Source: an uncultured Verrucomicrobiae bacterium
Lineage (GTDB): Bacteria > Verrucomicrobiota > Verrucomicrobiia > Chthoniobacterales > UBA10450
NCBI GenBank assembly: GCA_963840135.1
Contig: CAWIXX010000017.1
Coordinates: forward strand, 263,691 to 327,690
DNA length: 64,000 nucleotides
Direction: 5' to 3'
Shown here: piece after piece, positions 1-64,000 of the stretch
Layout: each line of letters begins with the position of its first letter
Numbering within the stretch: the stretch's first letter is position 1
Made by a program: the position numbers and the translations under genes
Notes under the pieces: model-generated
Databases searched by the model: none
The model's input: the letters and a program-made list of their open reading frames with translations, nothing else
Told to the model about the DNA's origin: nothing

Positions 1-57
1 AATCATTAAGCAATATTTCCATGAGACAACCGAACCGCGATTGCGTTGCCAATTTTT

Positions 58-1224
58 TTAGCGCGCCGTCATGCTGAAAGTGGCGAGCTGCTGGTTTTGT
101 CCTCGGGGGCGGATTGCACCAACTGTGAAGTCGAGTTTTGTGCCGCTCTGCACATCTCGAAGCAATTCTTCGATGCGTTTGACAGAGTTTGTTTCGGAGT
201 TGCCCGCGCGATAAATCACCAGCCCGCGCTCGAGCCCGGCTTCATCCGCCGGGCCATCTGGTTCGACTGCAGTAATCAAAACTCCGCGTCCGCGGAGGTA
301 ACCCAGCGCATCGCTTAGTTCCCGATTCAAATCCTGTAGCTGCAGTCCAAATAACTTTTCCGCATTCGACACCGACGTATCGGGCGCGGACGCAGGCTGG
401 TTCTTTGGTTTGACTTGTTTCTGCGCGACTTTCTTGAATTGGTTCACGCTATCGCGCACCACTTCGGCTGGAATTGCGAAACCCATTCCCTGAGTGGGGA
501 CACCTTGCGGCGTGAATGCCATTTTCGCCGAGCTAATACCAACTAGCCGGCCTGAGAGATCGATCACGGGTCCGCCACTGTTGCCTGGATTAATCGCCGC
601 GTCGGTTTGTACCAGACCCTTATACTCGGTCTCGTCCACAGTAATGTCGCGTTTGACAGCGCTAAGCACCCCCCGACTGATCGAGCTCCCATATCCAACT
701 GCATTACCTACAACGATTACAGTCTGGCCCAGCAGGTTGGGAGAAATATTATCAAGACTAATGAACGGAAATGCGGTCTCAGCGTCGATCTTGATGAATG
801 CCAGATCGGTCTTGTCATCGCCGGCAATGTAGTGCGCATTGTAGGTTTTGCCGTCGTTTGTCGTTACATGAATTTTCAAATCTGCGGCGCGCTCGACCAC
901 GTGTTGGTTGGTAACGATGTAGCCTGCCGGATCAATAATGAAACCAGAGCCGAGACTTTGCAGAGTCTGGCGAACTTCGCGCGGCCGAACGCGATTGTAA
1001 CCAAAGAATTGGGCGTAAAAATCCTCAACCGGATCGCGCACCGTGCGCCTCACTATGCGCTCGGTGTTGATATTCACCACCGCCGGCAAGACCTTCGCCA
1101 CTGCCAGGACAGCCGGTTCTGAAGCCGGATCGGCCTGGCCAAAATCGGCTTGGCCAAAACAAGCTACTGCTCGCGCCAGGATCAGTAGCGCAACAAACAG
1201 CTTTCGATATGAATTCGTCTTCAT
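58..1224 (-). CDS. htrA: HtrA/DegP-family periplasmic serine endoprotease (trypsin-like domain plus one PDZ)
   Basis: 388-aa ORF with an N-terminal signal peptide. Catalytic Ser motif GNSGGPVIDLSGRLVGI. PDZ-like C-terminus (GVLITAVEPDGPADEAGLERGLVI). Confidence 0.9.
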   Translation of the reverse strand: MKTNSYRKLFVALLILARAVACFGQADFGQADPASEPAVLAVAKVLPAVVNINTERIVRRTVRDPVEDFYAQFFGYNRVRPREVRQTLQSLGSGFIIDPAGYIVTNQHVVERAADLKIHVTTNDGKTYNAHYIAGDDKTDLAFIKIDAETAFPFISLDNISPNLLGQTVIVVGNAVGYGSSISRGVLSAVKRDITVDETEYKGLVQTDAAINPGNSGGPVIDLSGRLVGISSAKMAFTPQGVPTQGMGFAIPAEVVRDSVNQFKKVAQKQVKPKNQPASAPDTSVSNAEKLFGLQLQDLNRELSDALGYLRGRGVLITAVEPDGPADEAGLERGLVIYRAGNSETNSVKRIEELLRDVQSGTKLDFTVGAIRPRGQNQQLATFSMTAR

Positions 1225-1323
1225 CGTCAGATCGGTCCCAACTGTTTTACGATCCCTGTCGGAACCATGCGCAGCAAGTAACGAGGCTGCCTCTGTACTG
1301 TCAACTTGCCGGGCTTCTCATCT

Positions 1324-1408
1324 GTCATGTTGAGCGAAGCGATGCATCTCTGGCCTCGTTCTCCCTGGCGCGAAATGTTCAGAGATTCTTCGCTTTGCTC
1401 AGAATGAC
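1324..1408. repeat. Family A MITE-like element (27-nt imperfect terminal inverted repeats GTCATnnnGAGCGAAGCGnnGnATCTC)
   Basis: Left arm GTCATGTTGAGCGAAGCGATGCATCTC. Right arm GAGATTCTTCGCTTTGCTCAGAATGAC. Lies in the htrA/sucA divergent intergenic region. Confidence 0.75.
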
Positions 1409-1432
1409 AAGAGAGAGAGCCGCCGCTACGAC

Positions 1433-4204
1433 TTGCCCCGCTGCGTAATGAATCGCACATTAATCGCTATGCGCACTTCAATTGGGGCTCGCGCAAACCT
1501 GGACCTGATCGAAGAGAATTACCGCCGTTGGCAGCGGAACCCTGAGTCGGTTGACGCCGGATGGTCGGCCTTCTTTGAGGGATTCGAGCTTGGGAATTTG
1601 CCGCAGCGCGACGGCGCGGCCGCTGCGGAGGCCCGCGAGGCGGCATTACAGACGCGCGTCGATGGTCTCATTTACGCGTATTGCTCCCTTGGTCATACAA
1701 TTGCGCGGGTCGATCCCCTGGCGGACACGCGTCCGCAAAATCCATTGCTGAGTCTCCGCGAGTTTGGATTTAGCGAGTCAGATCTACACCTTCGTGTTTC
1801 ATCAAAATTCTTCCTCGACAACCGGCCCATGACATTGCGCGAAATGGTCTCCGGGCTGGAGAGAATTTATGCCGACTCCATTGGCTCGGAATTCATGCAC
1901 ATCCAGGATCCGCGAGTCCGCGATTGGATTCGCAAGCGCTTGGAGACGCGACCCCACAAGCACTCGACTCCAGCGACCGTGCAGGTGGCGCTGTTGCGGG
2001 CGCTGCTTGAAGCGGAAGCCTTCGAGATTTTCCTGCATACGCGTTACGTAGGTCAAAAGCGGTTTTCGCTTCAAGGCTCGGAATCACTCCTGGTGATTCT
2101 CGACACAATTCTGCACAAATGCCCGGAAGACGGTGTCGAGGAAATTTGCATGGGCATGGCGCATCGCGGGCGACTCAATGTCCTCGCAAATTTTCTACGC
2201 AAATCGCTCAAGGTTATCTTCACTGAGTTTAGCGAAAATTATATTCCCGAGCTGGTCGCCGGCGATGGCGACGTGAAATATCATCTCGGTTATCACTCGG
2301 TACGCAAACTTGCCTCCGGTGCGGAGGTCGAGATTCGGCTCTCGTCGAACCCGAGCCACCTGGAAGCTGTCGATCCGGTGGTCGAAGGACAAGCGCGTGC
2401 CAGACAGCGAATTCGCGGTGATACCGAGCACAGGCGGAAAGTCTTGCCGTTGCTGGTGCACGGCGACGCCGCTTTCATCGCGCAGGGGATCGTGGCCGAG
2501 ACGCTCAACCTGTCGCAGTTACCGGGTTACAGCACTGGCGGCACCATTCACATCGTCGTGAACAACCAGATTGGGTTTACAACACTTCCCAGGGATGCGC
2601 GGTCATCAACGTACTCCACCGACATCGCCAAGATGATCGAGGCGCCGATTTTTCATGTGAACGGCGACGATCCGCTGGCGGTTAAGTTTGTTAGCGATAT
2701 GGCGTTTGATTTTCGCCAGCGATTCGGGCGCGACGTGGTGATCGACATGTATTGCTATCGTCGTTATGGCCACAACGAAGGCGACGAACCCTCGTTTACC
2801 CAGCCCGATCTTTACGCAAAAATCGAGAAGCGCCCATCAGTCACCCAGCTTTACAAACGCGAGTTGCTCGAGGCAGGAACACTGAGCGAAGATGATGCCG
2901 CCTCGCTGGAAACCGAGTTCGGTTTGCGGCTCGAAATGACGCGAGATGAAGTCGATGCCATCGAAAAACGGAAGGCAAGCGAGAAAGCCAGGTTCAGAGA
3001 ATCAACCGCGATTTTTCAGCCGGAATACTCGAGTGAGTCTGAGCCGACTGCGATCAGCGAGAAAACGCTGAAAATTATTGTCGATGGTATGACGCGTATC
3101 CCAGAGGGTTTCGAGGTTCAACCGAAGATCAAGCGCATCGTTCTCGATCATCAGCGCAAAGTCTTCGAAGAGGGAGGGCCGATCGAATGGCATTATGCCG
3201 AAGCGCTCGCGTTTGGATCGCTGCTTCTCGAGGGAATTCCGATCCGATTGTCGGGCCAGGACAGCTCACGCGGCACGTTTAGTACACGGCATTCGGTGCT
3301 GTATGACGCAAAGACAGGCGAATCTTACGTGCCACTCATGCATCTCGCGCAGAAGCAAGCGCGCATTTGCATTTACAACAGCCCGCTCTCAGAAGCTGCA
3401 GTGCTCGGGTTCGATTACGGTTACTCGCTCGATTATCCGAGGATGCTTTGTTTGTGGGAGGCGCAGTTCGGCGATTTCTCCAATGGCGCGCAGACGATCA
3501 TCGATCAATTTATCGTTTCGGCGGAATCGAAATGGCAGCGACCGAGTGGGATTGTGTTGTTACTTCCGCACGGTTATGAAGGCCAGGGCCCGGAACACTC
3601 CAGCGCGCGCCTTGAGCGTTTTCTGCAAGCATGCGCCGACGATAACATACAGGTCTGCAATCCGACCACAGCCGCGCAGTATTTTCATGTGTTACGGCGT
3701 CAGATGAAGCGCGACTTCATTAAACCGCTGATCATTATGACGCCTAAGAGTCTGCTACGAGCGAAGTTTGCTTCCTCGCCTGTGGAAGAATTCATCCAGG
3801 GCCGGTTCGAAGAAATTCTCGGCTCGCCTGAAGTGGGTCCTCCCGACAAGGTGAAGCGGATCATCCTTTGCTCCGGCAAAGTTTATTACGACCTGCTCAA
3901 TTACCAAACCCAGCGCAAGATCGACGATGCAGCGATCATACGTGTCGAGCAGCTTTATCCGTTAGCCGAAAAGAAGCTCCGCGAAATGCTCAAGCCATTT
4001 CCAAAGAGTGCCAAGTACGTCTGGTGCCAGGAAGAACCGGAAAACATGGGCGCCTGGACTTTCATCGAGCCACGGTTGCGCACAATTTTCTGCACCGAAA
4101 TCGCGTACGCGGGTCGCGAAGCCAGCGCCAGCCCGGCCGTCGGCGCGCTGGCTCGGCACAAACGCGAACAGGCCCGCTTGGTGGCCGATGCGTTTTCAGT
4201 TTGA
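1433..4204 (+). CDS. sucA: 2-oxoglutarate dehydrogenase E1 component
   Basis: 923-aa ORF. Typical E1o N-terminus (NLDLIEENYRRWQRNPESVDAGWSAFFEGF) and TPP-enzyme body. Followed by E2o and E3 genes. Start is uncertain: TTG 1433, ATG 1448 or ATG 1469. Confidence 0.95.
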   Translation: MPRCVMNRTLIAMRTSIGARANLDLIEENYRRWQRNPESVDAGWSAFFEGFELGNLPQRDGAAAAEAREAALQTRVDGLIYAYCSLGHTIARVDPLADTRPQNPLLSLREFGFSESDLHLRVSSKFFLDNRPMTLREMVSGLERIYADSIGSEFMHIQDPRVRDWIRKRLETRPHKHSTPATVQVALLRALLEAEAFEIFLHTRYVGQKRFSLQGSESLLVILDTILHKCPEDGVEEICMGMAHRGRLNVLANFLRKSLKVIFTEFSENYIPELVAGDGDVKYHLGYHSVRKLASGAEVEIRLSSNPSHLEAVDPVVEGQARARQRIRGDTEHRRKVLPLLVHGDAAFIAQGIVAETLNLSQLPGYSTGGTIHIVVNNQIGFTTLPRDARSSTYSTDIAKMIEAPIFHVNGDDPLAVKFVSDMAFDFRQRFGRDVVIDMYCYRRYGHNEGDEPSFTQPDLYAKIEKRPSVTQLYKRELLEAGTLSEDDAASLETEFGLRLEMTRDEVDAIEKRKASEKARFRESTAIFQPEYSSESEPTAISEKTLKIIVDGMTRIPEGFEVQPKIKRIVLDHQRKVFEEGGPIEWHYAEALAFGSLLLEGIPIRLSGQDSSRGTFSTRHSVLYDAKTGESYVPLMHLAQKQARICIYNSPLSEAAVLGFDYGYSLDYPRMLCLWEAQFGDFSNGAQTIIDQFIVSAESKWQRPSGIVLLLPHGYEGQGPEHSSARLERFLQACADDNIQVCNPTTAAQYFHVLRRQMKRDFIKPLIIMTPKSLLRAKFASSPVEEFIQGRFEEILGSPEVGPPDKVKRIILCSGKVYYDLLNYQTQRKIDDAAIIRVEQLYPLAEKKLREMLKPFPKSAKYVWCQEEPENMGAWTFIEPRLRTIFCTEIAYAGREASASPAVGALARHKREQARLVADAFSV

Positions 4205-4306
4205 GAGCACACTCTCATATGTCCCGTTAGTCCCGATGTGACCCATGAGACAGACGGGCCGTATGTGTTGACGAAACGCTGCTAGCTCGCGACGCTCCTT
4301 TCACGC

Positions 4307-5606
4307 ATGGCCATTGAAGTTAAAATTCCTTCCGTAGGTGAATCGATCACCAGCGGCGTTGTCTCCGCTTGGCACAAGAAATCCGGCGAGTTTGTAAACG
4401 AAGGCGAAGCCCTCTTCACCCTCGAGACTGACAAGGTTTCCACCGAGATCGTCGCAGAAAAAGCAGGCGTACTCGAAACGAAGGTTCCGGAGGGGCAGGA
4501 GGTGAAGATTGGTGAGGTAGTCGCCATAATTGACGATTCAAAACGGCCGGCGACGGAACAAAAAGAAGAGAAACCCAAAAAGAAAGAGGCTGAAGAAAAG
4601 GACAAGAAACCCGAGCCGGAGAAAAAGGCCGCAGCAGAAAAAGCTCCTGTAGCCGCGGGCGCTGACCGCGGCAGGCCCGCAGCCAACGGCAGCGACTACA
4701 ACAACGCTTTCGCCTGCTGTTCGCCGAATTGTCGAAGAAGAGAAGCTTCAGCCGGAAAAAATTCGCGGCAGTGGCGAAGGAGGCCGCCTAACAAAAGGAG
4801 ACGTCCTGGCCGCGGCACAACAGCGCGGCAAGACGGACTTGTCCGCCGTAACCTCGGCGAAGGCGGAAGAAAAAATTGAATCTCGCGAAGCTGAACCATC
4901 CGGTGACGGGCGCTTCACACGCAAAAAGATGTCGCCGCTGCGCCGCAAGATCGCGCAGCAACTTGTGATGGCGCAGCATACCGCAGCGATCCTGACGACT
5001 TTCAATGAATGCGACATGAGCGCCGTCCAGGAATTGCGCCGGAGCAAACAAGATGAGTTTACGAAAAAGAACGGCGTCAAACTCGGCTTGATGTCGTTCT
5101 TTGTTAAGGCTTGCGTCGAAGCGCTTAAAGCCGTCCCGGTGGTCAATGGCCACATCGAGGATGAGGATTTCATTCAAAACAATTTCTATGACATTGGCGT
5201 GGCGGTCGGCACGGAGCGCGGACTCGTGGTTCCGGTCGTGCGCGATGCAGACAAGAAAAGTTTTGCGGGTTTGGAGCGCAACATCGCCGATTACGCCAGC
5301 AGGGCGCGCGACGGAAAACTAAAAATCGAAGATTTACAGGGCGGCACGTTTACCATCACAAACGGCGGAGTGTACGGGTCGTTGTTCGCGACGCCGATTC
5401 TAAATCCGCCACAAAGCGGCATCCTGGGCATGCACAAGATCATGCCGCGACCAGTTGCGGTGGATGGAAAAGTGGAAGTTCGCCCAATGATGTATCTTGC
5501 CCTCAGCTACGATCACCGCGCGATCGACGGAAAAGAAGCCGTCACTTTTCTGATCAAAGTGAAGGACTGCATCGAAGATCCAAAAAAGCTACCGCTGGAT
5601 TTTTAG
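4307..5606 (+). CDS. sucB: Dihydrolipoyllysine-residue succinyltransferase (E2o); reading frame broken in this assembly at about 4676-4680
   Basis: The lipoyl domain ([10 protein letters not shown]) and the Ala/Pro/Lys linker are in the frame of 4307. The E3-binding domain ([33 protein letters not shown]) and catalytic domain ([13 protein letters not shown]) are in the frame of 4839, which is open from 4653. The break coincides with a 28-nt palindromic repeat. Confidence 0.85.
4649..4676 (+). repeat. Family C REP-like singlet inside sucB
   Basis: GTAGCCGCGGGCGCTGACCGCGGCAGGC with a 7-bp stem GCCGCGG/CCGCGGC. With its 2-nt CT prefix it is a 30-nt string identical to the pxpB copy. Confidence 0.85.
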
Positions 5607-5612
5607 AATAAA

Positions 5613-5732
5613 AGTGGCAGAGCACTGCCGCACTCAAAGACAGCAGAGCAGATGTGACCTGCAACGACGGCCAGGTTTTAGAGGGCGGCGGTTTCTCCGC
5701 TTTAGTCTGGATGATTGCTCCACTCCAGCTGG
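5613..5732. repeat. Family D intergenic repeat (GGCnGAGCAnnGCCGCACTCnAAGAC type)
   Basis: GTGGCAGAGCACTGCCGCACTCAAAGAC resembles GCGGCGGAGCAACGCCGCACTCCAAGAC at 54136. Boundaries are approximate. Confidence 0.5.
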
Positions 5733-5748
5733 CATGAGAAAATAACTT

Positions 5749-7155
5749 ATGGAAAAATTTGATGTCGTTATCATTGGCTCGGGACCCGGCGGTTACATCG
5801 CTGCGATCCGCTCCGGCCAACTCGGTTTAAAAACAGCTCTAGTCGAAAAGGACAAGGACCTGGGTGGCACTTGCTTCAACGTGGGTTGCATCCCGAGCAA
5901 AGCGCTCCTGACTTCGAGCGACCATTACATGTTCGTCAAAAAGGAAGCGGCCAAGCACGGTATCGTAATCGACGGCGCGCATGTCGATCTGGCGAAGATG
6001 CAGCAGCGCAAGGACAAGGTTGTGAAGACATTCAACGGCGGGGTGCGCTCGCTCATGAAAACGAACAAGGTCACGGTCTTGGAAGGCACGGCCACGATTA
6101 CCGCCCCTGGAAAAGTTTCCGTTAAATCCTCCCAGGGCGAGACGCAGGAGATCGAGACAAAAAATATCGTCATCGCCACCGGCAGCGCGCCGGCGGAACT
6201 GCCATTCGCGAAATTCGACGGGAAAACAATCGTGAGCAGCACCGAAGCGCTTACGTTCAGCGAAGCTCCAAAGAAGCTCGTCGTGGTCGGCGCGGGCGCG
6301 ATAGGACTAGAGCTGGGCTCCGTTTGGAACCGGCTCGGTTCGGAAGTGACGATATTGGAATTTCTTCCGCGCATCGCAATCGGTTTTGATCTTGAGCTCT
6401 CGAATCTGCTTCAGCGTTTACTCACCGCTCAAGGAATGACTTTCCACCTGGAAGCAAAGGTCAGCGCCGTGAAAGTCGACAATGGTCGCGCGACCGTAAT
6501 TGCGACTAAAGACAAGGAAGAACTAAAATTCGAAGCCGACAAGGTGCTTGTATCCGTCGGACGTCGCCCGTTCTCGGACGGCTTGGGCGCGGAAAAAGTC
6601 GGCGTGGAGTTTGACGAAAAGAAGCGCATCAAAGTCGACGAACATTTCCGTACGAACGTCGAAGGCATTTACGCAATTGGCGATGTAATCGCCGGGCCGA
6701 TGCTGGCGCACAAAGCCGAGGACGAAGGGATGGCTTGCATCGAAATCATTGCGGGCAAGGCCGGCCATGTGAACTACGACGCCATCGCCAGCATCATCTA
6801 CACCAATCCCGAACTCGCTGGCGTTGGTCTTACCGAAGATCAAGCAAAGGAAAAAGGAATCGATGTGCGTATTGGCAAATTTCCATTCCGTGCCAACAGT
6901 CGCGCGCTTACCGGCGATGACGTGGAAGGAATGGTGAAGTTTGTTGCCGAGGCCAAAACCGATCGCATTCTAGGCGGGCACATTTTGCATCATGCCGCTT
7001 CGGAACTGATCGCCGAAGCCGTTTCGGTGATTGAATTCGGCGGCAGCTCCGAAGATATCGGCCGCACCACTCATTCCCATCCGACCTTGAGCGAAGCAGT
7101 CAGAGAAGCAGCGTTAAATGTGGAGAAACGCGCACTGCACATTATGAACCGGTGA
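5749..7155 (+). CDS. lpdA: Dihydrolipoyl dehydrogenase (E3)
   Basis: 468 aa. FAD motif VIIGSGPGGY, redox disulfide GGTCFNVGCIPSK, C-terminal HSHPTLSEA. Third gene of the suc operon. Confidence 0.95.
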   Translation: MEKFDVVIIGSGPGGYIAAIRSGQLGLKTALVEKDKDLGGTCFNVGCIPSKALLTSSDHYMFVKKEAAKHGIVIDGAHVDLAKMQQRKDKVVKTFNGGVRSLMKTNKVTVLEGTATITAPGKVSVKSSQGETQEIETKNIVIATGSAPAELPFAKFDGKTIVSSTEALTFSEAPKKLVVVGAGAIGLELGSVWNRLGSEVTILEFLPRIAIGFDLELSNLLQRLLTAQGMTFHLEAKVSAVKVDNGRATVIATKDKEELKFEADKVLVSVGRRPFSDGLGAEKVGVEFDEKKRIKVDEHFRTNVEGIYAIGDVIAGPMLAHKAEDEGMACIEIIAGKAGHVNYDAIASIIYTNPELAGVGLTEDQAKEKGIDVRIGKFPFRANSRALTGDDVEGMVKFVAEAKTDRILGGHILHHAASELIAEAVSVIEFGGSSEDIGRTTHSHPTLSEAVREAALNVEKRALHIMNR

Positions 7156-7196
7156 TCGCAGTGATCGGCTGACGCAAACCAGGCGATCGCTTGAAA

Positions 7197-8499
7197 TTAC
7201 CTCGAGTTTGCGGCTTCGCGTCGCCGAATTACAAGCAGCGTCACCAGCGCGGAGACTGCGCAAATAATCGCGCCGAACGCGAGCGCGAACGGTGTGCCCA
7301 CCCAATGCGCAACTGCACCGACTTCGAGGCTGCCCAAGGGAATCATTGCGCCGAAAACAAGCGACCACACACCCATCACGCGCCCACGCATTTCATCTGG
7401 CACAATCGTTTGTAGCACCGTGTTCGACGTGGAGAAAAACAGGAGCATTCCAAATCCGACAACGAGCAGAAATGCGAAGCGAACTGTAAAAATTTCGGCT
7501 CAGCGAAAGGGCGAATAGCGCAATCGAAAATATCCAGACGCCGCCGAGCGCCAGTCGTCGCGCTGTAAACAGATGTCCATAGGTCGCAACGACCAGGGCG
7601 CCGATTAACGCGCCGGTCCCACTCGCCGACATTAAAATGCCGTATCCGTTCGCACCGCGACCGAGCACGTCGCGCGCGAAAGCTGGCATCAGCACACCGT
7701 ACGACCACCCGAAGACTCCCACCGCGAGGAAGAGCAGCAGGATCGTCCGCACTCGCTGATGTTTCAGTGAATATACGATGCCGTTCCAGGCGTGTTGACT
7801 GGCAGAGACGACGTGTGCCGGCCGTTGAAACGGCGGTAAGCGCATCATCATCAGACCGGCAATCACCGCGACAAACGTGAGACCATTCAGGAAAAAACAC
7901 ATTGCGACGCCAACCCAACCGATTAGTAAACCGGCGACCGATGGACCGACAACACGGGCGCCGTTCACAATCGAGCTGTTGAGGGAGATCGCGTTTAACA
8001 AGTCTTCACGGCTTGTCATTTCGACTGTGAACGCCTGGCGCGCCGGCATATCGAAGCCCATGGCGACGCCGTTCAATGCAGCGATAACGATGATGAATGA
8101 CGGCGTGGCGAAACCGGCCCAAACGCCGGCCGCAAGAAAGAACGCGCAAATCATTTGGGCCGTCTGGGTCGCGAGGAGGATCGAGCGCTTCGGATGACGA
8201 TCGGCGAGCGAGCCGCCCCAAATCGAGGACAACATCATCGGACCGGATCCTATGGCGGCGACGACACCCAGCAGCAGCTTTGAATTCGTAATTTGATAGA
8301 CGAACCAACTCATCGCGGTTTGCTGCATCCACGTGCCAACGAGCGAGACGAGTTGCCCGCAGAAAAACAGCCGGTAATTGCGATGCCGCAGCGCGCGGAA
8401 CGTATGTCGCCAGGTAACGCTACCAATGGGCACGCGACGTGGCCGCCCGCTGACGTCTTCTGGCACGCGAGCAGTTTCCGTGTTCGCTGTCGGCATCAC
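7197..8499 (-). CDS. MFS transporter (EntS/DUF894-like); frameshifted in this assembly near 7500
   Basis: The 368-aa ORF carries MFS helices. Its last roughly 35 residues look non-native. The frame of ORF 7197..7448 is open from 7499 and reads AEIFTVRFAFLLVVGFGMLLFFSTSNTVLQTIVPDEMRGRV, the expected MFS C-terminal half. Confidence 0.75.
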
Positions 8500-8549
8500 T
8501 CATGATGCTGGCAAGATCAGCAATTGCAAAATCAAGCGCATTTTGTGTT

Positions 8550-8573
8550 GTAGGGCACTCGCCACGGCGAGAC
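8550..8573 (+). repeat. GTAG-headed REP-like singlet
   Basis: GTAGGGCACTCGCCACGGCGAGAC, in the MFS/recO divergent intergenic region. Confidence 0.45.
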
Positions 8574-8636
8574 TGATTCAAGGCAGTGCTTGACACAAGC
8601 ACCTCTTCAACTGGCTGGGTGTGCTAATTTCGCGGT

Positions 8637-9206
8637 GTGGAAAGCACCGCTGCTATTCTGTTACGCAAACGAAAGTTCAGCGATACCAGCCTGATCGTCT
8701 CGTGGTGCACGGAGTCGTTCGGTTGCATCCAAACAATCGCCAGGGGCGCGCGCCGCCCTAAAAGTCCGTTCGCGGGAAAGCTGGATTTGTTTTTCGAAGC
8801 TGAAATTTCCATAGTGCGGAGCAGGAAGTCGGATCTGCATACGCTCACTGAGGTTATGCTAGAAAATCCGTTTGCCGGGATTCGCAACAATTATCTGCGT
8901 ACGCAGACTGCGGCCTATTTTGTCGAGCTAATTGAGATTTGCACGGAGCGAGATCATAGGGAGCCGGAATTGTTCGCGCTGCTGCATCGGGCTTTCGGTT
9001 ACCTCAATGCAAACGATCCGACGGCGCGAGCGGTTTCGCATTTCGAGACAGAGCTCGCGCGGATTGCCGGCGTGCACGACGAGAAAAAATTGAAAGCCGA
9101 CCCGGCATTTGCGCTTGGAAATTTATTCGGCCGACTGCCGCTTTCCCGTACGCCGCTGTTGAAAACGCTGGCGACGGAGGCGAAAAGCCGGAACAGTTCC
9201 AAATGA
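8637..9206 (+). CDS. recO: DNA repair protein RecO (short form)
   Basis: 189 aa with a GTG start. RecO-like OB-fold N-terminus (ILLRKRKFSDTSLIVSWCTESFGCIQTIARGARRPKSPFAGKLDLF). Confidence 0.7.
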   Translation: MESTAAILLRKRKFSDTSLIVSWCTESFGCIQTIARGARRPKSPFAGKLDLFFEAEISIVRSRKSDLHTLTEVMLENPFAGIRNNYLRTQTAAYFVELIEICTERDHREPELFALLHRAFGYLNANDPTARAVSHFETELARIAGVHDEKKLKADPAFALGNLFGRLPLSRTPLLKTLATEAKSRNSSK

Positions 9207-9782
9207 AACAACGCAATCTTATCGCTGCGGTCTTAATCAGCTAGCCTGACCCCGGCCGTATTGGGGAACGAAACGTACAGGTTCGATGCGTCGGGCTCGA
9301 CAATCGGTTTCAGTGTGCACCAATTCCTGGGAACCACGCAGGGAAAGTTCACGAAGTTCAATGGCAAGATCGACGTCGACCGTGAGCGTCCGGAGAATTC
9401 CTCGGTGACGACGCAGATCGACGTGCGCAGCCTCGACACACGGATCAAAAAGCGAGACGATCATCTGCGCAGCGCGGAATTTTTTAACGTCGAAAAATTT
9501 CCTCAGATCGTATTCAAAAGCCGGAGCGTAAAACAGACGGGCCCGCAAAGCGGCGACATTCTCGGCGATCTCACCATTCACGGCGTGACCAAGCCGGTTA
9601 CGCTTCATGTCAAACTGCTTACATCGCCCAACGAAACAAGCCGGACGCGCTGGGCCGTAACAGTCGATCCAATCACGCGGCGTGATTTTAACCTGATGTT
9701 TGCCCCCGCGACCGAATCAGTGTCCGGAATCAGCCAGACAGTCGCGATCAATATCGAGATCGAGGCGAAACGCGCAGAGTGA
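9203..9782 (+). CDS. YceI-family periplasmic polyisoprenoid-binding protein; 5' end apparently frameshifted
   Basis: The uninterrupted ORF 9261..9782 carries YceI motifs (FNGKIDVD, RDDHLRSAEFFNVEKFP, LTIHGVTKPVTL). A signal-peptide-like start MKQRNLIAAVLIS begins at ATG 9203, overlaps the recO stop as ATGA, and stops at TAG 9242 in another frame. Confidence 0.75.
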
Positions 9783-9804
9783 GAGGCGTATGACGTCAAG
9801 CATG

Positions 9805-9895
9805 GTCATCCTGAGCGAAGCGCAGCGAAGTCGAAAAATCCCGTGGAAATGCCCTCAGTTTTACCGGGGGATTCGTCGACTTCGCCCGGAATGAC
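9805..9895. repeat. Family A MITE-like element
   Basis: GTCATCCTGAGCGAAGCGCAGCGAAGTCGAAAAATC ... GATTCGTCGACTTCGCCCGGAATGAC. Ends 3 nt before the pxpB ATG. Confidence 0.75.
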
Positions 9896-9898
9896 GGA

Positions 9899-10624
9899 AT
9901 GATGGAAATCATTCCCCTCGGAGATTCCGCTCTGATCGTTCGAATGCGCGAGCGATTCGACGATGCGCCTGAGCAGACGTTGGACACAGTCCTTCGCGCA
10001 TTTCAGCAGCTTCAAAACGCTGCCATCCCTGGTGTAATTGAGCTCGCGCCAGCTTACACAAGCGTCACAGTTTTCTTCGATCCGATTTCAGTCGCCAAAG
10101 GCGCTGAAACACCGGACAAGGTGTTCGATTGGCTGGTGGCGCGCATTCGGACCGCTGTAGCCGCGGGCGCTGACCGCGGCAGGCACCGGACAGCGAGACA
10201 ACGCCGTGTACGCTTGGTCGAAATTCCGGTCTGCTATGATCCGGAATTCGCGCTCGATATCGATGATGTTGCGCGACGCGCGGCTATCTCTCCAAGCGAA
10301 GTCATCCGTCTTCACAGCACCGCTGAGTATCGGGTAGCCTGCATCGGATTTGTTCCCGGATTTCCATTTCTGGCTGGTCTCCCGAAGGAACTGGCGACAC
10401 CGCGACGGGACGTACCGCGAAAACAAATTCCACCCGGTTCTGTCGGGATTGGTGGCGCCCAAACGGGAATTTATCCGCTACGTTCCCCCGGCGGCTGGAA
10501 TCTCATCGGTCGCACACCATTGCGCTTGTTCGATCCCCAGAAAAATCCACCCGCACTTTTGCGCGCCGGCGAACGTGTGCGCTTCCGCAAAATCTCGCGC
10601 GATGAATTTGAATCCTTGAAATGA
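9899..10624 (+). CDS. pxpB: 5-oxoprolinase subunit PxpB (KipI / allophanate hydrolase subunit 1 family)
   Basis: 241 aa. PxpB-like motifs (VEIPVCYD, VACIGFVPGFPFL, GGAQTGIYP). Followed by pxpC and pxpA. Confidence 0.8.
   Translation: MMEIIPLGDSALIVRMRERFDDAPEQTLDTVLRAFQQLQNAAIPGVIELAPAYTSVTVFFDPISVAKGAETPDKVFDWLVARIRTAVAAGADRGRHRTARQRRVRLVEIPVCYDPEFALDIDDVARRAAISPSEVIRLHSTAEYRVACIGFVPGFPFLAGLPKELATPRRDVPRKQIPPGSVGIGGAQTGIYPLRSPGGWNLIGRTPLRLFDPQKNPPALLRAGERVRFRKISRDEFESLK
10157..10184 (+). repeat. Family C REP-like singlet inside pxpB
   Basis: Same 28 nt as at 4649. Translated in frame as VAAGADRGR. Confidence 0.85.
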
Positions 10625-10657
10625 TCCTGCGTCATACGCGCCACGTTTTCTACTGCT

Positions 10658-10764
10658 GTCATCCCGAGCGAAGCGAGGGATCTCCCCAAGGAAGTAGCCG
10701 ACACACAAGCGAATCAGCGTGACCAATCAATTTGTGTGAGATCCTTCACTTTGTTCAGGATGAC
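10658..10764. repeat. Family A MITE-like element
   Basis: GTCATCCCGAGCGAAGCGAGGGATCTC ... GAGATCCTTCACTTTGTTCAGGATGAC, between pxpB and pxpC. Confidence 0.8.
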
Positions 10765-10770
10765 AACGCA

Positions 10771-11740
10771 ATGACTGCGATTGTTGAGCGCGCGGGATTT
10801 CTTACCACCGTGCAGGATCTTGGCCGCACGGGTTATCGCCAGTTTGGTGTTTCGTTAGGCGGCGCGCTGGATCCCTTCGGGTTGCGTGTGGCGAATCTTC
10901 TGGTCGGCAACGATGAAGGTGCGGCGGGACTCGAGATTACTCTAGGTGGTTTGCAATTACGCTTTGAGGACGAACGTGTCGTCGCGTGGTGCGGTGGTGA
11001 CTTCGATGTGCGCATCGGATCGAGGGTACTGCCGGCTGGCCACGCTGGTTCGGTTAGTGCAGGCGAAAAATTGAAAATCGGCGCACCCAAAGCCGGTTGT
11101 CGATCCTGGCTATCAATTTCCGGCGGGATTTACGTTGAGCCTGTTCTCGGAAGTCGCTCGACCGATTTGCGAGCCGGTTTTGGGGGATTTGAAGGTCGTT
11201 CATTACGCGACGGGGATGTTCTTCCGCTCGGTATGTGGCCGGGCTCGCCGACCCCGGCTACAGGTATTTCCTCGTGGACCGCGCCACATGATTGGGTAAG
11301 TCCGGCAAAGCCCAAACCAATTTTGCGTTTCATTCGCGGCGTCGATTGGAATCGCTTCGACGCTTCAACGCTTCAACGCCTAACGAGCGAAGCATTCGCC
11401 CTTTCACCCGATTCTGATCGCATGGGCGTGCGTCTTGAAGGTCCGGAACTGAAGCGCGCCGATGCGAGCGATATGATCTCCGAAGCAGTGGCTCCGGGTA
11501 CAATCCAGGTTCCGCCAAGCGGAAAGCCGATTTTACTTTTGGGAGATTGCCAAACCATCGGTGGTTACCCGAAAATGGCGCACGTGATCACTGTTGATCT
11601 CGGTGTTGCAGCACAACTTCGCGCCGGCGATCGACGTCCGTTTTTCCGAAGTCTCGCTAGCTGACGCACACCGGCTTTTGCTTGAGCGCGAGCGTGAATT
11701 CGAGCGTTTCCGCGTCGGTATTAACCTCCAACGCTCATGA
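10771..11740 (+). CDS. pxpC: 5-oxoprolinase subunit PxpC (KipA / allophanate hydrolase subunit 2 family); C-terminal frameshift near 11632-11636
   Basis: Starts MTAIVERAGFLTTVQDLGRTGYRQFGVS, with GDCQTIGGYPK further in. The called ORF ends at 11664 with RRPFFRSLAS. The +1 frame reads VRFSEVSLADAHRLLLEREREFERF and ends at TGA 11738-11740, overlapping the pxpA ATG. Confidence 0.8.
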
Positions 11741-12492
11741 GACTATCAATCGATCTGAACGCCGATCTTGGCGAAGGAGCAGGCCACGATGAGGAACTGT
11801 TCGAGCTCATTAGCTCGGCGAATATCGCGACTGGTTTTCACGCCGGCGACTCCGATTCGATGCACGCTGCAGTTTCTACGGCGAAAAAGCACGGAGTCGC
11901 TGTCGGAGGGCATCCAAGTTTCTTCGATCGCGAAAATTTCGGACGCAAGGAAATAGAGGTAAGTAATCAGGAAGTGTTCGACGCCGTGGCTTATCAGCTT
12001 GGAGTTTTTCAAGCAATCGCCTCCGCCGTGGGCGTGCAACCGAGCCATGTCAAACCGCACGGTGCTCTCTATAACATGGCGGTGCGCGACGACAAACTGG
12101 CCGATGCGATTGCGCGAGCCATCGAATCGGTCGATCCGAAGTTAATTCTCTTTGCGCCTGACAACACCGAACTCGCCCGCGCCGGCGAAGCGCATGGGCT
12201 GCAAGTCGCGCGCGAAATTTTCGCCGATCGTAATTACCAGAATGACGGCTGGCTGGTCCCACGCACCCGGCCGGATGCATTGCTTCATGATCCAAAAGAA
12301 GCTGCTGAGCGGGTACTGCGGATGTTGCGCGAAGGCAAAGTGCGGTCCGTGGAAGGAGGCGATATTGATGTCCGAGGCGAAACAATTTGCGTTCATGGCG
12401 ATACACCAGGAGCGGTTGAGTTCGCACGTGAATTGCGCTTACAACTCGAGCGCGAAGGCGTGAGAATCATCGCGCCGCAGAGTTTGTTGTGA
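11737..12492 (+). CDS. pxpA: 5-oxoprolinase subunit PxpA (LamB/YcsF family)
   Basis: 251 aa. Starts IDLNADLGEG, with KPHGALYN further in. Confidence 0.9.
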   Translation: MRLSIDLNADLGEGAGHDEELFELISSANIATGFHAGDSDSMHAAVSTAKKHGVAVGGHPSFFDRENFGRKEIEVSNQEVFDAVAYQLGVFQAIASAVGVQPSHVKPHGALYNMAVRDDKLADAIARAIESVDPKLILFAPDNTELARAGEAHGLQVAREIFADRNYQNDGWLVPRTRPDALLHDPKEAAERVLRMLREGKVRSVEGGDIDVRGETICVHGDTPGAVEFARELRLQLEREGVRIIAPQSLL

Positions 12493-14006
12493 GCGATAAG
12501 ATCGATAATCGCCAGCAGTCCGGTCTCGTTCGTACACTCGGACCGATCGACGCCACCATGATCGTGATTGGCTCGATGATTGGTTCGGGGATCTTCATCA
12601 CGTCGGCCGAATCGTCGCGGTTGAGTGGTGCACCGGGCTGGTTGCTTCTCGCCTGGGCAGTTGCCGGTCTGCTAACAATTACGGGCGCGCTTTGTTGCTC
12701 GGAACTCGCAACCATGATGCCGCGCGCAGGCGGAGTTTACGTCTTCTTGCGCGAAGCATACGGTCATTCAACCGGATTCTTGTATGGCTGGACTCTGTTT
12801 CTGGTAATTCAAACAGGGACCATCGCTGCAGTAGCGATCGCGTTTGCAAAATTTCTAGGCGTCTTTGTCGTGGCAGTTTCGCCGGAGAATTATTTGGTTC
12901 CTCCGATTTCGTTAGGCCACTACGCGATCAGCTTATCAACAGAACAACTGGTCGCGATTGGCTTGATCGCGTTGCTGACGTGGAGCAACACGCGCGGGCT
13001 TGAAGTCGGAAAAATTATCCAGAACACATTCACGTTCGCAAAAACAGCGGCGCTCGTCGCTGTCGTGGTGATCGGCTTGTCGTTAGGCTGGAAAGCCAAT
13101 TCTGCTGCGTTGGGATCGGCATGGTGGGACTCGTGGGCAAATGGCTGGAGCCCGCAGACGGTCCAGCCCGGCTTTACATTTGTCGGCGGCCTCGGCCTCG
13201 TGCTGCTATTTGGAAAATCGATGGTCGGTCCGCTCTTCGCGCAAACCGCCTGGACAAACGTCACGTTCATTGGCAGCGAAATACGCGATCCCGGAAAAAA
13301 TCTCGTACGGGCGCTGGTGATCGGCTGCGGCAGCGTGGTCATTCTTTACCTACTGGCCAATCTCGCGTATGTCGCTGTCTTGCCGTTCTCGGAAATCGAG
13401 CACGCGCCTCACAATCGCGTGGCGGTGGCCATGATGAATGCCATTTTCGGTCGTCCTGGTGCGATGTGCATGGCAGCAGCAATCATGATTTCTACCTTCG
13501 GCTGCAACAACGGCCTGATACTTTCCGGAGCTCGCGTTTACTACGCGATGGCGCGCGACCGTCTGTTCTTTAAAAGGGTTGGAACCACCAATCGCTTTCA
13601 TGTTCCGGCCGCTGCGTTGGTAATCCAGGGGATCTGGACCGTGCTCCTGACTCTGCCACGCACGGTGACACGCGACCCCTCAACACATCAGGTCGTTTAT
13701 GGAAATGTTTACAACCAGTTGCTCGAATACATCGTCTCAGCGGATTTGCTTTTTTATATGCTAATGGTTGTCGCCGTAATGATTTTGCGACGAACAAAAC
13801 CCGATGCTGGTCGCCCATATCGCACTTGGGGTTATCCGTTCGTACCGATCATCTCGGTCCTGCTTGCTGGATTATTGATTGTCGATCTTGGCTTTCTCGC
13901 GCCCGCAACCTCAGGAATCGGAATCCTCATCGTGTTGACCGGAGTGCCGGCGTACTTCTTTTGGCGGAAGTTCGCTGCGATTGAAGTAAATCCAGTTCGT
14001 GTTTGA
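12489..14006 (+). CDS. APC-family amino acid permease
   Basis: 505 aa, about 12 predicted TM helices. N-terminal GSMIGSGIFITS motif. Has a 4-nt overlap with pxpA, so it may import the substrate for the pxp operon. Confidence 0.85.
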   Translation: MSDKIDNRQQSGLVRTLGPIDATMIVIGSMIGSGIFITSAESSRLSGAPGWLLLAWAVAGLLTITGALCCSELATMMPRAGGVYVFLREAYGHSTGFLYGWTLFLVIQTGTIAAVAIAFAKFLGVFVVAVSPENYLVPPISLGHYAISLSTEQLVAIGLIALLTWSNTRGLEVGKIIQNTFTFAKTAALVAVVVIGLSLGWKANSAALGSAWWDSWANGWSPQTVQPGFTFVGGLGLVLLFGKSMVGPLFAQTAWTNVTFIGSEIRDPGKNLVRALVIGCGSVVILYLLANLAYVAVLPFSEIEHAPHNRVAVAMMNAIFGRPGAMCMAAAIMISTFGCNNGLILSGARVYYAMARDRLFFKRVGTTNRFHVPAAALVIQGIWTVLLTLPRTVTRDPSTHQVVYGNVYNQLLEYIVSADLLFYMLMVVAVMILRRTKPDAGRPYRTWGYPFVPIISVLLAGLLIVDLGFLAPATSGIGILIVLTGVPAYFFWRKFAAIEVNPVRV

Positions 14007-14024
14007 GACGCGAAACCTGTTTGT

Positions 14025-14214
14025 ATGCCTGCAAAATCAAAGAAACAACAAATGGCCGCTGGCGCAGCACTCGCGGCGAAGCGCGGCAAACGCTCGAAGT
14101 TCGTCACTGAAAGGTGCTTCGCGAGGGATGTACAAATCGATGAGCAAAGCCGAGCTGCGCAAAATGGCCAAAACCAAGCGCAAAGGAAAACCGACGAAGA
14201 CGAAGCGGCGTTGA
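14025..14214 (+). CDS. Small basic DUF3008-like protein; frameshifted near 14097-14102
   Basis: MPAKSKKQQMAAGAALAAKRGKRSK is in the frame of 14025. SSLKGASRGMYKSMSKAELRKMAKTKRKGKPTKTKRR is in the frame ending at 14214. Together they look like one roughly 62-aa protein. Confidence 0.5.
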
Positions 14215-14249
14215 GATTTGCCGAAGCTTTGGAGCGAGGAGAAGAGCGC

Positions 14250-15111
14250 TCACTCTCCCCTTTGCATCATCTCCATCACGTCCTTGAGCGGTTGCGCGCT
14301 TACCTTGCTCGTTCCCGTAAAGGGATTATCGAGGACGTAGATCAAAAACAAAATCAAGGTGATCGTCACGGTGAGTGTAGTGGCAAGCACGTATTGCGCC
14401 TTGATGTTTTTCATTCCGAAGAAAAACGTGTACGAAACGGTGAATACGGCGCCAACAAGCAGCACTAACCAGATGGCTGGAGGCACAGTGTCGTTCGCCG
14501 CGAATATTCTAAGTCTGACGGTACTGAGCGAGGTCGTTTAACCTGTTTAATGTTTCGCCATAGAGCTCTCTGTTGGGAATCGATTTCTCATCCATCTGAT
14601 AGAAATTAGTTAATAGCGTTGGCAGCGCCTTGCCGGAATGAAGAGCTATCTGCCCCTGGGACATTCTTTTCAGTTCATCGGCGTAAACCGAAACCACATA
14701 ATCCATGAGCCCCTGTCGCATTGTTCTACGCGCCGAGTCCGGAAATGCTTCCGTACTGTGAAAAATATCGGCGACCTCGTTAGCTTCCATTTCCAGATTT
14801 TTTGTAGCGTCGTAGTATCCGCTCCACGTAACAAACACGACGAACGCTACCATCACCCCGTAAAACAGACCGAAAGCATTAAAAATAATTGCAGCTACCT
14901 CGTGGTTCTCCCTTAGCACTTCCGTCGGGTATTTCTTTCGTACCAGGTAAAGGCCCGCCAGGGCAATGGCTGTCGCAACTACTGAGACGGTCAGAAATGA
15001 AAGGCGGACTGGCCAATCAAGGAGAAATTGCATGGCTCTTCTCAGGTTCTCGCCAGAATTTGCATCGATTGTCCAGAGAAAAGAATCGATTTTGCGCGAA
15101 GAGGCGCTCAA
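14250..15111 (-). CDS. DUF4239-like membrane protein; split into two ORFs by a frameshift near 14512-14522
   Basis: ORF 14509..15111 carries two TM helices and a helical region. ORF 14250..14486 carries two more TM helices and DNPFTG. They are separated by 22 nt in different frames. The downstream frame is open across the junction (RLRIFAANDTVPPAIW). Confidence 0.5.
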
Positions 15112-15125
15112 ACTGCGCGCAAATT

Positions 15126-15680
15126 ATGAAAACCACTTTTCTTTCTGGTCTCGCATTGCTCGTAGCTTGCGATGGCGCTTTCGCGCAGGAAACGTTTCCG
15201 GGCGGGATCGTTTACGGCCCCAAGGCTGCGTTCAAGATCGATGCGCCGGCAGGGTGGGTTCTCGATAACAGCGCCGGAGCCGAGCAGAGACTGCCATGCG
15301 TTCTCTATCCGAAAGGATCTACCTGGGCCGATGCGAACGCGATCATGTACGCCAAGATCGCAGGCACAGATTACGAGGACGTTGGAAAGTTTGTCGCCAC
15401 GGCAATCCAGCAGATGGAAAAAGTGCACGGCAAACCAAAAGAGAAAGTCGACTCCGGAAAAACAGGCGACGGGCAGCCGTATTTCATCAACGAATATCCG
15501 GCCACCAAGTCGTATTCCCAATGGGAGCGCGTCGCCTACATCCAATTGCCCAAGGCGGTCGCCTACATTGTGTTCTCGGCACGAGACGAAGCGAGCTATC
15601 GCAAAAATTTTCCAGCGCTTAACGAAGTACTCAAATCGTTCGCTTACATGAAAGTCGAAGGCGATCACAAACAACATTAA
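15126..15680 (+). CDS. Hypothetical secreted protein
   Basis: ATG at 15126 gives MKTTFLSGLALLVACDGAFAQ, a signal peptide. The longer ORF start at 14889 overlaps the opposite-strand gene. Confidence 0.6.
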   Translation: MKTTFLSGLALLVACDGAFAQETFPGGIVYGPKAAFKIDAPAGWVLDNSAGAEQRLPCVLYPKGSTWADANAIMYAKIAGTDYEDVGKFVATAIQQMEKVHGKPKEKVDSGKTGDGQPYFINEYPATKSYSQWERVAYIQLPKAVAYIVFSARDEASYRKNFPALNEVLKSFAYMKVEGDHKQH

Positions 15681-15760
15681 TCACCCTTACGAAAACGGAC
15701 GGAGTTTTTTGGAGAAGGTAGCGAAGAAATTAAGACTCAATCCGGCTCGGATAGGAGCTA

Positions 15761-15870
15761 GCGGCGCAAGGGCGCGCACGCACTCCGAAAGCTGGCGTGA
15801 AAACAGAACGACATCTCAATAGATTTCGCGCGCAGTGCTTGGAGTGCGACGTGTCCTCGCATTGCTTTTA
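15761..15870. repeat. Family D-related repeat with internal inverted CGCACTCCnAAGC arms
   Basis: CGCACTCCGAAAGC at about 15779 and GCTTGGAGTGCG at about 15837. Boundaries are approximate. Confidence 0.45.
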
Positions 15871-15888
15871 AGATTTGAGAGATCGCTT

Positions 15889-18045
15889 CTAGAGAAGTTC
15901 GCGGTTCGCCAGCGCGCGGAAGATGCGCAGTTCGCCATAGTCGTACTTGCCGTCGAGTAACGACCTCACGTCTGCAAGTTTTCCGTCAGAAACTTTTCGA
16001 AACGCGGACGCGATTTCCTCGCGTTGCGCGGCGTTGAAGAACCGGTCGGGCTTGAGGGATTCGCCCGATTTAATCGCGGCTTCAAGATGATCGTAAACGG
16101 TGCTCCGCACGAATCCGCGTGCACCGGAAATATCGTCCACTGATTCGCCGCCGCGAAAACGCCGAAGCGTTTCTCTTTGGCTGTCATTCAAGCGTAAACG
16201 ACCCGGCGGGCGCAAAGCAGCGAGGTCGGCAGAAAATGTCCGGCGCGGATTAGCGGCAAGATAATTTTTGATTTCGCCAAGGAATACGTCGGCAAAATCC
16301 TTCAACTTTTGCTCGCCCACGCCGGGAATACGGCGAAACTCGGTCGCCGCCGTCGGATAATGTTTCGCCATTTCACGGAGCGAGACATCGGAGAAGATGA
16401 CGTAGGCTGGCACGTTGCGTTCGTCCGCCACCTTGCGCCGCAGACCGCGCAAGCGTTCGAACAACACTTCGTCGCATTCGATCGCGCCCGCGCGAGCCTT
16501 TTGATCCCGGGCGACAACTTCAATCTGCTTGGTGAGTGTGATCGGCGTACGGTGGCGCAAGGCGTCGCGGCCAGCCGGCGTGAGACTTAAGGTCGCGAAC
16601 TTTCCCGGGGCGCATTCAATGAACCCCAGTCGCAACAACTCGCGCCCGATCGCCTGCCAGGCTTCGCGTTTCAATTCGCGGCCAATCCCGTACGTGGACA
16701 ACTCATTGTGCCTTCGTTGCCGGATCGCCTCCGTGTCTGCGCCGCGTAAAACATCTGCGATATGATTCACCCCAAATCCGAATCCGCTTTTCGCGTGGAT
16801 GCGATGGACGCAGGAGAGAAATTTCTGCGCCGGAATTGTGCCATCGAACGTCTCGCGCGGAGTGAGGCAATTGTCGCATCCTTCACACGATGGCTTCGTA
16901 AATGTCTCGCCAAAGTATCCGAGCAAAGTTACGCGCCGGCAGTCGCGAGTCTCGGCGTAATGAACCATTTGTTGGAGTTGTGTCCGCGCGATTCGCGCTT
17001 CGGGCTCGCTCTTTTCGTCGATGAAATGGAGCTGTTTGGCCACATCGCTTGCGCTGAACAGCAGCACGCATTCACTTGGCAATCCGTCCCGGCCTGCGCG
17101 GCCGGTCTCCTGATAATAGCTCTCCAGATTTTTCGGGAGATCGTAATGCACTACGAAGCGAACGTTTGGTTTGTTGATGCCCATCCCAAACGCAATTGTC
17201 GCGGTGACCACACGAACGTCGTCGCGCAGGAACGCGTCCTGATTCTTCGTGCGCTCGGAACTCGTTAGGCCGGCGTGGTACGGTTTCGCCCTTACTTCAT
17301 CTTCGTTGAGATTCCGCGCCAGCGACTCGGCACTCTTTCGGCTCGCGCAGTAAACGATGCCGCTATCGTTTGGCCTGCTGCGAATGAACTCAAGTAACTG
17401 TTCGTAGGGCGCCGTTTTTGGAACAACGCGGTAAGTGAGATTTGGCCGGTCAAAGCTGGCGACATAACAACGCGGCTCGCGCAGCTTCAGCTGCTTCACG
17501 ATATCCGCGCGCACTCGTTCGGTAGCCGTTGCAGTGAGCGCCATCATTGGCACCTCCGGAAAATGCGTCCGTAATTTTTTGAGCTCGCGATATTCCGGCC
17601 GGAAATCGTGTCCCCATTCGCTGATGCAATGCGCCTCGTCGATGGCAAAGTGCGCGATGTTCCAGTTCGCCGCGCGCTCCAAAAACGTATCGAGCATCAA
17701 CCGCTCCGGCGCGACGTAAAGCATCCGGTAATCGCCGTGATGCAACCCGCGCCAGCGCGCCACAGCGTCCTTCCGGTCCAGCGTTGAATTCAAGTAAGTC
17801 GCCGGGATCCCGCTGGTTTGCAGCGCATCGACCTGATCTTTCATGAGCGAAATGAGCGGCGAAACCACAATCGTAAGGCCCTGGCGTGTCAAAGCCGGCA
17901 ATTGAAAACAAAGGGACTTGCCGCCACCTGTCGGCATCAGCACAAACACATCACGCCCGGCCAGGGAATCGCTGATGATCTCGCGCTGCAGCGGCCGGAA
18001 TTGGTCGTACCCAAAATGCTTCTTTAGCGTCGGGACTAGATCCAT
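15889..18045 (-). CDS. recQ: ATP-dependent DNA helicase RecQ with an extended C-terminus
   Basis: 718 aa. Helicase motifs MPTGGGKS, DEAHCISEWGHDFRPEY, ATIAFGMGINKPNVRFV and QETGRAGRDG. Zn-binding Cys cluster and an HRDC-like segment, plus about 100 extra residues. Confidence 0.95.
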   Translation of the reverse strand: MDLVPTLKKHFGYDQFRPLQREIISDSLAGRDVFVLMPTGGGKSLCFQLPALTRQGLTIVVSPLISLMKDQVDALQTSGIPATYLNSTLDRKDAVARWRGLHHGDYRMLYVAPERLMLDTFLERAANWNIAHFAIDEAHCISEWGHDFRPEYRELKKLRTHFPEVPMMALTATATERVRADIVKQLKLREPRCYVASFDRPNLTYRVVPKTAPYEQLLEFIRSRPNDSGIVYCASRKSAESLARNLNEDEVRAKPYHAGLTSSERTKNQDAFLRDDVRVVTATIAFGMGINKPNVRFVVHYDLPKNLESYYQETGRAGRDGLPSECVLLFSASDVAKQLHFIDEKSEPEARIARTQLQQMVHYAETRDCRRVTLLGYFGETFTKPSCEGCDNCLTPRETFDGTIPAQKFLSCVHRIHAKSGFGFGVNHIADVLRGADTEAIRQRRHNELSTYGIGRELKREAWQAIGRELLRLGFIECAPGKFATLSLTPAGRDALRHRTPITLTKQIEVVARDQKARAGAIECDEVLFERLRGLRRKVADERNVPAYVIFSDVSLREMAKHYPTAATEFRRIPGVGEQKLKDFADVFLGEIKNYLAANPRRTFSADLAALRPPGRLRLNDSQRETLRRFRGGESVDDISGARGFVRSTVYDHLEAAIKSGESLKPDRFFNAAQREEIASAFRKVSDGKLADVRSLLDGKYDYGELRIFRALANRELL

Positions 18046-18122
18046 TCCTTGATGTTCCTCACTGGTTTTTGTTGTCTCAGCGAAATTCTCCTGTAGCGCG
18101 ACAACTCAGTCAGGAACGGTCG

Positions 18123-18719
18123 TCATTTCTGCCGTTTCAGACGAAAACCATCAGCGTGCGCCCCGTAGCCGCTCGCATACTCAACTAATCCGACTCCTTT
18201 TTTCCACACGATCTTTTTGAAATGACCGGATGGATGACTCGAATCGTAAACGCATAAATCGCCTTTGAGATTGATCGTTGTTTTCCATAAACCATCTTCG
18301 TAATTGAAGCTGCCGCGAGCGATTCCGTAAATTTCGCCCTGCCCGAATTCCGGCGGTTTATCCAACGCCGAGATCTTCTTAACCGCATCATCATTCTCCT
18401 CTTCGTTCAACAGAACGATGCGGTCATCTGTGACAATGAAATAATCCGGCCGAATTTCACGTTTCTGCGGCGCGCGCGATTTGATATCGGTAAATTCGAT
18501 TTTGAAAATCGCGCCCCACGGCATCTTGGCGAGGCGCGTCGTAACGATTCGCGCAGTGAGCGGGATCTCGTCCTGCTGAATCTCATCGCCCCACTCGGTT
18601 CCTCGAAATTTGGCGGACACAGGCTTGTCGTCTGGCGCACTGAGAAATGGATTTGCGGCATAAACAGCCGCCGGCAGTAGGATCGATGTCGTGATTGTCG
18701 CGATTCGGCACCAGTTCAT
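18123..18719 (-). CDS. Hypothetical secreted protein
   Basis: 198 aa with an N-terminal signal peptide (ILLPAAVYAANP). No family recognised. Confidence 0.55.
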   Translation of the reverse strand: MNWCRIATITTSILLPAAVYAANPFLSAPDDKPVSAKFRGTEWGDEIQQDEIPLTARIVTTRLAKMPWGAIFKIEFTDIKSRAPQKREIRPDYFIVTDDRIVLLNEEENDDAVKKISALDKPPEFGQGEIYGIARGSFNYEDGLWKTTINLKGDLCVYDSSHPSGHFKKIVWKKGVGLVEYASGYGAHADGFRLKRQK

Positions 18720-18787
18720 GTTTCGATCCTAACGATCAGGGGATCGCCATTGCACGCCGTTTTCCAATCAGCTCAATAGCTCCGCGG

Positions 18788-21628
18788 CTACTTATCGCTG
18801 GCCTTCGGCGCGAGGGAAGCGACGATTTGTTCAAAACGCGGGTCGCCACGAAGCGGATCCCACCACGGCATCAGTTTGAGTTGGCCATAGGTGACACCAC
18901 TCGGAACTTGGGTGGCAATGGCCAGTTGTTCGCAAGCCAGATCGTTGTCGCCAACCCATGCGGCAATCTTCGCCAGATACCTGATCATCGCCTTGCCTCT
19001 GATTGCGTCCCTTTCCATCGGAAGAAGCTCGACCGCGCGGCGGCCTTCGCGCAACGCTTCCTCTTTCTGTCCAAGAGCGGCGTCGATTAAACCAAGCACG
19101 CAACGCGCTGGGCCGTGATTTGGTTCTGCCTGCACAATCTTCTCCTGCTCCGCGCGGGCTGCTGTGAAAGCGGCGCGCGCTTTCGCATCATCTTTCATCA
19201 TGAGCGCGATAAGGCCTTCGACGAGCAGATGATTCCATTGAACACTCCCGTCCATGAAAGGCGTTTCGCCCAGCGCAATCAAAGCGTCTTTTGCGGCAGC
19301 GGCGTCGCGCTCTGCTAACGCGCAGGTAAGCCAATTATTGGCGATCCCCCGCACGCCAGCCGAATTCCCTGCGCGGATTTCATCGATCACCTGATGCAAA
19401 GGCTGGGTATCGGCTTTCCAATCCAGGTCCACATTCGCGCGGATCACTTTGGTCTCAGCGCGGTTCGGTTCGGCGGCCATAGCACGGTCCAATACCAATG
19501 TTTCTTCAGCATAGCTTCGGAAAAGGTCGTAATTGGTCGCGATCTGGTGCAACGTCTCCAGATTGTGCGGGTCGAGCTCAACTGCGCGCTCGAGGTCTCG
19601 CGCGGATTCTTCCCAGCGCCCCTGCCGCCTCTGAATGTAACCCATCAACTGGAATATCGGCGCATCGTTTGGGAGGCTCTGACGAGCCACTTCCAGTTGC
19701 GCCAGAGCGCCATCATAATCGAGGTATCCCCAATAAAGATTTTGAGCACGCGCGAGGTGTGCTTCGCCTGCCTCCGGACGTAGCCGAAACGCTGTCTGGA
19801 TTGCCGCTTCGGCCAGGGCAAGGCGTGCGGGAGTATGATCGAAGCCATCGAAGTAAAGGCGATCATGAATATAGGCCAGTTGGCAATACGCCGGAAAAAA
19901 CGCCGGATCTCGCACGACAGCCTGATTCAACAGGTCGGCCGCGTGACGCAGATGCCCTCCGTCATCGTCTCTAAAGCTGGCCGCTAGAAGAAGATTGTTG
20001 GCACGCGTGTAGAGATCGAACGCAGGAATGTCGCTGGTTTTGGGACGTTCGATTTCGCTCTTTTCATTTGCTGAGAGTTTCGCATTGAGTTCGCCGGCAA
20101 TCGCTGTTGCGACTTCATTTTCAATCGCGAATACGTCTGCAAGATCGCGATCGTAGATCTGCCCCCATGAACGGCGGTCAGTGCGCGCATCGACCAGTTC
20201 CGCGTTGACGCGAACGCGATTGCCAGAGCGCTGAACAGTTCCCTCCACCAGATGCGCCACACCGAGTTGCTGGCCGATCTTGCGCAGATCGCGCGCCACT
20301 CCGCTCTTGTATTGCATCACGGATGTGCGCCCGATCACCTTCAGATCCGCGATCTTGGCCAGGTCCGTCAGAATTTCGTCCTGCACGCCATCGGCAAAAT
20401 AGGCGTTATCCGGATCCCGGCTCAGGTTTTCAAACGGAAGCACTGCGACGCTCTTTGCGGGTACCGGGGTTTTAGGCGCAAGAAACTTCTCCCCGAGTAG
20501 CCAAACGACGGCAAGCGCAAGCAAAAGGCACGCAGTACTCGCGCTCGCTAAAATTGGATTGCGCCGCGACCAGCGGAAAACTCGCGCTGGTGCTCGCACG
20601 GGCCGCGCGATGATCGGTCGTCTCTCCAGCCAGCGCTCAAGATCTTCCGCAAGCGCACCAGCGGTCTGATACCGCGCCTTGGGATCGCGTTCGAGGCAAC
20701 GGGCGACAATTATTTCGAGATCGCGATCGAGCGGTGGGATGAATGACCGAAGCTTCGGCGCCGGAGTTGCGGCAGCCTGCCGAATGACCGAAAGCGCATT
20801 CGCGCCGATGAAAGGCGGCCGGCCGGCAAGCAGATTGAACAGGATTGCGCCGAGACTATAAATATCCGCCGCAGGACCGAAGTTGGCACCCTCAGCTTGC
20901 TCGGGAGCGATGTAACCGGGTGTACCAAACGTGGTTAGGGTTCGGGTGAGGTCGCTCTCTTCATCGAGCCATTTCGCCAGACCGAAATCGCTCACCAGCG
21001 GTTCGCCGCGTGCGTCCAACAGAATATTTCCCGGCTGAAGATCGCGGTGAAGAATCCCGTATGTGTGCGCATACTCAATTGCGCGGGCGATCTTCGACAT
21101 CAGCCGTGCACATTCGCGCGGTCCCCTGCGCAGGCCGGACGCAGCAGTGCGCAAGCTTCCTCCGGTAGCGAATTTCATGCTGAAAAAAGGAACTCCGTCC
21201 TCTGTTTCGCTGACTTCGTAAACCGGAAGAATATTCGGATGATCGAGACTGGCAGCTGCTTCCGCCTCACGACGGAACCGCGCGAGTGTCTCATGCGAAT
21301 CCGCGTGGTAGCTGACCACACGTTTCAACGCCACGATGCGTCCGGAGTGGCGCTGCCGTGCTCGGTAAATCACACCCATGCCGCCGCGCCCGACTTCCTT
21401 TAGAATTTCGTAATTGCCGAGCCGCCATTGTTTGTCAGGCACATCGGCCTCTCCGAGCACGCCCTCGAACACTTCCGCGGACGCTTCGACTTCTGCTTCA
21501 AAGTTTTCTTTAAGAAGACAACTCACGCAGCAACCGTTATCGAGACGGGTGGTAGCGCCACATTGCTCGCATCTTGCTGCGCCTTCCACGCCCATGACTG
21601 AGCCGGAGGGATCTGCCACAGCTTTCAT
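18788..21628 (-). CDS. Transmembrane Ser/Thr protein kinase with a periplasmic sensor and TPR region
   Basis: 946 aa. N-terminal 4-Cys cluster (CEQCG...CCVSC). Hanks kinase motifs (GRGGMGVIYRA, HRDLQPGNILL, DFGLAK). One TM helix, then SVAVLPFENLSRDPDNAYFADGVQDEILTDLAKI and TPR-like repeats. Confidence 0.9.
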   Translation of the reverse strand: MKAVADPSGSVMGVEGAARCEQCGATTRLDNGCCVSCLLKENFEAEVEASAEVFEGVLGEADVPDKQWRLGNYEILKEVGRGGMGVIYRARQRHSGRIVALKRVVSYHADSHETLARFRREAEAAASLDHPNILPVYEVSETEDGVPFFSMKFATGGSLRTAASGLRRGPRECARLMSKIARAIEYAHTYGILHRDLQPGNILLDARGEPLVSDFGLAKWLDEESDLTRTLTTFGTPGYIAPEQAEGANFGPAADIYSLGAILFNLLAGRPPFIGANALSVIRQAAATPAPKLRSFIPPLDRDLEIIVARCLERDPKARYQTAGALAEDLERWLERRPIIARPVRAPARVFRWSRRNPILASASTACLLLALAVVWLLGEKFLAPKTPVPAKSVAVLPFENLSRDPDNAYFADGVQDEILTDLAKIADLKVIGRTSVMQYKSGVARDLRKIGQQLGVAHLVEGTVQRSGNRVRVNAELVDARTDRRSWGQIYDRDLADVFAIENEVATAIAGELNAKLSANEKSEIERPKTSDIPAFDLYTRANNLLLAASFRDDDGGHLRHAADLLNQAVVRDPAFFPAYCQLAYIHDRLYFDGFDHTPARLALAEAAIQTAFRLRPEAGEAHLARAQNLYWGYLDYDGALAQLEVARQSLPNDAPIFQLMGYIQRRQGRWEESARDLERAVELDPHNLETLHQIATNYDLFRSYAEETLVLDRAMAAEPNRAETKVIRANVDLDWKADTQPLHQVIDEIRAGNSAGVRGIANNWLTCALAERDAAAAKDALIALGETPFMDGSVQWNHLLVEGLIALMMKDDAKARAAFTAARAEQEKIVQAEPNHGPARCVLGLIDAALGQKEEALREGRRAVELLPMERDAIRGKAMIRYLAKIAAWVGDNDLACEQLAIATQVPSGVTYGQLKLMPWWDPLRGDPRFEQIVASLAPKASDK

Positions 21629-22398
21629 CAGTTAGTCTCTGCCAGCACGGCACAGAGATGGCGAATCTCGTCATCAATGTCCGCCAGGTTTTCCACAGTG
21701 CGCGCGACTTCATCGCGCAAGAACCACCGGTAACGCTTCCGCAAATTGTGGAGCTGCTTTTTTACCATTGTCTCCGCGATTCCCAAAGCAGCCGCAAGAT
21801 TGGCGTACGACAAATCGCTGCATCCCGGCGTAAGATGCGCGCTCAACATCTCGAACAGCCGGAGTCGGCCTTTGCATTCGCATTCCTCGCGGAGACGTTG
21901 CAGAGCGTGTTCTACAACTGTCGCCGCCCAACGGAGATCAAAGAGATGCTCTGTCGAAATATACTCGAGGGTCTTAGCGGGGACGGACAACTGGGACGGC
22001 GCCTCGGCAATCCATTCGTCCCAGGAAACGAACTCCATTCTGCCACCCCGCTTAACTGCGCGAGTTCTCTCTTCGGCATGACTGAGAAAATTCTGCAGCG
22101 ACTTAAGCAGAAACGAACGGAATCGGCCACGATGTTCGTCGGCGCGCCGGAGCCAGTTGCTCTCCAGGATCATCGCGAAAAAATCCTGGGTGAGATCCTG
22201 CGCTTCCTCGATGGGGTAACCCTGACGACTTACGAACACGAAGACGGGCCGCCAATACGTCCGGCAAAGTTCAGCGAGCGCTTCGCGCGCCTTTTGCTCA
22301 TCGGCGTTTGAGCCTGCGGCGGAAAGAATCAGGCTCCAGCGCGTCGTGCCGAACCCGCGCAGTTCGGCTGAGCCCGTCGCCGCCATCTCCGATCTCAT
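21628..22398 (-). CDS. ECF-type RNA polymerase sigma factor (large, kinase-associated type)
   Basis: 256 aa. Region 2-like EEAQDLTQDFFAMILE. Region 4 HTH LSYANLAAALGIAETMVKKQLHNLRKRY. Its stop overlaps the kinase start by 1 nt (TGATG). No anti-sigma gene is adjacent. Confidence 0.8.
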   Translation of the reverse strand: MRSEMAATGSAELRGFGTTRWSLILSAAGSNADEQKAREALAELCRTYWRPVFVFVSRQGYPIEEAQDLTQDFFAMILESNWLRRADEHRGRFRSFLLKSLQNFLSHAEERTRAVKRGGRMEFVSWDEWIAEAPSQLSVPAKTLEYISTEHLFDLRWAATVVEHALQRLREECECKGRLRLFEMLSAHLTPGCSDLSYANLAAALGIAETMVKKQLHNLRKRYRWFLRDEVARTVENLADIDDEIRHLCAVLAETN

Positions 22399-22463
22399 CT
22401 AAAGCACAGGCTGCCCATTGTCGGATTCTTTTACAAGCGTAAATACCATCCGCCGGAGCGCGA

Positions 22464-22586
22464 GTAGGGCGTCTGTGTCAGACGCCGACCAAGGCGCTTC
22501 ACAGAATGGAGCCGCGGAGGTGCGAGCGACATAGACGGGCAGCATATCTGGGCTAGAGAGCGGGAGCGAACGAGTCAACGCCCTAC
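22464..22586. repeat. Family B element (GTAGGGCG ... CGCCCTAC termini, about 125 nt)
   Basis: GTAGGGCGTCTGTGTCAGACGCC hairpin head. Internal ACAGAATGGAGCCG and GAGCGAACGAGTCAA blocks are shared with the copy at 48944. Lies in the sigma/fibre divergent intergenic region. Confidence 0.8.
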
Positions 22587-22631
22587 AAATCGGATGAACC
22601 GTCCCGGATACAACTTTCCAAAAATTATTCC

Positions 22632-22655
22632 GGAACTTACGTCCGCCACTTCGTT
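22632..22655 (+). promoter_or_regulatory. Candidate ECF-type promoter upstream of fibre paralogue 1
   Basis: GGAAC (22632-22636), 15 nt, then CGTT (22652-22655), about 30 nt upstream of ATG 22685. An AAAGGAAAAA purine-rich stretch lies before the ATG. The spacer is 1-2 nt shorter than classic ECF promoters. Confidence 0.3.
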
Positions 22656-22684
22656 AGAACCTTGATGAAAGGAAAAATTAATTT

Positions 22685-24010
22685 ATGAAAAATCGAAACA
22701 TTATACTCACAACGATACTCTTCGCCCTTGGTTCCTTTGCGCTTCCGCAGGGGACGCAAGCGGTCGAACCAGCGGCGCCGGATACGGCCTTAGCCGGAGG
22801 CAACACTGCGGATGGGCAAAGCGCCCTTGGGAGCCTAACCACCGGTCAATTCAATTCGGCATTTGGCTTTTTGTCGCTTCTAAGCAACGCCGGCGCCAAC
22901 TTCAACACGGGTGTTGGTGCCGGTGCGCTCCTTAGCAACACTGCAGACTCAAATACGGCCGTTGGTGCTGGAACGCTTTTTAGCAATACCACCGGGGGCG
23001 ACAACACGGCCAACGGAGCGTTCGCCCTCTTTAGCAACGTTAGCGGCATCTTCAACACGGCCACCGGTTTTCAGGCGCTCCTGAACAGTACCGGCGACAG
23101 AAACACGGCCAATGGTGCTGATGCGCTCCTTTCCAACACGAGCGGCGGTGAGAACACAGCCGACGGTAATAATGCGCTCCGTAACAACACTATCGCCAAT
23201 TTCAACACGGCGGCCGGCGCGTCGGCCCTGGTTACCAACACCACTGGCCATGACAACACGGCCGTTGGTACAAACGCACTCTTCAGCAATACGACGGCCA
23301 ACTTCAACACGGGCGTTGGATCGGCCGCGCTTGGCGGAAGTACTGGCGACAGCAACACAGCTATGGGCTTTGGCGCGCTACAGGGTGACACCACCGGCAG
23401 CAACAATGTCGCACTGGGCGCTGGAGCTGGTTCGGCTCTGACTACTGGCGATAATAACATCTGTATCGGCCACAACGTTACTGGTGTGGCAGGGGACGCC
23501 GACACCATCCGGATCGGGAACGTGAACACCACCACCACCTTTGTCCGCGGGATCAGCGGAACAGCCGTTACCGGCACACCAGTTGTGGTAAACGGCAATG
23601 GTCAACTTGGCGTCGCACCCTCTTCGAAGCGTTTCAAGGACGAGATCAAGCCAATGGAAAAAGCGAGCGAAGTGCTCCTGGCACTAAAGCCGGTTACGTT
23701 TCGTTACAAGAAGGAGATTGATCCGGCAGGCACATCGCAGTTCGGGCTTGTGGCTGAAGAGGTAGAAAAGGTGAATCGGGACCTGGTGGTACACGACAAG
23801 AAAGGAAAACCGTACAGCGTGCGTTACGAGCAGGTGAACGCGATGTTGCTTAACGAGTTCCTCAAAGAACACAACACGGTGCAAGAGTTGAGGAAGGAAC
23901 TCGCAGCGCTCGCGGCAACTGTGAAAGACCAGGGAGCGCAAATCGAGAAAGTGAGCGCTCGGCTCGAGGTCAGTAAGCCGGCGGCAAAAGTGGTCCTCAA
24001 TAACCCGTAA
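22685..24010 (+). CDS. Secreted repeat-fibre protein with C-terminal S74-type intramolecular chaperone domain (paralogue 1)
   Basis: 441 aa. Signal peptide, then about a dozen 16-17-residue NTAxGxxALxSNTxGxx repeats. TIRIGN...TFVRGISG neck. SSKRFKDEIKPM at 23621-23656, then VTFRYK...GLVAEEVEKV...YEQVNAMLLNEFLKEH and a heptad-rich tail. Confidence 0.8.
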   Translation: MKNRNIILTTILFALGSFALPQGTQAVEPAAPDTALAGGNTADGQSALGSLTTGQFNSAFGFLSLLSNAGANFNTGVGAGALLSNTADSNTAVGAGTLFSNTTGGDNTANGAFALFSNVSGIFNTATGFQALLNSTGDRNTANGADALLSNTSGGENTADGNNALRNNTIANFNTAAGASALVTNTTGHDNTAVGTNALFSNTTANFNTGVGSAALGGSTGDSNTAMGFGALQGDTTGSNNVALGAGAGSALTTGDNNICIGHNVTGVAGDADTIRIGNVNTTTTFVRGISGTAVTGTPVVVNGNGQLGVAPSSKRFKDEIKPMEKASEVLLALKPVTFRYKKEIDPAGTSQFGLVAEEVEKVNRDLVVHDKKGKPYSVRYEQVNAMLLNEFLKEHNTVQELRKELAALAATVKDQGAQIEKVSARLEVSKPAAKVVLNNP

Positions 24011-24090
24011 AACTATTCCAGGATGGTAGCTTGTGACCGGAGTTTCCGACCTCGGCTACAGCTGCAATATGGAAGCTTGTAATTTGTGAC

Positions 24091-24113
24091 GGCGGGCGTG
24101 CCGCCCCCTTTTT
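24091..24113 (+). terminator. Putative intrinsic terminator after fibre paralogue 1
   Basis: GGCGG-gcgtg-CCGCC followed by CCCTTTTT. Confidence 0.55.
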
Positions 24114-24123
24114 AAATGAAACT

Positions 24124-24146
24124 GCAGCCGCCACGGCTGCCACTAC
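24124..24146 (-). repeat. GTAG-headed REP-like singlet (minus orientation)
   Basis: The plus strand reads GCAGCCGCCACGGCTGCCACTAC. Stem GCAGCC/GGCTGC, with the complement of GTAG at 24143-24146. Confidence 0.5.
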
Positions 24147-24258
24147 AGAAATAACGCCCCGCAAATCCAAAAGGTCAGTGATCAGATCGAACACGAATTC
24201 GCAATAACCAAAATCACAGAAGGCCAAAACACAAAAGCTAATGAAAGGAAATCGAACT

Positions 24259-25598
24259 ATGAAAAATCGAAACAACAGAATAACAGCAATACTCTTGGCG
24301 CTTGGCTTCCTTGCGGTCGCCTCCTTTGCGCTTCCGCAGAGGACGGAGGCGGTAAGTCCGGCGCCAGACGGAGGCTATCCCGGGGGCAACACGGCAGAGG
24401 GGCAAAATGCCCTGTTGAGCCTTACCAGCGGCGTTTACAATACAGGAATTGGTATATTCTCGCTACTAAGCCTTACGGACGGCAGTTTCAACACGGGTGT
24501 CGGCGCTGGAGCACTGTTTACCAATACCGCCAGCGAAAATACAGCTACCGGCGCCGGGGCACTTTTTAGCAATACCACCGGGGGGACAACACGGCCAACG
24601 GAGCATTTGCCCTGTTCAGCAACACCATCGGTCAGAACAACACGGCCAATGGAGTGTCTGCGCTCCAGAGCAACACAGAAGGCAGTGATAATACAGCCAT
24701 TGGTCGTCAAGCGCTCTTCAGCAACACCAGCGGCGGCAGCAACACGGCGATCGGTGATTCCGCACTCTTCAACAACACCACCGGTAGCGTCAACACGGCT
24801 GTCGGTCTGCAAGCGCTCGAAAACAACACCACCGGCAATCGCAACACGGCCACTGGCTTAAGCGCGCTTAGTGGCAATGCGACCGGCAACGATAACACTG
24901 CCACTGGTCACGAAGCGCTCCAGTTCAACCTCAGCAGCGGCAACACGGCCATGGGTAGCGGTTCGCTTTCTGAAAACGCGACTGGCAGCAATAACACGGC
25001 CTTGGGTTTCAATGCTGGCGCCAACGTGGACGGCGATAATAATATCGATATTGGGAGCGGCGTTCAGGGTGTAGCTGGCGAGAGCAACACGATCCGAATC
25101 GGCGATACAGATATTACTGACACCTTTATCAGAGGAATCAGTGGAGCAACGGCTTCTGGTGGTGCTGCAGTTTTTGTGAATGGAAACGGCAAGCTGGGCA
25201 CGATGACCTCATCAGCGCGATTCAAAAATGAGATCAAGCCGATGGGCAACGCCAGCGAAGTTATTCTGACTCTGAGGCCGGTAAGCTTTCGCTACAAGAA
25301 AGAGATTGATCCGCAAAGCATCCCGCAATTTGGCCTGGTGGCCGAGGACGTAGAAAAAGTGAATCCCGATCTGGTCACTCGCGATCGGGAGGGCAAGCCG
25401 CAGACGGTTCGTTACGAGCAGATCAACGCAATGCTGCTCAACGAGTTTCTCAAAGAACACAGTAAAGTTGGGCAACTTGAAGCTGCGCTCGACGCGGTCA
25501 ACAAACGTCTAAATGAGCAGGAGACAAGAATTCAGAAAGTCAGTGCAAAACTTGAGGTGAACAAACCGGCGACAACCATGGCTCTCAACAGTCAGTAA
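24259..25598 (+). CDS. Secreted repeat-fibre protein with S74-type chaperone domain (paralogue 2); frameshifted at a G6 run, 24580-24585
   Basis: Same architecture as paralogue 1. The 5' part is in the frame of 24241. The remainder is in the frame of 24654 and is open back to GAC at 24585. Paralogue 1 has GGGGGCGAC where this copy has GGGGGGAC. SSARFKNEIKPM at 25209. Confidence 0.75.
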
Positions 25599-25627
25599 AA
25601 AACAAAACAATCCAAGGAAATTAAATT

Positions 25628-26917
25628 ATGACACATCGTAACACACTATTCACAACCATACTCTTAGCCTTTTGGTTCTTGGTGTTTAGTTGCCTTGTAT
25701 TCCCACAGAAGACGCAAGCGGTCAGTCCTGCGCCGGACGGGGGCTATCCCGGGGGCAACACGGCAGAGGGAACGAACGCCCTTTTGGGCCTGACCGCTGG
25801 CACGTACAATACGGCAGTAGGTTTCTTGTCGCTCGCGAGCAACACGGAAGGCCAATTCAATACCGCCCTGGGCGCGGGGGCACTTCTTGCCAACGTGGGA
25901 GATCCAGGTTCAGGCGCAGGAGTCGGAAATACGGCCACTGGTGCGGGAGCGCTTTTAAGCAACACCACCGGCGAGAGCAATACTGCAAATGGCGCGTTCG
26001 CGCTCTTTAGCAATAGTACCGGTGCGGTCAATACAGCCACCGGTGCTGACGCCCTATTGAACAACACCACCGGCTTCGCCAATACTGCTAATGGTGTTGG
26101 GGCTCTTTTCAGCAACAGCATCGGCAACAACAACACAGCCACGGGGTTTAGCGCCCTCTCCGCCAATATGAATGGCGACGGCAACACGGCGATCGGTCGG
26201 TCTGCGCTCACTATCACCACTGGCAGCGGCAACACGGCTTTGGGCGCTAACGCCGGCAACGCTCTCACTGCGGGTAATTTTAATATCGATATCGGCGTCG
26301 ATGTTATCGGTGTGGCAGGAGAGAGCAATACCATCCGGATCGGTGCCAACTTGGACGACACACCGGGAGCCTCAGCGTGCCATATCGGCGGGATCTATAA
26401 CCAGTTGGTTGATCCCGGCACCGCAAGTTCTATGGCAATCGATGCCACTGGAAAGTTAGGTACGGCGCTCTCGTCGCGGCGCTTCAAGCATGACATTAAA
26501 CCAATGGACAAGGCGAGCGAAGCGATTCTGGCGCTCAAGCCTGTGACCTTCCATTACAAGAGCGACGCTAAAAACACGCCGTGCTTTGGTTTAATCGCCG
26601 AAGAAGTGGCCGGGGTAAATCCCGATCTCGTCGTCCGCAACAAGAACGGCGAAATCTGGAGCGTTCGCTATGATCAGATCAACGCGATGTTGCTCAACGA
26701 GTTCCTCAAAGAACACCGGAAACTGCAGGAACAGCAAACGACGATCGGGCAACTGAAATCCAATGCTGCAAAGCAGGAAGCCACGATCAGTGAGCTCAAG
26801 AGCGATCTGCAAATTGTTATTGCTCGCCTCAAGGACCAGGATTCAAAAATCCAGAGCGTGAGCGCGGAAGTTGAAATGAACAACCGCTCATCACACGTGG
26901 TCGCTACCAATCCGTAA
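25628..26917 (+). CDS. Secreted repeat-fibre protein with S74-type chaperone domain (paralogue 3)
   Basis: 429 aa with the same architecture. SSRRFKHDIKPM at 26471. Only 29 nt downstream of paralogue 2. Confidence 0.8.
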   Translation: MTHRNTLFTTILLAFWFLVFSCLVFPQKTQAVSPAPDGGYPGGNTAEGTNALLGLTAGTYNTAVGFLSLASNTEGQFNTALGAGALLANVGDPGSGAGVGNTATGAGALLSNTTGESNTANGAFALFSNSTGAVNTATGADALLNNTTGFANTANGVGALFSNSIGNNNTATGFSALSANMNGDGNTAIGRSALTITTGSGNTALGANAGNALTAGNFNIDIGVDVIGVAGESNTIRIGANLDDTPGASACHIGGIYNQLVDPGTASSMAIDATGKLGTALSSRRFKHDIKPMDKASEAILALKPVTFHYKSDAKNTPCFGLIAEEVAGVNPDLVVRNKNGEIWSVRYDQINAMLLNEFLKEHRKLQEQQTTIGQLKSNAAKQEATISELKSDLQIVIARLKDQDSKIQSVSAEVEMNNRSSHVVATNP

Positions 26918-26939
26918 AGCAAAAGACTGAACACGGATA

Positions 26940-26971
26940 CAGCTGGGCTTGAGAAGGTGAGCGCCCAGCTG
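26940..26971 (+). terminator. Stable hairpin after fibre paralogue 3, possibly a terminator (no T-run)
   Basis: CAGCTGGGC - 14 nt - GCCCAGCTG, a 9-bp stem 23 nt after the stop. Confidence 0.35.
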
Positions 26972-27106
26972 GTTGCAGGCCGCATGGTGGACTCATAGGA
27001 AGCGAATCTTCGCGGAAAATTGCACTGAGTAATCGGTAAGGGGGATGCAGGCAATAGTAATTGGCTTTGACGACTACCTTATCGCTGGGTCCGACTGCTC
27101 AACGGA

Positions 27107-28840
27107 TTGACAATTGACGCCCGAATTTCCTACTCTGGGGTTCTGAAAACGCTCCGGTTATCGGGTCTGCTCGCAACGTCATTTCTTGTTTTGTCACCGT
27201 TGCGGGCGCAGGATGCGAAATTCGCGGCGGATAACTTGAAGTACAGCCGCGATTTCTATTCCAAGGTCCATTTCGTTGCGATCGCGAAGCTTGATTTCGG
27301 CCCAGGCGGCAAGGCGGAATTCAAGTACGATCGTTATCCAAACGGCGGGCCGGAAAGAATACAGGCCGGCGGCGCCGAGTTTGCCCGGAAGGATGGAAAG
27401 ACCTGGCTAAGATCGAATGATTGGGGTGAAACCGGCAAGCCGGTTGACGCTCAAACTTCCAAGCGACTGAACAACTGGGTTGGCCTGATCGATGGACGAT
27501 TGATTGGCGGACCCGCTTCGAATGATCCGAGCGAAGGTGCGACAGTAATGAAATTCCTGGGGAAAGAAGATCATGGCGAGCGCGAAGAATTCGTTTTCGA
27601 AGAATCAAAAGAAAAACCGAAAGCGAAGTCCTATCCGCACGTCAGCTTTGGACGATATAAGAATGCGAAGGATCAGCAGGTGTTGCTCTCGGAATTTTCC
27701 GGACCGATGCGGCTCGGCGCGCGCGAGGCGAAGGTGAACATCAGTTTTAGCTATCTGGTCGCGGTGCAGATAAAAGATGAGACCAACGCGGCCGAGTCGC
27801 CATCACCATCGCCGACTGCAGCGAACAGACCAGGGAGCGGCCCTCTCAAGTCCGCCTCCGCCGGCGAGTCAGCATCATCAGCGTCGCCTGCTGATAACGA
27901 GTCTGTTGAGGATCTTGTTAATCGCGGGATCGAAAAAGGAAAGGAAGGCGACTTGGATGGAGCAATCGGGGATTTCACCCGCGCGATTGAGCTCAATCCA
28001 AAAGATGACGCCCCTTATTATAACCGTGCCCAAGCGAAGTGGCTAAAGAAGGACGCGGCCGGCGCCATTGCCGACTACACCCGAGCCATAGAACTCGGCT
28101 CCACAAACCCCGCTGCTTACAACAATCGCGGCAACGCTAGAGCGGAAAATAACGACCGTGACGGCGCAATTGCGGATTATACACGCGCAATCCAACTCAA
28201 GCCCGATTACGCACGCGCCTACCACAATCGCGCTGTCACGAAGAAAGAAAACGGGGATGCGACTGGCGCCGAGGCTGATTTCAAGGCCGCTGAGAAACTC
28301 GATCTGGCATTGGCGAGCGAAAGATCGGCCACGGATTCAAAAGACAATCGGCCTTCAGGAGCGACCAGCGTCAGTCTCCTGGATGGCAAGCTTAAGCTCG
28401 ATATTCCCTCTGATTTTTCGCGCGATTCTGACGATCCCAAGGACCCAAAAACGCTAGCCAAATTCTCAGGCCCCGATGGCGCATGGGGCATAGTGTTGCG
28501 CGGCACGCACGGCCTCGCACCGGATAAGCTCGATGGTTACCTAAAGATGCGTGTGGCCGAATATAGTAAGGGATTCAAATGGCTGCCGAAGGATTCGCAT
28601 TTGCAATGGTTGAAGAAAGACATCGTGACGATCGATGGTCGCAAATGGGCGGACTGGCGATATATCCCGATGCTAAAAGGAAAAAAAGATTATTCCCATA
28701 GTCCGGTCTATACACGATTCCTAACGACTTCTTACAAGGGCCAGCTCCTAGAGATCAGCTTTACCTCGAACCTAAACACGACTCCCGAGCTAAAGAAAGA
28801 GATAGACCACGTCATGGCTTCAGTACATCTCGAAGAATGA
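27107..28840 (+). CDS. Secreted TPR-repeat protein with unknown N- and C-terminal domains
   Basis: 577 aa, non-ATG start, signal peptide. Ser/Pro/Ala linker, then four TPR units (AIGDFTRAIELNP, AIADYTRAIELGS, AIADYTRAIQLKP). Unassigned flanking domains. Confidence 0.65.
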   Translation: MTIDARISYSGVLKTLRLSGLLATSFLVLSPLRAQDAKFAADNLKYSRDFYSKVHFVAIAKLDFGPGGKAEFKYDRYPNGGPERIQAGGAEFARKDGKTWLRSNDWGETGKPVDAQTSKRLNNWVGLIDGRLIGGPASNDPSEGATVMKFLGKEDHGEREEFVFEESKEKPKAKSYPHVSFGRYKNAKDQQVLLSEFSGPMRLGAREAKVNISFSYLVAVQIKDETNAAESPSPSPTAANRPGSGPLKSASAGESASSASPADNESVEDLVNRGIEKGKEGDLDGAIGDFTRAIELNPKDDAPYYNRAQAKWLKKDAAGAIADYTRAIELGSTNPAAYNNRGNARAENNDRDGAIADYTRAIQLKPDYARAYHNRAVTKKENGDATGAEADFKAAEKLDLALASERSATDSKDNRPSGATSVSLLDGKLKLDIPSDFSRDSDDPKDPKTLAKFSGPDGAWGIVLRGTHGLAPDKLDGYLKMRVAEYSKGFKWLPKDSHLQWLKKDIVTIDGRKWADWRYIPMLKGKKDYSHSPVYTRFLTTSYKGQLLEISFTSNLNTTPELKKEIDHVMASVHLEE

Positions 28841-29466
28841 AAAGATCTGTTACTCTCGGCTGCCTTTGTTGGTTCCTCGTTTCAAATCAGTCGACTACTG
28901 CCCAAGAGCCCGCGACGCCAAGTTCGGTTTCGCCGGATGAACAATGGGAATATCGGTGTACCGATGGACTATGGTCGTCGATCGTGAAAGCGGGTACGAA
29001 TCAAATGGCGCTAGATCTTTCTAATGACGTGGAGGTCCCTTATTGTCACGACGCAGCGATCATTTGGGCGCCTAATTCGAAACGGTTTGCTTTCAATTAC
29101 ACTCCGCCACACCCGCCCCATACCACTTATGAAACGGTCGCGTTTTATCAGCTACGCGATAATAAATGGGTGCAGCTGCAATCGCCCATTGACGTGGACT
29201 CGACGCCTGGGACGTTCGCAAAACTGGTCAAGCGGCTCTCGATAGACGGTCACCGCTCCGATCCAATCCCTGATATCGTAAAGGCGCGTCAATGGACCGA
29301 CGCTCACACTGCGATCGTTTACGTTGATTGGGGCTCCTCTGGACGCAGCTCACGCAAACAGACTTTCCTTATCACATTGAAGTTCGATGCGGAAGGCAAC
29401 TCGAAGATCGTCAAAACCCATCGGATGTCAGAGAAAGAGGTCAAAGAGAACGCTAACGAAAAATGA
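28837..29466 (+). CDS. Hypothetical secreted protein
   Basis: 209 aa with a signal peptide. ATGA overlap with the upstream gene. Weakly paralogous to the next gene (VSPDEQW vs VSPDKKF; RDNKW vs RDNKL). Confidence 0.6.
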   Translation: MKRSVTLGCLCWFLVSNQSTTAQEPATPSSVSPDEQWEYRCTDGLWSSIVKAGTNQMALDLSNDVEVPYCHDAAIIWAPNSKRFAFNYTPPHPPHTTYETVAFYQLRDNKWVQLQSPIDVDSTPGTFAKLVKRLSIDGHRSDPIPDIVKARQWTDAHTAIVYVDWGSSGRSSRKQTFLITLKFDAEGNSKIVKTHRMSEKEVKENANEK

Positions 29467-30197
29467 GATCACTTTTTACCTTTGCCGCAATCGTTGGCTG
29501 CACCATCGGCTGCGTTTTTTCCATTTTCGCAGTTGATGAAGAATCGGAAGCACAGGGCGAAGACTCGTCTGCGGGGTTGCCCGAGCAGTACGTAAAAGAT
29601 TATCTCATTGCCGGCAGCACTGTTTCGCCGGACAAGAAGTTCGCTGTCATTTATCCGACGTTAGGAACAGAAGAAGCGGCGGAAGACGCGAACCATCCGG
29701 AGCGCATCAAAGACCATATTGTCGCGCTGAAGCCTTTCGCTATCCTGGGCGAGTTACAGACGAAATATGCTTACTTCCAAAATGAGAATCACGGCGGAAT
29801 CAGCGCGGAATGGTCCGATGACAGCTCGGTCGCATTGATCACGCTCGATGGAAAGTGGGGGCCGCATGATGTCTTTCTACTGGAATTCCGCGACAATAAG
29901 CTAGCTCGAACGACGAATGTTCTCGCGAAGGCTCACGATCTTTTATTACCAGACTATCGCAAGTCTAAGGCTGAACCTTACAACGACATTTTCGATTTCA
30001 TTTTTGACAGCGAGGACGGTCCCGTGTTTAAGCTCGATGGCAACAATCGCGTCGTAATCGATGGCGATGCGGTGACTGATCCGAAGGGAATTTCCGAGCA
30101 TAGATGGTCCGCACAGCTAAAGGCGGTTTGGAACATTGCTCAGGCGAAGTTCACAGACCAAAAGATCACACGAAGCAGGGCAAAGAAGAGTCAGTGA
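29463..30197 (+). CDS. Hypothetical exported or membrane-anchored protein
   Basis: 244 aa with a hydrophobic N-terminus. ATGA overlap with the upstream gene. Confidence 0.6.
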   Translation: MRSLFTFAAIVGCTIGCVFSIFAVDEESEAQGEDSSAGLPEQYVKDYLIAGSTVSPDKKFAVIYPTLGTEEAAEDANHPERIKDHIVALKPFAILGELQTKYAYFQNENHGGISAEWSDDSSVALITLDGKWGPHDVFLLEFRDNKLARTTNVLAKAHDLLLPDYRKSKAEPYNDIFDFIFDSEDGPVFKLDGNNRVVIDGDAVTDPKGISEHRWSAQLKAVWNIAQAKFTDQKITRSRAKKSQ

Positions 30198-30203
30198 CAC
30201 CGT

Positions 30204-31037
30204 TTACACCCCGCAAGAAACCGAAAGTAAAGCCTCCACTTTTTTCGGATCGCAACGATAAATCGTCGTTGCTCCTCCCTCGTAATACTGCGACGCGACC
30301 ACGACTTCCATTTTACCGTCTCCGTCCAGGTCCAGCACTGCGACCACTTTGTAAGCATTCGGTGCGTTAAAGCTCGCGTCGTCGTCGGTGCCGTTCTGGT
30401 AAGCCTTCGGATAAAATTCTCCTTCCACCAGTTGTGTTTCCACCTTTCCAGAGACGACCCGCCGCAACAACACCATCGAATAACTGCCAGCCGGAGATCT
30501 CGTCGGCGCGCCCTCTTCCTTTTCTGAGTAATGCGTTGCGCTGATTAACACTTCGTCTTCGCCATCACCCTCGAGATCGACTCGTAGAATGTTTTCGATC
30601 TTCACTTTCGGTTGTTTGATGCCCTTGGTTTTCAAAAAATCGCTTACCGCATCGACATAAACCTGCTGAGTTACATCGAGGATCTGCACTTTTCGCGGCA
30701 ACGCCTTCCACGGTGCAGCCAGCGCGATCACGCCCTTCTCCGGCTTTGGCGAAAGCGAAACCGTCAGCACGTCTGAACACACTTCCTCCTCTGCTGGTTT
30801 CGGCTTGGCTCCCTTGGCCTGGCCGAGTGATTGCGTCAATCCATAAACCTGGTACGTCATTTCATCTTGCAGCGCCTTTGCCGCTTCGTCTGCTTTGATC
30901 GACTTCCCGCCCGTGATCGCGCCGAAGAGATAGCCGCGTTGGACTTCGACGATCGGATGCAGGTCGTCCGCTGCCGCCGCCGTGCAAATCAGCAAAGCGC
31001 TGAACGGGACAACAAAACTAACAAGTTTCATTGTCAC
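30204..31037 (-). CDS. Hypothetical secreted protein with FG-GAP-like calcium-binding motifs
   Basis: 277 aa with a signal peptide. Two DxDGDGxxEV-type motifs (DLEGDGEDEVLIS, DLDGDGKMEVVV). Confidence 0.55.
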   Translation of the reverse strand: MTMKLVSFVVPFSALLICTAAAADDLHPIVEVQRGYLFGAITGGKSIKADEAAKALQDEMTYQVYGLTQSLGQAKGAKPKPAEEEVCSDVLTVSLSPKPEKGVIALAAPWKALPRKVQILDVTQQVYVDAVSDFLKTKGIKQPKVKIENILRVDLEGDGEDEVLISATHYSEKEEGAPTRSPAGSYSMVLLRRVVSGKVETQLVEGEFYPKAYQNGTDDDASFNAPNAYKVVAVLDLDGDGKMEVVVASQYYEGGATTIYRCDPKKVEALLSVSCGV

Positions 31038-31088
31038 ATTATTGTCGCCACTCTTTTGATCGCCAATACAATTTGGCGTGCTCGCTCA

Positions 31089-32660
31089 CTAGGATCGAGT
31101 CTTACTTGCTGCAGGCTCGACATAATCGCGATAAAAGGAGTTTTCGAAAAGCTCTGTTGGGTCGTATTTGCGTTTGATCTTATAGAATTCTTCGTAGCGC
31201 GGATACGCGAGGCGAAATTGCTCGACTGTGGCGTGTGGACGATAAGGAAGATAGTAACTACCGCCGCATGCGAGCGCAGCATCAATAAGTCGTTCTGTAA
31301 TAGCCCGCATCCGCGCATCGGATTCAAGCGTCGCGGTATAGCGAAATAGCATTACCAATCCAATCTCATCCTGCCGAGCGTAGGCAAGAATTGTATCATC
31401 GTCCCGTCGCACGAACCGAAGTGTGATGTTTAGCAGGTCTATGGCGCCGGTCTTACCTAGAACCGGTCGGATGTTGCCAAGGAATTCAGCTAGCTTGTCT
31501 GGCGGAACAAAGTACTCGTGCAAAATCTCCGTAAACTTCGGATCTCGATTAGCGAACCAATCCGAAGGGGTCCGCAATATTCCATTGCGGGACACGATGC
31601 GGTGAGTTTGTCCGTGGAATCGCTCAATTGTCCATCGGCCGAGTTTGCCAAAGTCGCTGCCAACCGAGGCACGAAAGGCTGCGCGTGCAAGGCTGATCTC
31701 CCATGGCCGTGGAGCGAATGGACGCACTGGATTATCCAATGTGTTTGCAACATCACTGGGCGATTGGTTCGTCTGCGTCGCAACGAACCGAATAATTCGC
31801 GCGTCTCGAAGAAACCATGGGCCAGGTGCGATGCTGACACGCCCATAAGCCAGGCCGATCAGCTCTTTCGATTGCGTGACCAGAAGAGCAAAACGATCAA
31901 TAAAATTTCTAGACGTCGCAGGAAATTCCTCAGCCCGATACAAGGCGTTCGGCACGACTCGCAAATCGACATCGAGAATAACACCAAACAGCCCGTATCC
32001 GCCGCATACGGCGTCGAATAATTCACGGTCCTCTGCAATCTCATGCCGACATTCGCGCACAGAGCCGTCCGCAAGAAGAATTCTGAACGCTTGTACCGTG
32101 CTCGCGATCGGCGGCGAGTTCGGCTGCCAGCCGTGGCAGTTCACCGAGATTGACCCACCGACGGTGAAATCATCATTGGACTGCATGACTGCGACTGACC
32201 AGCCTTGGCGATCAAGGGCTGTTAATAGTTCGTGCCATGTTGCGCCTGCACCCACATGAACGATCGGAACGGAATCGCGGACCCTTACCGGATCAATGCG
32301 ACGGAATGCATCGCAACGCATGTCGATACATAGGCTTCCATTAAGCAACGTGTGCCCGCCCATTGAGTGACGTGAGCCTGCGATCGTGATCTTCCCATGT
32401 TGCGATGCGGTTTGGCGGACAAGGTCGCGCAGTTGGTCGACCGCCTTCGCTGGATCGTGGTCTACGGTAATTATCGCAGTAGAGGCGGCGCTGCTTAAGC
32501 GACTAAAGTCGCTTTGTCCCGCTAGTGGTTCGGGCAGCGAAGATTTATGACCCGCAAACCACGCGTGTGCAACAAGCACAACATAACTCAGCACGAGCAA
32601 GAGCGCTGCTGACAGCGTTCCGATCAGGGCACGCCGGAGCCAGCGAGCAATTTCAGTCAC
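31089..32660 (-). CDS. Membrane-anchored FAD-binding (PCMH-type) oxidoreductase
   Basis: 523 aa with an N-terminal TM helix. FAD_binding_4-like ITIAGSRHSMGGH and VHVGAGATWHEL. Confidence 0.65.
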   Translation of the reverse strand: MTEIARWLRRALIGTLSAALLLVLSYVVLVAHAWFAGHKSSLPEPLAGQSDFSRLSSAASTAIITVDHDPAKAVDQLRDLVRQTASQHGKITIAGSRHSMGGHTLLNGSLCIDMRCDAFRRIDPVRVRDSVPIVHVGAGATWHELLTALDRQGWSVAVMQSNDDFTVGGSISVNCHGWQPNSPPIASTVQAFRILLADGSVRECRHEIAEDRELFDAVCGGYGLFGVILDVDLRVVPNALYRAEEFPATSRNFIDRFALLVTQSKELIGLAYGRVSIAPGPWFLRDARIIRFVATQTNQSPSDVANTLDNPVRPFAPRPWEISLARAAFRASVGSDFGKLGRWTIERFHGQTHRIVSRNGILRTPSDWFANRDPKFTEILHEYFVPPDKLAEFLGNIRPVLGKTGAIDLLNITLRFVRRDDDTILAYARQDEIGLVMLFRYTATLESDARMRAITERLIDAALACGGSYYLPYRPHATVEQFRLAYPRYEEFYKIKRKYDPTELFENSFYRDYVEPAASKTRS

Positions 32661-32663
32661 GTC

Positions 32664-34802
32664 TTATGGGCGGCGTTCGCGCACCGCAGACAACACCTCA
32701 CCGATTGCTTCGCTGCGTGGTCTCGCTCCGAGATTTCCTTTACCGTGAACGCGGACGCTCACGGCGTCGGCTTCCATGTCGCGCTTGCCGATCACGAACA
32801 TGGTGTGGACTTTCATTTGCTCGGCCCGCTGGACTTTGCCGTTGATCTTGTCGGTGCCGTCGTCCAATTCTGCGCGGACTTGATGAGCGCGCAGTTCCTT
32901 CAGAATCGATCTCGCGTAATCCATTAACTTCGGATCGTCGCCGATGGTGAGAATGCGCACCTGTTCTGGCGAAAGCCAGAGCGGGAAATTGCCGGCATAA
33001 TGCTCGATTAGGAACCCGATAAACCGCTCGTGCGTACCCAGCGGCGCGCGATGGATGCAGATTGGAATTTTCTCGATGTTGTCGCGGTCTTTATAGCGAA
33101 GATCAAAACTTCGCGGTTGCGCGAAATCGACCTGGTTGGTCGCGATGGAAAACTCACGTCCGATCACGCTCCACGCTTGCACGTCGATCTTCGGGCCGTA
33201 AAACGCCGCTTCGTTCGGCACTTCGACAAAATTAATTCCAGAATTCTTTAGGACGTTGCGCGTCATTTCCTCGGTCTTTTTCCAAAGCTCCGGTTCATTC
33301 ACAAATTTCTCGCCAAGCTTCGCGGGATCGTGCGTAGAGAAGCGCATCAAATATTTGTCGATCCCGAACAACTTGAAATAATTCAGATACATCTCGTTCA
33401 CGGCGTTGAACTCCGCCTCGAATTGTTCAGGCGTCATGTAAAGATGGGCGTCGTTCATCTGTAGCGAACGCACCCGCATAAGCCCGAACAACTCGCCGCT
33501 TTTCTCGTAGCGATAATCCGTCCCATACTCCGCCAGCCGCAAAGGAAGGTCGCGATAGCTGCGAGGCAGCGCTGCAAAGAGCTTGTGGTGATGCGGACAG
33601 TTCATCGCTTTCAGGTAATAGCGATCTTCCCTCCCGTACTGTTCAACGAACATGTCTATAGCGATACGTTGAAGTCCTGAGTCAGTTAACGTTGCCTGTT
33701 CTTCGGCCGGTTTGGACCGAACGAGCTTCACGAACATCTGAGCGAAGTCCGAAGCATTGTCAGTCGCGAGCAGCTCGGGATGCTCTTTGGAATACCCCGC
33801 CAAGAGATTTCTAGCTAAACCTTCGAGCCCGGTTTGAATCTCATTCAGCGTCGTTTGTCGTTCGCCTTCGAGTCGTAGCCGCATCGGCGGGAACATCGAT
33901 TCTGCGTAATAGGGGAGGTGACCGCTTTTTTTGTAGAGGCTCTCGCGGGCGATGTGTGGAGTGCGGACTCGTTGATAACCGGCGGCGAACTCGGTTTCCT
34001 TTGCGAGCTTCTCCAGCTCTTCGGCGATCACCGCGCCGCGGGGCAGGAACATCGGCAAACCTGGTCCGACATCATCATCGAAAACAAAAAGTTCGAGTTC
34101 CTTGCCAAGCTTGCGATGATCGCGCTTCTTCGCTTCCTCGAGCATTGCGAAGTAATCGTCGAGTTCCTTTTTCGTTTTGAAGGCAGTGCCGTAAACGCGC
34201 TGGAGCTGCGGATTCTTTTCGTCACCTTTGTAGTAGGCGCTCGCCACGTTGGTGAGTTTGAACGCGCCGATGTTTCCTGTGCGCATGACGTGCGGACCAG
34301 CGCAGAGATCGATGAAATCGCCGCTGCGATAGAGCGAAATTTTTTCGTTGGCCGGAATGTTCTCGATGATGTCGAGCTTGAATTTGCTTGGCCCGGGGCG
34401 TTCGCCAAGTGCGGCAAGCCGGCCTTTCTTCCCAAGGTCGAGCGCTTCATCGCGCGAAACTTCAAGCCGCTCGAATGGATGATTCGCCTTAATCTCCTTT
34501 TTCATCTCCGCCTCGATCTTTTCGAAATCGTCGGGTGAGATGCGGTGTGGAAGATCGAGATCGTAATAAAAACCGTTCTCTACTGGTGGCCCCGCGGCGA
34601 ACTGCGCTTCCGGCCAGATTTTCAGAATTGCGGTCGCTAGTACGTGCGACGCCGAGTGACGCAGGCGCTCCAGATCCGTCATCTGTGCGCGCATTTCAGG
34701 TGTTTTGCGTTCTTCAGTCATCGAGAAGCGATCAAAATTAACCACGAAGTCGCCAAGGACACGAAGAATTTGCTCCTGCTCTGCATTCGGAGCGCCTGTC
34801 AC
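32664..34802 (-). CDS. thrS: Threonine--tRNA ligase (no TGS domain; about 80-aa insertion in the catalytic domain)
   Basis: Editing-domain HSASHVLA. Class II core MNCPHHHKLF, FGLMRVRSLQMNDAHLY and IHRAPLGTHERFIGFLIEH. The true start is probably an internal Met at 34721, 34694 or 34682. Confidence 0.9.
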   Translation of the reverse strand: MTGAPNAEQEQILRVLGDFVVNFDRFSMTEERKTPEMRAQMTDLERLRHSASHVLATAILKIWPEAQFAAGPPVENGFYYDLDLPHRISPDDFEKIEAEMKKEIKANHPFERLEVSRDEALDLGKKGRLAALGERPGPSKFKLDIIENIPANEKISLYRSGDFIDLCAGPHVMRTGNIGAFKLTNVASAYYKGDEKNPQLQRVYGTAFKTKKELDDYFAMLEEAKKRDHRKLGKELELFVFDDDVGPGLPMFLPRGAVIAEELEKLAKETEFAAGYQRVRTPHIARESLYKKSGHLPYYAESMFPPMRLRLEGERQTTLNEIQTGLEGLARNLLAGYSKEHPELLATDNASDFAQMFVKLVRSKPAEEQATLTDSGLQRIAIDMFVEQYGREDRYYLKAMNCPHHHKLFAALPRSYRDLPLRLAEYGTDYRYEKSGELFGLMRVRSLQMNDAHLYMTPEQFEAEFNAVNEMYLNYFKLFGIDKYLMRFSTHDPAKLGEKFVNEPELWKKTEEMTRNVLKNSGINFVEVPNEAAFYGPKIDVQAWSVIGREFSIATNQVDFAQPRSFDLRYKDRDNIEKIPICIHRAPLGTHERFIGFLIEHYAGNFPLWLSPEQVRILTIGDDPKLMDYARSILKELRAHQVRAELDDGTDKINGKVQRAEQMKVHTMFVIGKRDMEADAVSVRVHGKGNLGARPRSEAIGEVLSAVRERRP

Positions 34803-34813
34803 ACAATTGTAAC

Positions 34814-35230
34814 TTGGAAGATATCGTGTTTCCTCTATACGCTCGGTTTGTCAGCCAAACGCCATTTGTGAATCCTGCAGAACTTTTTCGTCAAGAAACT
34901 GACACGGTGCAGCTCGCGCCGGGCGATATCCTTTTCCGTGAAGGCGACAAGCGTGACAAGATGTACGTGGTATTGGAAGGGGAGATGGACGTGCGGCTTG
35001 GCGACTACGTAGTCGAGACCGCAGGAACAGGTGCGCTGATCGGCGAGATGGCATTGATTGATGCCAGCCCGCGTGCTGCCAACGCTGTGGCGAAGACCGC
35101 GTGCCGACTGGTGCCAATCGATGAACGACGGTTCCATTTTCTCATTCAGCAGCACCCGCATTTCGCAACGCATGTGATGAAAGAGCTAGCTGCTCGCCTG
35201 CGCAATATGAACGCGGCGGCGATGCGGTAG
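34814..35230 (+). CDS. Cyclic nucleotide-binding domain protein
   Basis: cNMP-binding fold motifs (GDILFREGD, MYVVLEGE, GALIGEMALID, PRAANAVA). Start is uncertain: TTG 34814, or GTG further downstream. Confidence 0.7.
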   Translation: MEDIVFPLYARFVSQTPFVNPAELFRQETDTVQLAPGDILFREGDKRDKMYVVLEGEMDVRLGDYVVETAGTGALIGEMALIDASPRAANAVAKTACRLVPIDERRFHFLIQQHPHFATHVMKELAARLRNMNAAAMR

Positions 35231-35295
35231 AAAATCTCAATAACTCAGAGTCAACGCTGGCTTTCGCAACAGCGGACTCGGCGTTATTTTTCGCC

Positions 35296-36012
35296 GTGCG
35301 AAGAGTTGCGCAAAATCTGGTGCTCGCCGCGATTGTCGCAGCCGGTTGCGGACAAAAAGCTCCACCAGTTTCCGATTTTACGTCGCAGCGTCAGCGCATG
35401 GTCCAGCAGCAGCTGGTGACACGCGGTATCAAGGACGCGCGCGTCCTCGCTGCGATGGCAAAAGTGCCTCGGGAAGAATTTGTTCCCCCGGAATCGCGTG
35501 GTGCCAGTTATGAAGACGGCCCGTTGCCGCTTGGTTACGCGCAAACCATTTCGCAGCCGTACATCGTAGCGTTCATGACGGAGCAATTGCGTCCGAAACC
35601 GAGTGACCGCGTTTTGGAAGTTGGGACCGGATCAGGTTATCAGGCGGCGATTCTGGCCGAGCTGGTGTCGGAAGTTTACTCCATCGAAATCGTCGGACCG
35701 CTGGCGAAAAATGCCGAGGCGACATTGCAACGGCTCGGCTATAAAAATGTGCATCTGAAAATCGGTGATGGTTACCAGGGCTGGCCGGAAGTGGGGCCGT
35801 TCGATGCCATCATCGTGACTTGCGCGCCGGACAAGGTTCCGCAGACGCTCGTCGATCAACTCAAGGACCGTGGGCGCATGGTCATTCCTGTCGGCGACAG
35901 ATTTGCTCAGCAGCTGTACCTGCTTGAAAAGAAAGACGGCCAATTAAAACAAAGCGCCACGTTGCCCGTGCGTTTTGTACCAATGACGAGCGAAGCTGAC
36001 AAGCAGAAGTGA
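35296..36012 (+). CDS. pcm: Protein-L-isoaspartate O-methyltransferase with a lipoprotein-type signal peptide
   Basis: QTISQPYIVAFMTE, LEVGTGSGYQAAILA and DAIIVTCA motifs. N-terminus VLAAIVAAGCGQ resembles a lipobox. Confidence 0.9.
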   Translation: MRRVAQNLVLAAIVAAGCGQKAPPVSDFTSQRQRMVQQQLVTRGIKDARVLAAMAKVPREEFVPPESRGASYEDGPLPLGYAQTISQPYIVAFMTEQLRPKPSDRVLEVGTGSGYQAAILAELVSEVYSIEIVGPLAKNAEATLQRLGYKNVHLKIGDGYQGWPEVGPFDAIIVTCAPDKVPQTLVDQLKDRGRMVIPVGDRFAQQLYLLEKKDGQLKQSATLPVRFVPMTSEADKQK

Positions 36013-36030
36013 TAGGGTATGCGAATTTGT

Positions 36031-36057
36031 GAGATCCTTCACTTCGCTCAGGGTGAC
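36031..36057. repeat. Family A solo terminal arm
   Basis: GAGATCCTTCACTTCGCTCAGGGTGAC, downstream of pcm. Confidence 0.65.
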
Positions 36058-36070
36058 AAGCTGAGGCTTG

Positions 36071-36646
36071 TCATTTAATCGCCGCTAGTTTCTTCAAATC
36101 GACGCGCTTGACCCATTCCTGCAGGTCCTTCGGGTCCTGCTCTTGTAGCTCGATTTGAACAAAATAACGATTGGCGATCATGACCCACAGAGTGGAGTGC
36201 TTGCCTTCCTTTTCGAACGCTTCAAACCCAGGATTGCCATCAATTTTGACAGACTTGCCGTAACCTTCGCTGGTTTCGTTATTGTTGTTCCAGGCAGCTG
36301 TCGTGGCATTCACGTAATCCGGATTTGCTACGGAATCGAGTATGCTGATCGCCGCTGTCGGCGCTTTGTCGCCCTCGCCCTTGTGATAGTCGCGATGCAC
36401 GTTCGTGATCCTGAATCCGCCGACGTCTTCCGTAGAACCTTCCGCTTTATCGGCGGCCCAACCTTGCGGCGGGTCCGGCAAAACGGGGAGCAGTTTCTGA
36501 TAATCAACGGCGTCAGGCACGAGAATCGGTTCGTTCTGCGCACGCACGACGCCGGTCCCGAAGATGATGAATAACGCGAGAGCGAATAAACCTGCACTGG
36601 CGGCAAAGCCAAATCTCGGTCGAGGAACGAGAGCCGTTGATTTCAT
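36071..36646 (-). CDS. Hypothetical secreted protein
   Basis: 191 aa. A TM or signal segment followed by VRAQNEP. No family recognised. Confidence 0.55.
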   Translation of the reverse strand: MKSTALVPRPRFGFAASAGLFALALFIIFGTGVVRAQNEPILVPDAVDYQKLLPVLPDPPQGWAADKAEGSTEDVGGFRITNVHRDYHKGEGDKAPTAAISILDSVANPDYVNATTAAWNNNNETSEGYGKSVKIDGNPGFEAFEKEGKHSTLWVMIANRYFVQIELQEQDPKDLQEWVKRVDLKKLAAIK

Positions 36647-36895
36647 GCTAACCTCCTTCTCCGCAATTAGAGATTCCCTACACGATTGACTTTACAGCCT
36701 CTGTCAAGACGCTTTGGACGATGCGCACACGAGAACGCGCATTCCATAGGGACATGTGCGCCACGCGGGTTTTGATAAACATCGTTTTTCGCCTCTCCCT
36801 TCGCGAAGGGAGACGGTACGGTGAGGGCTCGTAGTCACGCTATGGTGGAAACCCCTCACCTCGATCCTCTCCCCTACAAGGGGAGAGGCGGATCA

Positions 36896-38452
36896 ATGTT
36901 CGCATATTTGAGGTATCTCCCGAAAACTTTCTCCTCAGCATGGCGTTTCTACCGCGTCCATGGCACCACGCTTGTGATTGCAATATGGATATTCGCAGTG
37001 GCGGTGCGGCTAATTTTGATCGATCAGCCCTACGTCGATGACTGGAGCTGGAGGCAGAGCGATGTCGCGGCGATTGCGCGCAACTTTTTCGAAGGGGCTT
37101 TTCGTTTCGGATACCCTCAGATCGACTGGGCTGCCAACTCAGCCGGCTACGTGGGAACAGAGTTTCCCATTCTGCCATTCCTTGCGGCGATCTGTTACAA
37201 ATTCGCCGGCATTCACGAATGGATGGGGCGCAGCCAGTCCGTGATTTTCTTCGCTATTTCGCTCCCATTCTTCTTTTTGCTGGTGCGCGAGATCTTCGAC
37301 AGCACAACTGCGATTTGGGCCACGTTTTTCTACGCTTTTGCGCCGCTGAACATCTTTGCCGGCCGCTCCTTCATGCCGGATGTGCCATCGCTTGGCCTGG
37401 GAATCATCGGATTGTATTTTTTTCTGCGTTGGCTTCGCGATCCAAAGCCAGCGTCGTTTTATCTGTCTGCGATTGCGATTTCCTTGTCGATCCTGATCAA
37501 GGCCACGAGCCTCGTCATCGCGGCGCCGCTTTTGTATTTGGCTGTAGCCGAGGGTGCCGACCACGGCCCTGATCAACCTCGTCACGTCCGGGGCAGCCGC
37601 AGTCAACACCAGCGGCTACATCTGCTGGCTTTTGCTGCAATTGCGCTCCTACCCTCGGTCGCATGGTATTGGCACGCGCATCAAATCGCCGAGAGATATT
37701 ATCCCCATCATTTCTTTGGCGCCGGTGGAGTTCGGCTGGAAAGTTTTTCGTGGTACTGGGACATCGCGCAACAGACTGCGACGTCGAGCCTCACACCTCT
37801 TCTGGCGATTATGGCGCTCATCGGTCTGTTCGTCGCGCCGCGCGGAAAATATGGCTGCCTTTTTGATTGGTGGCTGGTTGCCATGGTTCTGTTCGTTGCG
37901 GCCGTTGGCTACGGCAATCGCCATCCATGGTACCAGTTGCCTTTCGTGCCAATTGCTGCCGCATTTGCCGGCGCTGCGTGCGCTTTTTTTGGATCGAAAA
38001 TTTCTTCGCGCGTTGCAGCCGTGACCTCGTCAATCTTGCTTACAGGTTCGTTTGCAATTCTGGCCTTCTTTTACGTGCGACCGCTTTACGAATCATCAGC
38101 CGCACAACTTCGCGATGCTGGTCTGGAATTAAACAAGCTTACGGCGAGCGATGCATTGATTGTCGCCGTGGACGGTGGCAATCCAACCATATTCTATTAT
38201 GCGAAGCGCAAAGGCTGGCATTTTCTCGAGCAAAGGGGGATTTACGACGGCAATCCTAAGAATAGCCAGCAAGCGATTGCCGATCTTGAGAGACTGCGTC
38301 GCCAGGGCGCAACGCATTTTGTTTTTACCACGCCCAGGTTTTGGTGGTTGGAATCATATCCCGAGCTAACACAGCATCTCAACGAAACCGCAACGCCGCT
38401 TGAGACGACTCCAGAATTCAAAATCTATAAACTCACCTCTGGTCCAAAGTGA
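36896..38452 (+). CDS. Polytopic membrane glycosyltransferase (ArnT/PMT-like, GT39/GT83-type)
   Basis: About 518 aa from ATG 36896 with more than 10 TM helices. First-loop acidic motif (IDQPYVDDWSWRQSD) and a soluble C-terminal domain. The ORF-track start at 36821 lies in a hairpin repeat. Confidence 0.6.
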   Translation: MFAYLRYLPKTFSSAWRFYRVHGTTLVIAIWIFAVAVRLILIDQPYVDDWSWRQSDVAAIARNFFEGAFRFGYPQIDWAANSAGYVGTEFPILPFLAAICYKFAGIHEWMGRSQSVIFFAISLPFFFLLVREIFDSTTAIWATFFYAFAPLNIFAGRSFMPDVPSLGLGIIGLYFFLRWLRDPKPASFYLSAIAISLSILIKATSLVIAAPLLYLAVAEGADHGPDQPRHVRGSRSQHQRLHLLAFAAIALLPSVAWYWHAHQIAERYYPHHFFGAGGVRLESFSWYWDIAQQTATSSLTPLLAIMALIGLFVAPRGKYGCLFDWWLVAMVLFVAAVGYGNRHPWYQLPFVPIAAAFAGAACAFFGSKISSRVAAVTSSILLTGSFAILAFFYVRPLYESSAAQLRDAGLELNKLTASDALIVAVDGGNPTIFYYAKRKGWHFLEQRGIYDGNPKNSQQAIADLERLRRQGATHFVFTTPRFWWLESYPELTQHLNETATPLETTPEFKIYKLTSGPK

Positions 38453-38477
38453 CAATGCATCACGTTTCCGAAATTCA

Positions 38478-38515
38478 GAGATTCCTCGACTTCGCTTCGC
38501 TGCGCTCGGAATGAC
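38478..38515. repeat. Family A solo terminal arm
   Basis: GAGATTCCTCGACTTCGCTTCGCTGCGCTCGGAATGAC. The permease ATG (38511) lies inside it. Confidence 0.65.
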
Positions 38516-39839
38516 AACAGCGACTAAGCCTCGCCGCCAGCTTGGGTTGTTCGATGCCACCATGATTGTCATGGGCGGCATCGTTGGCGCGGGAATTTTC
38601 GCTAATCCGTCCGAGGTGGCGCACCGCGTTCACACGCCGTTACTAATCCTTGGCGTTTGGGTACTGGGCGGCATTTTTGCGATGTGCGGTGCGTTTATCT
38701 GGGCTGAACTGGCCACTCGTTTGCCCGCCGCGGCGGGCGGGCAATATGTCTATCTTCGCGACGCATACCATCCTGCGGTGGCGTTTGTGTACGGATGGGG
38801 ACTGCTTCTGGTGACGCAGACCGGCGGCATGGCCGCGGTAGCTGTGATATTCGCATCCTACTTTCGTGCGCTAACGGGAGTAGGTTGGAATGATAGCGCA
38901 ATCGCAGCCGCGGTGCTGCTTGTACTAACTGGCATTAACTGTTTTGGCGCGCGCGCCGGCAGCAATGTGCAAAGCGTTTTTATGTTGTTAAGAATCGCAG
39001 CGATCGCGGGGCTTGTGATACTTGGGTTTTCGCTTGGCGGCAGTTCCCTCAAATCCGATCCGCGGCTAGCCCCTCCGTTTTCTTTTGGAGTTTTGGCAAG
39101 CATTGGGTCCGCGATGGTTCCCATTGCGTTTGCCTATGGAGGATGGCAGACCGCGACTTTTGTTGCAGGTGAAATGCGCGACGCGCGCCGTGATTTATCG
39201 CGTGGACTGCTAATGGGCGTGGCTGGCGTTGTGATCCTTTACCTTGCCGTCAATTTCGTGTGCCTGCGAGTGCTCGGTCCAGCCGGTCTGGATGCAACGA
39301 CGACCCCGGCGTCGGACGTAATGCGGGCGGCGCTCGGCCCACGCGGCGCGCAATGGATTGCCGCCGGTATCGCGATCTCGACGCTAGGTTTCCTAAGCCA
39401 AAGCATGTTAACGGGTCCGCGGGTGTACTACGCGATGGCGCGGGACGGACTTTTCTTCGCAAGTGTCGGCAGGCTCTCGCAACGCTCGCGAGCGCCAGTA
39501 GTCGCGATCATGCTTCAGGGTCTGGCGGCAATCGCCATCGCTTGTTCCGGGACATATGGTCAAATCTTGAACTTTGAAGTGACCGTCGATTTCATTTTTT
39601 TCGCGATGACAGCGGCGTCGCTGTTCGTTTTGCGCCGCCGTCAGATCGGATCAGACACGGTTATCTATCGTGTGCCCGGCCATCCGTTCACGACGATTCT
39701 TTTTGTTTTGTCCTGTGTTGGAATTGTCGGAAGCGCTATCGTCGCTTCACCGCCGAATAGCGCAATCGCGTTGGGTATCATGCTGGCCGCGCTTCCGGTT
39801 TACTACTATTGGAGGAAGTTCAGACGAGCAGATTCATGA
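38511..39839 (+). CDS. APC-family amino acid permease
   Basis: MTTATKPRRQLGLFDATMIVMGGIVGAGIF, 12 TM helices. ATG 38511 lies within a repeat terminus. Confidence 0.85.
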   Translation: MTTATKPRRQLGLFDATMIVMGGIVGAGIFANPSEVAHRVHTPLLILGVWVLGGIFAMCGAFIWAELATRLPAAAGGQYVYLRDAYHPAVAFVYGWGLLLVTQTGGMAAVAVIFASYFRALTGVGWNDSAIAAAVLLVLTGINCFGARAGSNVQSVFMLLRIAAIAGLVILGFSLGGSSLKSDPRLAPPFSFGVLASIGSAMVPIAFAYGGWQTATFVAGEMRDARRDLSRGLLMGVAGVVILYLAVNFVCLRVLGPAGLDATTTPASDVMRAALGPRGAQWIAAGIAISTLGFLSQSMLTGPRVYYAMARDGLFFASVGRLSQRSRAPVVAIMLQGLAAIAIACSGTYGQILNFEVTVDFIFFAMTAASLFVLRRRQIGSDTVIYRVPGHPFTTILFVLSCVGIVGSAIVASPPNSAIALGIMLAALPVYYYWRKFRRADS

Positions 39840-40912
39840 CACACAAGCATTCCGACTACATGCATTGGTCCAAGACGCAAAGCCGCGCGCCGGTTCAACC
39901 TCGCAACGAGTGGAGTGGCGCCGTTTCCGCTCCGCGAACTGCCAGTCCAGTTGGAGACACTCGAAATCAATGGTTACGACACGGCTACGGTCATCCGCCT
40001 TTACAAAAGGCCATCGCCGCTCATCACGGTGTCGATCCCGACTGCGTTGTGGAATCCGCGGGAACTTCCATGGCAAATCATCTGGCCATGGCTGCGATTA
40101 TCGAACCGGGCGACGAAGTCTTAATTGAGCATCCAGCGTACGGACCCATTCTCGATGTCGCTCGATATCTTCGCGCGAACGTGAAACGGTTTTCGCGCAT
40201 CAAGGAAATCGGCTGGGCCGTCGATCCGCAAGCGATTCTTAATTGCATTACGCCGAAGACGCGACTCATCGTGATCACGAATCTGCATAATCCGACGAGC
40301 GCGCTTACGCCGAATTCAGTTCTACGTGAAATCGGCGAGATCGCGCGCAGCGTTGGAGCGCTCGTTCTGGTGGACGAAGTTTATCTAGATGCGGTTTACG
40401 AGCGGACGCCACGCACGTCTTTCCGTCTCGGGCCAGAGTTCGTAGTGACCAGCAGTTTGACGAAGGTTTACGGCGTCAGCGGACTGCGCTGCGGCTGGAT
40501 CCTTGCGCGCCCGGACCTCGCCTGGAAGATGCGCCGCCTGAATGATCTCTACAGCGCAACCCCAGTGTACCCGGGGCTACTTCTCGCCGTCGCCGTGTTT
40601 AAGCACTTGAATCGGCTTCGCGAAAAAGCGCGCCGGATCGTGAATGCGGACCGCAAATTGCTTCGAGAGTTTCTCGTACAGCAATCCGCGCTTTCTGCGG
40701 TCACGACGGATTGGGGCACGACGTCGTTCGTGCAATTACGCGATGGGAACGCCGATGACTTCCTGGAACGGCTGCGCGCAGAGTTCGAGACCTCAGCAGT
40801 TCCTGGCCGTTTTTTCGAAATGCCTGACCATTTTCGCATTGGCATGGGCGTGAACACGGAAATGTTCGCCGAGGGGCTTGATCGCATTAGCCGCGCGCTT
40901 GGAGACCACTGA
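39836..40912 (+). CDS. Class I/II PLP-dependent aminotransferase; contains an apparently compensated double frameshift at 39890-39983
   Basis: GTSMANHLAMAAIIEPGDEVLIEHPAY, LVDEVYLD and SSLTKVYGVSGLRCGW (Lys). ATGA overlap with the permease stop. An N-terminal stretch of about 31 codons looks out of frame. Confidence 0.8.
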   Translation: MTHKHSDYMHWSKTQSRAPVQPRNEWSGAVSAPRTASPVGDTRNQWLRHGYGHPPLQKAIAAHHGVDPDCVVESAGTSMANHLAMAAIIEPGDEVLIEHPAYGPILDVARYLRANVKRFSRIKEIGWAVDPQAILNCITPKTRLIVITNLHNPTSALTPNSVLREIGEIARSVGALVLVDEVYLDAVYERTPRTSFRLGPEFVVTSSLTKVYGVSGLRCGWILARPDLAWKMRRLNDLYSATPVYPGLLLAVAVFKHLNRLREKARRIVNADRKLLREFLVQQSALSAVTTDWGTTSFVQLRDGNADDFLERLRAEFETSAVPGRFFEMPDHFRIGMGVNTEMFAEGLDRISRALGDH

Positions 40913-40913
40913 A

Positions 40914-41423
40914 ATGAAGAGACCTAACCAATTCGAGATTCGCCCTGCACACGTCGAAGATGTGCCAAACATTCTGCAATTGATTCGCGATCTGGCGACC
41001 TACGAGCGCGCGCCAAACGAGGTGACCGCGACAGAGGAGCAACTTGTCGATGTTTTGTTCGGGGAACGACCGGCGGCGGAAGTTCTTCTCGCGTTTGAAG
41101 GACAATCGCCGGTTGGGTTCGCGGTTTTCTTTTATAATTTTTCCACCTGGCTTGGGCGGCCCGGACTTTACCTCGAAGACTTGTTCGTGAAGCCGGACAA
41201 GCGCGGCAAAGGCTATGGACGCGCATTGCTGGTCGAGCTAGCGAAGATCGCGCGAGATCGAGAGTGCGGCCGGATGGAATGGGCGGTGCTCGATTGGAAC
41301 GAACCGGCAATCAAGTTTTATCGCGCGCTCGGCGCCAAGGCAATGGACGAATGGACGGTGTTTCGATTAACTAGTGATGGGATTGCGAGACTAGCAGACT
41401 CGGGGCGAGTCGACCAAGAGTAG
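40914..41423 (+). CDS. GNAT-family N-acetyltransferase (diamine acetyltransferase-like)
   Basis: 169 aa from ATG 40914. IRPAHVEDVPNILQLIRDLATYERAP and acetyl-CoA motif RGKGYGRALL. Confidence 0.8.
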   Translation: MKRPNQFEIRPAHVEDVPNILQLIRDLATYERAPNEVTATEEQLVDVLFGERPAAEVLLAFEGQSPVGFAVFFYNFSTWLGRPGLYLEDLFVKPDKRGKGYGRALLVELAKIARDRECGRMEWAVLDWNEPAIKFYRALGAKAMDEWTVFRLTSDGIARLADSGRVDQE

Positions 41424-41448
41424 CAGCAGGAACAAGACCAGGAGCCAA

Positions 41449-43254
41449 GTGGCGCAAGAAAGGACAAGGATCGAGGACTATGCGTTTCTTAGCGATACGC
41501 AAACCGCCGCTTTGGTCAGCCGAGACGGATGCGTTGACTGGCTTTGTCTTCCGCGGTTCGATTCGCCTGCGTGTTTCGCGTCGCTATTGGGCGAGACAAA
41601 GAACGGGCATTGGCGATTTTTCCCAGAAGAAGAAGTCCTAGAAACCCGTCGCCGCTACCGTGGCGACTCGCTGATCCTCGAAACGGAAATCGAAACCAAG
41701 AGCGGCGCCGTGCGCCTCATCGATTTCATGCCGCCACGTGGCGAGAACCCGGACATCATCCGGATAGTGGAAGGATTGCGCGGCAAGGTCTCGATGCAGA
41801 TGGAACTCGTCATCCGGTTTGATTACGGGCAGATCGTGCCGTGGGTGCGGAGACGTAAGCGTTTTGAGGGACTGGAAGCAATCGCGGGTCCTGATGGGTT
41901 GATCCTACGAACGCCAATTGAAACGCGAGGTAAAGACTTGACCACGGTTGCGGAGTTTACAGTCAGCGAAGGTGAGCAGATTCCATTCGTGCTCACATGG
42001 TTCGCTTCACACAAGAATCCGCCAAGGCCAATCCATTACGAGCATGCTTTGCGTGACACAGAGAGGTATTGGCGAGAATGGTGTAGTCAATTTCAAGGCC
42101 GGGGGAAATGGCGCGACGCGGTGATGCGCTCGCTTACCGTGCTCAAAGGATTGACCTACGCGCCAACAGGCGGCCTGGTCGCGGCGGCTACGACATCCTT
42201 ACCTGAACAGATAGGAGGATCGCGCAACTGGGACTACCGCTATTGCTGGTTGCGCGACGCCGCGTTCGCTTTGGTCTCGCTGCTGCTTCACGGTTATCGC
42301 GAGGAGGCTAAAGGCTGGCGCGAGTGGCTACTTCGAGCGATTGCTGGCAGTCCTGCGCAGATGCAAATCATGTACGGCATTCGTGGCGAGCGCCGGCTCA
42401 CTGAAGTCGAAATTCCCTGGCTCTCAGGCTACGAGAAGTCTGTGCCTGTACGCATCGGCAACGCTGCTTCAACGCAATTTCAGCTCGATGTCTATGGCGA
42501 GGTTCTGGCGACGATGTTTCAGGCCGACCACGCGGGAATCAAAATGGAGGAAGCAGATTGGCATCTGATGGTCCAGTTAATGAAATTCCTGGAATCAAAC
42601 TGGCAGAAACCGGATGAAGGGATTTGGGAGGTGCGCGGCGGTCGAAAAAATTTCACGCACTCGAAAATGATGGCGTGGGTGGCGTTCGATTGCGCTGTGA
42701 AACTTGTTGAAGAATGCGGATGCGCGGCGGGCGAGCATCATGCTCGCTGGCGAAAAGTTAGAGAGCAAATTCACGCAGAGGTTTGCGAGCGCGGTTACAA
42801 CTCAGAGAGAAAGGCGTTCACCCAGTTTTACGGTTCCGATGCGCTGGATGCCAGCCTGCTAACGATGCCGCTCGTTGGCTTTCTGCCTGCAACAGACGAA
42901 CGTGTCCGCAATACCGTCGAGGCCATCGAACGCGAGCTGGTGGAAGATGGCTTGGTCTTGCGTTATCGGCCGCAGGAATGCGGCGTGGACGGATTACCGG
43001 GACGTGAAGGTGTTTTTCTCCCATGTTCCTTCTGGTTGGTTGCTTGCTGGCACCTCCTCGGTCGAAAGAAAGAAGCGCGCGAATTGTTCCAGCGTTTGCT
43101 TGATGTGCGAAACGACCTGGGGCTTCTCTCCGAGGAGTACGATCCTCGCGAGAAACGACAGCTGGGAAATTTTCCACAGGCATTTTCCCACGTTGCGCTC
43201 CTTGGTGCCGCGCGAATCCTTGATGACGAACAGGAAACTGCGACGTCGATATGA
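41449..43254 (+). CDS. Glycoside hydrolase family 15 (glucoamylase/trehalase-like)
   Basis: 601 aa with a GTG start. IEDYAFLSDTQTAALVSRDGCVDWLCLPRFDSPACFASLLG, NWDYRYCWLRDA and FPQAFSHVALL. Confidence 0.85.
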   Translation: MAQERTRIEDYAFLSDTQTAALVSRDGCVDWLCLPRFDSPACFASLLGETKNGHWRFFPEEEVLETRRRYRGDSLILETEIETKSGAVRLIDFMPPRGENPDIIRIVEGLRGKVSMQMELVIRFDYGQIVPWVRRRKRFEGLEAIAGPDGLILRTPIETRGKDLTTVAEFTVSEGEQIPFVLTWFASHKNPPRPIHYEHALRDTERYWREWCSQFQGRGKWRDAVMRSLTVLKGLTYAPTGGLVAAATTSLPEQIGGSRNWDYRYCWLRDAAFALVSLLLHGYREEAKGWREWLLRAIAGSPAQMQIMYGIRGERRLTEVEIPWLSGYEKSVPVRIGNAASTQFQLDVYGEVLATMFQADHAGIKMEEADWHLMVQLMKFLESNWQKPDEGIWEVRGGRKNFTHSKMMAWVAFDCAVKLVEECGCAAGEHHARWRKVREQIHAEVCERGYNSERKAFTQFYGSDALDASLLTMPLVGFLPATDERVRNTVEAIERELVEDGLVLRYRPQECGVDGLPGREGVFLPCSFWLVACWHLLGRKKEARELFQRLLDVRNDLGLLSEEYDPREKRQLGNFPQAFSHVALLGAARILDDEQETATSI

Positions 43255-43298
43255 TCCCAGGGAGTGGCGGTTCTCCTTGAGCGTAGAGAGGCGCCGCT

Positions 43299-43375
43299 GT
43301 AGCCACGGCCCTGTGGGCCGTCTTCTTGGTGTGAAAAGCACCGCACGGGTCGACCGGCCATAGGCCGGTGGCTAC
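43299..43375. repeat. Family C-related REPIN-like inverted doublet
   Basis: GTAGCCACGGCCCTGTGGGCC ... GGCCATAGGCCGGTGGCTAC, between the convergent GH15 and CNNM genes. Confidence 0.75.
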
Positions 43376-43392
43376 AACACTTTTGAAATTGT

Positions 43393-44355
43393 TTAAGCCC
43401 GGGTCTCGCTTGAAGAAACGAGCCACCGAACCAAATCCTCAATTGTTACAATCCCGCAAAAATTTTTCCTTCGGTCAAGGACAGCAGCAAGGCCGAGTCG
43501 CGCAGCGCGCAATTGTTGTACAACCCGATGGGCGGACTCGTCCTCATTAGTTGTTACGATGCGCCGGATATAATTGGCCAGCGGCTTGCTTCCATCCTGG
43601 TCAAGCAGGATATCGAGGACATTAATCAATCCGACAGGTTTCCCTCCACGTGTGATCACAGGCAGACGATCCAGGCCGGAAGAGGCGCTGAGTTCCACTG
43701 CTTCCTGAGTTGACGCGCTCGACGGTAACGCGACCACTTTCGCCGAAGGCAGCATTACGTCGCGCACTTTGACGCCGCTGAAATCCACCACGTTATGAAT
43801 CATCGCGCGCTCTGTAGCAGTGAGGGAGCCCTCGAGCTCGCTTTGTGCGGTGATCTGTTTCAGGTCCTCGCGCCCCGCAAAAAGACGAGCGCGTTTGGCG
43901 GCGCGACTCGGCAGGATCAGCTTGCCCACCCGTGCCCCGAGTTCGAGTAATGGTGAGAACAGGAGCGATGCGAATTCGAGTATGCCGGCAAGCCGAGCGA
44001 GCGCACGAAATGGAAATCGCCTGAAAAGAGATTTCGGGAGAACAGAAAGCAGAAACAAATAGACCGGAAGCGCGATCGCCAGAGAGAGAAAGTAGCCGGC
44101 GTAGCCCCATGACCGGACTAACTCGCGCGTCAACAGGAACAAACCGAGTATATCGGCCGCGTTCGTGATCAGTAGAACGGTCAGCAGCAATCGCTCCGGG
44201 TGTTTCAACAAGCGATTCAATCGCACGGCTGCCGGCACGCGCCGCTTCACATTTTGTCGCAATCGAATTGGGTCGATTGAAAGCAGGCCGCTTTCAATCC
44301 CGTTGAAGAAGAAGGAGACAATCCAGCAACAAAAAATGATTAAGCCAATTATCAT
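43393..44355 (-). CDS. CNNM-family (DUF21 + CBS pair) membrane protein, lacking the CorC_HlyC C-terminal domain
   Basis: 320 aa. DUF21 TM region followed by CBS-pair-like sequence. Confidence 0.7.
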   Translation of the reverse strand: MIIGLIIFCCWIVSFFFNGIESGLLSIDPIRLRQNVKRRVPAAVRLNRLLKHPERLLLTVLLITNAADILGLFLLTRELVRSWGYAGYFLSLAIALPVYLFLLSVLPKSLFRRFPFRALARLAGILEFASLLFSPLLELGARVGKLILPSRAAKRARLFAGREDLKQITAQSELEGSLTATERAMIHNVVDFSGVKVRDVMLPSAKVVALPSSASTQEAVELSASSGLDRLPVITRGGKPVGLINVLDILLDQDGSKPLANYIRRIVTTNEDESAHRVVQQLRAARLGLAAVLDRRKNFCGIVTIEDLVRWLVSSSETRA

Positions 44356-45620
44356 GCCGCGGCCCCGAAAGCTTTCGGAGTTGTTTTCTCCAGGAGAATT
44401 TCCTCAATCCTTTTGCGGCCTGAGCGGCGCACCGTGATTACAAGGCCTGGGATCTCCAATTTTGCTCCCGAGGAAGGCAAATAACCCAGTCGGGTGAATA
44501 CAAATCCACCGATCGTGTCGATTCCTTCGGCGTCGATTTGAAAACCGAGATATTCGCTTAAATCGTCCAGGCGCGCGTTACCGCTGACAAGAAATCTGCC
44601 GTTCCCGAGCGGCTCGATATAAAGAGCGACATCGTCACGTGGCACAACATCGCCAAGAATTTCTTCCACGATGTCCTCCATCGTGATAACGCCTTCGATG
44701 CCGCCGAATTCGTCGACCACGACACCCATTCCCTGAGGACGAGTCAAAAAGAGCTTGAGCAGCTCCAAGGCTCCCATGGTCTCAGAGACGAAGGAAGGAG
44801 CGATTAATTTCTCGGTGTAATGTTCTGACGGATCGAGCAGAAACAATTTCACATCGATGATCCCAAGAATTTGATCGGGCGTGTCGGCGTAGACCGGAAC
44901 CCGTCGATATCGATTCTTCTTCAGGCGCGCGATGGCTTCGTCGTTCGTCAAATCATCCGGCAGCATGAAACTGTCGACGCGCGGGGTCATGCAGTCTTTT
45001 GCGGCTTTATCGCCGAGCTTGATGATTTCCTGGATGATTTCGGCCTCGCCTTCATACAAGGCGCCTTCCTCCTCACTCATCTCGATCAGCGTCCCCAATT
45101 CCTCGTCACTTAAGCGCGCCCGAGTGCGCAGACGCGAAGGGGTGAGAAAATCGACCACGTAGGCACTGACGCTCTCGAGGCCGCGACCGATACGGTCCAG
45201 AACCGGCATTGATATCTGCAACGCAAAGGCGCCGATTGTTGAAAGTCGATAGGGGGCCGAAAGCGCCAGGAGCTTTGGGATTAGATCGCAAAGCAATACA
45301 ATGATTGCGAATATCGCAAGCGCGGCGGCCCACTGGGGAATGCGCCCCGCAAGCGGACCCTCCCACAAGAAGAAAAGGCAAAGTACGATTAACAGAACGT
45401 TCACTAACCCGTCGCCCAGCAGGACGACATTCAGGACGCGGCGTGGATTTTCCCGGAAGAATTGTACGAATTTTGTGAGCTTCTTGTGATTTGCCTCCAG
45501 GCCGCGCAATTGATGCGGCCTAAGGGAGAACAGGGCGGTTTCCACTCCGGAAAAGAGAGCGGAACAGAAAATCAAAATTGAAATGACCACCAGCAAGATG
45601 GCCAGGGCCACGGCTGTCAT
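44352..45620 (-). CDS. Hemolysin-family/CorC-type transporter-associated protein (DUF21 + CBS pair + CorC_HlyC)
   Basis: 422 aa. DUF21 TM helices and a CBS pair. C-terminal LDDLSEYLGFQIDAEGIDTIGGFVFTRLGYLPSSG. Confidence 0.8.
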   Translation of the reverse strand: MTAVALAILLVVISILIFCSALFSGVETALFSLRPHQLRGLEANHKKLTKFVQFFRENPRRVLNVVLLGDGLVNVLLIVLCLFFLWEGPLAGRIPQWAAALAIFAIIVLLCDLIPKLLALSAPYRLSTIGAFALQISMPVLDRIGRGLESVSAYVVDFLTPSRLRTRARLSDEELGTLIEMSEEEGALYEGEAEIIQEIIKLGDKAAKDCMTPRVDSFMLPDDLTNDEAIARLKKNRYRRVPVYADTPDQILGIIDVKLFLLDPSEHYTEKLIAPSFVSETMGALELLKLFLTRPQGMGVVVDEFGGIEGVITMEDIVEEILGDVVPRDDVALYIEPLGNGRFLVSGNARLDDLSEYLGFQIDAEGIDTIGGFVFTRLGYLPSSGAKLEIPGLVITVRRSGRKRIEEILLEKTTPKAFGAAA

Positions 45621-45748
45621 TTCTTATGTCGACACAGCCAGGCCGGCTGCGAGAAGTCAGCCGCGCGAGGCGAGCAGTCTTGTCCCTTCGAAAAACTGGT
45701 GCGCGCTGGTTTGCTCATTGTCTGAGCCGTGAGCAAATTAAGCTCTTC

Positions 45749-46219
45749 ATGAGCAAAGGCGAGAGGATTTCGCGGTTTGTGGCCGAAGTGGTTGTTGAAG
45801 ATGTCGATCTGAGCCGGAGGGACATCGTGAAACATCCATTTTATCGCGCGTTTTTCCATTGCTGGAATGAAAAACGTTATTACGAGGCGCATGATGTGCT
45901 CGAGCAGCTTTGGCTCAAGACCAAATCAGCCGATGCAGACTATTTCAAAGGATTGATTCAGGCGGCTGGGGCCTTTGTCCACCTTCAGAAGCGATTTGAG
46001 CACCCACTGCACGCGAAACATAGCAAGCGCTTGTCTCCCGCAGTTCGCCTGTTCCGGCTCGCTGAGAGGAACCTGTCCCGCTTCTCTCCACGACATCATG
46101 GTTTGGATGTGGCTGCGTTGTGCCGGCTGTTGCGCACATGCGCTGATCAGATCGTTGCATCCGACTACAAGACCAATCCCTGGTCGCCGGAAACCGCACC
46201 CAAACTGGAGTTGCTGTAG
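45749..46219 (+). CDS. DUF309 domain protein
   Basis: FFHCWNEKRYYEAHDVLEQLWL...YFKGLIQAAGAFVHLQK. ATG 45749 is preferred over the ORF-track start at 45626. The stop TAG lies in a GTAG repeat head. Confidence 0.65.
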   Translation: MSKGERISRFVAEVVVEDVDLSRRDIVKHPFYRAFFHCWNEKRYYEAHDVLEQLWLKTKSADADYFKGLIQAAGAFVHLQKRFEHPLHAKHSKRLSPAVRLFRLAERNLSRFSPRHHGLDVAALCRLLRTCADQIVASDYKTNPWSPETAPKLELL

Positions 46220-46295
46220 CCACGGGCCTGTGGCCAGTCTTGAGCAATCTGCTTAGTGTTGAATGGAGATAAACGGCCCAGAGGGCCATGGCTAC
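46216..46295. repeat. Family C-related REPIN-like inverted doublet
   Basis: GTAGCCACGGGCCTGTGGCC ... GGCCCAGAGGGCCATGGCTAC. Confidence 0.75.
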
Positions 46296-46333
46296 AGCTA
46301 TGACTGGCCGACTTGGCCTGGTGCGGCGCGCTC

Positions 46334-46528
46334 CTATCTCGTGAATATCGATTTCACTCCGGCGATAAGAAGGACTGTGTCTAGAAAAAGCGAAATTACC
46401 CGGACAGCAAGATGCCTGCTTCCCAGATACGAGCCCATAATGCCGCCAATGATCGCCGCTGCTGCAAGGATAAGACCAAGCGAAGGAATTAAATGAACCC
46501 AAAGAAGAACGAGATGTGTGGTGTCCAT
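46334..46528 (-). pseudogene. Possible 3' remnant of a TauE/SafE (TSUP) membrane transporter, or a small 2-TM protein
   Basis: 64 aa. LGLILAAAAIIGGIMGSYLGSRHL...LFLDTVLLIAGVKSIF resembles the last two helices of TSUP proteins. Repeat elements lie immediately upstream. Confidence 0.3.
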
Positions 46529-46533
46529 GCTTT

Positions 46534-46632
46534 GTCATGTCGAGGGGAATCGAGACATCCCGGTTTAACAAGAACGCCGACGAGGCATTCGCCAGCAACA
46601 GCCAGAGATTCCTCGACTTCGCCCGGAATGAC
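46534..46632. repeat. Family A element (degenerate left arm, good right arm)
   Basis: GTCATGTCGAGGGGAATCGAGACATC ... GAGATTCCTCGACTTCGCCCGGAATGAC. Confidence 0.55.
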
Positions 46633-46721
46633 AAGAATCGTATCGTGATTCGTCCGTCGCAGCGTTAAACCGTTACATCGGATCTACGATTCGACCGTTC
46701 AACGATTTAACCTTGCGCAGC

Positions 46722-48947
46722 ATGACAAGTCCCTTCCGCTTTGGATTTCTCGCGTTAACGTGGTTGGTGACATCGAGCGACCCTTTTGCTGAGGCCAAGC
46801 CTGCGCAGCCTGAACACACCAACCGTCTTGCGCAGGAGAAGTCGCCGTATCTTCTTCAGCACGCGCATAATCCCGTCGATTGGTATCCATGGGGGGAAGA
46901 AGCGTTCGCGAGGGCGCGCCGGGAAAACAAACCGATCTTTCTTTCGGTTGGTTATTCCACCTGTCACTGGTGCCATGTCATGGCGCACGAATCGTTCGAA
47001 AACGAAGACGTGGCCGCAGTCATGAATCGCGAATTTGTGAACATCAAAGTGGACCGGGAAGAGCGCCCCGATGTTGATCGCGTTTACATGACGTTTGTGC
47101 AAGCGACTACGGGCGGTGGTGGCTGGCCGATGAGTGTTTGGTTGACGCCTGGCCTGAAGCCATTTGTTGGCGGAACCTATTTTCCGTCGGAGGAACGATT
47201 CGGTCAGCCGGCTTTCAAGACCGTGCTCGAACGAATCGCGGCGGCTTGGAAGGAAAATCACGACAAAATTGTCGAGCAAGGCGGCAAGATCGTTGAGGCG
47301 CTGCGTGAATCTCAATCGGCGACAACTGCCGCAGGAAAGATCGATGCAACGATCTTAGATGCTGCTTACCGGCAACTTGACCGTAGTTACGACCCGAAGG
47401 AAGGCGGTTTTGGAAATGCCCCTAAGTTTCCGCGACCGGCGACGCTCAACTTCCTGACGCGATTCTACGCGCGCGCTCCCAAGGGTGAATCCGGCAAACA
47501 CGCGCTGGAGATGGCTTTGTTCACGCTGCGCAAAATGGCCGCAGGCGGAATGCACGATCATATCGGCGGTGGGTTCCATCGTTACTCGGTCGATCGCTAC
47601 TGGCACGTGCCGCATTTCGAAAAGATGCTTTATGATCAGGCGCAACTTGCTGTCGCTTATCTCGATGCATTTCAGATTACGCGGGATTGGCAGTACGAAT
47701 CAGTGGCGCGCGACATTCTCGATTACGTCGGCCGTGACATGACTTCGAAGGAAGGTGGCTTCTTCTCCGCCGAAGACGCCGACAGTCCTGTAGCCGCGGG
47801 CGCCGACCGCGGCCATGCGGAGACCAAGGAAGGCGCATTCTACATCTGGACGAAGAAAGAAATCGATGATGCGCTGGGAGATATCGCCGAGATTTTCGCT
47901 TTTCATTACGGGGTGCAGCCCCATGGAAATGCGCCGGAAGGGAGCGATCCCCAGGATGAATTCCGTGGCGAAAATATTTTGATTGAACGCCATACGATTG
48001 CAGAGACCGCAAAGCACTTTGGGAAAACCGAGGGAGAAATTCGAAAACTCCTAGCGCAGTGTCGCGAGAAACTGTTTTCCATTCGTGCCAGACGGCCGCG
48101 CCCTCATCTCGACGACAAGATCATCGCCGCCTGGAACGGCCTGATGATTTCTGCTTATGCCCGCGGCGCGCAAGTACTCGACGAACCTCGTTACCTGGAA
48201 ATCGCAACGCGCGCAGCGAAATTCCTCAGGACAAATCTCTATGAAGAAAAGAGCAAATCGCTCTATCGCAACTATCGCGGCGGCCGCAGCGATATCGAGG
48301 GCTTCGCCGACGATTACGCATTCACGATTCAGGGTCTTCTCGATCTTTACGAAGCTTCGTTCGATGTCGAATGGCTGAAATTCGCGGTCGAATTGCAGGG
48401 GACGCAGGACCGCTTGTTTTTTGACGAGAAGAACGGCGGTTATTTCAGCACGAGCGGCGAAGATAAAAGCGTCTTTCTCCGAATGAAAGACGATAACGAC
48501 GGGGCAGAGCCTGCTGCAAGCTCGGTCGCGGCCCTGAATCTTTTCCGGCTGGCACAATTTCGCGATGACAAACAGAGGTCGGAGCGCGCGCGAAAAACGA
48601 TCGACGCATTTGCGACAACTCTTTCGCATTTCCCCAGCGCCATGCCGCAAATGCTGGTGGCGCTCGACGCCGCGTTAAGCAAACCGCGCCAGATCGTGAT
48701 CACCGGTAAAAAGGATGCTCCTGAAACCAAAGCGCTCCTTAGAGAAGTGAATAGGCATTTTCTGCCGAAAACCGTTCTGGTTCTCGCGGATGGCGCGGAA
48801 GACCAGAAATATCTTGGCGAGAAAAATGACGCGATTCGCGCGATGTCGCCGATCAATGGAAAATCGGCCGCTTACGTTTGCGAAAATTTTACCTGCAAAG
48901 CGCCGGTGACCGCTGCGGCGGAACTCGCCGAGTTGCTAAAGTTGTAG
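46722..48947 (+). CDS. Thioredoxin-domain protein of the DUF255/YyaL family (thioredoxin-like + six-hairpin glycosidase-like)
   Basis: [47 protein letters not shown] and [12 protein letters not shown]. Signal-like N-terminus. Alternative TTG start at 46713. Confidence 0.85.
47790..47813 (+). repeat. Family C REP-like singlet inside the DUF255 gene
   Basis: GTAGCCGCGGGCGCCGACCGCGGC, one mismatch to the other copies. Translated as VAAGADRG. Confidence 0.8.
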
Positions 48948-49075
48948 GGCGTCTGTGCCAGACGCCAGCCCGTGAAAGCGGCGTTTCACAGAATGGAGCC
49001 GGGGGGGAGCCGAGCGAGATGGACGGGCAGGTCCAGAGACCGAGGGAGCGGGAGCGAGCGAGTCAAACGCCCCAC
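48944..49075. repeat. Family B element
   Basis: GTAGGGCGTCTGTGCCAGACGCC ... GTCAAACGCCCCAC. Aligns along its length with 22464-22586. Confidence 0.8.
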
Positions 49076-49087
49076 ATTGATTTCGAG

Positions 49088-49654
49088 CTACTTGCTGCCG
49101 GGCTTAACGACCGGAATTTTTGCGAGATCCGGCGGGAGATTGTCGGCCGGAAAGTTTTCAACACTCATCTCGGCGAGGCTCACGAACGGACAGCCGAAAT
49201 CGGGTTTCGCTTCACCGCTGCGATCGACAATGACTCCGACTGCGGAGACGATACCGCCATGTGCCCGGACGATATCGATTGTTTCCTGCACGCGTCCGCC
49301 ACGTGTCACCACGTCTTCGACAACAACGAACTTTTCATCCGGCGAAATTTGAAAACCGCGCCGCAAGACGAGCTTGCCCTCGTTTTTTTCCACAAAGATG
49401 TGGCGTTTGCCTAACGAGCGGCCGACCTCCTGGCCGACGATGATTCCGCCGAGGGCAGGGGAGATCACCGCGTCGCAATCGAATTTGTGCAGTTTATCCG
49501 CGAGCCATCCGCAAACTTTTGCAGCGATCCGCGTGTCCTGAAGAAGCAAAGCGCATTGGAAATACTCGCGGCTGTGCAAACCGGAGCGCAAAATGAAGTG
49601 GCCCTCCAGCAGCGCACCGGTCTCGCGAAAAAGGGCGAGAATGTCTTCGCTCAT
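49088..49654 (-). CDS. pyrE: Orotate phosphoribosyltransferase
   Basis: 188 aa. GHFILRSGLHSREYFQ and PRPP motif VVVEDVVTRGGR. Confidence 0.9.
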   Translation of the reverse strand: MSEDILALFRETGALLEGHFILRSGLHSREYFQCALLLQDTRIAAKVCGWLADKLHKFDCDAVISPALGGIIVGQEVGRSLGKRHIFVEKNEGKLVLRRGFQISPDEKFVVVEDVVTRGGRVQETIDIVRAHGGIVSAVGVIVDRSGEAKPDFGCPFVSLAEMSVENFPADNLPPDLAKIPVVKPGSK

Positions 49655-49657
49655 ATT

Positions 49658-49715
49658 GTAGGGCGTTTCTGTGAAACGCCATTTATGGATTTGGCGTCTG
49701 ACACAGACGCCCTAC
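49658..49715. repeat. Family B short REPIN-like doublet
   Basis: GTAGGGCGTTTCTGTGAAACGCC - 12 nt - GGCGTCTGACACAGACGCCCTAC, two inverted GTAG-headed hairpins. Confidence 0.8.
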
Positions 49716-49732
49716 AAACAATTGTGATCATT

Positions 49733-50149
49733 TCACCCGGAGGTGTCGTAAGCCGTTTGACCATCATTGTTATCCGCCACAGCAATAACTTCGATTTCTA
49801 CATTTGCTCCCTTGGGCAATGCTGAAACCTCGACAGTGGAACGGGCGGGAGGATCCTGTTTGAAGTACGAACCATAAATTTCGTTAACAGTCTGGAAATC
49901 GCCAAGGTTTGTAAGGAAAATCGTTGTCTTAACCACATGATCGAAAGTCAGGTCCTCAGCCTTCAAAATGCCTGAGATGTTGTCGAGTACGCGCCTGGTC
50001 TGCGCCGCAATATCGCCGGGAACGATCTGGCCCGATTTTGGGTCAAGCGGAATTTGACCGCTGCAAAATAGAAAGCTTCCGCTGCGGATCGCTTGCGAGT
50101 AGGGACCAATCGCCCCTGGAGCTTCGCTTGTGGAAATGATTTTCTTCAT
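49733..50149 (-). CDS. ridA: RidA/YjgF-family reactive intermediate deaminase
   Basis: MKKIISTSEAPGAIGPYSQAI...ARSTVEVSALPKGANVEIEVIA. ATG at 50149 is preferred over the ORF-track start at 50188. Confidence 0.85.
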   Translation of the reverse strand: MKKIISTSEAPGAIGPYSQAIRSGSFLFCSGQIPLDPKSGQIVPGDIAAQTRRVLDNISGILKAEDLTFDHVVKTTIFLTNLGDFQTVNEIYGSYFKQDPPARSTVEVSALPKGANVEIEVIAVADNNDGQTAYDTSG

Positions 50150-50184
50150 GCGTGCGAGCTTAAACGCCGATGCGCGTCGCGCAA

Positions 50185-51057
50185 TCACGGTGATGCCGCA
50201 CCTTGCTGTCTTTGCCGATCGACCTTCTGGCGAAAATCCTTCTCGCTTTCGCTCAGATAACGATTGTAACCGTCAGGATCGACAAAAGCATTTGCGTCAC
50301 CACGCATCAAACGTTCGTGCTTATCCACGAAATGAAAGAACCATCCGTGGGATGCGAGAAAAATATCGCACGGCAAGGTTTTTAAGAGGGCGAACGATTT
50401 TACAAAGTCAGCCCCGATGCCGGGATAGCTTTCTTGTCCAACGAATTTGTAGTCGAGCGAGCTTTGGCTGCCGACGAAAACAACGTCGTACGTTCTGCCG
50501 CCTTCTCGGACTTTGGTCGTCCAGGTGGTGTTTCCTCTAGTGTGTCCCGGAGTCAAATGCGCGGTCATCACTTGATCACCGAGTTGAAGCGATTCGCCAT
50601 CAAGTATGATTTTGTCTGGTTCAATCGGTGGAAAAAGCAGGGTGTCGCCGAATCGAAAGTCGCCGTGCCCGCCCTTGCGCAGCAGGCCGGCGTCGCCTTC
50701 GCTCGCAACAAATTTCGCCCCGGTTACCTTCTTGAGCTCAGCCAGGCCGCCGGCGTGATCGTAGTGCGCATGGCTGTTGAGCAAATATTTCACGTCGCTC
50801 AACCTGAAACCAAGCTGCACGATGTTGTGCTCAATTTGCGAGGCGGTTTCGACAAATCCGCCATCCAGAAGGAAATGGCCCCGGGGCGTCGTGATTAAAT
50901 ATGACGTGATTTCGATTGCGCCGACATAATAAAGATTTCCGGCGATCCGGAAGGGTGGTATCGGTTTGTTCCATTCCCGGCTAGTCGCGTCAGCCTGACC
51001 ATTCGCGGCCCCCGTAGCAACCAGAACCAAGGCAACCATGATGTCGATCTTCCTCAC
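50185..51057 (-). CDS. Subclass B3-like metallo-beta-lactamase-fold hydrolase
   Basis: 290 aa with a signal peptide. HAHYDHAGG (HxHxDH), [11 protein letters not shown] and LASHGW. All expected Zn ligands appear present. Confidence 0.75.
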
Positions 51058-51122
51058 GGCCGAGCTTAACGACCGGGGCTGGGAATGACAAATGGCCGAA
51101 TCTCGTCGATATTGGGAGTGAA

Positions 51123-54122
<3,000 letters not shown>

Positions 54123-54132
54123 CGAGATCTGG

Positions 54133-54235
54133 AAAGCGGCGGAGCAACGCCGCACTCCAAGACGCGACGACTGGGATGTGCTCGAAATCCGGCCACGCTT
54201 AGGAGTTCGGTAGTGCTCTAGCGCTTTAATCGCCT
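54133..54235. repeat. Family D intergenic repeat
   Basis: AGCGGCGGAGCAACGCCGCACTCCAAGACGCG, downstream of secA. Boundaries are approximate. Confidence 0.5.
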
Positions 54236-54422
54236 GCGCGGGGCACCGCCTGAGTTGTTATTCCGAGCGAAGTCAATGAATGGAGCGAGTGGACGAGCGG
54301 CATGGACGGAAATGCCGCGAAGGTAGCGGCGAGAGAGTCGAGAGACGACCAAGTTCAATCTCTAATTCCTTAGGGATTATCGATTCCGCTGCGGGGCGGG
54401 AGACTCCGCCCGACATGAAAAA

Positions 54423-54815
54423 TCAGGACGACTCTGGCAATTCGTAAGTAGTGATCTCCAGCTGGTGGCCGTCGGGATCGCGGAAATAGATGGAGTGCGA
54501 GATTTCGTGATCCTGGAATTCGAATTTGATTCCGCGTTTTTCTAGCTCGCGTTGTGCGCCGAGAAAATTTTTACGGTTCGCACGAAAAGCGAGGTGAAGC
54601 ATTCGAAGTTCGCGGTGACTTGACGATGTCGATTTTGTATTCGGGTTGGCGGGAAACAACGCAACCCCGGTGTTTCCTTTGCCGATAAAGGTCGGCACTC
54701 CGTTCCACATGCCTTCGTGAAGTCGTTCGAATCCGAGAACTTCAATATACCATTTCGCCGATCGCTCGATGTCGCGCACGCCGAGAGCTACATGATCAAT
54801 TCCTTCAAGTTGCAT
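54423..54815 (-). CDS. VOC-family (glyoxalase/bleomycin resistance/dioxygenase) protein
   Basis: 130 aa. IDHVALGVRDIERSAKWYIEVLGF and HSIYFRDPDGHQLEI. Confidence 0.75.
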   Translation of the reverse strand: MQLEGIDHVALGVRDIERSAKWYIEVLGFERLHEGMWNGVPTFIGKGNTGVALFPANPNTKSTSSSHRELRMLHLAFRANRKNFLGAQRELEKRGIKFEFQDHEISHSIYFRDPDGHQLEITTYELPESS

Positions 54816-54889
54816 GAGAAGTTTCCCGCAGAACTTACAAAATTGCTTCGATCAGTGAAATAAGGGAATTACTGCGTGGGGTATCGGGA

Positions 54890-54923
54890 GGTGGAACGCG
54901 TTGTCCTCAACGCATTGGCACTC
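54890..54923 (+). repeat. Family E GTGG-headed REP-like element
   Basis: GGTGGAACGCGTTGTCCTCAACGCATTGGCACTC. Near-identical to the copy at 62123. Confidence 0.65.
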
Positions 54924-54990
54924 AATACGGCTGTAGTCCCCGATCATAAGCGAAGCATCGGAGCGGCCGACCGTTCGCTGCATCGCCTGG

Positions 54991-55500
54991 TTAGGCCATT
55001 CCGGCATAACTCTTCTGGTATGCCGCCCATTGCCGGATGATGCTCTGGAAAGCCTGACGTCTCGCCTGAAAATCAGTATCACTCTTTAAGGATAGAAGCG
55101 CTCTGTCCTTGGAGGGCCAAGTCAGCAAGCGCTGGGAGTCATCAATCCCCTCGCTGACGCTAGAGTCGGCGCGAACCTTCGCGCCACAGTAAAGCACAAT
55201 GTCCAACTGCGTCGGCTTGTGGCTAGCGATAGTGGCAAACCAGCCGTGGCAATAAAAGCTGGGCGAGTTCCACTTAATGCCCTCGGTAATCGCAGGATCG
55301 GCAGCCAAAATCGTTCGGCGCACCGCCTCAAGTGTCGGCTTCAGTCGATGTGTCATTGCGGTGAGGAGCGCGGTGACGCCGGGACTGTCGTTGTGCTCGC
55401 TACGGGACGATGCGGGAACTGCGTCCCGCTTCGAGGTTGCTTGCTTCGTCTTTTTTGGCGTTCGCATATCAGTGCCGCCATCGAGGGGCCTAACGCCCAA
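54991..55500 (-). CDS. DUF1801 (YdhG-like) domain protein
   Basis: ITEGIKWNSPSFYCHGWFATI motif. Start is uncertain (Met at 55467 also possible). Confidence 0.55.
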   Translation of the reverse strand: MGVRPLDGGTDMRTPKKTKQATSKRDAVPASSRSEHNDSPGVTALLTAMTHRLKPTLEAVRRTILAADPAITEGIKWNSPSFYCHGWFATIASHKPTQLDIVLYCGAKVRADSSVSEGIDDSQRLLTWPSKDRALLSLKSDTDFQARRQAFQSIIRQWAAYQKSYAGMA

Positions 55501-55569
55501 GCTCAGCCGCGGGCGCGCCGGAGCAAAGCGGAGGCGTGGCCGTCGACTGGAGCGCCTTGTTGGGCATGG

Positions 55570-55920
55570 TTACGCCAGCAGCTCATAAAACGACAATCGG
55601 TTGCCAAAAGGATCCCCGAACTCAAAATATCTAACGGCTTCTGGAACAGTTTCAATTTGGTCAACATTGATACTGAGGTTCGAAGCAAGCATCCGACTTG
55701 CTTCGATGTCGTGAGACTCGAAGCGCATTACTGACTGATTTGGCTCATTGATTTCACTTTCAAAGAGCTGCAACCAGCCCGAAGGGACGATTTGGAATTC
55801 CCAAACTCCAGGGGCTGGATTGACCTCCTCGACTTCTCCCAGCAGCTTGCGATACCACTCGACAGCCCGCTTCAGTTCTGTGACGGGCAGGCCAACGGTA
55901 AAACTCTTTATCTTGGTCAT
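55570..55920 (-). CDS. VOC-family protein (single glyoxalase-like module)
   Basis: 116 aa. VGLPVTELKRAVEWYRKLLG and FEFGDPFGNRLSF. Confidence 0.6.
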   Translation of the reverse strand: MTKIKSFTVGLPVTELKRAVEWYRKLLGEVEEVNPAPGVWEFQIVPSGWLQLFESEINEPNQSVMRFESHDIEASRMLASNLSINVDQIETVPEAVRYFEFGDPFGNRLSFYELLA

Positions 55921-55997
55921 GATAGTATGGCCTTCTTTATGCCTAACGAGAAGTAGGCGAATGTTCGTAAAAGATCACGAACATTTCTTCGTCTAAT

Positions 55998-56834
55998 TCA
56001 GTGCTTCCAAGCAGCAGCATGGGCACGCACGGGGTAACCAAAGCCTTTCAGGGTGACTTCGCCCAGGTCTTCGAATAGAAGGCCTTTGCCGAGGCATAAC
56101 TCGGCGATCGCGTTTGACACCAGGATTTGTTCCGGTTGCGCGTGAGCGCATAGGCGGGAGGCCAGTTGAACTGTTGATCCAAAGAGATCGTTATGTTGCT
56201 CGACGGGTTCGCCTGCTGCAGCGCCAACTCGGACCTTGAGCGCGCGTTCTGGGCTTGCTTGCCCGTGCTTGTCTAATTCGCGTTGAATCTGAATTGCGCA
56301 TCGAACGGCCCCTGCTGGTGAGATGAAGCAAGCCATAATGCCGTCGCCGGTATGCTTGATCTCGCGTCCGCCGAGAGCGGACAAGGCATCCCGCACAATC
56401 GTGTCGTGCACACCGAGCAAAGCCAGCGCTGCCTCGTCGCCGAGCGATTGAGTCAATGTCGTTGAATTTACAACGTCGGTGAACAAAACCGTACGAATTC
56501 CTGGATCTCGTGCGTCGGCTCCGCCACCGGGCAGAATCACGGCTCCCGCCGCATTTGTCTCGACGCTACCTAGAAATCCTTCCGCGAGCTCTGGTTGTAT
56601 TTCAATGATTTTCTCAGCCATCATTCCATGAGCCTCGCGATGCACGCACTCTGCTGCCTCTGCGTTTGGCGCATGAACGAGGCAAAAAACCTTCTTCCCA
56701 CTCTCGTTCACCCAGTATTTGCTGTACTCGACGCCATATTTCCGCTGCGTCTCCATATCCTTTGCATGGGCCTTTGCGACGTCTTCCGGAGTCGTTCCCT
56801 CCGGGAGATTATGAATGTCCATGTATAACGGCAT
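55998..56834 (-). CDS. DUF4242 domain fused to a class III adenylate/guanylate cyclase catalytic domain
   Basis: N-terminus MPLYMDIHNLPEGTTPEDVAKAHAKDMETQRKYGVEYSKYWV (DUF4242-like). C-terminus RTVLFTDVVNSTTLTQ...HTGDGIMACF...FGSTVQLASRL...LKGF. Confidence 0.75.
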   Translation of the reverse strand: MPLYMDIHNLPEGTTPEDVAKAHAKDMETQRKYGVEYSKYWVNESGKKVFCLVHAPNAEAAECVHREAHGMMAEKIIEIQPELAEGFLGSVETNAAGAVILPGGGADARDPGIRTVLFTDVVNSTTLTQSLGDEAALALLGVHDTIVRDALSALGGREIKHTGDGIMACFISPAGAVRCAIQIQRELDKHGQASPERALKVRVGAAAGEPVEQHNDLFGSTVQLASRLCAHAQPEQILVSNAIAELCLGKGLLFEDLGEVTLKGFGYPVRAHAAAWKH

Positions 56835-56845
56835 AGCGGAAGATT

Positions 56846-57358
56846 TTAGCGCGATATTACACGATGCAAAACGCTGATCGTGGCCGGATGGCTTAGCGTT
56901 TGGTAAACGACGCAGTAGCGCTCTGCCAGACGAATTAGCGTGGCGACCTGTTCATCGGTGGCATCGGTGTCAAGATCGAAATTTAGGCGGATTTCTTTGA
57001 ACCCAACTGGTACGTCTTTGGAAACGCCGAGCGTGCCACGAAAATCAAGATCGCCTTCCGCTGTAATGGTGGCGCCGCGCAAAGGAATGTTCAGAGCGGT
57101 AGCAACCGCGCTTAAAGTTACGCCTGCACAACCTACCAGCGCTTCGAGCAGCATGTCCGCCGAACATGCGCTCTGGCCATCGCCGCCTGTTGCCGGATGA
57201 AGCCCGGCTTCAACGCGCGCCTTTCCCGTTTCGATTTTACAGGTGACGTTTTCGGCGATTCGCCCTTCTGCACGGAGCGTGACCAACGCTGTCTCAGGAC
57301 GCTCGCGGTACTGCGCCTTCAGAGGCGCCTGCAATGATCTTAACTCGTCAGCAGTCAT
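56846..57358 (-). CDS. OsmC-family peroxiredoxin-like protein
   Basis: 170 aa. OsmC-like pattern with two Cys (SACSADMLLEAL, ERYCVVYQTL). Confidence 0.75.
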   Translation of the reverse strand: MTADELRSLQAPLKAQYRERPETALVTLRAEGRIAENVTCKIETGKARVEAGLHPATGGDGQSACSADMLLEALVGCAGVTLSAVATALNIPLRGATITAEGDLDFRGTLGVSKDVPVGFKEIRLNFDLDTDATDEQVATLIRLAERYCVVYQTLSHPATISVLHRVISR

Positions 57359-57369
57359 TTTTTTATAGG

Positions 57370-57396
57370 GGCGTTCGCCGCGGCGAACGCCGCTAC
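57370..57396 (-). repeat. GTAG-headed REP-like singlet with a perfect 22-nt palindrome
   Basis: GGCGTTCGCCGCGGCGAACGCC (57370-57391) followed by GCTAC. Lies between the BBE oxidase stop and the OsmC start. Confidence 0.65.
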
Positions 57397-57398
57397 AA

Positions 57399-58778
57399 CT
57401 AATTCGGTTTAATGTTTTGGTTCACTCGAAAGAAATTATCGGGATCGTATTTGTTTTTGATCTCGACCAGTCGCTCGTAATTCTCGCCATAAGTTTTTCT
57501 CACGCGTTCTTCGCCTTCGTCTCCCATCAAAAAGTTCACGTACGCTCCGCCAGCGGAATAGGGATGAAGCGCGTCGTAGTAGCTCTTGGTCCAGGAAATA
57601 ATTTTTTCATTGTTCGCCGGATCGGAATCTACGCCGACCATCACCTGCGCCCATTTGGCGTCCCGATAATTCCAAGCGGTATCCGTTTTGCCGACGCGCG
57701 CCGCGGCGCCATCGATCGGATACATATGCATGGTGGAATGCATCGAGGGAAGCGCCTCACCAAAACGCATGTGTTGAGCGATCGCGTCGTCACTTATTTC
57801 ATTTACGAAATCGGCTCGCCAGTACCATTGCAAGCCGGGAGGATAGAGAGCGTCAAACATGCTTTGTAGGGCTGGCTGCGGCAAGGGACCTACAAAATCG
57901 AGGGCAGGCTTCTTGAAAGCGCGAATCGGATTGAATGTCTCCTCTGCTTTCTCCTGAGGCCCCGTGTATGCCCAGACAATGCCGCACATTTTTTTCATGT
58001 GCAGATGTTCCGGGAAAGGTGCAACGGGCGGTACGGTGAGAAAGGCGAAAAAGCCATTCAGGTCATCGGGAGCCGCGGGAATCAGTTCGCGGTACCATTT
58101 CATTACGTCGGCTGTGTCGCTCAGCTCGTAGAGCATCGGGCCGCCATAGATCATGTCGATCGGATGCAGCTTGAATGTGAACGCTGTTACAATGCCAAAA
58201 TTTCCGCCGCCGCCGCGAAGCGCCCAGAACAAGTCCGAGTTCTCATCAGCGTTTGCCTTAACAAAGTTCCCATTGGCCAATACGACATCGGCTGAGAGGA
58301 GATTATCGATACTCAGCCCGCATTTGCGAGTGAGATGCCCGATTCCACCACCAAGAGTCAATCCGCCGACGCCAGTGGTAGAAACGATTCCGCTTGGCGT
58401 TGCGAGGCCGAATACATGCGTTGCGTGATCGACATCGCCCCAGGTGCATCCGCCGCCAGCAGTGACAGTGCGCGCCGCCGGATCGATACGCGTATATTTT
58501 ATCGGGCTGAGGTCGATGACCAATCCGTCGTCGCAAATTCCCAATCCCCCCGCGTTATGACCACCGCTGCGGATCGCGACGAGCAGATCGTTCTCTCTAG
58601 CGAAGCTCACGGAGGTAATGACGTCCGCCACGTCCGCGCAACGGGCAATCAGCCCCGGCTTTTTGTGGATCATCCCGTTGTACACCTTGCGGGCTTCATC
58701 GTAATCATTGTCACCTGGTTCGATCAGTCTACCGCGAATGTTTGCTTTGAAATGGGCGATGGCATTCTCGTTAAGCAT
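57399..58778 (-). CDS. FAD-linked oxidase with BBE (berberine-bridge-like) C-terminal domain
   Basis: 459 aa. VAIRSGGHNAGG and GGGGNFGIVTAFTFKL. C-terminus YVNF...YGENYERLVEIKNKYDPDNFFRVNQNIKP. Confidence 0.9.
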   Translation of the reverse strand: MLNENAIAHFKANIRGRLIEPGDNDYDEARKVYNGMIHKKPGLIARCADVADVITSVSFARENDLLVAIRSGGHNAGGLGICDDGLVIDLSPIKYTRIDPAARTVTAGGGCTWGDVDHATHVFGLATPSGIVSTTGVGGLTLGGGIGHLTRKCGLSIDNLLSADVVLANGNFVKANADENSDLFWALRGGGGNFGIVTAFTFKLHPIDMIYGGPMLYELSDTADVMKWYRELIPAAPDDLNGFFAFLTVPPVAPFPEHLHMKKMCGIVWAYTGPQEKAEETFNPIRAFKKPALDFVGPLPQPALQSMFDALYPPGLQWYWRADFVNEISDDAIAQHMRFGEALPSMHSTMHMYPIDGAAARVGKTDTAWNYRDAKWAQVMVGVDSDPANNEKIISWTKSYYDALHPYSAGGAYVNFLMGDEGEERVRKTYGENYERLVEIKNKYDPDNFFRVNQNIKPN

Positions 58779-58886
58779 GACGAAGTCTCAGCGAAACGGT
58801 CTTACGGTCAAGACAGTGAAGTCTCAGCATTTTCATTGAGATATTGGCTGGCGCAGGGCTAATATGTCCGCCCATTGAAATAGGCG

Positions 58887-60515
58887 ATGTTTGACGCGCA
58901 CAAATCGTGGACTCGCCGGGAATTTTTGAAACTCGCCGGCCAGGCGGGACTGGTTAGCTCCGTCCCGACGCTCGCGAGTGCTGCTGCTACGCTCAATTCC
59001 GACACGGTTTGTATTTCGATTCTGCACACGACGGACCTGCACGGTCATATCCTGCCAACCTTCGACTACGACGGAAATCCAGATCGCGGCGGATTGGCGC
59101 GTTGCGCGACGCAAATCAGGCGCTGGCAGCGGGAAAGCCCCAACTCGATCTTGATTGACGTCGGCGACGTGTATCAGGGGACTGACGTCAGCCTTCGAAA
59201 CAAGGGCGCGCTGATGATCGATCTGCTCAATCATCTCGAATACGACGCCTGGGTCGTCGGCAATCATGAATTCGATTGGGGGATGGAGTGCTTCGAACAC
59301 GCATTGCAACAATCAAACATGCCAGTTCTTGCAGCGAACATGTTGATGGAAGGAAAACTGGCCGGCGAATTTCCAGATACGAAGCACGCGTTTGCAAAAA
59401 TCCAGCCGTTCATTTTGAAGGAGATTGCGGGCATCAAACTCGCAATCGTCGGCGTCACCACTCCGGGGATGGCGTTTTGGCTTTGGCCGGAATTTACCCG
59501 GGGACTTGATTTTCGGCATCCGGTCGAGCCCGTTCGCCGTGCGATCGCGAGGGCGAAAAGCACAGGCGCGGACGCGATCGTGTTAACGGGTCACATGGGA
59601 CTCAAGGCGCGCACCGGCGGGGATGATTTTGCCAATACAGTAATGGCGCTGACGTCGGAATTTCCGGAGATAGCAGTGTTTATCGCCGGCCATACACATC
59701 AGGATGTCCCAAGCCGGCTAACGAACGGCGTGTTGTTTACGCAGGCAGATCATTTCGGGATTCACGTGGGGCGCGTCGATCTTCTCTTCGATCGCAATTC
59801 AAAGAAGCTGCTGCGCCGCGAAGCGATCTCCGAGCTGATGGATAACCGCCTCGCCTTTGATCAGATGGTTCTTTCACGAGCGAAATCGCAGCTGGCCGAA
59901 TCGGAGGTCGCGCTCTGCGAGCCGATTGGCGAACTTGCCAAGACACTGCGTGGTCGAAGTCACCCTGGCCGGCCGAGCGACGTCGAAAGACTGATCGGAG
60001 CGGCAATCATGGAAATGTTGATGGAACGAAGCGTCCCCGTTGATGGCGTCATGCACGGGACGTTCGATGATAAAGCCGACTTGGTAGCCGGCCCCAAAAC
60101 GGTTAACGACGTCTGGAACATAATTCCTTACGAGAACTACATTGTGACGGCGCACCTCTCGCCTGAGGAAATAAAGATTGCGATAGAGGACGTGTTTGCC
60201 AGCCAGGAAAAGCGCAATCTGCTTGGCTTCGAACTGAAGACAGAAGGTCGCGGCGACGACTGTAAAATCGTCTCGATGACCCTGGCCAACCGGGAGCTGC
60301 TGGATCGCAACAAAAAATACGTCATCGCGTTTAACAGTTTCGATGCACGCAGCGGCGGCCATCATTTCATGAAATTGCGCGGGTTCCTCGAGCGGCCGGA
60401 CGCCCATTGTATCCTGCATCCGGTGCAAACCCGTGATGCTCTCATTGGTTACTTCCAGCGTCACGAAATCGTGCATCGAATCGCCGAGGTAAACCCGCTC
60501 GCAGTCGCGGCATAA
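58887..60515 (+). CDS. Tat-exported bifunctional metallophosphatase/5'-nucleotidase (UshA-like)
   Basis: Twin-arginine signal (SWTRREFLKLAG). ILHTTDLHGH, GDVYQGT, VVGNHEFD and GHTHQ motifs. 5'-nucleotidase C-terminal domain. Confidence 0.85.
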   Translation: MFDAHKSWTRREFLKLAGQAGLVSSVPTLASAAATLNSDTVCISILHTTDLHGHILPTFDYDGNPDRGGLARCATQIRRWQRESPNSILIDVGDVYQGTDVSLRNKGALMIDLLNHLEYDAWVVGNHEFDWGMECFEHALQQSNMPVLAANMLMEGKLAGEFPDTKHAFAKIQPFILKEIAGIKLAIVGVTTPGMAFWLWPEFTRGLDFRHPVEPVRRAIARAKSTGADAIVLTGHMGLKARTGGDDFANTVMALTSEFPEIAVFIAGHTHQDVPSRLTNGVLFTQADHFGIHVGRVDLLFDRNSKKLLRREAISELMDNRLAFDQMVLSRAKSQLAESEVALCEPIGELAKTLRGRSHPGRPSDVERLIGAAIMEMLMERSVPVDGVMHGTFDDKADLVAGPKTVNDVWNIIPYENYIVTAHLSPEEIKIAIEDVFASQEKRNLLGFELKTEGRGDDCKIVSMTLANRELLDRNKKYVIAFNSFDARSGGHHFMKLRGFLERPDAHCILHPVQTRDALIGYFQRHEIVHRIAEVNPLAVAA

Positions 60516-60525
60516 TCAGTTCTCC

Positions 60526-61320
60526 TTGCAAAAGCGACGCATCCTGCTTGCCTATTCCGCCATGCGGCTAGGAACATGTTGCCTGATTGGTTTGCTGATC
60601 GCTACTGAACTTGGATCGTCACAAACGGTAAAAATTGCGGCACCGACACCGACACCGACGCCAGCGCTGCCGGAGCTCCGGCCTGCACTGCTGGGGCCAG
60701 GCCCCGATTCCCTCATAAACAAGATCGACACTGCCGATCTGATCAAGAAGGGTCAGAAAGACGCCGCAGTTATGTTTTCCTGTCTTGTGGCGCCGACTGG
60801 TGATGTCGTTAGGAGTGCTGCTTATCGCGGCACGCGGGGATCAGAATTGCTCGAGCAGGAAGTATTAAAACGCCTCGTAAAAGCGAAGTTTATTCCCGCG
60901 ATTCATAATCACCAGCCGGTCATCGCCGTTTTTTATGGCACGGCAACGTTCGCGGTCGTGAATGGCAAACCGCGACTCCGCATCTTTTCTAATCAGCAAC
61001 TGGAAGAAGTAAAAAAGGAAAACGATTTCATCGATCCACAACCCTATGTTGGCCCCGGCTCAAAATTTACCGGAATACATTATCCCGACACGGGCACCAC
61101 AGTGAGGTTGACTGGCGTTGTCGAACTTGCGCTCGAGGTCGATGCTGCAGGAAATCTGAAGAACATGAAGGTCGTAACCGAGGAGCCGCCGTATCTCGGT
61201 TTCGGCCAGGCGGCGCTGTCCGATTTCAACGGGGCAAAATTTATTCCGGCCTTCCGCAACGGCAAACCTGTCGACAGCAAAGTTACGGTTCCGGTTTATT
61301 ACAAGCCATCAGAGCAGTGA
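60526..61320 (+). CDS. Secreted protein with two TonB-C-terminal-like modules
   Basis: KAKFIPAIHNHQPV and GAKFIPAFRNGKPVDSKVTVPVYYK resemble TonB_C. Pro/Thr-rich linker. Start is uncertain (TTG 60526 or ATG 60562). Confidence 0.45.
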   Translation: MQKRRILLAYSAMRLGTCCLIGLLIATELGSSQTVKIAAPTPTPTPALPELRPALLGPGPDSLINKIDTADLIKKGQKDAAVMFSCLVAPTGDVVRSAAYRGTRGSELLEQEVLKRLVKAKFIPAIHNHQPVIAVFYGTATFAVVNGKPRLRIFSNQQLEEVKKENDFIDPQPYVGPGSKFTGIHYPDTGTTVRLTGVVELALEVDAAGNLKNMKVVTEEPPYLGFGQAALSDFNGAKFIPAFRNGKPVDSKVTVPVYYKPSEQ

Positions 61321-61340
61321 CTGGTCACCCGCCGATTTGC

Positions 61341-61533
61341 ATGGCTCGTGAATATGTCGTTCTGGCTGCTCTGTTGCTAGCCGCTGTTTCTGGCTGTGAT
61401 CGAGGCCACCGAAGAAGCCATCTACAACTCGATGTTTCGAGCAACAACAATGAGCGGGAATGGACACACGATCGAGGCACTGCCAATCGATAAAACGATG
61501 GAAATACTGAGGAAACACCGATCCATCAAGTAA
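61341..61533 (+). CDS. Possible small lipoprotein, below the ORF-track cutoff; apparently frameshifted near 61398-61402
   Basis: ATG 61341 gives MAREYVVLAALLLAAVSGC (lipobox), followed by non-native-looking sequence to TAA 61491. The +1 frame reads EATEEAIYNSMFRATTMSGNGHTIEALPIDKTMEILRKHRSIK to TAA 61531-61533. Confidence 0.3.
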
Positions 61534-61547
61534 GAAGCGTCGCGGAA

Positions 61548-62123
61548 GTGAACAAAATTGTCCGCGCGTCTTTTTTTAAACGTGATCCGCTGACCTGCGC
61601 GCGCGAGTTGATCGGCACAGAACTGATTTGGGATGATTGTTCGGGAATCGTTGTCGAGGTGGAAGCGTACGCGGCAATCAACGACGAGGCGGCGCATACC
61701 TTTACACGGCCGAGCGCACGCAGCTTTATCGAGCGAAACAATGCGGGTGCCGCCTATGTCTATTTCAATTATGGAATGCATTGGATGTTGAACGTGCTGA
61801 TCAAAGGCGACGAGAATGGTTTCGTCCTCATTCGCGCGCTAGAGCCGAGAAAAGGCATCGGGAAAATGAAGAAACGTCGCGGACTTGATGATGTGAAACG
61901 TCTTTGCTCGGGACCCGGCAAGCTCACGCAAGCGCTCGACATTACCAATCGTCATCATGAAATGGATTTGTGCTCCGACCCGCGATACTGCTTCGCTCGA
62001 AACGCAACAACGCCCGCGGATGTGGTAGCCGACCAGCGCATAGGGATCACGCGTTCTGCGCATTATCCATGGCGTTTCACGCTGAGGGGGAGTGAGTTTG
62101 TAAGCCGGGCGGTGAAAAACTAG
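61548..62123 (+). CDS. mpg: DNA-3-methyladenine glycosylase (AAG/Mpg family)
   Basis: 191 aa with a GTG start. ARELIGTEL, VEVEAY and AYVYFNYGMHWMLNV. Confidence 0.85.
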   Translation: MNKIVRASFFKRDPLTCARELIGTELIWDDCSGIVVEVEAYAAINDEAAHTFTRPSARSFIERNNAGAAYVYFNYGMHWMLNVLIKGDENGFVLIRALEPRKGIGKMKKRRGLDDVKRLCSGPGKLTQALDITNRHHEMDLCSDPRYCFARNATTPADVVADQRIGITRSAHYPWRFTLRGSEFVSRAVKN

Positions 62124-62153
62124 GTGGTACGCGTTGTCCTCAGCGCGTTAGCA
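62123..62153 (+). repeat. Family E GTGG-headed REP-like element
   Basis: GGTGGTACGCGTTGTCCTCAGCGCGTTAGCA, between mpg and mnmA. Confidence 0.65.
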
Positions 62154-62261
62154 TGCGGCTCTGCCGGCTGATGTTGTCCAGTGCGTTCGGCGTTTCTGTT
62201 GTCAGAGAAGACGATCCACCTCATTGACTCCCGCATCTCTTGATAGAAGTTCCTCATCCGG

Positions 62262-63482
62262 ATGAATCCAAAGAAACAGCGCGTTTTGTTGGGGATGAGC
62301 GGGGGAGTGGACTCCAGCGTCGCAGGATATTTGTTGCGCGAGCAGGGCTACGAGGTCATCGGCGTAACCATGAAAGTATGGCCGCAGGATTGTATCTCCC
62401 GCGCGGAAGACAAATGCTGCGGACCCCAGGCGATTGCTGATGCGCGCGGCGTGGCGCATTCCCTGGGAATTCCACATTACGTTGTTGACGAGGCCGACCA
62501 GTTCGAGCGGTTAGTCATTGATTATTTCTCCAGTGAATATCGGGCCGGCCGCACACCGAATCCGTGTGTGATGTGCAATGAGAAGATCAAATTCGGGAAT
62601 CTCTGGAGCAAAGCGGCTGCCTTAGGTTGCGACTATATCGCAACGGGGCATTACGCGATCATTGAACACCACGCTGATCACGCAATTTTGCGAAAGGGCC
62701 GCGACCCGCGCAAAGATCAGTCCTATTTCCTTTTCAGTTTGCGCCAGCCGCAGCTTCGACGTGCGCTGACTCCGCTCGGCAAAATGACGAAGCCGCAAAT
62801 CCGCGAAATCGCGCATTCTTTAGGCCTGAAAGTTGCAGACAAGGTGGACAGCCAGGAAATCTGCTTCGTTCCGGGCAACGATTACAAAGCCTTCTTGCGC
62901 TCCCACCTTGGCGAAAATGAGTTTCATCACGGCGAGATTTACGATGTTGCGGGTAATTTTCTGGGCGAACACGACGGGATCGAGCTTTTCACAATTGGAC
63001 AGCGCAAGGGGTTACCGGGCGGTTCGCCGCGGCCGCGCTATGTGGTTGATCTCGATCCGGCGACGAATCGCGTGATTGTGGGAGATGCTGACGACTTGGT
63101 GACGGATGAATTCGAGATCGATAGGGTGAATTGGATTTGCGATATCAGGCAGGGGTTTCATGGAGCGACGAACTCCTGTGAGTCCGGCGTCGCGGGAGCT
63201 CCGCCCTCCAAGCGCCTCGAAGTGACGACGAAGATTCGTTATAGCCACCCAGGAACACGCGCTACGCTGACGCAGCTCGAAAACGGGCGCGCCCATGTGC
63301 GATTGCATGATCCGCAAAGGGCTGTGACTCCAGGGCAGGCAGCGGTGTTTTACGATGGCGACATCGTCCTCGGTGGCGGTTGGATTTGCCGGTCCTGGCG
63401 TCCTGAGCGGAGCCCATTCGACTCGCTTCACTCGCTCAGGGTAAACTCCGCGGAGTCGAAGGATGCCGTGTTGGCACCGTAA
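62262..63482 (+). CDS. mnmA: tRNA 2-thiouridine(34) synthase MnmA, with a repeat-derived C-terminal extension
   Basis: PP-loop VLLGMSGGVDSSV, then TPNPCVMCNEKIKFG and DQSYFLF. About 31 aa beyond GGGWI run into family A repeat sequence. Confidence 0.9.
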   Translation: MNPKKQRVLLGMSGGVDSSVAGYLLREQGYEVIGVTMKVWPQDCISRAEDKCCGPQAIADARGVAHSLGIPHYVVDEADQFERLVIDYFSSEYRAGRTPNPCVMCNEKIKFGNLWSKAAALGCDYIATGHYAIIEHHADHAILRKGRDPRKDQSYFLFSLRQPQLRRALTPLGKMTKPQIREIAHSLGLKVADKVDSQEICFVPGNDYKAFLRSHLGENEFHHGEIYDVAGNFLGEHDGIELFTIGQRKGLPGGSPRPRYVVDLDPATNRVIVGDADDLVTDEFEIDRVNWICDIRQGFHGATNSCESGVAGAPPSKRLEVTTKIRYSHPGTRATLTQLENGRAHVRLHDPQRAVTPGQAAVFYDGDIVLGGGWICRSWRPERSPFDSLHSLRVNSAESKDAVLAP

Positions 63483-63493
63483 GGTGATGCAAC

Positions 63494-63521
63494 GGGATTC
63501 CTCGACTCCGCTCGGAATGAC
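63494..63521. repeat. Family A solo terminal arm
   Basis: GGGATTCCTCGACTCCGCTCGGAATGAC. Related arm fragments at 63427-63470 lie inside the mnmA 3' end. Confidence 0.6.
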
Positions 63522-63537
63522 GGCTTTCGGCTGACAA

Positions 63538-63858
63538 ATGGCCGACCAAATTTTGCTGGCCATCAGCACTTTTCCGGACGCGGACACGGCCAGTCGCGTT
63601 GCGCAAACATTAGTTGAGGAAAAGTTAGCGGCCTGCGCGAACCTCATTCCGGCTGTTCACTCGATCTATCGCTGGAAAGAAAAAATCGAAACAGCGGGCG
63701 AAGTCATTGTCTTTTTCAAGACCATCCAGGATCGACAGGCGGCGTTCGAGGAAAAGCTGCGCTCCCTTCATCCTTACGAAGTCCCAGAGCTGATATTCGT
63801 CAAGATCGACAGTGGATCGCCGGATTACCTGTGCTGGGTAAATGATAGCTGCCGCTAA
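63538..63858 (+). CDS. cutA: Divalent-cation tolerance protein CutA
   Basis: 106 aa. LAACANLIPAVHSIYRWKEKIE and HPYEVPE. Confidence 0.85.
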   Translation: MADQILLAISTFPDADTASRVAQTLVEEKLAACANLIPAVHSIYRWKEKIETAGEVIVFFKTIQDRQAAFEEKLRSLHPYEVPELIFVKIDSGSPDYLCWVNDSCR

Positions 63859-63859
63859 A

Positions 63860-63888
63860 AAACTCGACTGCTTAAAGCCGTCGAGTTT
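63860..63888. terminator. Hairpin terminator between convergent cutA and the minus-strand gene
   Basis: AAACTCGAC - 11 nt - GTCGAGTTT. On the minus strand it is followed by a T-run (TTTTTT including stem bases). Confidence 0.55.
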
Positions 63889-64000
63889 CAAGTCGCGCCG
63901 CGGCGTTTGTAGTTCAGCGTAAAGATAGTGACTCCGATGAGATTGGCCACGAGAGTCACGGCGACGATTTTTGCGGCGAAAACCAATGGATAAGGCACAT
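63888..64000 (-). CDS. 3' end of a membrane protein gene, truncated by the window edge
   Basis: The minus-strand frame reads ...VPYPLVFAAKIVAVTLVANLIGVTIFTLNYKRRGAT then stop (TGA, complement of 63888-63890). Confidence 0.4.
   Translation of the reverse strand, partial: VPYPLVFAAKIVAVTLVANLIGVTIFTLNYKRRGAT

Follow-up and report, generated by a model that had tools for sequence, protein, structure and literature searches.

The question raised by this locus was whether sucB (E2o), a gene of the TCA cycle, had been split or inactivated by a REP-like palindromic element lying exactly at its frame break (4647-4680), or whether the element is a tolerated insert in the linker and the break has another origin. 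The whole 64,000-nt stretch of DNA that was analysed is called the window below; related loci carry L numbers. The sequence-only reading had assigned the lipoyl domain and linker to one frame and the E3-binding and catalytic domains to another, and all of its statements on the sequence were verified. The features concerned are as follows:

4307..4675, + strand: 5' part of sucB (E2o); encodes the lipoyl domain, a linker rich in Lys, Glu and Pro, and the REP left arm; frame set by the ATG at 4307.
4647..4672, + strand: REP left arm in sucB; CT, GTAG head, 7-bp stem GCCGCGG/CCGCGGC and 7-nt loop GCGCTGA, read in frame as VAAGADRG.
4674..4699, + strand: degenerate inverted right arm of the REP doublet in sucB; ends with CTAC (4696-4699), PQPTAATT in the repaired frame.
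4676..4678, + strand: CCC run with one surplus C, the actual frame break of sucB; +1 nt versus all relatives.
4677..5606, + strand: 3' part of sucB; remainder of the linker, E3-binding and catalytic acyltransferase domains (Pfam E3_binding, 2-oxoacid_dh), in the shifted frame.

The open reading frame 4307..4879 (codon starts = 2 mod 3) covered the lipoyl domain and the linker and then ran into nonsense; the second frame was shut by the TAG at 4650-4652, which belongs to the GTAG head, and was open from 4653 to the stop codon at 5604-5606. The Pfam domain set of SucB was complete across the two frames: Biotin_lipoyl (residues 4-75 of the 5' part), E3_binding and 2-oxoacid_dh. The segment 4307..4675 was colinear with codons 1-123 of intact 432-aa orthologues, and the 3' part showed 97-98% protein identity to intact relatives. 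An E1o-type gene was found upstream and lpdA downstream of sucB, as in relatives L115-L117; sucA and lpdA (5749-7155) were unbroken in the window.

The frame was restored either by removal of 4649-4676 or by deletion of one C of the CCC run at 4676-4678, and the latter gave exactly the 432-aa protein of the relatives. The DNA of 23 relatives reads GGCAGGCCGCAG or GGCAGGCCCCAG at this place, and the window reads GGCAGGCCCGCAG; CC instead of CCC was present in 23/23 related contigs, so the base proposed as removable by the sequence-only reading was indeed extra versus all of them. A metagenome scan (241 million records) returned no match to the CCC allele and 17 matches to the CC allele. The break comes down to one C too many where the relatives have CC, 4 nt beyond the left arm.

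Private indels were tallied site by site against the relatives. At least six private +1 insertions, that of sucB included, were found in conserved genes within the first 15 kb of the window; the five sites besides sucB are 7479, 9239, 11633, 14101 and 14516. The extra base was lacking in all relatives compared for the MFS gene (9/9), YceI (8/8) and pxpC (4/4); DUF3008 and bestrophin-like genes were also broken by private +1 insertions, and in the MFS gene consecutive halves of the MFS_3 profile (Pfam) lay in two frames. A seventh gene was split near 24.6 kb. Several of the private insertions lay outside homopolymers, which is atypical for some error models. A uniformly high error rate was considered and rejected: 0 frameshifts were seen in approximately 4.4 kb of coding sequence compared at 43.4-48.9 kb in a three-way alignment (42.8-50.1 kb), and since sucA and lpdA are intact as well, the indel rate is uneven along the window.

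Codon differences 3' of the break, counted against intact relatives, gave synonymous to non-synonymous ratios of 17:6, 53:7 and 36:6; judged by these counts, this part of sucB is still under purifying selection. There was no second disabling lesion in sucB, and none of the signs of a pseudogene was found (relaxed selection, further lesions, the same lesion in independent samples). Because the C is private, accompanied by other private +1 insertions and followed by codons under purifying selection, the break is most likely an assembly error. The surplus C is, with high probability, a consensus or sequencing insertion error, and the REP a long-standing in-frame element that has nothing to do with the break; sucB very probably encodes a normal 432-aa E2o. 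A 1-nt consensus error had been one half of the second explanation offered by the sequence-only reading, and this half is borne out by the privacy of the C and its company of at least five similar insertions.

A real, very recent frameshift, by which sucB would be a fresh pseudogene or a segregating loss-of-function allele, is unlikely. The extra C is present in the sequence as given, a MAG consensus can capture true variants, and the site adjoins a GC-rich hairpin in a short C run, where replication slippage would be plausible; however, the CCC allele was absent from both the 23 contigs and the metagenome records, the same private type of +1 insertion recurs in at least five conserved genes nearby, and it is improbable that E2o, PxpC, the MFS transporter, YceI and others were all truly lost together within 10 kb. 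The lack of further disabling mutations and the downstream purifying selection point the same way.

Much less probable still is a functional split of sucB, in which the lipoyl domain would be made as a free protein (4307..4879) and cooperate with a catalytic core produced separately. Each half does form an open reading frame, with a complete lipoyl domain in the first, but translation in the downstream frame could start at TTG 4839 at the earliest, past the E3-binding domain (about 4701-4800), so that a separate core would be devoid of that domain; the upstream product would carry an out-of-frame tail of approximately 66 residues; the split arrangement occurs in no relative, and the same assembly breaks unrelated genes alike.

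Programmed +1 ribosomal frameshifting or transcriptional slippage at CCC, aided by the REP hairpin and giving a full-length E2o, is hardly credible. A hairpin does lie just upstream, and the putative shift site is a short homopolymer; yet such a mechanism would be conserved, whereas the frame is unbroken in each of the 23 related contigs and in over 100 related proteins, the hairpin is upstream and not downstream of the site, and a slippery motif was not found. The fold of the REP (-11.1 kcal/mol as DNA) was no more stable than that of dinucleotide shuffles (z = -0.87 for RNA and -1.18 for DNA), and the energy is therefore uninformative.

The position of the REP in orthologous genes was examined at the DNA and protein levels. 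By DNA, the element was found at the same linker position in an intact, single-ORF sucB at 27/27 related loci, with nucleotide identities of 70-98%. More than 100 close protein relatives (89-98% identity) were almost all exactly 432 aa long, with the REP present and one intact ORF; in 16 of the 25 sequences that were read the linker stretch was exactly as the one-C deletion predicts, and the other 9 had single substitutions or a nested insert. Four distant orthologues (70-79% nucleotide identity), retrieved by exact match to the REP and hence a biased sample for judging its conservation, had an intact sucB in which left arm, spacer and inverted right arm were followed directly by LSPAVRR. The first explanation of the sequence-only reading, a split or inactivation of sucB by a REP-like element, fails on these data, and the comparison it proposed, whether the 27/28-nt block is missing from the sucB of relatives, went against that explanation, as the block was present in the relatives examined. 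Since the same REP stands in intact sucB genes, it long predates the frame break and is not its cause; a tolerated in-frame linker insertion, the other half of the second explanation, agrees with the REP being in frame in all relatives examined.

Fresh transposition of the REP into sucB as the origin of the break can be dismissed as extremely improbable: the 30-nt match between the copies in sucB and pxpB is perfect and removal of 28 nt restores the frame, but relatives down to 70% nucleotide identity have each of the two copies in frame at the corresponding position, the element in sucB is no 28-nt unit but a doublet that spans about 51 nt, and the frame difference is one C outside the conserved arm.

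The REP motif was found in 0/29 distant E2o representatives (42-67% identity; these were 50%-identity representatives, in which the whole clade is collapsed and intermediates are missing), and this result, together with the pxpB and YyaL copies being insertions versus solved homologues, identifies the REP as an insert and not as ancestral linker. The doublet would have been gained by an ancestor of the lineage in the linker, rich in Ala and Pro, that joins the lipoyl domain to the E3-binding domain; the open frame of the REP would give a linker-like peptide (VAAGADRG ... PGSTPPATA), so that the insert would be tolerated, and the doublet would since have been passed on as ordinary coding sequence. 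The insert may have originated by RAYT-mediated mobilisation, and it may be neutral.

Further copies of the REP in the window were as follows:

10155..10184, + strand: REP copy in pxpB, identical to the sucB copy; in frame (VAAGADRGR), in an interdomain linker; also present in relatives L115 and L116.
37542..37619, + strand: diverged REP doublet in a PMT_2/GT39-like membrane protein gene; left arm 37544-37567 and inverted right arm 37596-37619, in the same frame.
47788..47813, + strand: REP copy with the loop variant GCGCCGA in a DUF255/YyaL-type thioredoxin-domain gene; in frame, VAAGADRGH.

The window thus held 4 copies, 4/4 inside ORFs and in frame; the sense strand of the REP has a single stop-free reading frame (VAAGADRG). 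The sequence GTAGCCGCGGGCGCTGACCGCGGCAGGC occurred exactly at 4649-4676 and 10157-10184 only, and in 0 of 100 shuffles. The identity of the sucB and pxpB copies extended over 30 nt with the preceding CT (4647-4676 and 10155-10184). The exact recurrence in pxpB, and its reading as VAAGADRGR, had been noted from the letters alone and hold; the element is larger than the 28 nt given there, with 30 nt of identity between the copies and, in sucB, a whole doublet of about 51 nt. In the sucB hairpin the stem (7 bp) is formed by 4652-4658 with 4666-4672, the loop is 7 nt, and GTAG lies at 4649-4652. The right arm of sucB aligned with perfect inverted arms, GCCGGAGTCAACGCCTCCGGCTAC and similar, in orthologues L099, L069, L019 and L089, and an arm of the same type adjoined the REP in another gene (L067). 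Against PDB 2phc_B the pxpB copy was an insertion of 8 residues, and against PDB 7tkv_A the YyaL-type copy was one of 11 residues; the latter was kept in orthologues L015 and L093.

The 24-nt core of the REP was matched at more than 114 loci among the matches listed; these were in verrucomicrobial MAGs, mostly Verrucomicrobiota and Ca. Udaeobacter, with several copies per MAG. The base 5' of the REP at position -1 was T in 117/121 sampled copies, and that at position -2 was C or T in 115/121. An inverted partner arm was located within 150 nt of 72/121 copies, mostly at 0-35 nt, and variants of the stem stayed complementary. With respect to coding (n = 126 sampled copies), 44 lay in sense-frame open frames of at least 150 aa, 42 in antisense frames and 38 in none. 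Y1_Tnp genes were directly abutted by the REP in six loci of related MAGs (L072, L032, L046, L008, L057, L020). For three of the six, a scan with Pfam PF01797 gave 36-40 bits (cutoff 23), with the HUH motif 'DHVHFF' present in the scanned proteins; in L072, L032 and L057 the stop codon of the Y1_Tnp gene is the TAG of the GTAG head. No RAYT gene was found in the 64-kb window, and the link of REP and RAYT comes from the related MAGs. Two further contexts were set aside: the RAYT beside pxpA in relative L116 is flanked by a different direct repeat of approximately 55 nt and not by the REP, and the recurrent flank 'tgaatgcgcttactaggtgtcat' beside the REP in L087, considered as a possible RAYT context, is an intergenic region between paralogous genes.

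The 28-nt block in sucB represents one arm, the left, of a REP doublet of the GTAG type (REPIN-like), for which related genomes have cognate RAYT genes; the label 'REP-like' of the sequence-only reading was correct and is sharpened hereby. GTAG REPs are defined by GTAG at one end of a short (20-40 bp) stem-loop palindrome (PMC3733652). The present family, widespread in Ca. Udaeobacter-like Verrucomicrobiota, has the GTAG-headed short palindrome, dispersed multiple copies, inverted pairs and, in related MAGs only, flanking of RAYT genes; an extragenic location, as described for such elements, was not observed for the four window copies, and membership is still allowed as intragenic GTAG REPs are documented (PMC3733652).

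In-frame GTAG REP dimers in verrucomicrobial genes, including the E2 genes of Opitutus terrae, were described by Di Nocera et al. (2013, BMC Genomics 14:522; PMC3733652); among the dimers of their Additional file 3 are Oter_4191, '2-oxoglutarate dehydrogenase, E2 subunit' (VAGVADPGPGSPSPA), and Oter_4192, 'dihydrolipoamide acetyltransferase' (VAGVADPGQPGSTSPA). Features common to those REPs and the present ones are the GTAG head, a short perfect palindrome with a stem of 6-9 bp, closely spaced inverted dimers, and intragenic copies giving short Ala/Gly/Pro-rich peptides; the insert peptides of the O. terrae E2 proteins are very close to VAAGADRG...PGSTPPATA of sucB here. In contrast to the Opitutus REPs, the present ones belong to Ca. 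Udaeobacter-like Chthoniobacterales and have other stem and loop sequences. The insert of the O. terrae E2o is at residues 190-204 of 443, probably in a different linker and by an independent event, whereas the insert studied here could be traced across orthologues of 70-98% identity, some of them with a second element nested in the loop.

REPIN-RAYT systems, or REPtrons, were described by Bertels and Rainey (2011; PMC3116915, PMC3337134) and Corneloup et al. (2021; PMC8266576), and a CT cleavage site and a guide-like role of GTAG have been described (PMC8266576). The present elements resemble them in having two inverted REPs with a short spacer, in related genomes the same REP on the flanks of a Y1 (HUH) transposase gene, and a conserved pyrimidine-T directly 5' of GTAG that fits the CT cleavage site (PMC8266576); this conserved YT is consistent with RAYT-dependent cleavage or mobilisation. 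They differ in that REPINs are described as extragenic, whereas all four window copies and at least a third of the 126 sampled lie inside long ORFs; in that the arms of a doublet here usually differ in stem sequence; and in that the copies flanking the RAYTs are directly oriented, with no RAYT in the window. A likeness also exists to the Rickettsia palindromic elements (RPEs), that is, a selfish palindrome, found in frame in many unrelated functional genes and encoding a short peptide at permissive sites; RPE-4 and RPE-6 are treated as the intragenic CGTC REPs of R. conorii in PMC3733652. The RPEs are CGTC-tagged or belong to the longer RPE-1 classes and occur in an obligate intracellular alphaproteobacterium, unlike the present element, which is GTAG-tagged, has an arm of 24-26 nt, and belongs to free-living Verrucomicrobiota of soil that have cognate RAYTs. 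Membership among the RPEs was ruled out on the tag and the verrucomicrobial host, the resemblance being one of behaviour.

Whether the doublet in the E2o linker is maintained as a nucleic-acid hairpin, beyond its codons being tolerated, was also considered, and the idea is doubtful. In sucB orthologues with barely alignable surrounding linker DNA the left arm was nearly invariant, and the right arm kept a perfect 7-bp stem through three sequences (GCCGGAG/CTCCGGC, GCCAGCG/CGCTGGC and GCCGGGG/CCCCGGC). Selection on mRNA or ssDNA structure between the domain-coding segments, or ongoing renewal of intragenic REPs driven by RAYT or gene conversion, would be possible causes. However, the distant orthologues were picked by exact match of the left arm, and swapping of arms with other members of the family would yield the same pattern.

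For annotation, sucB should be entered as an unbroken gene for a 432-aa E2o in which a 1-nt assembly error is probable, and it is unfit as evidence of a TCA-cycle gene split by a mobile element. As at least six private +1 insertions are present, other 'broken genes' of the window need checking against reads or relatives first. The published in-frame verrucomicrobial GTAG REP dimers are extended to the globally abundant soil genus Ca. Udaeobacter, an incremental step; within a deep clade, such an insert can be retained at a single point of a linker. The examples of safe landing sites grow by linkers between domains (E2o, PxpB) and by a surface insertion, seen in a YyaL-type protein.

One further palindrome was located in the same gene:

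4842..4867, + strand: second hairpin, TCCGCC...GGCGGA, containing GTA(A/G), in the second linker of sucB; different from the REP.

It is probably another in-frame palindromic insert. It occurred once in the window and, among the loci, again only as the nested copy of L120; it may represent a repeat family of its own, and 6/23 relatives had a near-identical element of 30 nt nested within the first REP, in its loop.

The repeat GTAGCCGCGGGCGCTGACCGCGGCAGGC was found in two exact copies in the window, at 4649-4676 in sucB and at 10157-10184 in pxpB; by chance no copy is expected, and the identity extends to 30 nt once the preceding CT is counted. The sucB hairpin has a stem of 7 bp (4652-4658 pairing with 4666-4672) and a loop of 7 nt. 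Two diverged copies were also located, and 4/4 window copies lie within long ORFs, each on the coding strand and all sharing one frame:

4649-4676, + strand, REP copy in sucB; peptide VAAGADRGR
10157-10184, + strand, REP copy in pxpB, exact match; peptide VAAGADRGR
37542, + strand, diverged REP copy (73% identity) in a PMT_2/GT39-like membrane protein gene; peptide VAEGADHGP
47788, + strand, diverged REP copy (83% identity) in a DUF255/YyaL-type protein gene; peptide VAAGADRGH

The copy in the GT39-like gene is a full doublet at 37544-37619 (left arm 37544-37567, right arm 37596-37619); ca. 26 residues, mostly polar or charged, are added between flanking hydrophobic stretches.

ORF 4307..4879 encodes the lipoyl domain of sucB and a Lys/Glu/Pro-rich linker, then nonsense; the other frame, closed by the TAG at 4650-4652 and open between 4653 and the stop codon 5604-5606, encodes the E3-binding and 2-oxoacid_dh catalytic domains. 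The sequence agrees with the sequence-only reading as to the two frames, the TAG closure and the exact pxpB copy. At the break the window reads GGCAGGCCCGCAGCC; close relatives (contigs L118 and L119, 97% identity; L115, the Ca. Udaeobacter MAG JAALOD01 (PMC7343977); L116 and L117) read GGCAGGCCGCAGCC or GGCAGGCCCCAGCC, and the surplus C of the run at 4676-4678 is the sole indel against them across the entire coding sequence. The extra base is missing from 23/23 related contigs covering the site; an exact 30-nt search of 241 million metagenome records gave 0 matches for the CCC allele, and the matching search for the CC allele gave 17 metagenome contigs. Since intact orthologues carry the REP and 23/23 contigs have CC, the earlier suggestion of a tolerated in-frame insert plus a 1-nt consensus error is most likely correct; the position of the break beside the repeat, suggestive as it looks, is then coincidental, the break being due to a single surplus base. 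A mis-called consensus where a CCG/CCC codon polymorphism lies beside the GC-rich hairpin may be the local cause, both alleles being present in relatives.

Further genes, intact in relatives, are disrupted by window-private +1 insertions:

near 7479, extra G, MFS transporter gene; base missing in 9/9 relatives
near 9239, extra A, YceI gene, N-terminus; base missing in 8/8 relatives
11633, extra G, pxpC; base missing in 4/4 relatives
14101, extra T, DUF3008 gene; compared with L116
14516, extra T, bestrophin-like gene; compared with L116

Pfam matches in the MFS gene change frame between MFS_3 profile positions 3-310 and 324-399. A set of three tandem paralogues has a further split gene, its middle member (24241-25598), with the break near 24.6 kb. 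Within 25 kb, six or seven conserved genes are broken, each by a +1 insertion, which points to an error-prone consensus rather than biology; the assembly looks indel-prone, and the other "broken genes" of the window are to be distrusted. No frameshift was found in ca. 4.4 kb of coding sequence compared at 43.4-48.9 kb, so the indel rate is uneven along the window. The reference MAGs of the Ca. Udaeobacter group carry indel errors of their own; in L115 (JAALOD010000005.1) recO lacks single nucleotides at five places, all private to it, in the region matching 8729-8915, and lpdA has an N run.

A real, very recent frameshift in sucB is unlikely: the CCC allele is private to the window, other conserved genes nearby are broken by private +1 as well, and codon differences 3' of the break are mostly synonymous (synonymous:non-synonymous against relatives 17:6, 17:7, 53:7 and 36:6), the shifted part showing no decay. 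A functional split into two products is implausible, the first start of the downstream frame being TTG 4839, past the E3-binding domain. Programmed frameshifting is contradicted by the relatives, which are all in frame. That a fresh REP insertion caused the break is refuted, as intact orthologues already carry the element.

The protein query with one C deleted retrieved >100 relatives (89-98% identity), nearly all of exactly 432 aa; the predicted 26-residue linker stretch was exact in 16 of the 25 relatives read, the remainder having single substitutions or a nested insert. Four distant orthologues (70-79% nt identity) were recovered via the REP scan; sucB is uninterrupted in L099, L069 and L089 (one ORF each, 417-438 aa) and open from the start to the locus end in L019. 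In all four a left arm and a perfect right arm in inverted orientation are separated by 1-40 nt, and the whole is in frame and stops immediately before LSPAVRR; right-arm stems differ between orthologues with pairing kept. The right arm is degenerate in the clade to which the window belongs (4674-4699, terminal CTAC 4696-4699). The element is older than the break and is not its cause, and the proposal that it split or inactivated sucB is not supported. The block, for whose absence from the sucB of relatives a check had been proposed, is present in frame in close relatives and absent from 29/29 more distant E2o representatives (42-67% identity); the insert is therefore specific to the clade and no part of the ancestral linker.

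The family was scanned with the 24-nt core GTAGCCGCGGGCGCYGACCGCGGC, one genome per species; at least 114 loci matched, among the matches listed nearly all in Verrucomicrobiota MAGs, many labelled Ca. Udaeobacter. Among the 121 listed copies with full flanks, position -1 of GTAG is T in 117 and position -2 is C in 73 and T in 42; an inverted partner arm (consensus GCCGnnGTCnnCGCCnnCGGCTAC) lies ≤150 nt away in 72, mostly at 0-35 nt, its stem variable in sequence with self-complementarity kept. According to PMC8266576, a CT dinucleotide is the cleavage site of TnpA(REP) enzymes and GTAG works much as a guide sequence would; the conserved pyrimidine-T agrees with this. A Y1-transposase homologue directly abuts a REP in six loci of different MAGs (L072, L032, L046, L008, L057, L020); the TAG of the head is the transposase stop codon in L072, L032 and L057, and REP copies flank the gene on both sides in L072 and L020. 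Three homologues were scanned with Pfam, 3/3 scoring above the Y1_Tnp cut-off (HUH motif DHVHFF); the 64-kb window contains no such gene. Judged by its sequence anatomy, the repeat is a GTAG-type REP family in REPIN-like doublets, and the earlier label "REP-like" was apt, given the head, the inverted partner arms and the flanked transposase genes in related MAGs. The transposase genes of L046, L072, L032 and L057 seemingly contain an inverted REP copy in frame (11-residue peptide), the L046 ORF also the exact core; the L020 homologue is without the inverted segment.

One sense frame of the REP is closed by the head TAG and another by a loop TGA (T variant), only GTA-GCC-GCG... being open; 3/3 antisense frames are open. 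A frame census of 126 copies among the matches listed confirmed this: 44 lie in VAAGADRG-frame ORFs of ≥150 aa (many 400-1100 aa), 42 have the longest open frame antisense and 38 have no such frame, so this family is by no means strictly extragenic. The common frame is probably the residue left by purifying selection on insertions. The inserts occupy permissive sites: the lipoyl-to-PSBD linker in sucB, the linker of the two domains in pxpB (8 residues, against PDB 2phc_B) and an 11-residue insertion in the YyaL-type gene (against PDB 7tkv_A).

GTAG-tagged REP families were defined by Di Nocera et al. 2013 (PMC3733652); intragenic members are mostly dimers encoding 20-30 residues, and the verrucomicrobium Opitutus terrae has the most. 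Additional file 3 of that paper includes such dimers for Oter_4191, "2-oxoglutarate dehydrogenase, E2 subunit" (VAGVADPGPGSPSPA), and for Oter_4192, "dihydrolipoamide acetyltransferase". The sucB REP is a new case of this known kind in another lineage, to which it adds persistence of the insert at a single linker position across a deep clade; its in-frame behaviour parallels that of the Rickettsia palindromic elements discussed there.

A second hairpin, TCCGCCGTA(A/G)CCTCGGCGAAGGCGGA, encodes 12 residues of the second sucB linker (4842-4867). In 6/23 relatives (L120, 471-500; L121, L122, L125, L128, L131) the first-REP loop contains a near-identical GTAG-containing hairpin of 30 nt, inserted between window positions 4662 and 4663 and yielding VAAGALSAVASAKADDGGR; it resembles a further small, mobile palindromic element, one whose insertion keeps the frame. 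In L116 (8254-8870) a 177-aa Y1_Tnp gene is inserted between pxpA and an amino-acid permease gene, flanked by ca. 55-nt direct repeats, each with two small palindromes, of a family different from the sucB REP; the site is empty in the window (ca. 12489). Further GTAG-headed palindromes of the window, GTAGGGCGTCTGTGYCAGACGCC and GTAGCCACGG(G/C)CCTGTGGCC (22464-22486, 48944-48966, 49658-49680; ca. 43285-43378, ca. 46215-46300), are mostly intergenic, e.g. right at the stop codon of the YyaL-type gene. A repeat of ca. 26-32 nt, GATTCCTCGACTTCGCCCGGAATGAC / TGTGAGATCCTTCACTTTGTTCAGGATGACAA, has seven copies (1379, 9870, 10735, 36028, 38476, 46603, 63492), intergenic and close upstream of genes, and enters predicted N-termini (e.g. 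pxpC) if the first start codon is used. Each of the three tandem paralogues (22685-26917) combines an N-terminus resembling a signal peptide with NTA.G-type repeats of 51-nt period and, at the C-terminus, a Peptidase_S74 (endosialidase chaperone) domain; the three look like a surface-fibre family.

Follow-up and report, generated by a model that had tools for sequence, protein, structure and literature searches.

How did a soil verrucomicrobium come to carry, side by side on its chromosome, three genes whose products combine a bacterial signal peptide with the C-terminal chaperone of phage tail fibres and spikes? We analysed the locus, from a Udaeobacter-like organism, within a window of 64 kb (the whole stretch of DNA examined). 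Our best explanation, which we hold to be probable, is that all three products are self-assembling fibre proteins that are exported by the Sec route, descend from the distal half of a phage tail fibre and have a surface or extracellular binding role.

Architecture of the three proteins

The genes are co-oriented and in tandem (Table 1), and their open reading frames agree with a preliminary description of paralogues of 441, about 446 (repaired) and 429 residues sharing one architecture. Each begins with the Sec-type signal peptide and PQxTxA end reported there (PQGTQA before VE, PQRTEA before VS and PQKTQA before VS in paralogues 1, 2 and 3), and the mature N terminus VSPAPDGGYPGGNTAEG is indeed identical between paralogues 2 and 3. 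About 13 residues separate the signal-peptide site from the first repeat, and the mature protein has no recognisable anchor, lipobox, β-barrel or sorting domain. The repeats, put at about a dozen of 16–17 residues per protein, number 13, 13 and 10 by their N-T-A-x-G anchors, at a spacing of 16–17 residues. Per-position entropy over 818 repeats reveals a fixed scaffold, N-T-A-x-G-x-x-A-L-x-x-N-T-x-G-x-x, with seven variable positions per repeat; these are presumably exposed, with the conserved scaffold facing inward. The neck TIRIG...TF(V/I)RGISG...VNGNG(Q/K)LG, ascribed to all three proteins, occurs in paralogues 1 and 2 only, as that of paralogue 3 differs. Beyond it, the motif SSKRFK, SSARFK or SSRRFK followed by x-(D/E)-IKPM, and the YEQ(V/I)NAMLLNEFLKEH block, were both found as claimed.

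Table 1. Positions of the array, its parts and the adjacent candidate regulatory features within the window
Feature	Position	Strand	Extent	Remarks
Membrane Ser/Thr protein kinase	18788–21628	−	946 aa	TolB-like/TPR sensor part
ECF-like sigma factor	21628–22398	−	256 aa	divergent from array; weak TIGR02937 match
Candidate ECF-type promoter	22632–22657	+		GGAAC-N15-CGTTAG; ends 28 nt 5′ of paralogue 1 ATG
Paralogue 1	22685–24010	+	441 aa	ORF
Paralogue 1 signal peptide	22685–22762		residues 1–26	
Paralogue 1 repeats	22802–23455		residues 40–257	13 repeats of 16–17 residues
Paralogue 1 neck			residues 258–312	
Paralogue 1 S74 chaperone-protease domain	23621–24007		residues 313–441	dyad Ser313 (23621–23623), Lys318 (23636–23638)
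Terminator-like stem-loop and T run	24090–24115	+		GGCGGGCGTGCCGCC CCCTTTTT; 3′ of paralogue 1; consensus scan only
Paralogue 2	24259–25598	+	446 aa once repaired	MKNRN start at 24259
1-base deletion in paralogue 2	24580–24586	+		beside or within G6 run; splits the gene
Paralogue 2 S74 domain	from 25209 (Ser)			Lys 25224–25226
Paralogue 3	25628–26917	+	429 aa	signal peptide residues 1–31; 10 repeats; divergent neck; longer coiled-coil tail
Paralogue 3 S74 domain	from 26471		from Ser282	Ser282 (26471–26473), Lys287 (26486–26488)

The assignment of the C-terminal block to peptidase S74 was borne out by profile search: all three paralogues match Pfam PF13884 significantly (E = 2e-10, 3.3e-12 and 4.9e-12 for paralogues 1, 2 and 3; 41–47 bits against a cut-off of 22 bits), and the alignment begins exactly at the first serine of the motif. 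Ser313 and Lys318 are invariant across 90 homologues and align with the S and K of SDRRIK in phage S16 gp37, marking the Ser and Lys of SSxRFK as the predicted catalytic dyad. In a structure model of residues 262–441, pLDDT exceeds 90 across the domain core, and intramolecular chaperone domains fill the first 11 places among the PDB fold matches (including MyRF 7dc3, E = 3.8e-5; endosialidase 3gw6, E = 7.7e-4; and GA-1 3gud, E = 6e-3), with the next match at E of about 1; the full-length monomer model is of moderate confidence (pLDDT 67). We infer that the fibres trimerise and cleave themselves.

The single-base deletion in paralogue 2 (context ACCGGGGGG-ACAAC) breaks the gene into ORFs at 24241–24861 and 24654–25598, the former opening at a further in-frame ATG upstream of the start in Table 1; one added base restores the frame. 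The two closest metagenomic relatives carry an intact 449-aa gene at this position, with the site reading GGGGGGAACAAC (L082) and GGGGGGGGCAAC (L083), and the frameshift reflects either a sequencing error at the homopolymer or an inactivation that happened recently. Paralogues 2 and 3 lie 29 bp apart and are therefore probably co-transcribed, while the terminator-like stem-loop suggests that paralogue 1 forms a separate transcription unit.

Relationship to phage fibres and cellular S74 proteins

The captured phage module does include the S74 chaperone, as first proposed, but is not the chaperone alone, since repeats, neck and S74 domain together make up an entire distal fibre half. A tblastn search with paralogue 1 returned 138 phage records, 14 of them covering at least 80% of the query; residues 40–403 align at 34% identity with residues 429–809 of the 811-aa tail fibre of Pelagibacter phage HTVC111P. 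Matches among PHROGs were to tail fibre and tail spike, and 50 viral structures matched at E ≤ 1e-3. The whole mature protein, and not just its S74 block, is homologous to the C-terminal half of phage tail fibres of about 810 aa, and the signal peptide stands in place of their virion-attachment half. The phage fibres and spikes with a C-terminal chaperone (HTVC111P gp52, Mammaliicoccus/Staphylococcus phage tail spikes, SPO1 gp2.52, phage S16 gp37 (PDB 6f45), K1F endosialidase (3gw6) and T5 pb1) share with our proteins the order of repeats, neck and S74, 29–48% identity over 80–90% of the mature protein, the aligned catalytic Ser and Lys, and the chaperone fold. They differ in their size (about 810 aa), in an N-terminal virion-attachment part of about 400 aa, in having no signal peptide, in folding in the cytoplasm and in being encoded among phage structural genes.

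Among cellular proteins, the mosaic adhesive trimer (MAT) fibres of Bdellovibrio bacteriovorus are signal-peptide proteins with an S74 subgroup that includes Bd3182 (Caulton et al. 2024, PMC10769870). Bd3182 is a cellular fibre with a signal peptide in which S74 is active, and the S782A mutation blocks its cleavage (PMC10769870). The arrangement noted for the present locus had thus already been published, and its conceptual novelty is smaller than assumed. Like the MAT set (21 genes in HD100), the Udaeobacter family is a chromosomal, non-prophage, multi-gene repertoire of proteins with an N-terminal signal peptide, a β-rich fibre (here a predicted trimer) and, at the C terminus, an S74 chaperone-protease that carries a Ser-x4-Lys motif and cleaves itself off (here by prediction); the division into S74 and non-S74 variants is also seen among relatives of the family. 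However, MAT proteins of about 1,000 aa share a β-rich N-terminal domain of about 130 aa thought to hold the fibre on the cell, whereas the Udaeobacter proteins are 430–450 aa long with only about 13 residues ahead of the repeats. Further differences are the motif (S-S-x-R-F-K instead of S-D-x-x-x-K), a shaft built of a regular 17-residue repeat that phage fibres share, tandem gene arrays often beside ECF sigma/kinase pairs, and a host, an oligotrophic verrucomicrobium of soil, that is not known as a predator. A PDB profile search gave no sequence match to solved MAT tip structures. The Udaeobacter family is a short variant without the MAT anchor domain.

Two further groups share parts of this architecture. 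Giant-virus S74 fibre proteins (Edafosvirus, Tupanvirus and the 'FhaB-like adhesion protein' of Bodo saltans virus) match structurally over repeats and S74 (E = 3e-11 to 4e-11), but are much longer capsid fibrils of eukaryotic viruses, outside any bacterial signal-peptide context. The membrane-bound transcription factors MYRF and MrfA have the same ICA (S74) fold, MyRF being the best PDB match, and represent another instance of a phage module reused by cells. In these factors the domain acts on the cytosolic side, where it sets the DNA-binding part free from the ER membrane; they are not known to have fibre repeats.

Genomic setting and regulation

Housekeeping or regulatory functions account for thirty large ORFs across the window (among them the 2-oxoglutarate dehydrogenase complex, RecO, RecQ, ThrRS, PCMT, SecA and MnmA), and it holds no capsid, portal, terminase, baseplate, integrase or tRNA gene, in line with the reported absence of a surrounding prophage. 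On longer syntenic contigs (L082, L083, L010 and L016) the same genes of the host lie to either side, and phage genes are absent. At least 8,000 clusters match the family, and at least 553 places were confirmed in species-representative genomes, nearly all of Verrucomicrobiota; the family is nearly confined to Chthoniobacterales/Ca. Udaeobacter genomes, with co-oriented arrays of 1–9 genes. Of the family genes, 111 have a start that can be determined; each of these encodes a basic N terminus and hydrophobic core, and 103 have an AxA-type site directly before a conserved PxPDGG motif. The family proteins are predicted to be exported. With significant S74 matches, an aligned dyad and no phage genes on the longer contigs, the sequence data, as far as they go, uphold the reading of an exported, non-prophage, expanded array.

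An ECF-type sigma factor and a Ser/Thr kinase often neighbour the arrays, as they do at the present locus. Within 1.5 kb of arrays the density of ECF sigma genes is 3.2 per 100 kb, versus 0–0.5 at 5–10 kb, and that of kinase/TPR genes is 7.3 near arrays versus 1.4 at a distance; one or the other is among the two nearest upstream genes at 17 of 50 loci, and about two thirds of arrays have neither adjacent. The sigma factor here matches sigma70-ECF TIGR02937 below cut-off (E = 7e-9). Its gene overlaps that of the kinase by one base, so the kinase is probably its partner; activation of ECF sigma factors by Hanks-type kinases has been described (PMC13147305, PMC8999054). The class of upstream motif tracks sigma lineage, and the motif recurs ahead of each array gene. 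The candidate promoter is kept in the four syntenic loci, but the entire ~95 bp upstream of paralogue 1 is conserved there, so it is no isolated footprint. Its position inside a fully conserved stretch was counted against sigma-driven transcription. Overall, we infer regulation by the ECF-like sigma factor and kinase.

Proposed mechanism and alternatives

In the mechanism that we favour, the precursor would cross the inner membrane unfolded and be cut by signal peptidase I after TQA or TEA. In the periplasm the S74 domain, a β core with a long helix, would trimerise and template the folding of the 10–13 repeats and neck into a trimeric rod. The Ser-Lys dyad would then cut in front of the serine, freeing a chaperone fragment of 14.5–16.6 kDa and leaving an acidic mature fibre of 24–28 kDa per chain. 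The three genes would be one small array of a lineage-specific Chthoniobacterales/Ca. Udaeobacter repertoire, and the adjacent ECF-like sigma factor, itself controlled by the partner kinase, would probably drive transcription of this array. The fibres may reach the surface and bind ligands there, or could stay periplasmic; array neighbours include no recurring secretion system.

The same molecular mechanism could serve a different biological role, with the fibres as exported mimics of receptor-binding proteins for anti-phage defence or competition, for example by masking the cell's own receptors or coating neighbours. Homology to phage receptor-binding fibres, the large variable repertoire with its presumably exposed variable positions, a dS 2–5 fold above that of neighbouring genes (consistent with exchange among paralogues) and linkage to envelope-signalling ECF sigma/kinase pairs all fit, and a comparable ECF43-type pair is the switch for a defence system in Xanthomonas (PMC13147305). 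However, known defence genes do not recur among array neighbours and no toxin or enzymatic domain was detected, and we regard this role as rather unlikely.

That the proteins are instead assembled in the cytoplasm as fibres of a phage-derived particle encoded elsewhere (a prophage, tailocin, extracellular contractile injection system or gene transfer agent) seems to us very improbable. In its favour, genuine phage tail fibres and spikes are homologues of the mature region, and IMG/VR classifies as viral a contig at whose end one relative (L084) sits beside replication-type genes. Yet the signal peptide found in every scorable family gene is absent from phage homologues, the ~400-aa virion-attachment half is missing, and no structural phage gene occurs in the window or recurs beside arrays (79 loci). 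Counting fragments, a genome has at least about 20 ORFs of the family, far above the need of one particle, and only 3 matches were found among 2.9 million viral contigs.

We give slightly less credence still to functionless, decaying remnants of old prophage tail-fibre genes, a reading prompted by the frameshift in paralogue 2 and by the split or truncated copies common within arrays of related genomes. Values of dN/dS of 0.24–0.31 for the three genes, repaired paralogue 2 included (0.15–0.24 for flanking genes), indicate purifying selection on all three; thousands of proteins retain the dyad, signal peptide and N-terminal motif, synteny with intact orthologues is conserved, and possible homopolymer errors in many source assemblies could account for some fragments. 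Least credible of all are trimeric autotransporter-type (YadA/Hia-like) adhesins, the JGI label on many homologues. The repeats do share an abundance of N, T, A, G and S with those of adhesin heads, but the Hep_Hag/YadA-head resemblance noted in the preliminary description is not supported: Pfam gave no match at E ≤ 1 to Hep_Hag, YadA head or YadA anchor, the PDB profile search gave no adhesin, the sole structural adhesin match, to SadA, is at E = 2.7, and an S74 C terminus in place of the β-barrel anchor already contradicts the label.

Exported fibres derived from a phage tail fibre remain our preferred reading. The locus belongs to a very large chromosomal gene family, unstudied so far, and this repertoire, by analogy with Bdellovibrio MAT fibres, most likely consists of variable surface or extracellular binding proteins (adhesins/lectins).

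The fibre proteins and their C-terminal domain

The array at 22685-26917 comprises, as the preliminary description held, three tandem paralogues on the plus strand, whose ORFs are listed in the table with the other features discussed here. All three open with a signal peptide ending in PQxTxA, and paralogues 2 and 3 share the mature N-terminus VSPAPDGGYPGGNTAEG. Only about 13 residues (VxPxPDGGYPGG) lie between the predicted cleavage site and the first of the 16-17-residue repeats, which number 13, 13 and 10 in paralogues 1, 2 and 3. The motif SS(K/A/R)RFK followed by IKPM was found, as was the NAMLLNEFLKEH block; the neck that had been described for all three is common to paralogues 1 and 2 but missing from paralogue 3. 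No anchor domain, lipobox or barrel was found in the three proteins.

Profile searching places the C-terminus in Peptidase_S74 (PF13884), the intramolecular chaperone (ICA) domain, as had been proposed, with E values of 2e-10, 3.3e-12 and 4.9e-12 (41-47 bits against a cut-off of 22). These matches span positions 1-57 of the 58 in the profile and start at the first Ser of the motif. In paralogue 1 (SSKRFK), Ser313 and Lys318 correspond to the S and K of the phage S16 gp37 motif SDRRIK (PDB 6f45); the dyad therefore has the canonical S-x4-K spacing, and both residues are unchanged in a 90-sequence alignment of homologues. Ser or Ala stands where an Asp usually follows the catalytic Ser, and dyad variants among relatives retain S-x4-K. 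Sequence searches of the PDB, with the single protein or the 90-sequence profile, returned that S16 long tail fibre as their sole match and did not reach 3gw6, 4uw8 or the tip structures of the mosaic adhesive trimer (MAT) fibres of Bdellovibrio bacteriovorus HD100; because they stopped at 6f45, the chaperone structures were found by fold comparison. A single-chain model of paralogue 1 residues 262-441 has the ICA fold, a beta core with a long C-terminal helix, at pLDDT >90 over the domain core. Foldseek ranks 1-11 against the PDB are all ICA domains (MyRF 7dc3, E 3.8e-5; endosialidase 3gw6, 7.7e-4; GA-1 3gud, 6e-3), and the next match has an E value of ~1. On this model, the long C-terminal helix of the ICA fold accounts for the heptad-rich tail, which is not a separate element. 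The extreme C-terminus of family proteins, ~15 residues (...QKVSAQLExSKPAxxVVLNNP/Q; for example, window 23963-24007), is conserved and modelled with low confidence; it would go with the discarded chaperone fragment.

The repeats had been likened to YadA-head (Hep_Hag) or beta-helical fibre repeats. We reject YadA-head (Hep_Hag) and pectate-lyase-like repeats as family assignments because neither Pfam nor NCBIfam has a match at E<=1; in addition, the PDB profile search returned no adhesin, and a fold match to SadA had an E value of 2.7. Nor do these proteins belong with the trimeric autotransporter adhesins of the YadA/Hia type, as the YadA-like beta-barrel anchor is absent (Pfam, E<=1) and the C-terminus is S74. 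Across 818 family repeats (N-T-A-x-G-x-x-A-L-x-x-N-T-x-G-x-x), positions 1, 2, 3, 5, 8, 9, 12, 13 and 15 are conserved and positions 4, 6, 7, 10, 11, 16 and 17 are highly variable (2.8-3.6 bits), the pattern expected for a putative fixed scaffold with a variable exposed face. In a full-length monomer model the repeat region has no usable fold, with one short strand per repeat at pLDDT 50-75.

Paralogue 2 is interrupted at ACCGGGGGG-ACAAC (24577-24590), where paralogue 1 reads GGGGGCGACAAC. Because its orthologues in L082 and L083, the two closest metagenomic relatives, are unbroken (GGGGGGAACAAC and GGGGGGGGCAAC, respectively), the break either arose very recently or is a sequencing error at the homopolymer. 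After repair, constraint on the gene is not relaxed (dN/dS 0.24-0.29). Phase variation by slipped-strand switching at this G run is unsupported because close relatives differ there by frame-preserving substitutions. A gap of 29 bp separates paralogues 2 and 3, and G+C content does not shift across the array.

Features of the fibre array and of related metagenomic loci (L numbers); coordinates without an L number are those of the window
Feature	Position	Strand	Remark
Ser/Thr kinase	18788-21628	-	946 aa, TolB-like/TPR part; upstream of and divergent from paralogue 1
ECF-like sigma factor	21628-22398	-	upstream of and divergent from paralogue 1
Candidate promoter GGAAC-N15-CGTTAG	22632-22657	+	ends 28 nt before paralogue 1 ATG; conserved in four syntenic loci
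Paralogue 1	22685-24010	+	441 aa ORF
Terminator-like hairpin	24090-24115	+	3' of paralogue 1
Paralogue 2 as read	24241-24861, 24654-25598	+	split; two overlapping ORFs
Paralogue 2	start MKNRN at 24259	+	446 aa once one base is added
Paralogue 3	25628-26917	+	429 aa ORF
Fourth, split family copy	L083:6976-8384, L082:12340-13445		between paralogue 3 and TPR gene
Family members without intact S74	L007:10763-12097, L034:4975-6174, L019:8468-9721, L015:6892-8235		signal peptide, PxPDGGY and repeats kept
GGAACTGGATTGCAG...GCAGTTCAAC upstream class	L003:13579-13606, L007:10754-10783, L027:9824-9853, L034:5027-5056, L060:6266-6303

Phage ancestry and chromosomal setting

Similarity to phage proteins had been noted for the chaperone only; it extends much further. 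A tblastn search of 50,697 phage records gave matches in 138, 14 of which cover at least 80% of paralogue 1. Residues 429-809 of gp52, the 811-aa tail fibre of Pelagibacter phage HTVC111P, are 34% identical to residues 40-403 of paralogue 1 in an alignment that spans repeats, neck and S74, and additional repeat-only alignments reach 48%. Tail spikes of Mammaliicoccus and Staphylococcus phages (812 aa), SPO1 gp2.52 and P-SSM2 behave similarly. PHROG matches are to tail fibre, tail spike and virion structural protein families, and comparison of the paralogue model with viral predicted structures gave 50 matches at E<=1e-3, including caudoviral ICA-domain proteins and giant-virus fibres. The N-termini of the phage homologues are hydrophilic and have no signal-peptide features. 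Since homology continues beyond the chaperone into the repeats and neck, the bacterial gene is, judged by sequence, the distal half of a phage fibre, with a signal peptide in place of the virion-attachment N-terminal half.

The genes are not a prophage tail fibre set. The paralogues do not lie among phage structural, lysis or integration genes in the 64 kb, and the virion-attachment N-terminus, represented by ~400 extra N-terminal residues in the phage homologues, is missing. The preliminary description saw no prophage here, and thirty large ORFs across the 64 kb are indeed housekeeping or regulatory genes; those scanned include the 2-oxoglutarate dehydrogenase complex, RecO, RecQ, ThrRS, PCMT, SecA, MnmA, amino-acid permeases and a GH15 glycosidase. 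No tRNA genes were found within the 64-kb window. On the syntenic contigs, too, L082 and L083 carry the same host genes on either side rather than adjacent phage genes.

Two observations concern the surroundings of family genes. The only close relative in IMG/VR (L084:242-1924; 53% identity, with a signal peptide) sits at the end of an 8.5-kb contig classed as viral, beside replication/recombination-type ORFs; it may be the host flank of a prophage or a family gene carried by a mobile element. In the window, the stretch 3' of the array (27107-30197) begins with a gene for a TPR protein of 577 aa that looks secreted and has an S/P-rich linker of low complexity; this gene is syntenic in L083. 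Behind it come two ORFs, 209 and 244 aa long, that match nothing in Pfam.

Distribution, divergence and regulation of the arrays

A search of 5.8 billion proteins gave at least 8000 matches, all with PF13884, under names that include 'tail fiber domain-containing protein [Candidatus Udaeobacter sp.]', 'Chaperone of endosialidase', 'trimeric autotransporter adhesin' and 'hypothetical protein'. The 1.84 billion cluster representatives include 59,170 matches at E<=1e-3, of which 8,479 remain at E<=1e-30; repeat proteins of 2000-5000 aa are among them. Two signature peptides located the family at no fewer than 596 places in species-representative genomes (553 confirmed) and found only three relatives in 2.9 million viral contigs. 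The best 79 of the at least 596 loci are nearly all from Verrucomicrobiota (Chthoniobacterales, Ca. Udaeobacter, 'Spartobacteria'), and the few other labels among them are probably a binning effect. These 79 loci hold co-oriented arrays of 1-9 copies, with two or more in 41 and frequent fragments; single MAGs contribute at least 21 ORFs over four loci. A signal-peptide-like N-terminus is present in all 111 family genes with a determinable start, and 103 of these have an AxA-type site, mostly AQA, before the conserved PxPDGG. We found no paper connecting the family or S74 domains with Udaeobacter or Verrucomicrobia in a literature search.

Measured against L082 and L083, the three paralogues have dN/dS values of 0.24-0.31, compared with 0.15-0.24 for neighbouring genes, and their dS exceeds that of the sigma and RecQ genes by a factor of 2-5. 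Paralogue 2 is plainly different in its N-terminal region. Together, the raised dS and this differing region suggest exchange among paralogues. Array size also varies among close relatives: where the window has just 190 bp (26918-27106), a fourth, split copy is present in L082 and L083, showing that array members have recently been gained or lost. In some relatives that retain the signal peptide and repeats, the S74 core has been lost or a collagen-like run and small domain stand in its place. Of four such members, two terminate in a collagen-like GXY run, a small C-terminal domain (...YAVYAKN / ...WDVYQKN) or both; the third has a coiled-coil tail only and the fourth a degraded S74 core. A 768-aa metagenomic homologue, P0005, contains two complete repeat+S74 units in one ORF, which reflects either the fusion of a tandem pair or an artefact of read-through or assembly.

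Unbiased clustering of 963 ORFs neighbouring the best 79 loci identified kinase/TPR membrane proteins (44 members in 29 of the 79) and two ECF sigma lineages as the commonest array neighbours. One lineage is the divergent type seen in the window; the other, TIGR02999/PF07638, was seen at 8 loci, where its median distance to a family gene is 131 bp. Other recurring neighbours are assorted secreted beta-helix or repeat proteins, and no dedicated secretion or anchoring partner recurs among the 963 ORFs. Sigma genes number 3.2 per 100 kb within 1.5 kb of arrays versus 0-0.5 at 5-10 kb, and kinase genes 7.3 per 100 kb at 1.5-3 kb versus 1.4 at 7.5-10 kb, with overall gene density flat with distance. 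A sigma or kinase gene is among the two nearest upstream genes in 17 of the 50 loci with enough upstream sequence. Activation of ECF sigma factors through phosphorylation by a partner Hanks-type kinase is documented (PMC13147305, PMC8999054). Pairs of an ECF sigma factor and a Ser/Thr kinase with TolB-like and TPR parts may have few targets that can be identified, and the fibre genes may belong to them.

Upstream sequences in the family fall into several conserved classes that track the sigma lineage, and a class can repeat before each array gene (L018, L019). In the window, a scan of 22300-27200 found no sigma-70-type promoter. The GGAAC-N15-CGTTAG element is a candidate promoter rather than a footprint because the entire ~95 bp upstream of paralogue 1 is conserved in the four syntenic loci. 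A leader of ~110 nt, absent from the window, precedes one subfamily (N-terminus MNPLIQLK...) at L007:3335-3477, L040:9822-9964, L054:4328-4470 and 13 more places. It has a stem with weak covariation support and a second possible pairing, CCCCGC/GCGGGG, beside the ribosome-binding site, with compensatory changes in two copies, and could be a regulatory RNA structure. The GGAACTGGATTGCAG...GCAGTTCAAC class, often with GGTTCC before it, lies upstream of the non-S74/collagen-type subfamily (N-terminus MTTL..RKSIGRSP...), and none of the five loci showed a sigma factor gene close to it.

Predicted maturation and possible roles

We propose that the precursor is exported by Sec and its signal peptide cut after TQA or TEA. 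In the periplasm, the S74 domain, a chaperone that is not known to need ATP, would trimerise and serve as the template on which the repeat rod folds. The cut made by the Ser-Lys dyad would then fall before Ser313, Ser318 and Ser282 in paralogue 1, repaired paralogue 2 and paralogue 3, releasing C-terminal fragments computed at 14.5, 14.6 and 16.6 kDa and leaving acidic mature chains (pI ~4) computed at 27.4, 27.7 and 23.7 kDa. S74 does work in a signal-peptide-bearing bacterial fibre, Bd3182 of Bdellovibrio (PMC10769870). The original interpretation, self-maturing exported fibres built from a domesticated phage module, is supported overall, its YadA-like head excepted.

Bd3182 is one of the MAT fibres, a family of 21 signal-peptide proteins, 13 of them ending in S74, which are surface exposed and involved in prey handling (PMC10769870). 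Like these, as reported there, the proteins described here are chromosomally encoded fibre-type proteins (the trimer being predicted in our case) with a signal peptide and either S74 or an alternative tip, and the S74/non-S74 split among relatives mirrors that of MAT fibres. Unlike MAT fibres, which we compared by description only, they lack the conserved ~130-aa beta-rich N-terminal domain after the signal peptide. They are also less than half as long, have a regular phage-type 17-residue shaft, occur in tandem arrays linked to ECF sigma/kinase pairs, and belong to a lineage that, unlike the predator Bdellovibrio, is not known as predatory. The family shares the MAT principle but misses that N-terminal domain, one defining MAT feature.

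The analogy to MAT fibres and to the receptor-binding proteins of phages leads us to see these proteins as most likely variable binders at the cell surface or outside the cell, although we are far less confident of this than of the maturation mechanism. Ca. Udaeobacter, uncultured and among the most abundant soil bacteria, is thought to feed on compounds that other cells release. An unlikely reading is that its dozens of exported, phage-derived, self-maturing fibres form a combinatorial repertoire for recognizing the surfaces of other microbes or phages, with each array turned on by a dedicated ECF sigma/Ser-Thr kinase pair. A non-predatory oligotroph would then possess a counterpart of the MAT system, with which it might attach to other cells or scavenge from them, or which might supply decoys that mask its receptors from its own phages.

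The 2024 MAT precedent lowers the conceptual surprise of S74 in an exported bacterial fibre, and our findings extend it as a further case of cells adopting this phage folding device for their own secreted fibres. What remains of interest is how large the family is, that it is restricted to a dominant uncultured soil lineage, and what it does. First, with at least about 20 ORFs per genome, each of ~1.3 kb, it takes up a noticeable share of the genome in that globally dominant lineage. Second, its genes should not be counted as prophage signals in soil metagenomes, and the label 'trimeric autotransporter adhesin' for its members is misleading. Third, the minimal form, with ~250-290 mature residues, could suit structural and engineering work. 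Finally, the ECF sigma/kinase linkage offers candidate target genes for a regulator class with mostly unknown regulons, and an exported, self-processing fibre repertoire provides a testable hypothesis on how these bacteria interact with their surroundings.
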